From Acaryochloris thomasi RCC1774 (GTDB lineage: Bacteria; Cyanobacteriota; Cyanobacteriia; Thermosynechococcales; Thermosynechococcaceae), in NCBI RefSeq assembly GCF_003231495.1, contig NZ_PQWO01000001.1, positions 480,001-512,000 on the forward strand: a DNA stretch of 32,000 bases, given 5' to 3'. The translations under genes and the position numbers were made by a program. Below are positions 1 through 32,000 of this stretch, one piece after another. Numbering within the stretch: the stretch's first letter is position 1; the number at the start of each line of letters is the position of its first letter. A model generated the notes under the pieces. It saw only the letters and a list, made by a program, of their open reading frames with translations, made no database searches and was not told the origin of the DNA.

Positions 1-319
1 GTTCAGGCGCAATTTTTTTGCTTTTTTTTGCAGTAGAAGACGGAGATACAGTCACGGGATATATACCAAGGGTTCTCTTCTATTGAGGCATTAAAAATTA
101 GGCGTGAGCGTGATGTCGATCACAAGTCACAAGACTCAGCTTTGCTGCAGCCGGATAGGGTTGAGCTAAGAGATATTTCCCAAGGCAGGCATGGATCTTA
201 GCCGTTTTACGATTTTGACTCAATACGGATACTGCGATACCCCGAAGAGATTGGCAAAGATGAGTCTGCCGAGAATGTGAAATAATATATCCGAACTTCT
301 TTTGCCCTGCTTCTACGCT

Positions 320-646
320 ATGCCCAATACGTACACGGTAGAACTTCATCATGACGGTGAGGTGCATACGCTAGCTGTCCCAGAGGACCAAACGATTTTG
401 AGAGCGGCCTATGCTGCAGATGTTGACCTGCCTAGCTCTTGCTGCGCGGGGGTTTGTACAACCTGTGCGGCTTTGATCCTGGGCGATGGCAAGGTTGCCC
501 AAGATGATGCCATGGGTTTGGGACCCGAATTACTGGAAGATGGATATGCGCTGCTCTGTGTGGCGTATCCTCGGTCTGACCTAAAAGTTGAGACAGGTAA
601 GGAAGCTGAGGTTTACGAGCGCCAGTTCGGGCAAACGCAATCTTAG
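320..646 (+). CDS. Plant-type [2Fe-2S] ferredoxin (108 aa)
   Basis: Same frame as track ORF 302..646. The ATG at 320 gives MPNTYTVEL..., and the TTG at 302 is a less likely start. It has the cluster motif C-x4-C-x2-C (SSCCAGVCTTCA) plus a distal Cys in LLCVAYP. Size and N-terminus are typical of cyanobacterial PetF-like ferredoxins. Confidence 0.9.
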   Translation: MPNTYTVELHHDGEVHTLAVPEDQTILRAAYAADVDLPSSCCAGVCTTCAALILGDGKVAQDDAMGLGPELLEDGYALLCVAYPRSDLKVETGKEAEVYERQFGQTQS

Positions 647-698
647 CAATCTGTATCGGGTTCGCAGTAAAAGAATACTTATTGAGTTTGGAGGTCCA

Positions 699-863
699 AT
701 GACCACGCATTTTATTACGGCTGAAGTTGATCTGCAGGCCACTCAAGCGCTACCAGAAGCGATTGAAGCCCAACTCAAGGAGCAGGGAGAGCCTCTCCGA
801 TGGGCGGTCACGGCGGTCAAGGACGAGAAGGCCCAAGTTGAAGCGGTTGTTTTAGCTGATTGA
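699..863 (+). CDS. Small hypothetical protein (54 aa)
   Basis: The ATG at 699 is preceded by GGAGG at 688-692. Its stop TGA (861-863) overlaps the TTG start of the next gene. I do not recognise a family. The upstream in-frame extension to 588 overlaps the ferredoxin and is unlikely. Confidence 0.55.
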   Translation: MTTHFITAEVDLQATQALPEAIEAQLKEQGEPLRWAVTAVKDEKAQVEAVVLAD

Positions 864-1927
864 TTAGCCGACGGACTGAGCAACCGTTCACTGTTGCCCT
901 AGTCGTCCCAACGGGGATTGGGGCTGAGATTGGGGGCTATGCTGGGGATGCCCTACCGGTGGCGCGTGGGATTGCTTCGGTTTGCGATCGCATCATCACC
1001 CATCCCAATGTCATGAACGGGGCGCAGCTTTATTGGCCCATCGAAAACGCACTTTACGTCGAAGGCTATGGCCTCGATCAATATGCTGCGGGCAACTGGG
1101 GATTGAGACCTGTACGCAGCAACCGCGTGGGCCTAGTACTCGACCAAGGCATTGAACCTGACTTGCGTTTACGCCATCTTCAGGTTGCCGACGCCGCCCG
1201 CGCTACTCTAGGGCTACAGTTGACCGATGCAATTCTCACCGATGCGCCCCTCAACGTGACCCTGAAGACAGCGGCTTCGGGAGCAACCTGGGGAACCATT
1301 GAAAATCCGGATAGCCTACTGCGGGCGGTGGAGCGATCGATTAATGAACTGGGGGCAGATGCGATCGCCGTGGTCGCTCGCTTCCCCGACGACATTGAAG
1401 CCGAAGCACTCCAGAGCTATCGTCAGGGTCAAGGGGTTGACCCTCTTGCGGGTGCAGAAGCCGTCATTAGTCATTTAGTTGTGCGAACCTTTCAAATTCC
1501 CTGTGCCCATGCTCCAGCACTAGAGCCATTGCCTGTGGATCCACAGGTGAGTCCGCGTTCAGCAGCGGAGGAACTAGGCTATACGTTTCTGTCATCGGTT
1601 CTGGTGGGCCTGAGCCGTGCACCGCAGTTTGTTCAGCAGCGAGGAGCAGCGGACCTGTGGGCGGAAGGATTGGATGCGATCGTGGTACCTGAGACTGCTT
1701 GCGGAGGGAGTGCCATACTCAGCCTTAGTCAGAAACCGACTCGCATCATTGCCGTGAACAACCCGACTGCGTTGCAGGTCACGCCAGATGAATTGGGAAT
1801 TGAAGTGACCAAGGTGCGTTCATATTTAGAAGCGATGGGCGTTTTAGCTGCCCAGCGAGCAGGGCTAGATATCTCAGCCTTGACGCCTGCATTGGGTAAA
1901 GTTGCGTGCCTTACCTCGAATAATTAG
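860..1927 (+). CDS. Conserved hypothetical protein (355 aa), possibly DUF3326-like; function unknown
   Basis: Long ORF with host-like GC and an internal HIP1 site. It has a glycine-rich N-terminal motif, VVPTGIGAEIGGYAGDALP. The only in-frame start before the conserved region is the TTG at 860, which overlaps the stop of the 54-aa ORF. The DUF3326 assignment is from memory and not verified. Confidence 0.75.
   Translation: MISRRTEQPFTVALVVPTGIGAEIGGYAGDALPVARGIASVCDRIITHPNVMNGAQLYWPIENALYVEGYGLDQYAAGNWGLRPVRSNRVGLVLDQGIEPDLRLRHLQVADAARATLGLQLTDAILTDAPLNVTLKTAASGATWGTIENPDSLLRAVERSINELGADAIAVVARFPDDIEAEALQSYRQGQGVDPLAGAEAVISHLVVRTFQIPCAHAPALEPLPVDPQVSPRSAAEELGYTFLSSVLVGLSRAPQFVQQRGAADLWAEGLDAIVVPETACGGSAILSLSQKPTRIIAVNNPTALQVTPDELGIEVTKVRSYLEAMGVLAAQRAGLDISALTPALGKVACLTSNN
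984..991. repeat. HIP1 octamer GCGATCGC (one example of a dispersed cyanobacterial palindrome)
   Basis: I located perfect copies by eye starting at 984, 1361, 5449, 5695, 6146, 10919, 14332, 16276, 16529, 20830, 21546, 21785, 24700, 25384, 25649, 26748 and 31504. This density is characteristic of many cyanobacterial chromosomes. Confidence 0.9.
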
Positions 1928-2444
1928 GTACATAGCGGTATCTTGGCTATCTCCTCCTTTTGAGCTGTAAAACAACGAAATAGACAGCTCTGACGAGATA
2001 AAATCCCCATTAAAAGGCATAGGCGGCAATTTCCTGATATTTCCCAATTTTGATAATGTGTTGCTGTCGGCCTCAACGGATGACGAACTCGAGTTCGTAT
2101 GAGTGCTTAATGCAAGGTGATTTCAGCTCAGAGTCACTTGTCCCAAGGAGACTGCCGCATATATGCAACATTCATACTGAACGCTGTCTTGAAGCATCTT
2201 TAAACTGCTTTAGAAACCAGTGATGAATCTCTTCGATTCTGACAACTAGTGGATTCCAGAATTCAATCTATAGACTTTTTGGTAAGTTCTAATTGGCTAG
2301 TCACAAAAGTCAAGATCTGCTGACACTAATCGAGGTCTATTAGTATAAATAAACACTTATTCCTCTATGTCCCACTGATATAAAGTGCAAAGGACTTAAG
2401 AAAGAAATGGTGATTCTCTGTTTGTTTTGCAGAGCTTTTAATCA

Positions 2445-2472
2445 TTGAACTTGAGCAAAATAAAAATAGAAT
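2445..2472 (+). promoter_or_regulatory. Sigma70-type promoter for the riboswitch leader
   Basis: -35 TTGAAC (2445-2450), a 16-nt spacer, then -10 TAGAAT (2467-2472). The predicted start near 2479-2480 coincides with the first conserved aptamer nucleotides. Confidence 0.5.
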
Positions 2473-2479
2473 TTTGTGT

Positions 2480-2590
2480 CTAGGGTTCCAGCTTAATCTG
2501 TGGATTGAGTGTTTGGTCCAAGAGATACAGCCAGCAGGGCCTATATATTGCCTAGTCTGGTTCACGGAGGGATAAAAGCCCGGGAGAAGC
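2480..2590 (+). promoter_or_regulatory. ykkC-yxkD family riboswitch aptamer (guanidine-I-like)
   Basis: The conserved blocks occur in the right order: CTAGGGTTCC (2480-2489), GGTCCAAGAG (2515-2524; consensus GGUCCGAGAG) and ACGGAGGGATAAAAGCCCGGGAGA (2564-2587). Hairpin-forming segments lie between them. It sits about 90 nt upstream of a transporter gene. Confidence 0.85.
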
Positions 2591-2637
2591 CTGTTGACCT
2601 TTCATTGAGGTCGCCGGTTTTTTCCGGGCTTTGTTGT
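2578..2637 (+). terminator. Riboswitch expression platform: intrinsic terminator overlapping the aptamer 3' end
   Basis: Long imperfect hairpin. The outer stem is GCCCGG (2578-2583) with CCGGGC (2624-2629), and the inner stem is GACCT (2596-2600) with AGGTC (2608-2612). It is followed by TTTGTTGT (2630-2637). The 5' arm is the conserved GCCCGGGAGA of the aptamer, so the aptamer and terminator folds exclude each other (ON-switch logic). Confidence 0.65.
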
Positions 2638-2676
2638 AGCTATCAGTATGAATTTTCAATATTTGGAGACAAGTAA

Positions 2677-4176
2677 ATGGAACATACAGTTTTTTCCTGG
2701 GGAATTGTTACTTTTCTTTTGGGAACATTAGGCATCGGAGTTTGGGCTTCTAAGCAAATTAAAGGCGATAGCGTCAATTTTTTAGTGGCTGGCCGAGGAC
2801 TAGCTTTGCCATTGGCTGCTGCTACGCTAATGGCCCAGTCGATTGACTCCAACGCTACCTTGGGGAATACAGACTTATCTGCAGAATTTGGTTTTTGGGC
2901 GGGAGCTGCATTACCGATTGGATTATCTTTGTGCTTATTTTTAACGGCAACTTTTTTAGCTAAGCCCATGAATCGCATGGGGCTAATTACTATCCCCGAT
3001 TTTTATCGGGTTAAGTACGGTCGTACCGTCGAGCTGATCGCGGCCTGCATTATGTCGGTCAGCTTTTCGTTCCTGCTGGCGGGGAACCTCGTTGCGGGGG
3101 GCTTTATGTTCCAGACGTTTTTAGGGATGAGCTACGTCGGTGGCATTACGTTGCTGGCGACCCTGGTGTTTGCTTACACTGTGTCGGGTGGTCTCTTTGC
3201 AGTGGCTTATACCGATGCGATCCAAATTTTGATTGCTCTAGTCGGTACCTTGGGTTTGCTCGTTTACGTACTGGTTAATTTTGGCCTAGACATTGCGCCT
3301 GGCACTGGTCCTCTAGCTTTCGAGCAGTTGACGCTAGTCAGTTCAGGCGCTGCGGTTAATTGGGCCAGCCTGCTGGCATTGGGATTTGGCAATATGGTCG
3401 CGATTGACTTCATGGCTCGAATTTTTGCAGCAGAAAGCCCAGAAACTGCACAAAAAGCCTGTTATGTAGCCTCTGCTGGCACCTTAATTGTGGGGATTCC
3501 CTTTTCGATCATTGCTCTGTCTGCAAACAGCATCCTCGAACAGGCCGGTGTAGTCGCCGAGGGGCCAGTCCTGTTTGCCCTACTGCAAAACGTTGTGCCG
3601 CCTGTACTGGGCCTATTAGTATTGGCAGCTATTTTGTCGGCCTCTCTCTCCACAGCCGATGGAGCTATTTTAGGGACTTCTTCGGTATTGGCTCATAATG
3701 TCTTCGGTATTCGTCATGGAGCGACTCACGGAGGAGGGGGGGATCGGTTGCTCATTGTGACTCGCTTGGTAGCTATCGTGATCACCTTGCTGGGAGTATT
3801 TTTAGGTCTGCGGGTCCCTCAGACGGGCGTACTGCTGCTGCTGGGGTTTGACCTAGGCTTTGCGGGGCTGGTCGTCCCACTTCTGGGTGGGCTGTTCTGG
3901 GAGCGATCTACCCGCCAAGGAGCGTTGGCCTGCATCATTGCTGGGTCAATTACCCGGCTGACTCTGTTTGCGCTAGTGCCGACTATGTTTGGGATTGATA
4001 ATACGCTATTTCATATCCCCAATGCTCTCTTTACTACTGATTTCGACGGTTTTCCCACCCTAATCAGCCCAATTGTGGGTTTAGTTGCTTTTGTTGTCGT
4101 ATCTAGACAAACCTACAAGCCACTGACAGTTGAACAGCCGCAGGCAAAACTCCGAGAGAAAGCACGTGCTCTGTAG
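2677..4176 (+). CDS. Sodium:solute symporter (SSS/SSF) family transporter (499 aa)
   Basis: ATG at 2677 with GGAG at 2664-2667. The protein is polytopic. Its N-terminus, ...GIGVWASKQIKGDSVNFLVAGRGLALPLAAATLMAQSIDSNATLG..., is typical of SSS-family permeases, and about 13 hydrophobic segments are visible. Confidence 0.9.
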   Translation: MEHTVFSWGIVTFLLGTLGIGVWASKQIKGDSVNFLVAGRGLALPLAAATLMAQSIDSNATLGNTDLSAEFGFWAGAALPIGLSLCLFLTATFLAKPMNRMGLITIPDFYRVKYGRTVELIAACIMSVSFSFLLAGNLVAGGFMFQTFLGMSYVGGITLLATLVFAYTVSGGLFAVAYTDAIQILIALVGTLGLLVYVLVNFGLDIAPGTGPLAFEQLTLVSSGAAVNWASLLALGFGNMVAIDFMARIFAAESPETAQKACYVASAGTLIVGIPFSIIALSANSILEQAGVVAEGPVLFALLQNVVPPVLGLLVLAAILSASLSTADGAILGTSSVLAHNVFGIRHGATHGGGGDRLLIVTRLVAIVITLLGVFLGLRVPQTGVLLLLGFDLGFAGLVVPLLGGLFWERSTRQGALACIIAGSITRLTLFALVPTMFGIDNTLFHIPNALFTTDFDGFPTLISPIVGLVAFVVVSRQTYKPLTVEQPQAKLREKARAL

Positions 4177-4229
4177 ATCAGGTTGTTAAGACGAGCCATC
4201 TGAAAGGAAAATACTTCAAGACGAAACGA

Positions 4230-4263
4230 TGACTGATAACCCTTCTTGAGGGGTTATCAGTCA
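4230..4263. terminator. Perfect 13-bp stem hairpin between convergent genes
   Basis: TGACTGATAACCC (4230-4242), an 8-nt loop, then GGGTTATCAGTCA (4251-4263). It overlaps the stop codon of the minus-strand gene. There is no clear U-tract, so terminator function is inferred only. Confidence 0.4.
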
Positions 4264-4973
4264 TGACACAACATATCTGAAAGCTTTGGACTGGCCTCAA
4301 CTTCTTGTGTGATCACAACATTCCCCCCTGCTCCCCAAAGCAAGTTTTTCTCTGCCGTACTGCTTGGATACCACATGTTTAGATTTGAGACACCGAAGCA
4401 ATCGAGCTGCTGAGGGGAAGGGAGATAGGCGGGACGATTGAAAGCCACGGTAATCGTAGAGGAACGCTGCACAAGCTCAATATCAACGCCGAGGTTTTTG
4501 AAGAAAATGCTTTCTTGCTGGGCAAATGCAGCTAAGGAGTCGAGAAAGGCTTGATCAAACTGGCGGCGGTCATAGTAAAGCAGTGATGAGGACGGATTGC
4601 CATGAAAACCGACCCAAGAGCCTTTAGTAACGGTTTTATGAGCTGCTGCTACAAACCAATAGTTTGCGCACGATGAGCCACATCTGCCATCGACAATAAT
4701 ATTGAGCCGGCGTCTGTGAATCTCTTGACCGACCTGGAGAGCCGTGTCAGTGTCTCCCCCCCCCGACTGGACAACAACCGTTGTGATCTCAGGGGTGACG
4801 ATTTGCTTGAAGCTGGCTGCTGTTCGCTTATCTATTTGGCCGACAAACCGGAGGGTCTGCTCATTTACTTTCGTCCATCGACCGGGTGGCTCATTGCTCG
4901 CTGCTGGGCGGTGTGCATTTAAGGCACTGATCAACGTCAAAGATAGGATGACCTTTAGCTTGAACATTCTCAT
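4257..4973 (-). CDS. Exported hypothetical protein with ClpP/crotonase-like periplasmic domain (COG3904-like)
   Basis: The ATG at 4973 yields a signal-peptide-like N-terminus, MRMFKLKVILSLTLISALNA; the track start at 5009 is TTG. The motif pattern is SGGGDTDTALQVGQEI...RCGSSCANYWF...VGFHG. The family name is from memory. Confidence 0.65.
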   Translation of the reverse strand: MRMFKLKVILSLTLISALNAHRPAASNEPPGRWTKVNEQTLRFVGQIDKRTAASFKQIVTPEITTVVVQSGGGDTDTALQVGQEIHRRRLNIIVDGRCGSSCANYWFVAAAHKTVTKGSWVGFHGNPSSSLLYYDRRQFDQAFLDSLAAFAQQESIFFKNLGVDIELVQRSSTITVAFNRPAYLPSPQQLDCFGVSNLNMWYPSSTAEKNLLWGAGGNVVITQEVEASPKLSDMLCHD

Positions 4974-5109
4974 AGGGGCTGGAGAGATATAACCGGTTGG
5001 AGCTGACAACTCTTCAATCTTATGGGCATTGAGACAAAAGTTCTGATATCTAATACCAAATATGTATGACCTACATTGGAAGGGTCTCTATTGAGAGAGT
5101 ATTGTTCTG

Positions 5110-5332
5110 ATGGCCGGCGTATTGAAAATTGAGATTACCGAAAGCGAAGACACCCTCAAGTCGCTTCTTCATCAACAAGCATCAGCCCGTCACCAAGAAC
5201 AGACTCATGCACTCTACTGGCTCAAAAGTGGTCAAGTCACAACACGCTATCAATAGACTCTCCAGGGAGACTATTACCTCGCTGGCGGGATATTCCTACA
5301 TCTTGGATGCCTTAGCCATGCGGGTCATCTGA
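5110..5332 (+). pseudogene. IS630-family transposase N-terminal (HTH) remnant, frameshifted and truncated
   Basis: Frame 1 from the ATG at 5110 reads MAGVLKIEITESEDTLKSLLHQQASARHQEQTHALYWLKSGQVTTRYQ* with the stop at 5254-5256. This matches the characteristic start of cyanobacterial IS630-type transposases. The HTH continues in another frame (...SRETITSLAGYSYILDALA..., track ORF 5129..5332). No DDE catalytic region follows. Confidence 0.55.
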
Positions 5333-5885
5333 TAGGGAAATTGGTATCACAGATCCCTGAAACGAATTTATATTCAGCAGAAGTAGAACCCAAGATGAAT
5401 GCAAAGCCTGTGTAGCTCTTCAACACAGATCGTACGGGAGTTGCTGTTGCGATCGCACTTTTTGAATTTGTTTGAGGGACAACTTGATGAGTAAAGTATT
5501 GACCACTGGGCCGAGCATCCAGGGTCTCGAGTTCTTGAGCAAAAATACTGTTTTCTAAGTGAAAGGCTTGCTGTGCCCGATTCAAGGTGCCCAAATTTGA
5601 TTTAGCTTCAGATTCTTTTTCTGTATTGACTTCATTTCTAGCAGCATCAGCTTCATCCCTAGCAATATCAATCTGATTGAGGGAAAAAGGAAGTGCGATC
5701 GCAAGTAAAATCATCGCAAAGGAACCACCCAAAGTGAGACAAACACACCCGCCTAAAATCCAGACAAGGACTGGAAAATTACCTTTCTTTTGTGGCGTTG
5801 GGGCATTGAGTCCGGCATTTGAGTCATCACACATTCTCGATTTAGACGGGCATAAACATTCCTCAATCTGCATCGAATAATGCAC
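5325..5885 (-). CDS. Type IV pilin-like G/H (Pilin_GH) domain protein with non-canonical N-terminus
   Basis: The C-terminal part, EAKSNLGTLNRAQQAFHLENSIFAQELETLD...ATATP...LKSYTG, matches the cyanobacterial pilin-like G/H family pattern. A pilin-helix remnant, ILLAIALPFSLNQ, is present. No G/FTLIE prepilin cleavage motif is present. The start is uncertain: M1 at 5885, or the internal M5 or M18. Confidence 0.65.
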   Translation of the reverse strand: MHYSMQIEECLCPSKSRMCDDSNAGLNAPTPQKKGNFPVLVWILGGCVCLTLGGSFAMILLAIALPFSLNQIDIARDEADAARNEVNTEKESEAKSNLGTLNRAQQAFHLENSIFAQELETLDARPSGQYFTHQVVPQTNSKSAIATATPVRSVLKSYTGFAFILGSTSAEYKFVSGICDTNFPIR

Positions 5886-5902
5886 CAGACTTCGATTCTA
5901 AT

Positions 5903-7240
5903 TTAAAGCGTAAAGGTAAAATCTTGTACCAGCATTCCAGGCACTTTTGCACCACCTAACGATCGCGCCTCATAGGTATCCACCTCAGGAACTAGCTCTT
6001 GAAAGTCGGTAATCGCCTCTAGATTTTCGCCCCAAAAAGAATAGAGACTCTCATCAAATCGCAAGTCTTTAATCGGCTGCTTAATTTCGCCTTTTTCTAC
6101 CCAGAAGCAGGCAAAGCGGGTCATGCCTGTGATGCGACCACCGTTGCGATCGCTCCAGTTCAGATAATGTAAATTCGACAGATACAGCCCCGTATCTAAC
6201 TGCGTCACAATATCTTCCGAAGCCAGCTTCCCTGGCAGCATCTCTGCCGATCTCATTCCCTCGGAACCCGCAGCCGCATTACTTGATACCCCATATTCCT
6301 TCGCCGTCCGGGAACTCACTAGCGTATTTGTAAGCTGGCCTGCCGTCACAATCGGTACATCCTCCGGTGCAACTTCTCCCAGATCATTGAAGCGAGGCAC
6401 CGTACCCAAATGGAAGTTCTCTCTCAAAGATAGTTTTGATGAGAGTGACTTTCCTTCTCGCAGCTTCGCTAGAGCACTCCCGCCTTGGCGCATGGAAGCC
6501 TCACTGACAGCCCCCCAAGACAGCATTGAAATCATCTCTGCCACAGCCTCAGGTGCAAAGTAAGTCCGATATTTACCCGGCGGCACCGTTTTGACTGGCC
6601 GTTCCATAACGACGAGCTGCTTTTTCGATTGGGCAATGTGTTCTTTGTACTGCTTTTGCTGCCAGTTCGCACCTGCATAGATAGATTTCACCGCTTTCTC
6701 AGTCGGTGTAATCATCGAGTAGTCCAGCACAAAGGTTTCTGTCGCAAACCAATGCTTTTGTCCCGCAGAATTGCGGTTTGCTCGCACCACCGGTCCCGAT
6801 GTATATAGCCCCGTAAAATCAACATTCCCCATATTCTCTAGAATGGCAGTGGCCGCTTGCTCAGGCGGTAAAAGCTGCCCTGCATACACCTCATGACTAG
6901 AGCCTTGATTCTGAGGCAAAATCACATAGGGATCTTCGGGCAACTGAGGAATAATCTCACGCAGATAGCTCAGATTGTCTAGACCGGCAGCACTATCAAT
7001 TGCCAAATCGCCTGTAAACGGGAATGAGGCATAGGCCGTCCGCTGTTCAGTAATCAACCGCAGTTTTACGGTAGCGTCAGTAACAATACCTGACTGGCGC
7101 ACCTGAGCCTTGTTGAAGCGCATGAAGTGACTCTGCTCGCCACCCATTTCAATCACGAGCTGCTCATCGCTTATGAGATTCTCAAGCAAAATATCGCCCA
7201 GTTGATTAAAGGTCGATTCCCACGTTTCTAGCAAATTCAC
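5903..7240 (-). CDS. pmbA: TldE/PmbA-family metalloprotease subunit (445 aa)
   Basis: Family-typical length and C-terminal glycine-rich core. The GTG start at 7240 overlaps the tldD stop (GTGA), giving the classic tldD-pmbA pairing. Confidence 0.88.
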   Translation of the reverse strand: MNLLETWESTFNQLGDILLENLISDEQLVIEMGGEQSHFMRFNKAQVRQSGIVTDATVKLRLITEQRTAYASFPFTGDLAIDSAAGLDNLSYLREIIPQLPEDPYVILPQNQGSSHEVYAGQLLPPEQAATAILENMGNVDFTGLYTSGPVVRANRNSAGQKHWFATETFVLDYSMITPTEKAVKSIYAGANWQQKQYKEHIAQSKKQLVVMERPVKTVPPGKYRTYFAPEAVAEMISMLSWGAVSEASMRQGGSALAKLREGKSLSSKLSLRENFHLGTVPRFNDLGEVAPEDVPIVTAGQLTNTLVSSRTAKEYGVSSNAAAGSEGMRSAEMLPGKLASEDIVTQLDTGLYLSNLHYLNWSDRNGGRITGMTRFACFWVEKGEIKQPIKDLRFDESLYSFWGENLEAITDFQELVPEVDTYEARSLGGAKVPGMLVQDFTFTL

Positions 7241-8676
7241 GCCACACCTCCAAATACCTCAATCTCTTTGAAGGCACAGACCGGCGAGGCATGCCCCACT
7301 CGGATCACCTGATTCGGTTCGCCTTTCCCACAGGCTGGCGTGCCGTAGATCTGCAGGGTGCTGCGATCTCCCACCTGATCCAGATTGCCCCAAAAATCAT
7401 TGGTAATCCCGCGATAGTTCGGGTTCCGCAGCGTTTTCGTAAACTTGCCATTTTCAATTAGGCGACCGTACTCACAGCCAAACTGAAACTTATTGCGATA
7501 GTCATCAATCGACCAAGACCGATTGGACTCCATATACACGCCGTGTTCGATAGACTCGATCATCTCATCAAAGGTGCTGTGCCCCGGCTCCAAATTAAGG
7601 TTCGCCATTCGATCAATAGGGGCACGGTTCCAGGAAGAAGCCCTGGAGTTAGCAACCCCCGGCGTATTGGTGCGGACCTGACTTTCTAAGCTCCCCAACC
7701 CACGAATCAGTTTGCCGTTGCGGATCAGATACTCCCGCTTGGCTTCAAGGCCGCTATCGTCAAAAGCATAGCTACCCAATTCTTCTGAAACTGTGGGGTC
7801 AAAGGTAATATTCATCAGCGGAGAGCCATAGACCAAATCGCCAAAGTCCGCCAAGTTTACAAAACTCGACCCTGCGTAGTTGCGCTCATCTCCTAGAATC
7901 CGGTCTAGCTCTAATGGGTGACCGACGCTCTCATGAATCTGCAGCATCATTTGGTCGGGTGCCAGCACCAGCGTCGTTGTGGTCGTAGGGCATTCCTCCG
8001 CCGTCAGGAGTTCGACGGCTTGCTCACCGATGTTTTGACAGCGACTCAAAATCGCTTGAGAGTCCATCACCTCAACCCCGCCTTGATAGCAGCGGGCAAA
8101 CCAGCCGTTATCTGTCCGCTTCTGGGTGATGCCGCCATCCTGGGCCGTAACGCCGTAATCAGTAATCACGATCCAAAGGGTTTGCTCAATATCAGCCCCG
8201 TTGCTGCTGACGAATTTTTGCTCGGTTTCTAAAACTTGAGCAAAAGCGCTGGTGCGGACAATCTTGTCAGAAACCTTTAGCGTTTGGCAGACCTGAGTTA
8301 GCAAATCCGTGAGGTCTGCAACCTTCAAATGATCATAGGGCTTTTGCACAGGCGATTGATACGTCCCTGTAGTGGCGGGTCGTACGTCTGCAGTAAATTC
8401 ATGCACTCCCCACTGGGCGGTGGCAGTGGCCTGCTGAAGCGCTCGGTCTGCAGCCGCCTGAATGCTAGCCGAATCGAGATGGTTCGTAGCAGCGTAGCCA
8501 AATTGCCCCTGGGCCAACACTTCAACCATCAAACCTTTTGTCTGGCTACGCCCATTTGCCTGAGGTTTTGCATCACGGACGAAATGAGTATGGGTCGTTT
8601 CTGAAACCTGACGAAGCCCTACCCAATCAGCATCAAGATCGAGCGCGTTGAGGGCTGTGTGTAAATCAAACTCCAT
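7237..8676 (-). CDS. tldD: TldD-family zinc metalloprotease (479 aa)
   Basis: ATG at 8676. It carries the HExxxH motif HESVGHPLE and a conserved C-terminal region, ...GTPACGKGEPNQVIRVGHASP... Confidence 0.92.
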   Translation of the reverse strand: MEFDLHTALNALDLDADWVGLRQVSETTHTHFVRDAKPQANGRSQTKGLMVEVLAQGQFGYAATNHLDSASIQAAADRALQQATATAQWGVHEFTADVRPATTGTYQSPVQKPYDHLKVADLTDLLTQVCQTLKVSDKIVRTSAFAQVLETEQKFVSSNGADIEQTLWIVITDYGVTAQDGGITQKRTDNGWFARCYQGGVEVMDSQAILSRCQNIGEQAVELLTAEECPTTTTTLVLAPDQMMLQIHESVGHPLELDRILGDERNYAGSSFVNLADFGDLVYGSPLMNITFDPTVSEELGSYAFDDSGLEAKREYLIRNGKLIRGLGSLESQVRTNTPGVANSRASSWNRAPIDRMANLNLEPGHSTFDEMIESIEHGVYMESNRSWSIDDYRNKFQFGCEYGRLIENGKFTKTLRNPNYRGITNDFWGNLDQVGDRSTLQIYGTPACGKGEPNQVIRVGHASPVCAFKEIEVFGGVA

Positions 8677-8826
8677 AGCTGCAGCCTTGAGACAGAACGT
8701 TCGGCTAGTTTAACGTGTCTCAAGGCTGTAATGCGTTGCTGATGGCTACGGCTCAAGGAAGTTTGAGAAGAGTTGAGCCTCTACGGAATAAAGACTCAAC
8801 TCAAAAGCCATACTTTGTCTTGCCTT

Positions 8827-9606
8827 CTAATCAAGGTCAAGGACGCCCTTTGTTCTTTCCCGACGGCCTCTATCTTTTGCCCGGTAGTCGCTTTCACAAC
8901 CATTTTTTTCATACATGACACAAGAAAGATAGTCGGTTGATTCAATTAATGCAGCGCGCAGCGCCTTACCGACAGGAGCCCGACTCTCTTCAGAGTCATC
9001 ACCACCAACGTTGACGCCGAGCAGACTGACGCCACCGCTAACGCCCTTAGATTTTGAGGTTGCCCGTCCCTCAACGGTCCGTGAGTGAGTCACTTCACCC
9101 GTTGTCGTATCAACAACTCTCAAATCAATTGCAACATACGCCTGCTGCTTTTTCTTGCGTCCACCACCGCCTAGGCGAATCCCGCCCAGATTAATACCGC
9201 CGACGTTGGCACCCTGCGACTTTTTGTTGACCCCTTCTTCGTAAGAAGTTACTTTGCCAAGCACAACATACTGTGCGCCTGTCAGTTGTCCCGTCTTAGC
9301 TCTGGTCCCTTGACGCACAAGACCTAATTCAGCCAGCTCCTGTTCATCAAGGACTGCATCCAGCTTTTGACGCTCAACAACTTTGAAGCTGCCTGTTGCA
9401 GATAGTTCGTTACTCAATGCATCTGCAAGTTCCCTTGAGGTGCCCCCTCTCCACCACCACCAAGTAGTCTCATTCTTAAATTCTGGCACTGAGATAGTGG
9501 GTTTAGTCTGGGCGATAGCTGCTGTCCCAGTGAACCCAGCGCCTATAACAACAAGCGCAACAGCCCCCTGTACGGCGGCAGATTTGAATGTAGAAAATAG
9601 TTGCAT
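8827..9606 (-). CDS. CsgG/HfaB-family secretion/assembly protein (259 aa)
   Basis: The ATG at 9606 gives a signal peptide, MQLFSTFKSAAVQGAVALVVIGAGFTGTAAIAQ. The core, SRELADALSNELSATGSFKVVERQKLDAVLDEQELAELG...TGAQYVVLGKVTSYE, is typical of the CsgG family. Confidence 0.8.
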   Translation of the reverse strand: MQLFSTFKSAAVQGAVALVVIGAGFTGTAAIAQTKPTISVPEFKNETTWWWWRGGTSRELADALSNELSATGSFKVVERQKLDAVLDEQELAELGLVRQGTRAKTGQLTGAQYVVLGKVTSYEEGVNKKSQGANVGGINLGGIRLGGGGRKKKQQAYVAIDLRVVDTTTGEVTHSRTVEGRATSKSKGVSGGVSLLGVNVGGDDSEESRAPVGKALRAALIESTDYLSCVMYEKNGCESDYRAKDRGRRERTKGVLDLD

Positions 9607-9873
9607 AGTGATTCTGCTAATAATAAAGACTGGAGAGCGAGAGTATTGCAACGCCGGGATCTATTTCTAATCTCTCTTTCAAGCAATCCATTAGAGTGAA
9701 TCTGCTTATAGAACCCCTTAAGCAAGCGACTAGTTTAAGAGCACCAGAAATTGAGCCATTTTTCAGATAGCTCAGAATCGCTCTACATTAAGCCGTTAGC
9801 TTTGAAATAAATGAAAAAAAGACCCCAATAACCCCAAAATCCTAGATTTAGGACACAAGCCTAGCATATAAAA

Positions 9874-10536
9874 TTATTGATGTGAGAAATGTGAAGCGTT
9901 TTCTACAAGACAAGATTGAACGGCCAGAAGTAAGTCATCAGGGGTGTCAATGATCATATCCGGCTGTTGCTGTTCTAAAACAACTCGGCTATTGAAGCCC
10001 CAGCTAACTGCAATTGAGGGAATCTGGACCTGCTGTGCAGCTTCTATATCTCGTGTCTCATCTCCGATATAGATGACTTGAGATGGCTGGAGACGATATC
10101 GTTTGACCAGACGCCGCAGAGTGCCTGCTTTACCCAGAAGGCCACGTCCTGCGTGAACAAAGTCAAATAGAGTATTGAGATCTTGGGTTACCAAGAAGTT
10201 TTCCACGGTTGATTGAGCGTTAGACGTCACAATTCCGAGGCAGTAGCCTTCGTTTTTAAGGTCAGTGAGTGCTTCTTTCGCGCCGTCAAATAACTGAATC
10301 TGAGTCGCTAGCTTACTGACTTCTTGGCGCAGACCTTGCAGAAAAAAGGGTAGTCGCCAGCGGGCCACCGGTATTTGTTGAATGAGCGCTCGCGAACTGA
10401 GCGCACGAATCTGAGGAATCTGGCTGGTCTCAATGGGAGAATACCCATACTTTTTGGCAAGACAATTAGTGGCTTCAATAAAAATTTCAAGGGAATCGAC
10501 GAGGGTGCCGTCGAAGTCGAAAATAAGGAGTTTCAT
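9874..10536 (-). CDS. HAD-superfamily hydrolase (phosphoglycolate phosphatase-like, 220 aa)
   Basis: The ATG at 10536 gives MKLLIFDFDGTLVDS, which is HAD motif I (DxDGT). Motifs II and III are visible as GIVTSN and IYIGDETRD. It overlaps the upstream VanZ-like gene by ATGA. Confidence 0.85.
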   Translation of the reverse strand: MKLLIFDFDGTLVDSLEIFIEATNCLAKKYGYSPIETSQIPQIRALSSRALIQQIPVARWRLPFFLQGLRQEVSKLATQIQLFDGAKEALTDLKNEGYCLGIVTSNAQSTVENFLVTQDLNTLFDFVHAGRGLLGKAGTLRRLVKRYRLQPSQVIYIGDETRDIEAAQQVQIPSIAVSWGFNSRVVLEQQQPDMIIDTPDDLLLAVQSCLVENASHFSHQ

Positions 10537-10928
10537 GTCTCTTTTGCTTTGACGGCAGGCCACCGCCATTCAATGAGTTTGACAATGGCATACATGAACA
10601 AACAGCCGATGCCGTTGGCAATCATATCTTCGCCAGAGAAATGCCGACCGGGCACCCAATGTTGCCCAATCTCTAAGATGACAGAATATCCAAATAAAGC
10701 CATGAGTAGAGTTCTGTAGCGACCCGCTTGATGAAATGCCAAATATAGCGCCGCAGATAAGACAGCCCAGCACAGGAAATGCACCAGCTTATCTGGAGGG
10801 GAATCGAATGCGTCAATCGCTTTGGGCGTTAGAGTTTGGTGAGTTGCGACTGCTAACAGCAGCCCAAAAATAAATTTCAACAGCGTTGACACTGGGCCTG
10901 AATTCCTCTTTGAAGCTTGCGATCGCAA
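10533..10928 (-). CDS. VanZ-like family membrane protein
   Basis: Four hydrophobic segments and the VanZ-type motif EIGQHWVPGRHFSGEDMIANGIG. The start is uncertain: TTG at 10928, or GTG 36 nt downstream. Confidence 0.7.
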   Translation of the reverse strand: MRSQASKRNSGPVSTLLKFIFGLLLAVATHQTLTPKAIDAFDSPPDKLVHFLCWAVLSAALYLAFHQAGRYRTLLMALFGYSVILEIGQHWVPGRHFSGEDMIANGIGCLFMYAIVKLIEWRWPAVKAKET

Positions 10929-11132
10929 ATACCATCCATTGAGACCCCTCTTCCTCTACTTTTGTGCCCTTACCGAGATGCGACAAAAGTTAGCCTGAGA
11001 TGGAATACCGCAGAAAAAGCCACTCTGCTACTGATATGGCATGTTCTTCGCGGGAAAGGCTTGATAACATTGGCTTTGTGCTTAACTATCCAGTAAGGCT
11101 CCTTCATTATCTGTAAAAAGGGAAATTCACTA

Positions 11133-13229
11133 GTGCTCAGGAATCTCAGCATTCAGTCCAAGACGACTCTTATGTTGTTGGCCGTGAGCATCAGCTCGAT
11201 TTTGGTGATTGCCCTCATCGGTTATGAGAGCGGCAAAACAGCGCTCAGGCGCAGCATCTTTAATCAGCTCACTAGCCTACGAGAAGCTAAAATCCAGGAA
11301 CTGCAAGATCTCAGTCAACGGACGGATCGGCAGATTCACGTTCTGAGCATAAACCCTACACTGATTCAGGCTGCCCAGGCCTTTAAAGGCAGCTATAACG
11401 AGCTGACGAAGGCATCCATCCCGCCTCAGTGGAATATAGCCATTAGCCAGTACTACGAAAAAGAGTTCATCCCCAAGCTCGCAGAAAATTCTCAGGGCGA
11501 ACCCAACGCTGCAACCTATCAACCCTCTACCCCACAGGATCGATATCTGCAGTACCAGTACACGATTAAGTCCTCTGACTTTGAGGAAAAGGTATTAATT
11601 GATAATCCCCAAGACGGCAGCACCTTTAGCAAGGTACATCAGCAATTCCATCCTTTTTTACGGGAATATGTTGAAACCTATGAGCTAGAAGACTTATTTA
11701 TTATCGATCCAGAGACAGGCAATGTGGTCTACACCACCTATAAGGGAACTGATTTTGCGACCAATCTGAAGACCGGCCCATTCTCCGAGAGCGTACTTGC
11801 AAAGGCCTTTCGTAAGGTGGTCGAAGAAGGTGAAGATCAGTTCGTTGCGTTTGTCGATTTTGAACCCTATCGCCCCTCTCATAATGATCCAGCCGCGATT
11901 CAGGCGACGCCGGTTTTTAAGGACGGTAAAATGATTGCAGTGCTTGCTCTTCAGGCGTCTTCTGTGGAGTTGAATAACATTATGACCAGTCGCGCCCGCT
12001 GGAAGGAGGTAGGATTGGGCGATTCAGGTGAGACCTATGTTGTCGGGCCTGATTATTTTATGCGTTCTGACTCGCGCTTTTTGACAGAGGAGCCTGAAAA
12101 ATATTTCGCAGCTTTGGAAACACAGGGAGTACCTAAGTCTGAAATTGAGCGTATTCGAGAGCTGGAATCAACGATCTTAAATCAGGAAGTTAAGACCGAA
12201 GCTGTAGAGGCGGCCCTGCAGGGTCAGCGAGGCACTCGCATCGTTGATGATTATCGCGGCATTCCGGTCCTTAGTGCCTATGGGCCACTTGAGGGGGATC
12301 ATAACTGGGTCTTGCTGGCTGAAATTGACGAATCAGAAGCATTTGCCCCGATCCAAGCCTTCCAAAGGCGGGTCTTAATTACGACCGTTCTGATTGTTCT
12401 GGTCGTGACGCTAGCGGCTTTGCTGCTTTCTCATCTGTTCGTGCGGCCCATCCGCCTCTTAAACCAGGGCTTTGATCGGTTCAGCAAGGGCAACACTGAC
12501 GTCAAGGTCGAAATTGACTCTAAGGATGAGTTCCACGAGCTGGCGCAGTCTTTCAATCAAATGGTGCAGGTTCTGCAGAAAAAAACGCAGCAACTGCAGG
12601 AAACCAGTCAAGAAAACGAGGAATTATTGCTTAGCATCCTGCCGGGGCCGGTGGCTCAACGCATTAAGAAGGGAGAAGATAAGATTGCCGATAGCTTCCC
12701 CAACGTGACGGTTCTGTTTGCTGACCTCCTCGGCTTCTCTGACTTCGCAGAAACCGTCTCTGCGGATGAGACGGTGGCTTTGCTCAATGAATTGGTGAGT
12801 GCCTTTGATGAGGCGGCTGACCGGCACGGTGTTGAGAAAGTGAAGACCATTGGCAGTGGCTATATGGCCGTGAGCGGCCTCTCTGTCCCGAGGCTTGATC
12901 ACACCAAGCGCGTTGTCGATTTTGCCACGGAAATGGTGCAGATCGTCCAGCGATTTAATCAAACCCGTCAAACTCAGTTGCAGGCCCGGATTGGCGTTAA
13001 TTCTGGCCCCGTGGTCGCTGGAATCGTGGGACGCAGCAAGTTTATCTATGATTTATGGGGCGATACAGTCAACATCGCCCATCATATGCAGACGGAGGGC
13101 CAGGGCGACTCGATTCAGGTCACGGCCAGCATTCATGATCAGCTCAAAGATTTTTATGAGTTCCGTCATGTCAACGAGACTTCTCTGGGCAAGAAAGAGG
13201 GATTAGAGACTTGGCTAATCAAGGTATAA
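11133..13229 (+). CDS. Membrane sensor: dCache-like periplasmic domain, HAMP, class III nucleotide cyclase homology domain (698 aa)
   Basis: Two TM segments flank a periplasmic region of about 370 aa. The HAMP is VRPIRLLNQGFDRFSKGNTDVKVEIDSKDEFHELAQSFNQM. The cyclase core is VTVLFADLLGFS...VKTIGSGYMAVSG...RIGVNSGPVVAGIVG...YDLWGDTVNIAHHMQ. Start is GTG at 11133, with an alternative ATG at 11172. Confidence 0.9.
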   Translation: MLRNLSIQSKTTLMLLAVSISSILVIALIGYESGKTALRRSIFNQLTSLREAKIQELQDLSQRTDRQIHVLSINPTLIQAAQAFKGSYNELTKASIPPQWNIAISQYYEKEFIPKLAENSQGEPNAATYQPSTPQDRYLQYQYTIKSSDFEEKVLIDNPQDGSTFSKVHQQFHPFLREYVETYELEDLFIIDPETGNVVYTTYKGTDFATNLKTGPFSESVLAKAFRKVVEEGEDQFVAFVDFEPYRPSHNDPAAIQATPVFKDGKMIAVLALQASSVELNNIMTSRARWKEVGLGDSGETYVVGPDYFMRSDSRFLTEEPEKYFAALETQGVPKSEIERIRELESTILNQEVKTEAVEAALQGQRGTRIVDDYRGIPVLSAYGPLEGDHNWVLLAEIDESEAFAPIQAFQRRVLITTVLIVLVVTLAALLLSHLFVRPIRLLNQGFDRFSKGNTDVKVEIDSKDEFHELAQSFNQMVQVLQKKTQQLQETSQENEELLLSILPGPVAQRIKKGEDKIADSFPNVTVLFADLLGFSDFAETVSADETVALLNELVSAFDEAADRHGVEKVKTIGSGYMAVSGLSVPRLDHTKRVVDFATEMVQIVQRFNQTRQTQLQARIGVNSGPVVAGIVGRSKFIYDLWGDTVNIAHHMQTEGQGDSIQVTASIHDQLKDFYEFRHVNETSLGKKEGLETWLIKV

Positions 13230-13294
13230 CAAGCTAAATCGTCCATCTGCAATGCATTCGGAAGAATACTCTAAACCGATTCAAAACAAGAACA

Positions 13295-14752
13295 ATGATT
13301 GAAGCAATTCTTCAGCAACCCTGGCTTCTGTGGAGCATTGGGTTGATGGTGGGTTTCCCGCTAGCGATGGTGGGTCTCAACGAGGGGATTTTAAAGCTGC
13401 AGCGGCAGCGCAAAGCGCTCGCTAATACGCTCAAGATTATCCGTAACTGGGTGATGCCGACCCTCGTCCTGTTCTTATTCGTCACTCAGGTGATGGGATT
13501 AGATCCCGATTTAACCCCCATTCGCCTGGTGCAGACGCTGCTGCTGTTAGCCACCATGAATATGGGCCTATCGTTCGTCAACATCATGCTGTTTGTGGAG
13601 GCGGGGTCCAACACATGGCAGGCTCAGGTGCCCAAGCTGCTGCGGGATCTGGTGCGCTTTTTCCTGATTTTGATGGGGACAGCCCTGGTCCTTTCTCTTG
13701 TCTGGAAGACCGATCTAGGGGGCTTGATCACGGCTTTAGGCGTCAGCTCGATCGTTATCGGTCTGGCCCTTCAGGACACGCTGGGCAACTTATTTTCTGG
13801 GATTGCGCTGCTGTTTGGTCGTCCCTTTAAGGTGGGGGACTGGCTGCAGCTTGGCGAGACGGTGGGTAAGGTCAATGAGGTGAACTGGCGAGCGGTGCAT
13901 CTGATGACGCGCGAACAGGAGATGCTGATTATTCCAAACTCTGTACTGGCGAAGGAAATCTTTAAAAACTACAATCAACCGATCAAAATGCATGTGGAAC
14001 CCGTAGATGTCGGTTTTTCATACAACGATCCGCCCAATAAGGTTAAGCGGGTGATGTTGGAGGTGGCACTGGCGACGAAGGGCGTGCTAGAGAAGCCTCC
14101 CCCTGTGATTCAGACGATTAACTATAACGATTCTTCGATCGATTATCGGGTGCGATTATTCTTGGCTGACTATTCAAAAGTGCCGCAGATTCGCGATGAA
14201 TTTATGACAAGGGTTTGGTATGCCGCCAACCGCTATGGCTTGAATATTCCGTTCCCGATTCGGACTGTGTTTCATCAGCAAATGGAGCCTGCAAATCTCG
14301 AAACGGAACGCACAAGGATGCTGGAGGAGTTGCGATCGCTTCCTTCCTTTGCCATAGTCGAGTCAGATACCTTGACTGATTTGCTGCCCGATCTGGAAGT
14401 CAAAAGCTTTGGTCAAGGAGAAACAATCATCCGCCAAGGCGATACTGGCGTTAAACTTCACCTCATTCTCAAAGGTCAAGTTAAGGTTAGCGTCAACAAT
14501 CGGGGCCTTGAAACGGAAATCGATCGCTTTGCGCGGGGCGAATTTTTTGGCACCCTCACGCTCCTGAGCAACGAACCCACGCCTAACACTGTCATTGCCT
14601 TAGATGATCTGGAAGTTGTGGTGTTCGAAACCGAGGCACTTCATATTATGTTGGCTCGTACGCCCCGCCTCGCCCAAGAAATGGGAGCTGTCATTGAAGC
14701 TCGTCGTAGCGCCATTGAGTTAGTCCGGCAGCCCTCATCCCGAGTGGGTTAA
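13295..14752 (+). CDS. MscS-family mechanosensitive channel fused to a C-terminal cyclic-nucleotide-binding-like domain (485 aa)
   Basis: The MscS pore and beta-domain signature is GVSSIVIGLALQDTLGNLFSGIALLFGRPFKVGDWLQLG...GKVNEVNWRAVHL. The C-terminal CNB fold is FGQGETIIRQGDTGVKLHLILKGQVKV...RGEFFGTLTLL. It lies 65 nt downstream of the cyclase gene with no intervening terminator. Confidence 0.9.
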   Translation: MIEAILQQPWLLWSIGLMVGFPLAMVGLNEGILKLQRQRKALANTLKIIRNWVMPTLVLFLFVTQVMGLDPDLTPIRLVQTLLLLATMNMGLSFVNIMLFVEAGSNTWQAQVPKLLRDLVRFFLILMGTALVLSLVWKTDLGGLITALGVSSIVIGLALQDTLGNLFSGIALLFGRPFKVGDWLQLGETVGKVNEVNWRAVHLMTREQEMLIIPNSVLAKEIFKNYNQPIKMHVEPVDVGFSYNDPPNKVKRVMLEVALATKGVLEKPPPVIQTINYNDSSIDYRVRLFLADYSKVPQIRDEFMTRVWYAANRYGLNIPFPIRTVFHQQMEPANLETERTRMLEELRSLPSFAIVESDTLTDLLPDLEVKSFGQGETIIRQGDTGVKLHLILKGQVKVSVNNRGLETEIDRFARGEFFGTLTLLSNEPTPNTVIALDDLEVVVFETEALHIMLARTPRLAQEMGAVIEARRSAIELVRQPSSRVG

Positions 14753-15391
14753 CGAGCGTGATTTGACACATTACTCAACGACAACTCCATCCCTCTTGCT
14801 AAGAGCGTTCTAACAGATTGAATCGTCTCATTTGCGCGTCATCAACCTCACTCTATCTCGCAAACAAGAGGAGAAAAAGCTTGCCCGCGAGCCACCATGC
14901 CAGCAATGTTGCCGTTGGGGAAGAGGGGAGTTATATTGGGGCAGGGTAGAAAAATAAATACCTTAATATATTTGACTCTAACCACTAAGGTATGAATCAA
15001 TTGTTGACGCTCGGGATGATATTAATCCGTTGAATGTCAGCTTTTTAGGGGGGAATGAGTTCTTTTTACATCAGGAAGCATCATTAGTGGTGTTGACTAA
15101 CGTGTAAATGAACACAGTTGCGATTCGGTATTGGCAGCAATATATTGCTGTAGGGGGAAAACAGTAGATCAATTTAGTTCTACTGGGTTTATTAATATCG
15201 CGGATCAAAACTCTTGTTTTGTTGTTGGATCTTCAAGGTCGGAAGCAGCACTGTAGAAAGCAAAAGCTTTGATGCTGTTTACGCGTGCTACGAAGCGTCA
15301 TAAATATCTAAATTTTAGAGTGCGGTCTTTCTGACAAGACTGCAAGAGATTATTCTGAGTATTTCCAGTTTTATAGTGATTTAAATCATCG

Positions 15392-16291
15392 ATGGTCGCA
15401 GACTCTAAGACTATGCTTGAGTCTAACGCTGCAACATTTGAGCTAAGCCGTTATTTTAATAGTCCGATGCTTCATCAACTAAAACATCAAGCTTTAGGAA
15501 CAAAGGCAGGCACTTTGCCAAAGATCAACGTCATTGGTTCGCCCGTCACAGCTTTGCCCTTTGACGACCAGATGAAAGTGATTCTGCATTGGGCAAAGTC
15601 TCGCTTGAGTAAGACGGTCTGCGTTGCCAACACTCATATGCTGGTTGAAGCTTACCGACGCCCTAAATTTCGGGCAGTTTTAAGAAGATCTGATTTGGTC
15701 ACACCGGATGGTATGCCTCTGGTCTGGATGATGAAGGTGATGGGGGCGCTCAGGCAAAACCGGGTGGCGGGGATGGATATTTTCTTGTCTCTTTGTGAGG
15801 CAGCACCACGTCAAGAGACCAGTATCTTTTTGTTAGGTTCTCAGTCCGCTGTACTTCGGCAGATGCAGATCAAGCTAGAGGATGAGTTCCCTGATTTGCA
15901 GATTGCGGGCATGGAACCTCTACCGTTTCGACCACTCACGACTCTAGAGGATGATGAGCTGATTCAACGCATCAATGCTAGTGGAGCAGGTCTCGTATTT
16001 TTGGCGCTCGGCTGTCCCAAACAAGAGGCGTGGATTGCTCAACATAAGGGCCGTATTCGGGCCGTCATGCTGGGCGTCGGCGGCGTATTTCCGGTCTATG
16101 CTGGCATCCAAAAAAGAGCGCCCCGCTGGATTCGTGAGTCTGGCTTAGAGTGGCTATATCGCTTAGTGCAGGAGCCAACGCGCCTATGGAAGCGCTATGG
16201 AACAACGATTCCTTTGTTTGTATACCTAGCACTGAAGCAGGCACTGCAGCATAAGGTTGCCAATGGATATCTAAAGCGATCGCAAGTCTAA
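15392..16291 (+). CDS. WecB/TagA/CpsF-family glycosyltransferase (WecG-like)
   Basis: Motifs VCVANTHMLVEA, LVTPDGMPLVW, FLALGCPKQEAW and GVGGVFPVYAG...RAPRW...GLEWLYRL are typical of the family. The true start may be an internal Met downstream of 15392. Confidence 0.85.
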   Translation: MVADSKTMLESNAATFELSRYFNSPMLHQLKHQALGTKAGTLPKINVIGSPVTALPFDDQMKVILHWAKSRLSKTVCVANTHMLVEAYRRPKFRAVLRRSDLVTPDGMPLVWMMKVMGALRQNRVAGMDIFLSLCEAAPRQETSIFLLGSQSAVLRQMQIKLEDEFPDLQIAGMEPLPFRPLTTLEDDELIQRINASGAGLVFLALGCPKQEAWIAQHKGRIRAVMLGVGGVFPVYAGIQKRAPRWIRESGLEWLYRLVQEPTRLWKRYGTTIPLFVYLALKQALQHKVANGYLKRSQV

Positions 16292-16455
16292 GTAACTCCG
16301 CAACTGCAATGCATCATTAACGGCACGGACCTAGGCTCAATTATTCCTAATTTAAATCTAAAATCTGGTCGATTTCAGCTCATATTCCGTAAATTCACTC
16401 TGAATGAACGAGAAAGGTAGCGGTTAGGCTAACAAGGAATCATTTGGGTATTCAT

Positions 16456-16490
16456 CCCCTCATCAAGATTTTGATGAGGGGGTTTTCTTG
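16456..16490 (+). terminator. Intrinsic terminator (plus-strand orientation)
   Basis: Perfect 11-bp stem: CCCCTCATCAA (16456-16466), loop GATT, TTGATGAGGGG (16471-16481). It is followed by GTTTTCTTG. Confidence 0.6.
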
Positions 16491-16509
16491 TATAGAGCCA
16501 TCAGACAAT

Positions 16510-16719
16510 TTAAAACGCAGAATAGGTTGCGATCGCATCTCCCAATTTCTCCAGCACTTCAGCAATGGGCGTCGCTCCCAGCTCGCCTGACACACGGGTC
16601 CGAATATTAAGGCTTTCGGCTTCAACTTCCTTATCACCAATCACCGACATCACCGGTATTTTCGCCTTCTCCGCATTGCGAATCTTTTTACCCAAGCGCT
16701 CACCGGAGGTATTCACCTG
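16510..16719 (-). pseudogene. Displaced 3'-terminal fragment of a threonyl-tRNA synthetase gene (last 69 codons plus stop)
   Basis: The translation ...QVNTSGERLGKKIRNAEKAKIPVMSVIGDKEVEAESLNIRTRVSGELGATPIAEVLEKLGDAIATYSAF* aligns colinearly with the C-terminus of the intact thrS at 20425..20634. There is no similarity upstream of about 16720. The track ORF 16510..16743 merely extends it to a fortuitous ATG. Confidence 0.88.
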
Positions 16720-17360
16720 TGGTGTGTTTTGGTTGTTGCACACAACTTGGAAGGTTGTTTTAAAAGCCTTGCCAAATATAGGCTTCAGAGTACAGACATT
16801 TTCATAGTTTCAACGAGAATGCTGGATTTCAGCCTTATGATTGAACGCTAACCTTCCAAGTCGTGTGTTGCAGTCTGCTCTCGTAGGAAGATTGTCAGTA
16901 TGAGCCTGGTATTTCTTTCCCCTCAAGCTTGCAGTGCAGAACGATCAAGCTCACGTTGGTGCTGTGATGCCTGCTCAGGAGTTGCAAGAAAAAGCTTTTG
17001 GGATAGGCAAAAGCGATAACGGCTCATGGATGGCTTATTTGAGCAGGTGGTGGAAGCAGATTTCCAAGATCTGAAAGAATAACCGAAGCAGACAAGGAAG
17101 AAGCGCATTGTCTGGGCTGAGTAAGGTTGCTAGAGTCAGCAGTATAAATTCGAGTAGTCCAAGAATAATGTCGAGCAGTAGGTAGAGCATGAGTCATCAG
17201 GATTCAAAACGACCCTTTGAGAATCGCTGATATGACGTAAACCCAGGGCTTCTGCACTGTACAACTTGTGTAAACGTACCGTAATAGTTTTGTACGAGAT
17301 TAAGATATCTGGCTTTGAGAACGTTAAATTAAGTCTATTGGTGCTGATTGAAACAAAATC

Positions 17361-19760
17361 ATGAACGATCTCAACCTTATCGCTACGCCTGAAGGAATTC
17401 GGCGGGCTGAGATTGCCCTGATAGAGATGCAGTTAACTAAGACCAAGTTGGCAGAGCGACTGGGATTAACTCGTCCACCAATAAGCAAGTTTTTCAATGG
17501 CAAGACGATTAGAAATGAGAACTTTGTGACGATTTGCAAGACATTAGGGCTTGACTGGCGGATCGTGTGCGGTCTGCAACAGATTGAGACAGTTACTGAT
17601 CAAGCAGCTCAAGCTCCTAAAGATGAAGATTCACTTGAGAAGATTATTCAGAATATTCGAGATGATATTCGGCCAAGAATCACAAGAAATCACGGGAAAA
17701 TAAAAGTTTTAAATCTTGAAAAGCCTATTGACTTAGATGATATCTATATCAGCATTAATATCCTGGAAAAGGTAACTAGACGTAAACAACTAGAATTCAT
17801 CGAAATAATGAGGAGAAAGCCATACGACGAAGTCAATCTAACATACGAAAACGTCGAAGTTATGATTCGACAGCCAATATATCCTGATGATGTCGATCGT
17901 TTCAGTCGTGGCCCAATTAAGGAGAAACACGTACCAATTTTAGATGCAGTTAGAGATTACAAGAATCTATTAGTTCTGGGAAAGCCTGGATCTGGAAAAA
18001 CAACTTTACTGAAGTATCTTGCAGTTCAGTGTATTAGAGCAGGAATTAAATCTCAATGCATTCCCATACTCATAACTTTAAAAGAATTTTCTGAAGCCAA
18101 GGGTCAGCCTAGCTTATTAGAATATATACGCCAAGATTTTCTAGATAAAGAGAGAAAATATCTCGAAAAGCTTCTAATCAACGGGAATATATTGATTCTA
18201 TTAGATGGATTAGATGAGGTTTATGTTTCTGATATATCTAGAGTGACGACAGAGATAAAGAAATTCTCAGAAAAATACATCGAGAATAGTTGCATAGTTA
18301 CCTGCCGTATTGCAGCAGAAGAACACAACCTAAACTTTATAGATATAGAAATTGATGATTTGGAAGATCCAGAGATTAAAGCTTTTGCCACGAAGTGGTT
18401 TTGCAGGAATAAGAGCAAAATCAATGCAGACGATTTTCTGAAGCAATTAAAGAGTAACTCGCAAATTCTAGAGCTTGCGAAAACTCCCAAACTATTAGCA
18501 TTGCTATGCTTGATTTTTGAAGATCTAGGCAAATTCCCACATGATCGCTCAAGACTATACCGTGATGCTGTCAAAACCCTAGTTAAGCAAGAGAAAAGGG
18601 AAAAAAATGGCAGCACACTTTATACAGAGCTTTCAATAGGACAGAAAGAAAAATTATTTAGCTATATTGCCTACGTATCATTCGTGGAAGAAAAATATTT
18701 TTTTGACGTTGACTATGCAAAAAAAATAATTAAAAAATTCCTCATAGAATCATCTGTGCCAAATTTAGACAGACTAGATATCGATAGGTTTATGAATTAT
18801 ATCCAAGCTCAGAATGGGTTAATTGTAGAACGCGCACATGAAGTATATTCATTTTCCCATCTGACTTTTCATGAGTATTTTGTCTCAAGAGAAATCGTCG
18901 AAAGCACTCACAGAGAATTATTATTACTTAATCTATCTCGAAAAATCTTAGAGAGTCGTTGGAAAGAAGTTATTTTGCTCGTTTCTGAAATGATCCCAGA
19001 GATAGACACTTTTTTACTGAATATTAAGCATGTAATTGATAACTCAATATCAGAGGATCAGGATATACAGAAGTTTGTTAAATGGATATATAAAAGAGCA
19101 AGTCATGAAAGTGATTTATATAAGAAAGCAGCGATCCGGGCTTTCTACTGGGGAACGGTAGGTTATGGTTGCTGTTACGCAGAAGAAATAGCTCATGCTT
19201 TTGAACTAAATTATTCTAGTTTTTCTAATTTAGACAGCATACTGATCTTCTTACTGCTTCGTTCAAAAAGTTTAGATACTCAGGGCTTGTGGGATCTTTG
19301 GGCTGAAACTAACCTTTTCGATTATAACCGTGCTGCTTGGTCCAGGGAGTTAATTCAAGCTATTGATGTAGCCCTTTCACTTTTGTATGACCTTGATTAT
19401 TCTGTATGGAGTGCTTTGCAAAAACTTAGAGAAAATCTAACTGAATTTGAATCGTCAGATAGCGATACAGTATGGGATGAGTGGTGGCAAAGCAATGGTT
19501 CGAGTTGGGTATCTAAATTGAATGTAGCTCTGACTTCATATCTTGAAGCTGATATCTATGGAATTCATAGTGGTTTTAATAATGCCCAAACAAATTCCAT
19601 AATTAAATACTTGGAGGCTAATGCGATCCTTGTTGCTTGTTTAAAAAAATCGTCCGATACTAATTCTACAGTTCGAGAAGAAATTGAAAATACACTGCTG
19701 CTACCTATTATCGAGATTAAAAGCTATAAATCATTCAAGAAGAAAGATATAAAACAGTAA
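17361..19760 (+). CDS. HTH-NACHT STAND NTPase with uncharacterised C-terminal helical region (799 aa)
   Basis: N-terminal XRE-like HTH: LTKTKLAERLGLTRPPISKFFNGKTIRNENFVTICKTLGLDW. Walker A is LLVLGKPGSGKTTLL (about aa 203-217) and Walker B is ILILLDGLDEV (about aa 277-287). CIVTCR and the winged-helix signature FSHLTFHEYF are typical of NACHT modules. The C-terminal 280 aa or so show no WD40, TPR or other repeat I can recognise. Confidence 0.88.
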   Translation: MNDLNLIATPEGIRRAEIALIEMQLTKTKLAERLGLTRPPISKFFNGKTIRNENFVTICKTLGLDWRIVCGLQQIETVTDQAAQAPKDEDSLEKIIQNIRDDIRPRITRNHGKIKVLNLEKPIDLDDIYISINILEKVTRRKQLEFIEIMRRKPYDEVNLTYENVEVMIRQPIYPDDVDRFSRGPIKEKHVPILDAVRDYKNLLVLGKPGSGKTTLLKYLAVQCIRAGIKSQCIPILITLKEFSEAKGQPSLLEYIRQDFLDKERKYLEKLLINGNILILLDGLDEVYVSDISRVTTEIKKFSEKYIENSCIVTCRIAAEEHNLNFIDIEIDDLEDPEIKAFATKWFCRNKSKINADDFLKQLKSNSQILELAKTPKLLALLCLIFEDLGKFPHDRSRLYRDAVKTLVKQEKREKNGSTLYTELSIGQKEKLFSYIAYVSFVEEKYFFDVDYAKKIIKKFLIESSVPNLDRLDIDRFMNYIQAQNGLIVERAHEVYSFSHLTFHEYFVSREIVESTHRELLLLNLSRKILESRWKEVILLVSEMIPEIDTFLLNIKHVIDNSISEDQDIQKFVKWIYKRASHESDLYKKAAIRAFYWGTVGYGCCYAEEIAHAFELNYSSFSNLDSILIFLLLRSKSLDTQGLWDLWAETNLFDYNRAAWSRELIQAIDVALSLLYDLDYSVWSALQKLRENLTEFESSDSDTVWDEWWQSNGSSWVSKLNVALTSYLEADIYGIHSGFNNAQTNSIIKYLEANAILVACLKKSSDTNSTVREEIENTLLLPIIEIKSYKSFKKKDIKQ

Positions 19761-19782
19761 GCTCATTAAAATCTATAAAATC

Positions 19783-20073
19783 ATGAGAAGAGAACAAGTC
19801 ATTAACATCCTGAAGCAATATGAACAGAATATCAAGGACTTCGGCATTAGATCTGTTTCTGTTTTCGGTTCGGTAGCCCGCGATGAAGCTCATCTAGATA
19901 GTGATATTGATATCCTTGTTGACTTTTTAGAAGCACCTACCTTTGATCGCTATATGGATCTTAAGTTTTACCTCGAAGACTGCTTTGGACAAAGTGTTGA
20001 CTTAGTGAGCTACAAAATGCTGAAGCCTCAAATTCGGCAAGCTGTCGAGAAGGAAGCCATTCGTGTCGCGTAG
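19783..20073 (+). CDS. mntA: MntA-type nucleotidyltransferase antitoxin (96 aa)
   Basis: Minimal NTase motif GSVARDEAHLDSDIDILV (GSxxR...DxD). It lies 22 nt downstream of the NACHT gene and overlaps the next gene by 11 nt. Confidence 0.88.
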   Translation: MRREQVINILKQYEQNIKDFGIRSVSVFGSVARDEAHLDSDIDILVDFLEAPTFDRYMDLKFYLEDCFGQSVDLVSYKMLKPQIRQAVEKEAIRVA

Positions 20074-20401
20074 TGTTCAGCTTTACCTTGAAGATATTTG
20101 CGCAAGTTGCACTAAAGTACAGCGCTACACTCTAAATATGACTTTTGAAGGCTTTATAGAAGACGAACGGACTTATGATGCAGTTGTTCGCAACTTACAA
20201 ATTATCGGCGAAGCCGTCAAGAAAATTCCTCCTGATATTCGCGAACAGTATCCAACCGTGGAGTGGAGGAAGATTGCTGGTCTTCGCGATATTTTAGCCC
20301 ATGCCTACTTTAGTCTTGAAGACGAGACACTTTGGGATGTTGTGCTGAATAAAGTACCAGAACTATTCGAGCAAATTCAGCTCGTTATCCAAGAAAATTA
20401 A
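20063..20401 (+). CDS. hepT: HepT-type HEPN (DUF86) RNase toxin (112 aa)
   Basis: The HEPN Rx4H motif occurs in AGLRDILAHAY, together with IIGEAVKKIP. GTG start at 20063. This is the classic MNT-HEPN gene order and size. Confidence 0.88.
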   Translation: MSRSVQLYLEDICASCTKVQRYTLNMTFEGFIEDERTYDAVVRNLQIIGEAVKKIPPDIREQYPTVEWRKIAGLRDILAHAYFSLEDETLWDVVLNKVPELFEQIQLVIQEN

Positions 20402-20424
20402 ACAACAGATAATCTTGAGGTGAT

Positions 20425-22257
20425 CTAAAACGCCGAATAGGTTGAGATCGCATCCCCCAGTTTCTCCAGCACTTCAGCCATCGGCATCGCCCCTAACTCA
20501 CCCGACACTCGAGTCCGAATATTAAGGCTGTCGGCTTCCACCTCCTTGTCGCCAATCACCGACATCACCGGAATCTTCGCTTTCTCCGCATTACGGATCT
20601 TCTTGCCCAAGCGTTCGCCGGACGTATCCACCTGCGCTCGAATCCCCTGCGCCTGCATTTGCTCCACAGCTTTCTGAGCAAAGGGCAAGTGAACCTCACT
20701 CACCGTTAGCAAACGTACCTGCTCAGGCGCTAGCCACAGCGGAAAGTCCCCAGCATACTCTTCAATCAGAATGCCGATTAAACGCTCTAAAGAACCGAAA
20801 GGCGCACGATGAATCATGATCGGACGGCTGCGATCGCCCTCTGCATTCACGTACTCCAGCTCAAACCGCTCCGGTAGGTTATAGTCCACCTGCACGGTAC
20901 CGAGCTGCCACTCGCGATCCAAAACATCCTGGAAGATAAAGTCCAGCTTGGGGCCGTAGAAAGCGGCTTCACCAATGCCCTCAAAGTAATCCATCCCCAG
21001 CGTTTCTACTGCGCGGCGGATCGCATTTTGAGACTTCTCCCAGGCTTCATCGGAGCCAATATATTTGTCTGACTCTGGATCTCGAAAGCTCAGTCGGGCC
21101 TTAAAGTTCTTAAGCTGCAGCTTATCGAACACCGACAGAATTAGATCAACGACTTTGAGAAATTCATCATCCAGCTGATCGGGCGTGACAAAGAGGTGCG
21201 AGTCATCAACGGTGAAGCCGCGCACTCTCGTGAGGCCGCCCAGCTCACCGGACTGCTCATAGCGATAGACCGTGCCGAATTCTGCCAGCCGAATCGGCAG
21301 ATCTCGATAGGAACGCAGTTCATTTTTATAGATTTGAATGTGGAATGGGCAGTTCATGGGCTTCATGACAAAGCCATGTTCTGAGGCGCGATCCTCGTCG
21401 TTCTCGCTCATGAGCGGGAACATATCTTCTTGATAGTTTTGCCAGTGACCCGAGATTTTGAACAGGTCCACGCGGGCAATATGGGGCGTCACCACCGGGA
21501 GGTAGCCGCGTTTTGTTTGTTCGCCCTTGAGAAAGTCTTCGAGTTGCGATCGCAACACAGTCCCCTTCGGAGTCCACAGCGGTAGTCCTGCCCCCACTAA
21601 ATCAGAAAAGATAAACAGCCCTAGCTCTTTACCCACCTTGCGGTGATCGCGGCGGGCTGCTTCTTCTTTACGCCGCTTGTGCTCGGTTAACTGCTCAGGT
21701 GTTTCCCAAGCTGTGCCATAGATGCGCTGCAGTTGAGCCTTGGTTTCATCACCTCTCCAGTAGGCTCCCGCTACACTTTCGAGAGCGATCGCCCTTGGGT
21801 TGAGATCGCCTGTACTTTCCACATGGGGACCGGCACACAAATCCCACCACTGATCGCCCAGATGATAGAGCGTGATCGGTTCCTGTAAATCAGCGAGGAT
21901 TTCTAGTTTGTAAGGTTCCTCTAGAGCCTTGATGCGGGTCTCAGCTTCTTCGCGGCTCACCTCTTCTCGAATCACCGGCAGCTTCTTCTTGATGATCTTC
22001 ACCATCTCTTTCTTGATCGCCTTGAGATCTTTTTCGGTAAAGGCTGCAGAGGTATCGAAGTCGTAGTAAAAACCATTCTCGATCCAGGGGCCAATCGTCA
22101 CCTGCGTCCCGGGGAACAGCTTTTGCACCGCCATCGCCATCACGTGCGAGGTCGTATGGCGGATCTTTTTGAGATCGTCTGACTCACTGGTGCGAGGCAG
22201 ATGGATTTTTTCAGGCTGTTGCTCGGTTTGCTCTGCAGCGGACATGGGCGGCGTCAC
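20425..22257 (-). CDS. thrS: Threonine--tRNA ligase (610 aa)
   Basis: Class II aaRS motifs and a ThrRS-specific core: HTTSHVMA, FVMKPMNCPFH, LAEFGTVYRYE, and a C-terminal anticodon-binding domain. GTG start at 22257, with an alternative ATG at 22245. Confidence 0.95.
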   Translation of the reverse strand: MTPPMSAAEQTEQQPEKIHLPRTSESDDLKKIRHTTSHVMAMAVQKLFPGTQVTIGPWIENGFYYDFDTSAAFTEKDLKAIKKEMVKIIKKKLPVIREEVSREEAETRIKALEEPYKLEILADLQEPITLYHLGDQWWDLCAGPHVESTGDLNPRAIALESVAGAYWRGDETKAQLQRIYGTAWETPEQLTEHKRRKEEAARRDHRKVGKELGLFIFSDLVGAGLPLWTPKGTVLRSQLEDFLKGEQTKRGYLPVVTPHIARVDLFKISGHWQNYQEDMFPLMSENDEDRASEHGFVMKPMNCPFHIQIYKNELRSYRDLPIRLAEFGTVYRYEQSGELGGLTRVRGFTVDDSHLFVTPDQLDDEFLKVVDLILSVFDKLQLKNFKARLSFRDPESDKYIGSDEAWEKSQNAIRRAVETLGMDYFEGIGEAAFYGPKLDFIFQDVLDREWQLGTVQVDYNLPERFELEYVNAEGDRSRPIMIHRAPFGSLERLIGILIEEYAGDFPLWLAPEQVRLLTVSEVHLPFAQKAVEQMQAQGIRAQVDTSGERLGKKIRNAEKAKIPVMSVIGDKEVEADSLNIRTRVSGELGAMPMAEVLEKLGDAISTYSAF

Positions 22258-22562
22258 TTAGACCTATCTCAGGGAACCGTTCTATCTTATCGAACCTGCT
22301 GAGCTTTATACCTACGAACATTTATCAGTACCTCCACCTGGGTGGAACAACTTAGAAAATTGTTTCAAGGCTGACGGGTCTCGCAGAGAATCATTGGCGT
22401 GTGTACAACTCAGCTCAACACCTTTCCCTTACTAATCCTGTCTCGATAAAGCCGGTATTGGATAAGCAATGTCCACAGCACAAAATCTTAGCCATGCGTT
22501 GCATATCTTCTGAACAACCAGAGCAATGTGTACTCGTACGTGATCGTCAATGGGAGTTTCAT

Positions 22563-23144
22563 ATGCTTATTTCCACATTTGAACTACTGCTCAAATCTCA
22601 ATTACCTGAACCTCCTAAGGGTGTTCCAATCGATCCAAAACTAGAAAAGCTAGGAAGAAAGATAATCCAGGGTTATTTTCTCACATTAGCAAATACGAAT
22701 AGTTTCAAGATCGAGCTAGAAGTCATCTTTACTCTTAAACTGCCAAAAGGATTAGGAATCGAAAAATTTATCACCTTTGTCGATCCTGTTGGAAACAGCA
22801 AAGATATGGCAGGAAGGATAGCTCCTATACAGAACGAAAAAGATCGCTATAAAACTGATAAGTTATCCCTAGCCTCGGGAGACACTATTCTTCTTATCTT
22901 GCAGCCTGATTTTATCAAGGATATGGATCTTCTTACTAAAGCTAACTTCGAGGCAAGAGGCTACGCAGAGCTGCGTCTTGCATCTGATAATACTCCTACA
23001 GGGAGGGCTGATGTTTTGGTCTCTGCCGAGCATCGAGGAACATTTTTCAGAAGTCTAGAAGACGGGAAAGATCTTGATATTGGTCAACTTTCCTACGGTT
23101 TAGCCGTGCAGAATAGTGGCCTTTTAACTCTCAAGACTCAGTAA
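22563..23144 (+). CDS. Hypothetical protein (193 aa), no recognisable family
   Basis: The ATG at 22563 is preceded by GGGAG (22552-22556). The upstream part of track ORF 22401..23144 lacks an SD and looks non-coding. GC is lower than in its neighbours. It lies 22 nt upstream of the next gene. Confidence 0.55.
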   Translation: MLISTFELLLKSQLPEPPKGVPIDPKLEKLGRKIIQGYFLTLANTNSFKIELEVIFTLKLPKGLGIEKFITFVDPVGNSKDMAGRIAPIQNEKDRYKTDKLSLASGDTILLILQPDFIKDMDLLTKANFEARGYAELRLASDNTPTGRADVLVSAEHRGTFFRSLEDGKDLDIGQLSYGLAVQNSGLLTLKTQ

Positions 23145-23166
23145 AAACAAGCTCAGGGGAACTCTC

Positions 23167-24102
23167 ATGCCTAACTTTCGCCCAATTTCTAATAGCTGGG
23201 TTGCACGACACCCCAGCCCTAAAGGGGTCATTCAATTTATTGGAGGAACACTGGTTGGGAGTTACCCTACTTGGTTCTATAAGAGCTTACTGCAGGATTT
23301 ATTTGACCAGGAATATACAATCGTTGCCCTACCATTTCGCTTTACCTTTCGACACTGGTCGGTTGCCTTAAGCTTACTCAAAGAGCAGCAAGCAATACGT
23401 CAAGAACTCTGCAAAATCAGTCAATCTGCTGGAGTCTCTGATCAGACAATCGAGCTATATCAAGACCGGACCCAATATAGTTGGGTCGGCCACAGCTTAG
23501 GATGCAAGTATATTGCACTACTAGAATTGCTCATTGAGTGGCAACGCGATCCCCAACATCTCCAAAAATGCATCAATAAACTCACAGCAAATCCGGGTTC
23601 TCAGATCGCACAAATTAAGACAGGCTACCGCTCTTTGATTGAATCAGCGGCTCAAGCCGATGATCAACCTGTAGAGACAATTATCGATCAAGTTTCTATA
23701 CTGCTGGCTCCAGTCATCAGTGACACGAAAGATGCGATTCCGCTTCCCTTTCTACCTCAACTTATTGATGGGCTTGGATTGGGGGCTACACCCACTCAAG
23801 AAGAGACCCTAAAACTGATTGGCGACAACAGCTTATTCAACCTCACTGGATTGATTGATTTTCAGGCCGATACTTGTGCAGGCAATCGTAACAGCAAAGA
23901 CAAGAATCCAAAAACGGTACCTGCTCTACTTTCGATTCTGCAAGATAACAAACCGTTAACATCAAAAAACGTTCTTGCAGGAGGGCACGGTCGGCCTTGG
24001 TCGCCTAAAACAAAGGAGATTGCTGAAATTGTTGTCGCTCAAATTCAAACACTCCGTGCCAAAGCTGAAGCTAAAGAGGTACTCACTTCCTCGGCACCTT
24101 AG
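23167..24102 (+). CDS. DUF1350-like alpha/beta hydrolase-fold protein (311 aa)
   Basis: The N-terminal pattern PKGVIQFIGGTLVGSYPTWFYKSLLQDL...IVALPF and the nucleophile-elbow-like GHSLG resemble the cyanobacterial/plant DUF1350 family (assignment from memory). SD AGGGGA lies upstream of the ATG at 23167. Confidence 0.7.
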   Translation: MPNFRPISNSWVARHPSPKGVIQFIGGTLVGSYPTWFYKSLLQDLFDQEYTIVALPFRFTFRHWSVALSLLKEQQAIRQELCKISQSAGVSDQTIELYQDRTQYSWVGHSLGCKYIALLELLIEWQRDPQHLQKCINKLTANPGSQIAQIKTGYRSLIESAAQADDQPVETIIDQVSILLAPVISDTKDAIPLPFLPQLIDGLGLGATPTQEETLKLIGDNSLFNLTGLIDFQADTCAGNRNSKDKNPKTVPALLSILQDNKPLTSKNVLAGGHGRPWSPKTKEIAEIVVAQIQTLRAKAEAKEVLTSSAP

Positions 24103-24180
24103 ACTCACCCCCTTGTATTCCGTTACAATCGCCCAGGAATTCTCTAATAGTGAATAACTGTGCTCTCATCTCCCAGCTCA

Positions 24181-24894
24181 ATGCCTCACACCATTTTTCT
24201 TGATGCCGTTGGTACGCTATTTGGCATCCGAGGGACCGTTGGTGAAATCTATGGTCGATTTGCTGCTGAGGCCGGAGTGCAGGTCAATGCACAACAACTC
24301 AATCAGGCTTTTATCGAGAGCTTCTTAGCCGCACCGCGAGCCGCATTCCCTGGAGTAAAGCCAGCAGAGATTCCGGCTCGTGAGTTTGCTTGGTGGCAGG
24401 CAGTCGCAGATCAAAGCTTTACGAAGGTGGGTGTCATTGATCAGTTTGCTAACTTTGATGATTTCTTCAAAGTTCTATTTGATCACTTTGCTAAGCCCGA
24501 TCCCTGGATTGTTTATCCCGAAGTTCTGCAAACGCTGCAGCAGTGGAAGCGGCAGGGGATTGAGCTGGGCGTCATTTCTAATTTCGATACTCGGCTGCAT
24601 TCCGTTCTAGACGTCCTAGGCTTGGCTCAGTTCTTCACGTCTGTGACGATCTCTACGGCGGTGGGAGCAGCAAAACCTCAGGCGGATATTTTTGAAGTTG
24701 CGATCGCAAAACACAAATGCAGCCCTGAACAAGCCATCCACATTGGCGATAGTTGGTCAGAAGACTATCAAGGGGCCAAAGCTGCGGGTCTGCAGGCCGT
24801 TTGGCTCTACCGTAAAGAAGACTCCATTGAGCCTGAGCGGTCATCGGCAGACAGCATCAAAAGTCTAGCGGAACTGCAGTTTAGCTCTGATTAG
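24181..24894 (+). CDS. HAD-superfamily hydrolase, subfamily IA (REG-2-like, 237 aa)
   Basis: The ATG at 24181 gives MPHTIFLDAVGTLF (motif I, DxVGT variant). It also has GVISNFD and HIGDSWSEDYQGAKAAG. Confidence 0.82.
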   Translation: MPHTIFLDAVGTLFGIRGTVGEIYGRFAAEAGVQVNAQQLNQAFIESFLAAPRAAFPGVKPAEIPAREFAWWQAVADQSFTKVGVIDQFANFDDFFKVLFDHFAKPDPWIVYPEVLQTLQQWKRQGIELGVISNFDTRLHSVLDVLGLAQFFTSVTISTAVGAAKPQADIFEVAIAKHKCSPEQAIHIGDSWSEDYQGAKAAGLQAVWLYRKEDSIEPERSSADSIKSLAELQFSSD

Positions 24895-25078
24895 CCCGCC
24901 AAGCTAAAGCCACAGACATAATCACGGTAGGACTCAGCACAAGCGCCAAAGCCACGCTACTGGTTGCCGGAAGAGGCAGCAGCGGTCCCAGATACCTAAT
25001 CGCCACTGAAATTACGGCTGACAGAACCAAAATCTTGACCAGAAAAATCCAAAGATTAGCGGTGGCGTTAGTCGTCAT
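24881..25078 (-). CDS. Possible small two-TM membrane protein (65 aa)
   Basis: Two clear hydrophobic segments. It overlaps the HAD gene 3' end by 14 nt in convergent orientation. No family is recognised, so this call rests on the ORF alone. Confidence 0.35.
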   Translation of the reverse strand: MTTNATANLWIFLVKILVLSAVISVAIRYLGPLLPLPATSSVALALVLSPTVIMSVALAWRANQS

Positions 25079-25171
25079 AATTTACGTTCTTGACTGAATC
25101 CCCCACAGGGGATCGGGACCGGGGCAGAAAACCCTAAAATCATTGTAGTCGCCTGGGCCGATCCGCAAACT

Positions 25172-25888
25172 ATGCACATTCTGCTTGTCGATGATGAAGT
25201 AGAGCTGACGAAACCCCTCAGCCGCCTCCTGAAGCGGGAGGGCTATAGCGTTGAGATTGCCGATAATGGTGAGACGGCCCTAAAGCTGATCCAAGACCAT
25301 GAACAGCAGGGCAGCCCTTACCAGCTACTCATTCTCGACTGGATGCTACCTCACCAGAGTGGTTTAGAGATTTGCCAGCAGTTGCGATCGCAAGCCATTA
25401 CAACCCCAGTCCTGTTCTTGACTGCAAAAGATACCCTAGACGATCGCGTCCAGGGTCTTGATGCGGGGGCTGATGACTATCTCGTCAAACCCTTTGAGCT
25501 ACGGGAACTCCTCGCTAGAGTGAGGGCACTGATCCGGCGCACCGAACAGCTAGCAAAATCCATTGAGGAAGACTCAACAACTCAGCGGATTGAGAGCGAA
25601 GGCTTAGAGCTAGATTTAGAGAGTCAGGTTGCCTATCGAGGGGGACTTGCGATCGCACTTTCAGATAAAGAAAGCCGGTTGCTGGCCTATCTAATGGAGC
25701 ATCCCCAGCAGCTTTTGACCCATGAAGAGATCTACCAACAGCTCTGGCCTGCAGGAGAGACCCCCAACAGCAACGTCTTAGCCGCGCAAATCAGATTGCT
25801 GCGTCGCAAACTTGGAAGCCCTAAAGCCTCAGCCCTGATCCACACCATCTATGGCAAAGGATATTGGTTTAGCGCCGCAGCCCCCTAA
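25172..25888 (+). CDS. OmpR-family two-component response regulator (238 aa)
   Basis: Receiver residues are intact: LLVDDE, LLILDWMLP, LFLTAK, YLVKPF. The C-terminal winged-helix ends in ...IHTIYGKGYWF. No histidine kinase is adjacent. Confidence 0.92.
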   Translation: MHILLVDDEVELTKPLSRLLKREGYSVEIADNGETALKLIQDHEQQGSPYQLLILDWMLPHQSGLEICQQLRSQAITTPVLFLTAKDTLDDRVQGLDAGADDYLVKPFELRELLARVRALIRRTEQLAKSIEEDSTTQRIESEGLELDLESQVAYRGGLAIALSDKESRLLAYLMEHPQQLLTHEEIYQQLWPAGETPNSNVLAAQIRLLRRKLGSPKASALIHTIYGKGYWFSAAAP

Positions 25889-26001
25889 CGGATTAATAGC
25901 AACGATCATCGGCGAAAGCAAAAGCGGCAACAGAACCGAGTGCTGTTTATACTGAGCATCTCGTGCAGTGCTGGAGTCGTTAATATCTTAGTGATACAGC
26001 C

Positions 26002-26406
26002 TTATGAAGAGATAGACCGCCTCTTTCGGGGAGTATTTTTCTCTGCACCATTAAACCCTGCCGCTCCTTTACCCCGTGAAGGATACTTTCCTGTAACCGC
26101 CAAATAGCCAGAGGGCAGCCCCCAGACTAAAAAGCCCATCACTGCTCGAGTAAAATTTTGAGTTTGAAAACTATCAAACACATAAATAACGTAGGCGCTC
26201 AAAATCAATCCGCCAATAAGACGCAGAGTAACAGGATGACTTTTTGGGAAAAGACAAGCAACGGTGATAATCACATAAACCGCGGCCATTCCATAAAAAA
26301 CCAAGGCTCCTGACGGTAAGCCACTGGGGTCAAGGGCTGTCAGAAAAAACATCAAGGCACAAACTAAGGATACGGCTGCGATTACAATGCGTGACCCGAG
26401 ACTCAT
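26002..26406 (-). CDS. Hypothetical integral membrane protein (134 aa)
   Basis: Four hydrophobic segments. I prefer the ATG at 26406 over the TTG at 26463. No family recognised. Confidence 0.5.
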   Translation of the reverse strand: MSLGSRIVIAAVSLVCALMFFLTALDPSGLPSGALVFYGMAAVYVIITVACLFPKSHPVTLRLIGGLILSAYVIYVFDSFQTQNFTRAVMGFLVWGLPSGYLAVTGKYPSRGKGAAGFNGAEKNTPRKRRSISS

Positions 26407-26813
26407 TACTCCCACTCCACCAATGATGAACCTTCTAGTGCTGCTCTGAAGCCTTCTAAACAAGTGTGCCCATCAATATGGACAAAAGCTCAGAGTCCTA
26501 ATGGAGCTCCCAACCCTAACTCATTTTTTCTTTTAGTAAATAAAATCTGAATATTCTGCGTAAAAGCTAGAGTCTCTAGCGATAATTAGGTCAGGGGTAC
26601 ACTGCGACAGATGGATCTGCTGTGTCATCGGCAGATCCAGACATTTTGGAGAATGAACAATGTGGGAATCTTTTGTGACTCAGTTGTTCAGCTTTTGGGT
26701 TATTTGCTGCGCCTTTGGCTGCTATTTTTCCTTAGAAGTGCAGCAGGGCGATCGCTAAATCTTTCGACAAGCGATCAGCTTTCCCGAGATGCAGAACAGC
26801 TAAATTAAGACGA

Positions 26814-27275
26814 TTATAGGTTCGTGGATATATCCAGTTCTCGAAAACCGGTGTCTGGATCGACTTGTCGCCGGAATCTGACTTCGGGCATCAAGGCAAT
26901 CACTAACTCTAACGTTGTATAAACAAGACAGCCTTCAACAAGATGACCGCCTTTGCACTCGCCCTGTTGATTGGCAACCATCATATGTAAATGTACGCCG
27001 TCTACTCCTATCGTTCCTGATAGAGTCAAGACTTCGTGCTTACCGGGCAATTTTGTAGGCGTCTTGGCGTCAGCAAAACGCAAGTAGACGTGGGATAAAC
27101 TGCCAACGGCACTCAATACGGTACCGGCACTGATTTTTTCTTGCTTTGCGATTTCAAGCAGCTCACGGCGAACATCTGCCCCAGGAGCAAGCCGCAACGC
27201 AACAGTTTCCAGAGAGGCTTGATTTCTTGCAAGGCAACTCACTCTCGGCGAATGTATCATTCTCTGCCTCATCAA
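26814..27275 (-). CDS. PPC (DUF296) domain protein
   Basis: The core LRLAPGADVRRELLEIAKQEKISAGTVLSAVGSLSHVYLRFA...VLTLSGTI...HLHMMV...GGHL is typical of the PPC/DUF296 fold. The start is uncertain among three Met codons at 27260-27275. Confidence 0.78.
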   Translation of the reverse strand: MMRQRMIHSPRVSCLARNQASLETVALRLAPGADVRRELLEIAKQEKISAGTVLSAVGSLSHVYLRFADAKTPTKLPGKHEVLTLSGTIGVDGVHLHMMVANQQGECKGGHLVEGCLVYTTLELVIALMPEVRFRRQVDPDTGFRELDISTNL

Positions 27276-27680
27276 TAGGGCTTATCTGTGTGCAAGCATT
27301 TACGGCCTAAGGGTTGGTGACTACGAACAGAGCCGTTCAACAATCATTCTAGTCCTCTTGATCCTTGACAGAAAGAAAGGCCGCTTCCTCGGTCAGTCGT
27401 CGTACTACTATCTACTCTTTTTTTGAAATTTAGGCAGAGTTTCTCGCGTCACTCAGTTGCCAAAAACCTACTTTACAGATTTAATATTCTACGACAAGTC
27501 GTCGAACACTAAATACTTCATGATTCTCTTATGGAGAGGGGCTTATAGCCAGACAGAATTTCATTTTCTAGTCGCTTTCTTGATCTAAGTATTTAAGATT
27601 TAAGATTGTTTTTCGTTTGACGGTCAGTCATACAAAGCCGAGGAGAGAAGTCTTTCACTTATCATGACTTCATCGGTTTA

Positions 27681-29168
27681 GTGGTTCATTCTTTGAGACA
27701 AAATAACATTCGACTCAGCAGGTTCTTTCTAACATTAGTGAGTGGTGGTTTAATTACCCTAGTGTTTCCCAAATTGAGTTGGGCTGAAACACCGTCCTTT
27801 CCTCAGCCTCGCTCAACTTCACCAGAGCCGACGCTAACTTCTACAGCTGAGACGGTTACCTCAACAAGTCCTAACTCAGCCTCGCAGAATGTGCAGGATT
27901 TACAGCCAGCCAATCTAGAAGTGCGTTCGGTGGAGAATATCGCCGATGCTGCTCACCTCTTCGGCTCTGCTCCTCAAGCAATCAATCCTCAGATTCATGC
28001 TGAAGAAATCAATGCGATAGAGACTCCGGCAATATCTCCAGAGGTTAGCTTCTCGCCCCTAACAATGTCAGGGACGGAGCATCCCTTCAGTGACGCTTCA
28101 TCAGAACGCCGACTTTCTGAAGTGTTGGCCGCAGGGTTCCAAAACGCAACCCTGCTAGCGGATGCCCCTAACGATCCGGAAGGAGACGAAGCCGGAACTC
28201 GCAGCAACAAATGGGATCCAGGCCGTCCTGACAGTCACGCTCCTATCGGGGTGATGGGCGACCATACCCACAGCAAAAGCGAAGTTATGCTGTCCTATCG
28301 CTATATGCGGATGGGGATGAGCGGGAATCTAGACGGCAGGAATAATCTCACTCCCGAGGAAGTTTTGGCCGACTTTCAGATCACTCCGCTCCGGATGACC
28401 ACTGAGATGCATATGTTCGGGGCCATGTATGCGCCAACGGATGAGCTGACGCTGATGGTGATGGCTCCCTACGTGATCAAAAGCATGGATCACCTCACGC
28501 GGATGGGCACGAACTTTACTACTAACTCTGAAGGGTTTGGTGATATTCGTTTGTCGGGGCTATACAAAGTCTTTGATCGCAGTAATCAACGAATACATTT
28601 CAACGCTGGCATTAGCTTCCCGACTGGCTCCATTAGTGAGAAAGATGCAACGCCTGCTGGCCCAAATCAGGTCTTGCCCTACCCGATGCAGACCGGGTCT
28701 GGCACGTTTAATTTGATGCCTGGTATCACTTATCTCGGTCAAGCTGGCAGTTGGTCTTGGGGTGGTCAGGGAATGGGCACGATTCGTCTGGGCCGCAATG
28801 TCCAAGAGTACCGACTCGGGAACCAGCTTAGCTTGACCGCTTGGGGTGCCCGCAAATGGTCAAAGTCTATCAGTACATCATTACGGCTGAAGGGACGAAT
28901 CTTAGGCAATAACGTCGGCGAAGATCCCCGTTTAGCGCCGGGGAACCTATTAGAGCCACCGCTGATTCCTACTATTGATCCAGAGTTGCGGGGTGGTTCT
29001 CGGGTTGATCTGAGTGTGGGACTCAATTTTCTTGCTCAAAAGGGATTTCTCAAGGGGCATCGCTTTGCTCTGGAAGCAGGACTGCCTATCTTCCAGTCTC
29101 TCTCTGGGCCTCAGCTTGAGAATGATTTTACGATTACGGTGGGCTGGCAAAAGGCTTTTAAGCCCTAG
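27681..29168 (+). CDS. Outer-membrane beta-barrel 'transporter' (MetA-pathway/phenol-degradation-like family) with long N-terminal extension
   Basis: Signal peptide ...LVFPKLSWA. The family signature HAPIGVMGDHTHSKSEVMLSYRYMRMGMSGN and alternating beta-strand patterns run to a C-terminal aromatic-rich end. GTG start at 27681. Confidence 0.75.
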   Translation: MVHSLRQNNIRLSRFFLTLVSGGLITLVFPKLSWAETPSFPQPRSTSPEPTLTSTAETVTSTSPNSASQNVQDLQPANLEVRSVENIADAAHLFGSAPQAINPQIHAEEINAIETPAISPEVSFSPLTMSGTEHPFSDASSERRLSEVLAAGFQNATLLADAPNDPEGDEAGTRSNKWDPGRPDSHAPIGVMGDHTHSKSEVMLSYRYMRMGMSGNLDGRNNLTPEEVLADFQITPLRMTTEMHMFGAMYAPTDELTLMVMAPYVIKSMDHLTRMGTNFTTNSEGFGDIRLSGLYKVFDRSNQRIHFNAGISFPTGSISEKDATPAGPNQVLPYPMQTGSGTFNLMPGITYLGQAGSWSWGGQGMGTIRLGRNVQEYRLGNQLSLTAWGARKWSKSISTSLRLKGRILGNNVGEDPRLAPGNLLEPPLIPTIDPELRGGSRVDLSVGLNFLAQKGFLKGHRFALEAGLPIFQSLSGPQLENDFTITVGWQKAFKP

Positions 29169-29185
29169 ACATGGGAAGCCTTTGT

Positions 29186-29839
29186 CTAGCCGTTGCCCGA
29201 CAGGTGGTTGTCATCCTTGATCAGGGGCTTCATCTCAGTCCAGATCTGTTCGAGGGCATCGGTCATGGCGTGGTCAGTTTCAAGGGGGATGAGTCTGGTT
29301 CCAGATCGCTGAACGGCATATTTCTCACTTGCGGTGATTGGAATCGTGGTGTCTTGGGTTCCATGCAGAATCAGGGTGGGGACAGGGCGCTGTAGCTCGT
29401 CATCTCGATAGGTTGAGAGGTCTTCAAAAAATCGGTAGCTCAGCGGCAAGGCTTGCTGAGCGCTGTGATGATAGACCGCTAAGGTTCCCTGCTCCTGCCA
29501 CTGCTGCCGCTGAGCTTCGCCCAGAATCGGGAGCCAGTGATTGAGAAAGCCGAAGGCGGGAGCCAATAGAATAAGCTGCTGCACAGCAGGCTGTCGCTGA
29601 GCCACCCATGCTGCCGTTAGTCCGCCAAAGCTAGAGCCGATGATTGTCCAGGGGGTTGCTGTATCCAAAATCTGATGAACTTGCTGGATCTGGCGGGAAA
29701 GGGTCAGGTGTAAAAAATCATCCTGATTTAGGTCAGGGATCTGAAGGCTGAAGCCGAGGGATTGGATGCGATCACAAAGATATTGCGCTTTCTGAGACTG
29801 CGGCCCCGAAGCAAAGCCGTGCAAGTACAGATAATTCAT
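29186..29839 (-). CDS. YqiA/YcfP-like alpha/beta-fold esterase (217 aa)
   Basis: The ATG at 29839 gives MNYLYLHGFASGPQSQKA... The nucleophile elbow is GSSFGG. The longer track ORF reaching 29983 overlaps the divergent neighbour. Confidence 0.8.
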   Translation of the reverse strand: MNYLYLHGFASGPQSQKAQYLCDRIQSLGFSLQIPDLNQDDFLHLTLSRQIQQVHQILDTATPWTIIGSSFGGLTAAWVAQRQPAVQQLILLAPAFGFLNHWLPILGEAQRQQWQEQGTLAVYHHSAQQALPLSYRFFEDLSTYRDDELQRPVPTLILHGTQDTTIPITASEKYAVQRSGTRLIPLETDHAMTDALEQIWTEMKPLIKDDNHLSGNG

Positions 29840-29921
29840 GGGAACAGCCCAGAAAGGGTCAGTAAAGTCATATTGGCCTTTGAGATTGCTATCTTTAAGA
29901 AGCAAATGTGTTGGTGTTGCA

Positions 29922-30833
29922 ATGGAGTGGACTGATCTAAAGCAACTTGATAACCTTATTTTGGGAACCAAAGCTCTAGGCACACAGATCGAAGAAATTG
30001 GTGTTTCAGGTGAGGGAAGATCACTCTATGGAGTGACAGTAGGCGATAAACCTGCTACCCGTACAATCGTTATCATTGCAGGCTGTCATGCTGATGAGAT
30101 TATTGGCCCACTTGCTGCTGTATCTATGATTCAAGACCTGGTACGACAGCCTCTTCTAGGTGTGAAATTTAAGATCGTACCAGTTGTTGATCCAGATTTT
30201 CTACATCGAAACGCAGAAGCATTACCAGTAACCCCTACTTTGCACGATTTGCTCAGCGTGAATCAAAACCGTGATCTAGAAGGGCACTTTACTGACAAAA
30301 CTTACCCTGAATGCGTCGCTATTCGTCAGTGGATTCAACGATCTGCTCAGATTGACGCTTACTTTTCCTTGCACTCAGCAGGTTTAATTTCGCCAGGACT
30401 GTTTTTCTACGTGGGCAGTGGTACTGAGACGCGCTGTGTTGGTCATGTAGCAGATTGCGTTGCTGCTGCGACGCCCGACTACATTCCACTCTTGACTCAT
30501 GATCCGACCGGAGAAACTCAAACAGTTTTGTCTCCAGGATTTCTAGAAGTGGCTATTCCTAATGTCGAAGAGCTAGATCCAGAAAAGCCTAGCAATTCTC
30601 TTGCCTTCATCGCGCATCACTTTCAGCCTCAGTTCATTGGAGTCTCGGAGATACCCTTGGCCGTCTGTCCTGCGCTAAGTAACGTTTCACTATCTGAAAT
30701 TGATCAATGCAATCGTCGATTCAGTCGGACAGGCCATATCGACCATGCATTTCAAGAAATTAGCTTGGATACCCAATTGTTCATCATAAAAACTTTTATT
30801 GAATCTGTTGCTCAGTATATCGTTACCGCATAA
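29922..30833 (+). CDS. M14-family zinc carboxypeptidase-like protein (303 aa)
   Basis: The HxxE zinc motif occurs in AGCHADEIIG and the third ligand His in FSLHSAG. I prefer the ATG at 29922 (MEWTDLKQL). Confidence 0.72.
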   Translation: MEWTDLKQLDNLILGTKALGTQIEEIGVSGEGRSLYGVTVGDKPATRTIVIIAGCHADEIIGPLAAVSMIQDLVRQPLLGVKFKIVPVVDPDFLHRNAEALPVTPTLHDLLSVNQNRDLEGHFTDKTYPECVAIRQWIQRSAQIDAYFSLHSAGLISPGLFFYVGSGTETRCVGHVADCVAAATPDYIPLLTHDPTGETQTVLSPGFLEVAIPNVEELDPEKPSNSLAFIAHHFQPQFIGVSEIPLAVCPALSNVSLSEIDQCNRRFSRTGHIDHAFQEISLDTQLFIIKTFIESVAQYIVTA

Positions 30834-30960
30834 GCTCACGAATGGTCAGTCAATGTCATCTCTCTTGCTCGGGCGGAGGGCAGGGCTAGATCAGCTTCGG
30901 TCAATAGAAGCGTGTATAGAGTAGCTATTGCCCATGTCCCACGCCCCATTCTCTCCCTGT

Positions 30961-31797
30961 ATGAAAATTGGCATTGTTGGTTTAGGTCTCATCGGTGGTT
31001 CCCTCGGACTTGATTTCCGTGCTCTAGGCCACCAGGTTTTAGGCGTCAGCCGGAAGCCTCAGACCTGTGAGCTGGCGCTGCAGCGGGGAGCGGTCGATCA
31101 AGCTAGCGACGATCTGTCGCTGTTGTCAACAGCAGACGTTGTTTTTATTTGTACACCGTTGGGATCGATGCGAAACGTTGTTGAGCGGCTTATTCCCTAT
31201 TTATACACCGATGCTATTGTTACCGATGTTGGGTCGGTGAAAGCCTCTGTCGTCGATGCTCTTCATCCCCTATGGCCTCGTTTTTTAGGAGGCCATCCCA
31301 TGTCTGGGACTGAGGCGGCAGGCATTGAAGCCGCGCAGTCAAACTTATTTCAGGGTAATTCCTATGTGCTGACACCCGTTGATGAAACACCAGCAGAGAT
31401 TATCCCCATTGTTGAACCCCTTGTCCAAAGCCTCGGGGGAACGGTGTATAAATGTGCCCCCGCAGAACATGATCGCGCGGTGGCCTGGATTTCTCATTTA
31501 CCTGCGATCGCAAGCACAACCCTGATCGCAGCCTGCCTCCAAGAGACTGACTCAGACGTGTTCAAACTCGCTCAAGATCTCGCCAGCTCGGGCTTCCGCG
31601 ACACCAGCCGAGTCGGAGGCGGCAACCCCGAACTCACCCGCATGATGGCCGAACACAACCCGGATGCACTGCTGCAATCCTTAAGAGCCTATCGCCAGAC
31701 CCTAGACCAGTTGACCCAGCTCATTGAGCAAGGCGACTGGGACACGCTAGAAGCCCAGTGCATCCAAACACAAAAGATTCGCCCTCAATTCATGTAG
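30961..31797 (+). CDS. tyrA: Arogenate/prephenate dehydrogenase (278 aa)
   Basis: The ATG at 30961 gives the Rossmann start MKIGIVGLGLIGGSLG. It has the GGHPMSGTE motif, and the length matches cyanobacterial TyrA. Confidence 0.9.
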   Translation: MKIGIVGLGLIGGSLGLDFRALGHQVLGVSRKPQTCELALQRGAVDQASDDLSLLSTADVVFICTPLGSMRNVVERLIPYLYTDAIVTDVGSVKASVVDALHPLWPRFLGGHPMSGTEAAGIEAAQSNLFQGNSYVLTPVDETPAEIIPIVEPLVQSLGGTVYKCAPAEHDRAVAWISHLPAIASTTLIAACLQETDSDVFKLAQDLASSGFRDTSRVGGGNPELTRMMAEHNPDALLQSLRAYRQTLDQLTQLIEQGDWDTLEAQCIQTQKIRPQFM

Positions 31798-32000
31798 CCG
31801 TCGCGGTTAGAGCATCATGCTGACATCCCAAGGAGCCGAAGCGCTCCCAGCTAAAGGATTCCAGCAAAGGATCTGTCGTTTGCGTTAGAACCAATTCAGC
31901 AATCAGCGCAGCAGTAATTGGAGTGAGTAAAATGCCGTTGCGATAATGTCCGGTTGCAAGCACTAAATTCTCATAGGGACTCGCCCCTAGAATCGGCAGC
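31790..32000 (-). CDS. C-terminal end of an FAD-dependent oxidoreductase (glycine oxidase ThiO-like), partial at window edge
   Basis: My own reverse-strand translation reads ...LPILGASPYENLVLATGHYRNGILLTPITAALIAELVLTQ...QHDALTATAT* with the stop at 31790-31792. ATGHYRNGILL is typical of DAO/ThiO family C-termini. It overlaps the tyrA end by 8 nt in convergent orientation. Confidence 0.55.
   Translation of the reverse strand, partial: LPILGASPYENLVLATGHYRNGILLTPITAALIAELVLTQTTDPLLESFSWERFGSLGCQHDALTATAT

Follow-up and report, generated by a model that had tools for sequence, protein, structure and literature searches.

A guanidine-I riboswitch ahead of a candidate Na+:guanidinium symporter gene of the SSS family in Acaryochloris thomasi RCC1774

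A single gene for an SSS-family transporter lies behind a guanidine-I aptamer in the window, the 32,000-nucleotide stretch of the Acaryochloris thomasi RCC1774 genome analysed here. We consider it probable that the RNA is a transcriptional ON switch for this one transporter and that the transporter imports guanidinium together with Na+ as a nitrogen source. The aptamer belongs to subtype 1, has the pocket nucleotides of its class and is followed by a conserved terminator, and the permease clade is linked to guanidine switches and GdmH. Because this linkage recurs in both cyanobacteria and actinobacteria, the transporter family probably constitutes a guanidine uptake system not described before. 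Features of the locus are collected in Table 1.

Table 1. Features of the riboswitch-permease locus, in window coordinates
Feature	Position	Strand	Details
NtcA-like box GTATAAATAAACAC	2343-2356	+	One base off GTA-N8-TAC; GT-N10-AC kept
Extended -10 element TGATATAAA of putative NtcA-dependent promoter	2376-2384	+	Predicted start near 2390
Sigma-70-like match TTGAAC-16-TAGAAT	2445-2472	+	9/12 positions matched
Guanidine-I (ykkC subtype 1) aptamer	2469-2588	+	RF00442, 77.0 bits
Aptamer P1	from 2476	+	
Aptamer segment CUAGGGUUCC	2480-2489	+	
Aptamer segment GGUCCAAGAG	2515-2524	+	
Aptamer P3 and A-loop	2563-2586	+	
Intrinsic terminator	2575-2637	+	5' arm 2575-2591 pairs with 2616-2632; U-rich tail 2630-2637
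Shine-Dalgarno GGAGA	2665-2669	+	7 nt ahead of ATG; sequence reading
SSS-family permease, candidate Na+:guanidinium symporter	2677-4176	+	499 aa; PF00474
14-bp hairpin	4229-4264		Between the convergent permease gene and gene 4257-5009 (-)

The RNA was identified with the RF00442 covariance model, which matched over its full length (positions 1-107 of 107) at 77.0 bits, with the gathering score set at 63 (E 2.9e-12 across 32 kb). This confirms the original prediction, made by eye, of a ykkC guanidine-I riboswitch, and the uninterrupted ACGGAGGGATAAAAGCCCGGGAGA on which it drew is present at 2564-2587. Our own covariance model, R1, scored the aptamer at 102.6 bits. No Rfam family other than RF00442 was found in the 32-kb window, and a permissive scan of 2400-2720 added only one meaningless lncRNA match. 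The binding pocket was mapped via the Dickeya numbering (PMC5340920), in which it consists of G37, A38, G67, the G68 phosphate, G85 and the C64-G84 pair. All of these positions are of the subtype-1 type in the window (G2522, A2523, G2566, G2567, G2584 and C2563-G2583); Dickeya G37, G84 and G85 correspond to 2522, 2583 and 2584, all intact, and the tetra-A loop (A2574-2577) is intact as well. Subtype 2 of ykkC has pyrimidines at the positions of Dickeya G67 and A38 (PMC5340920), whereas the window has the purines G2566 and A2523. The caveat that came with the prediction, that subtype 2 is difficult to tell apart by eye, is hence settled in favour of subtype 1. The only deviation from the conserved positions is at 2520, where G35 is replaced by A.

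Conservation points the same way. When 77 related copies were compared, helices P1/P1a, P2 and P3 were paired in 95.8% of cells, as opposed to 26-50% when partners were slid. Both sides had been altered in 17 of the 26 aptamer pairs, and RNAalifold recorded compensatory pairs at 14 of the 26. Aptamer and terminator are both under clear purifying selection, with covariation.

The terminator consists of a 58-nt hairpin (2575-2632) followed by UUUGUUGU up to 2637, and its 5' arm is made of the 3' half of P3 and the tail of that helix. Its folding energy is -38.3 kcal/mol (z = -6.4), a value equalled by none of 200 shuffles. A long hairpin with a U-tail reusing the 3' strand of the aptamer had been proposed from the start, and this arrangement was kept in all 54 of 54 orthologous leaders, with compensatory changes. 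As read from the sequence, the overlap of terminator and aptamer fits a terminator-based ON switch. Further downstream, GGAG occurs at the site of the Shine-Dalgarno in most orthologues.

Upstream, a putative NtcA-type promoter (2343-2384) lies around 135 nt ahead of aptamer P1, and its position is conserved among related loci. A perfect GTA-N8-TAC was found at the same position in 42 of the 77 related sources for which all 500 nt of upstream sequence were available, whereas any other 500-nt window contained 1-3 per ~75. The sequence TGnTAnnAn follows 19-22 nt past the NtcA box in approximately 40 orthologous loci, and G40, T42 and A43 are invariant in the promoter alignment (A4). Class II NtcA promoters are defined by GTA-N8-TAC centred near -41.5, with a TAN3T-type -10 box ~22 nt further downstream. 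In the window, 19 nt separate GTATAAATAAACAC from TGATATAAA, giving 22 nt from the box to the TATAAA hexamer. NtcA would be predicted to bind at 2343-2356, with transcription starting near 2390. Conserved sequence was sought in the leader between this promoter and the aptamer and none was found. Two riboswitch-less loci, L054 and L060, carry NtcA boxes instead.

The original prediction had instead placed a complete, near-consensus promoter directly at the aptamer. Its two hexamers are present, but the site is not conserved. Sigma-70-like sites are as frequent in shuffled sequence (2 found against 2.1 expected), just 5 of 54 loci have a similar pair immediately before P1 (1.0 +/- 1.0 in shuffles), and the -10 box alone shows no enrichment (17 observed, 16.9 expected). 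The site was rejected as a conserved element; it could serve as an additional promoter or have arisen by chance.

Under the mechanism we propose, transcription would start at either the NtcA-type promoter or the sigma-70-like site. When guanidine is absent, the two arms of the terminator would pair and, with UUUGUUGU, halt transcription ahead of the gene. When guanidine is present, it would be held by G2522/A2523, G2566, the G2567 phosphate and G2584, which make up the pocket. Binding would steady the docking of P3 and the A-loop, the terminator would fail to form and the permease mRNA would be completed. The aptamer is accordingly expected to respond to its ligand, and NtcA and riboswitch together would form an AND gate for nitrogen limitation and guanidine. 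If an importer is induced by a solute that is toxic, the result is positive feedback, a point that counts against reading the permease as an importer. The same design has, however, been proposed for the riboswitch-controlled APC permease of comammox Nitrospira (PMC11410670).

The permease is the sole downstream gene, as first described, because the next gene (4257-5009) is on the opposite strand. Its assignment to the SSS family comes from PF00474, which matched the open reading frame over profile positions 1-406 of 406 (E 1.7e-34; 119.8 bits against 22.8). The protein is 100% identical to P0001, annotated as 'Sodium/proline symporter' of A. thomasi RCC1774. More specific models did not place it. 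TIGR00813 scored 112 bits, under its superfamily cut-off of 184, and no NCBIfam equivalog was reached, the best being PutP (113 against 515.5 bits) and the remaining ones lower. PutP, PanF and ActP share the Pfam family and a similar overall length with the permease; membership of these groups or of the VC_2705-type was rejected, with scores far below the subfamily or equivalog cut-offs. Only around a dozen full-length relatives, counted as 50%-identity clusters, scored above the generic SSS level.

Among solved structures the nearest relatives are CHT1, which is closest, and vSGLT. CHT1 (SLC5A7), a high-affinity choline transporter, is of the same family and most of the protein could be aligned (profile E 4e-27 over residues 9-428), at 98 bits only. 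Both proteins conserve the Na2 ligands and the Na3 aspartates. For the Na2 site, CHT1 A60, V63, A343, S346 and S347 correspond to permease A53, I56, A322, S325 and T326, which are invariant in the clade except for position 56 (I here, V in most orthologues). This assignment was made by alignment, an AlphaFold model built on a 14-sequence alignment being too poor for use (pLDDT 48). The substrate of CHT1 is a small organic cation, as is the guanidinium proposed for the permease, but the site that holds it has not been retained. None of the six aromatics of the choline site is kept (W62, Y67, Y91, W141, W254 and W406 are S55, A60, L83, L133, A242 and L387 in the permease), small residues standing in for the cation-pi cage to which four of them belong, and the Cl- loop VGGGY is I-D-S-N-A, or V-D-S-N-A in most orthologues. 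Instead, the permease clade has an invariant Asp57 and Asp244, which align to the unwound segments of TM1 and TM6 that bind substrate in SSS proteins. D57, D244 and D392 are also found in the wider clade and so are not specific to the guanidine-linked members.

Support for a guanidine function comes from genomic linkage and not from the presence of DUR3 urea transporters in the SSS family, the argument initially put forward. Linkage was assessed in the 80 closest orthologous loci (68-90% identity). The permease was behind a guanidine-I aptamer in 65 of these, with the aptamer directly upstream of the permease in 59 and at the head of a gdmH-hypA-hypB-SSS operon in the other 6. A GdmH orthologue was encoded within 4 kb of the permease in 18 of the 80 loci. 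In 7 of these 18 the order gdmH-hypA-hypB-SSS is on one strand, including the 6 with a riboswitch at the head, and the copy in L077 matches Synechocystis GdmH (7ESR/7OI1) with an E-value of 6.6e-242. No upstream riboswitch was seen in 15 of the 80 loci, among them L053 and L064, which have too short an upstream sequence, and L078. In the last of these a gdmH-hypA-hypB operon upstream of the SSS gene runs off the locus, so that the operon head is outside the sequence. No conserved gene partners besides gdmH, hypA and hypB were found among the 80 loci; other recurrent neighbours (a two-component system, HisG and an aminotransferase) reflect lineage-specific synteny. On plasmid pREB7 of A. marina an ammonium transporter gene adjoins the riboswitch-SSS unit. 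The 32-kb window itself has no gdmH, gimABC or other guanidine genes, and A. thomasi was absent from the best 120 of 4951 matches to a related GdmH.

Guanidine linkage is also seen at lower identity (48-51%), in homologues from Mycobacterium, Rubrobacter and Nonomuraea. One Mycobacterium sp. has an SSS gene of 51% identity behind a guanidine-I aptamer (73.9 bits) and, in divergent orientation, a gene for a guanidinase orthologue (9FEK, E 5e-153) behind a guanidine-III aptamer (63.7 bits). A plasmid of Rubrobacter indicoceani has the order guanidine-I, GdmH, SSS, with urease genes alongside, and in Nonomuraea the GdmH and SSS genes are adjoining and divergent. Guanidine import, at first put forward as plausible, has gained much support from these three actinobacterial genera together with the cyanobacterial loci. 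Relatives at 35-44% identity are either without guanidine context or beside 2OG-oxygenase genes, and no guanidine riboswitch was found with an Altiarchaeales protein and three metagenomic relatives (40-44% identity).

The closest known system is the gdmH (sll1077) leader of Synechocystis sp. PCC 6803, which is of the same phylum and RNA class (RF00442), has the same proposed terminator-based ON mechanism and combines an upstream NtcA box with the aptamer in the same logic of nitrogen limitation AND guanidine (PMC12704784). It differs in controlling gdmH-ghaA-ghaB, whereas the window riboswitch controls a single SSS permease. The window NtcA box also has one mismatch, and from the predicted NtcA-dependent start to the aptamer there are ~85 nt of non-conserved leader. 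As for transport, GimABC (Sll1080-1082) of Synechocystis resembles the permease in being gdmH-associated, nitrogen-controlled and proposed to take up guanidine for assimilation. GimABC is a validated high-affinity, ATP-driven ABC importer whose binding protein has a KD of ~97 nM (PMC12704784), whereas the permease is a single-subunit candidate Na+-coupled carrier of the LeuT fold with no sequence relation to it. The APC permease of the comammox Nitrospira inopinata is likewise a secondary transporter directly behind a guanidine-I riboswitch; it adjoins a guanidinase gene and is predicted to import guanidine (PMC11410670). Going by their descriptions the two are distinct, the N. inopinata protein being a member of the amino acid/polyamine/organocation (APC) superfamily thought to be a proton symporter and the window permease a PF00474 member with a conserved Na2 site.

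Three other explanations of the locus were weighed. The riboswitch may work as described but with a permease that carries a related compound, such as methylguanidine, some other small molecule with a guanidino or ureido group, or the urea that GdmH produces. SSS proteins do transport chemically diverse substrates, and relatives with 41-43% identity are directly behind DIOX_N/2OG-Fe(II) oxygenase genes, with a gene for a 258-aa hypothetical protein also present at the Rhodococcus locus. This neighbourhood resembles the methylguanidine hydroxylase/lyase pair MgdH/MgdL (PMC12508155). However, guanidine-I aptamers bind guanidine specifically and tell it apart from methylguanidine (PMC12508155). 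The tightest partner of the permease, GdmH, acts on free guanidine. Urea import in cyanobacteria already runs through an ABC system, and urea export would be a poor fit to an Na+ symporter under nitrogen-limitation control. A related cargo is thus unlikely in our view.

Very much less probable is a detoxification exporter, similar in function to Gdx/SugE. Many genes under guanidine riboswitches do encode exporters, Gdx/SugE being the commonest cargo, and the window has no degradation gene nearby. Against this, the characterised SSS transporters take up substrate on the inward Na+ gradient (PMC7918813), the Na2 site is conserved in the permease, and moving a cation and Na+ outward would oppose the membrane potential. 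Assimilation is also indicated by membership of the gdmH-hypA-hypB operon, by the conserved NtcA boxes and by nearby genes for urease and an ammonium transporter. We give almost no credence to an RNA of ykkC subtype 2 (binding ppGpp, PRPP or a nucleoside diphosphate) or a decayed, non-functional copy, with a transporter unrelated to guanidine. The fold is indeed common to subtype-2 RNAs, from which few positions differ, and the window reads GGUCCAAGAG where the consensus is GGUCCGAGAG. Yet this G-to-A variant is shared by 31 of 77 cyanobacterial copies, gdmH leaders included, both discriminating positions are purines, selection and covariation act on aptamer and terminator alike, and the gene context is guanidine metabolism rather than purine or amino-acid biosynthesis. 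Guanidinium therefore remains the most likely substrate, and import the most likely direction of transport.

With somewhat less assurance, we favour a wider proposal, in which this hitherto unrecognised SSS subfamily would be devoted to the symport of Na+ and guanidinium and would be the transporter that usually accompanies the Ni-dependent guanidinase GdmH in Cyanobacteria and Actinomycetota, perhaps also in haloarchaea. It would recognise the cation via the Asp residues of TM1 and TM6 and not by a CHT1-like aromatic cage. A second guanidine uptake route in cyanobacteria has been explicitly postulated by the authors of the GimABC study, who hold that it must exist (PMC12704784), and an Na+:guanidinium symporter may be the kind of ATP-independent route envisaged.

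The RNA adds one more ordinary riboswitch to a known class, and the novelty lies in the transporter. In the searchable full-text literature we found no paper tying an SSS transporter to guanidine, gdmH or ykkC, although mention in a gene list is possible. Guanidine importers so far comprise one validated system (GimABC, 2025) and one predicted (the comammox APC permease), beside which the permease is likely a third type. Guanidine has been recognised as a real nitrogen source only recently, and a conserved SSS permease tied to guanidine riboswitches and GdmH in three or more phyla is a concrete and readily testable importer candidate. If the proposal is true, hundreds of 'sodium/proline symporter' annotations would need correction and models of guanidine cycling by marine and soil cyanobacteria would gain a secondary-active route. 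There would also be an uptake module of one gene which, with the compact riboswitch, could be used to control gene expression by guanidine.

Beyond the permease gene, the hairpin at 4229-4264 was flagged as terminator-like on the minus strand. The transcription unit probably has its 3' end here, which would give the hairpin a role on the plus strand.

Searching the whole 32-kb window with Rfam 15 placed a Guanidine-I (RF00442) aptamer at 2469-2588 (+), spanning model positions 1-107 with 77.0 bits against a gathering score of 63 (E 2.9e-12). This bears out the ykkC aptamer of the original prediction, every feature of which was found where it had been placed. No other Rfam family was matched in the whole 32-kb window, and a permissive scan of 2400-2720 gave no further credible match. 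The binding pocket was mapped with the numbering of the Dickeya dadantii structure paper (PMC5340920), which transfers directly onto the conserved blocks. The guanidine contacts are complete, comprising G37 and A38 (2522, 2523), G67 (2566), the G68 phosphate (2567) and G85 (2584), and the C64-G84 pair (2563-2583) and A-loop (2574-2577) are also kept. In subtype-2 RNAs, G67 and A38 are replaced by pyrimidines (PMC5340920), whereas both equivalents here (2566, 2523) are purines, answering the earlier caveat that the RNA might belong to subtype 2. The sole departure from consensus is an A at the G35 position (2520). Of 77 related copies from cyanobacteria, 31 have A here and 36 have G, and because the A form also occurs in leaders of gdmH, the gene for the Ni-dependent guanidine hydrolase GdmH, it is a normal variant.

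Downstream, the segment 2570-2645 folds as a single long hairpin at 2575-2632 (-38.3 kcal/mol, z -6.4) with UUUGUUGU directly after it, matching the long hairpin and U-tail that had been proposed. In all orthologous leaders examined (54/54), AAAAGCCCGGGAGRA pairs with a downstream YCUCYCGGGCUUUU and a U-rich tail comes next; the apical hairpin of the terminator varies freely among them. The kept pairing and tail form the architecture expected of a terminator competing with aptamer helix P3. The two predicted structures would use the same strand and so give an ON switch, in line with the proposed reuse of the aptamer 3' strand. Judged from its sequence, the RNA in the window behaves as expected of guanidine-I ON switches and adds one more example to a familiar class, which has already been validated in Cyanobacteria, the phylum it comes from.

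With each species represented by one genome, 483 genomes were found to encode a relative of the permease, the SSS-family protein downstream. We compared the best 80 of these 483 loci (68-90% identity, all cyanobacterial), the frequencies describing the closest orthologues only, and ran our own covariance model, built from 32 upstream regions, on all 80. The aptamer lies directly upstream of the permease in 59/80 loci (54 at 75-114 bits, 4 weaker, 1 cut by a contig end) and heads a gdmH-hypA-hypB-SSS arrangement in 6/80. No aptamer was found upstream of the permease in 15/80, among them L053 and L064, with too little upstream sequence, and L078, where an upstream gdmH operon runs off the locus. 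Aptamer pairing is kept in 95.8% of cells versus 26-50% with partners slid, and both partners vary in 17 of the 26 pairs. Weak aptamers with broken conserved blocks (35-63 bits, own model) precede the permease in L047 (3785-3906), L061 (3788-3906), L051 (3786-3884) and L056 (3783-3905); the riboswitch may be in decay in some genomes of Nodosilinea and Leptolyngbya. Acaryochloris marina has two permease paralogues. The copy on plasmid pREB7 (L024/L081, 41567-45612; 87-88% identity) carries the riboswitch; an ammonium transporter gene lies immediately upstream of this copy, which also adjoins an IS6 transposase. The paralogue on the chromosome (L069, 70% identity) has no riboswitch.

The promoter originally proposed, TTGAAC-16-TAGAAT (2445-2472), is present as a match but is no better than chance in the region and is not conserved: a sigma-70-like pair abuts aptamer helix P1 in 5/54 orthologous loci versus 1.0 +/- 1.0 in shuffles. 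What is conserved is a perfect GTA-N8-TAC: the 500 nt preceding the permease contain it in 42 of the 77 sources where this stretch is complete, any other 500-nt window in 1-3 of about 75. Nearly all of these loci have it 121-197 nt before P1, and TGnTAnnAn follows 19-22 nt later, the same layout as in NtcA-activated promoters and as reported for Synechocystis gdmH (PMC12704784). In the window, GTATAAATAAACAC and TGATATAAA predict a start near 2390, which would leave about 85 nt of non-conserved leader ahead of the aptamer. Between this putative promoter and the aptamer is a small terminator-like hairpin, CTCTG-loop-CAGAG (2416-2434), followed by CTTTTAAT; it is not conserved among orthologous leaders. 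Perfect NtcA boxes stand directly upstream of the permease in the riboswitch-less loci L054 (Prochloron didemni, 3801-3845) and L060 (3886-3899), where NtcA seems to have taken over as the sole regulator. The two Prochloron boxes lie in an intergenic region shared with a divergent gdmH.

Features of the permease locus (window positions)
Feature	Position	Strand	Remark
NtcA-like box GTATAAATAAACAC	2343-2356		one mismatch; about 135 nt upstream of the aptamer
TGATATAAA of the putative NtcA-type promoter	2376-2384		19 nt after GTATAAATAAACAC
Dickeya C6-C15 block	2480-2489	+	mapped with PMC5340920
Dickeya G30-G39 block	2515-2524	+	mapped with PMC5340920
Dickeya C64-G87 block	2563-2586	+	mapped with PMC5340920
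Shine-Dalgarno GGAGA	2665-2669	+	upstream of the ATG at 2677
Permease ORF	2677-4176	+	499 codons from ATG
Next gene	4257-5009	-	convergent

The next gene being convergent, the permease is a single-gene unit, the only downstream gene as predicted. No guanidine-degrading gene occurs in the 32-kb window. Among the 80 loci, an arginase-family gene lies within 4 kb of the permease in 18, divergent in 11 and upstream on the same strand in seven, usually with hypA and hypB. The L077 copy matches Synechocystis GdmH (7ESR/7OI1) at E 6.6e-242, the next family reaching 2e-50, and the gdmH of divergent loci carries its own guanidine-I aptamer.

Beyond cyanobacteria, clustering at 50% identity leaves few members of the permease family, but the nearest of them repeat the guanidine pattern. 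In Mycobacterium sp. IDR2000157661, guanidine-I (73.9 bits) precedes a 51%-identical SSS gene, while on the divergent side guanidine-III (63.7 bits) stands ahead of an orthologue of the N. inopinata guanidinase (9FEK, E 5e-153). The two riboswitches stand back to back within a 390-bp intergenic region (L083 4621-4975, CP081006.1), guanidine-III heading a guanidinase and CN-hydrolase operon and guanidine-I the SSS permease, whose aptamer is directly followed by a ribosome-binding site, not a terminator. A Rubrobacter indicoceani plasmid carries guanidine-I (75.7 bits), GdmH and SSS in that order beside formamidase and urease genes. An Rfam '5' ureB sRNA' match there (L090 7874-8163, 92 bits), antisense inside the urease cluster, probably reflects the conserved urease coding sequence and not a real sRNA. 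GdmH and SSS are adjacent and divergent in Nonomuraea gerenzanensis. On the megaplasmids Haloarcula marismortui pNG700 (L092) and Halalkalicoccus jeotgali plasmid 1 (L093), a 55%-identical SSS lies 2-3 kb from an 'agmatinase family' gene; we count this as no more than a hint because the Haloarcula enzyme is only weakly GdmH-like. APC permease and formamidase genes are also close by in Haloarcula.

The Pfam SSF match of the permease spans the full profile. It reached no NCBIfam equivalog (PutP 113 versus a cut-off of 515), and is 100% identical to an A. thomasi RCC1774 protein annotated 'Sodium/proline symporter'. Among solved structures the nearest is that of CHT1, a choline transporter dependent on Na+ and Cl- (profile E 4e-27), whose sites (PMC11589582) were transferred through the profile alignment, the AlphaFold model being unusable. 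By this alignment the permease would keep the Na2 ligands A53, I56 (V in most orthologues), A322, S325 and T326 and the Na3 aspartates D180 and D328. Unlike in CHT1, all six aromatics around the choline site are aligned with small or aliphatic residues. In SSS proteins the unwound parts of TM1 and TM6 take part in binding the substrate (PMC7918813), and this is where the invariant Asp57 and Asp244 sit. These predicted site residues fit a small cation held by carboxylates, although they are also shared by the wider clade of 35-51% identity.

Taken together, genomic context ties the permease clade to guanidine by four independent lines: direct guanidine-I control (two phyla), a GdmH gene in the same operon or adjacent (also two phyla), nitrogen control of the NtcA type, and urease and ammonium-transporter neighbours. 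In characterised SSS carriers, uptake is driven by the inward Na+ gradient (PMC7918813). This use of the gradient and the guanidine linkage lead us to propose that the permease is probably a Na+-coupled guanidinium importer serving assimilation. That it carries related substrates instead of guanidinium is unlikely. No riboswitch was found with the more distant relatives (35-44% identity) examined. Export rather than import, the direction opposite to that of the characterised carriers, would be very surprising.

An importer of this family would probably be a third type beside the two known or proposed ones. The ABC importer GimABC was validated in December 2025 (PMC12704784) by authors who postulate a further uptake route, an APC permease of comammox Nitrospira is a predicted guanidine importer (PMC11410670), and an October 2025 paper stated that there was so far no study on guanidine importers (PMC12508155). 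We found no SSS-guanidine link by full-text literature search or in a 2021 review of prokaryotic SSS transporters; a passing mention in the founding gene-association lists (Nelson 2017, Funck 2022, Sinn 2021) is possible.

In Rhodococcus sp. SGAir0479 (L082 3131-6500) and L088 (2216-5542), DIOX_N/2OG-Fe(II) oxygenase genes immediately precede SSS genes of 41-43% identity, with an additional 258-aa hypothetical gene in the former and a DUF1989 gene near the latter. No riboswitch was found at either locus, and the oxygenase context recalls, by analogy, the methylguanidine hydroxylase/lyase pair MgdH/MgdL. Elsewhere in the window (11133-14752), the gene directly after one for a HAMP-adenylate/guanylate cyclase (698 aa) encodes an MscS-type channel whose C-terminus carries a cyclic-nucleotide-binding domain; the two may form a cyclase and cNMP-gated channel pair. 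At 17361-20401, an HTH-NACHT (STAND NTPase) gene (799 aa) with an ORF for a HepT-like ribonuclease toxin (112 aa) after it looks like a defence-related or toxin-antitoxin cluster.
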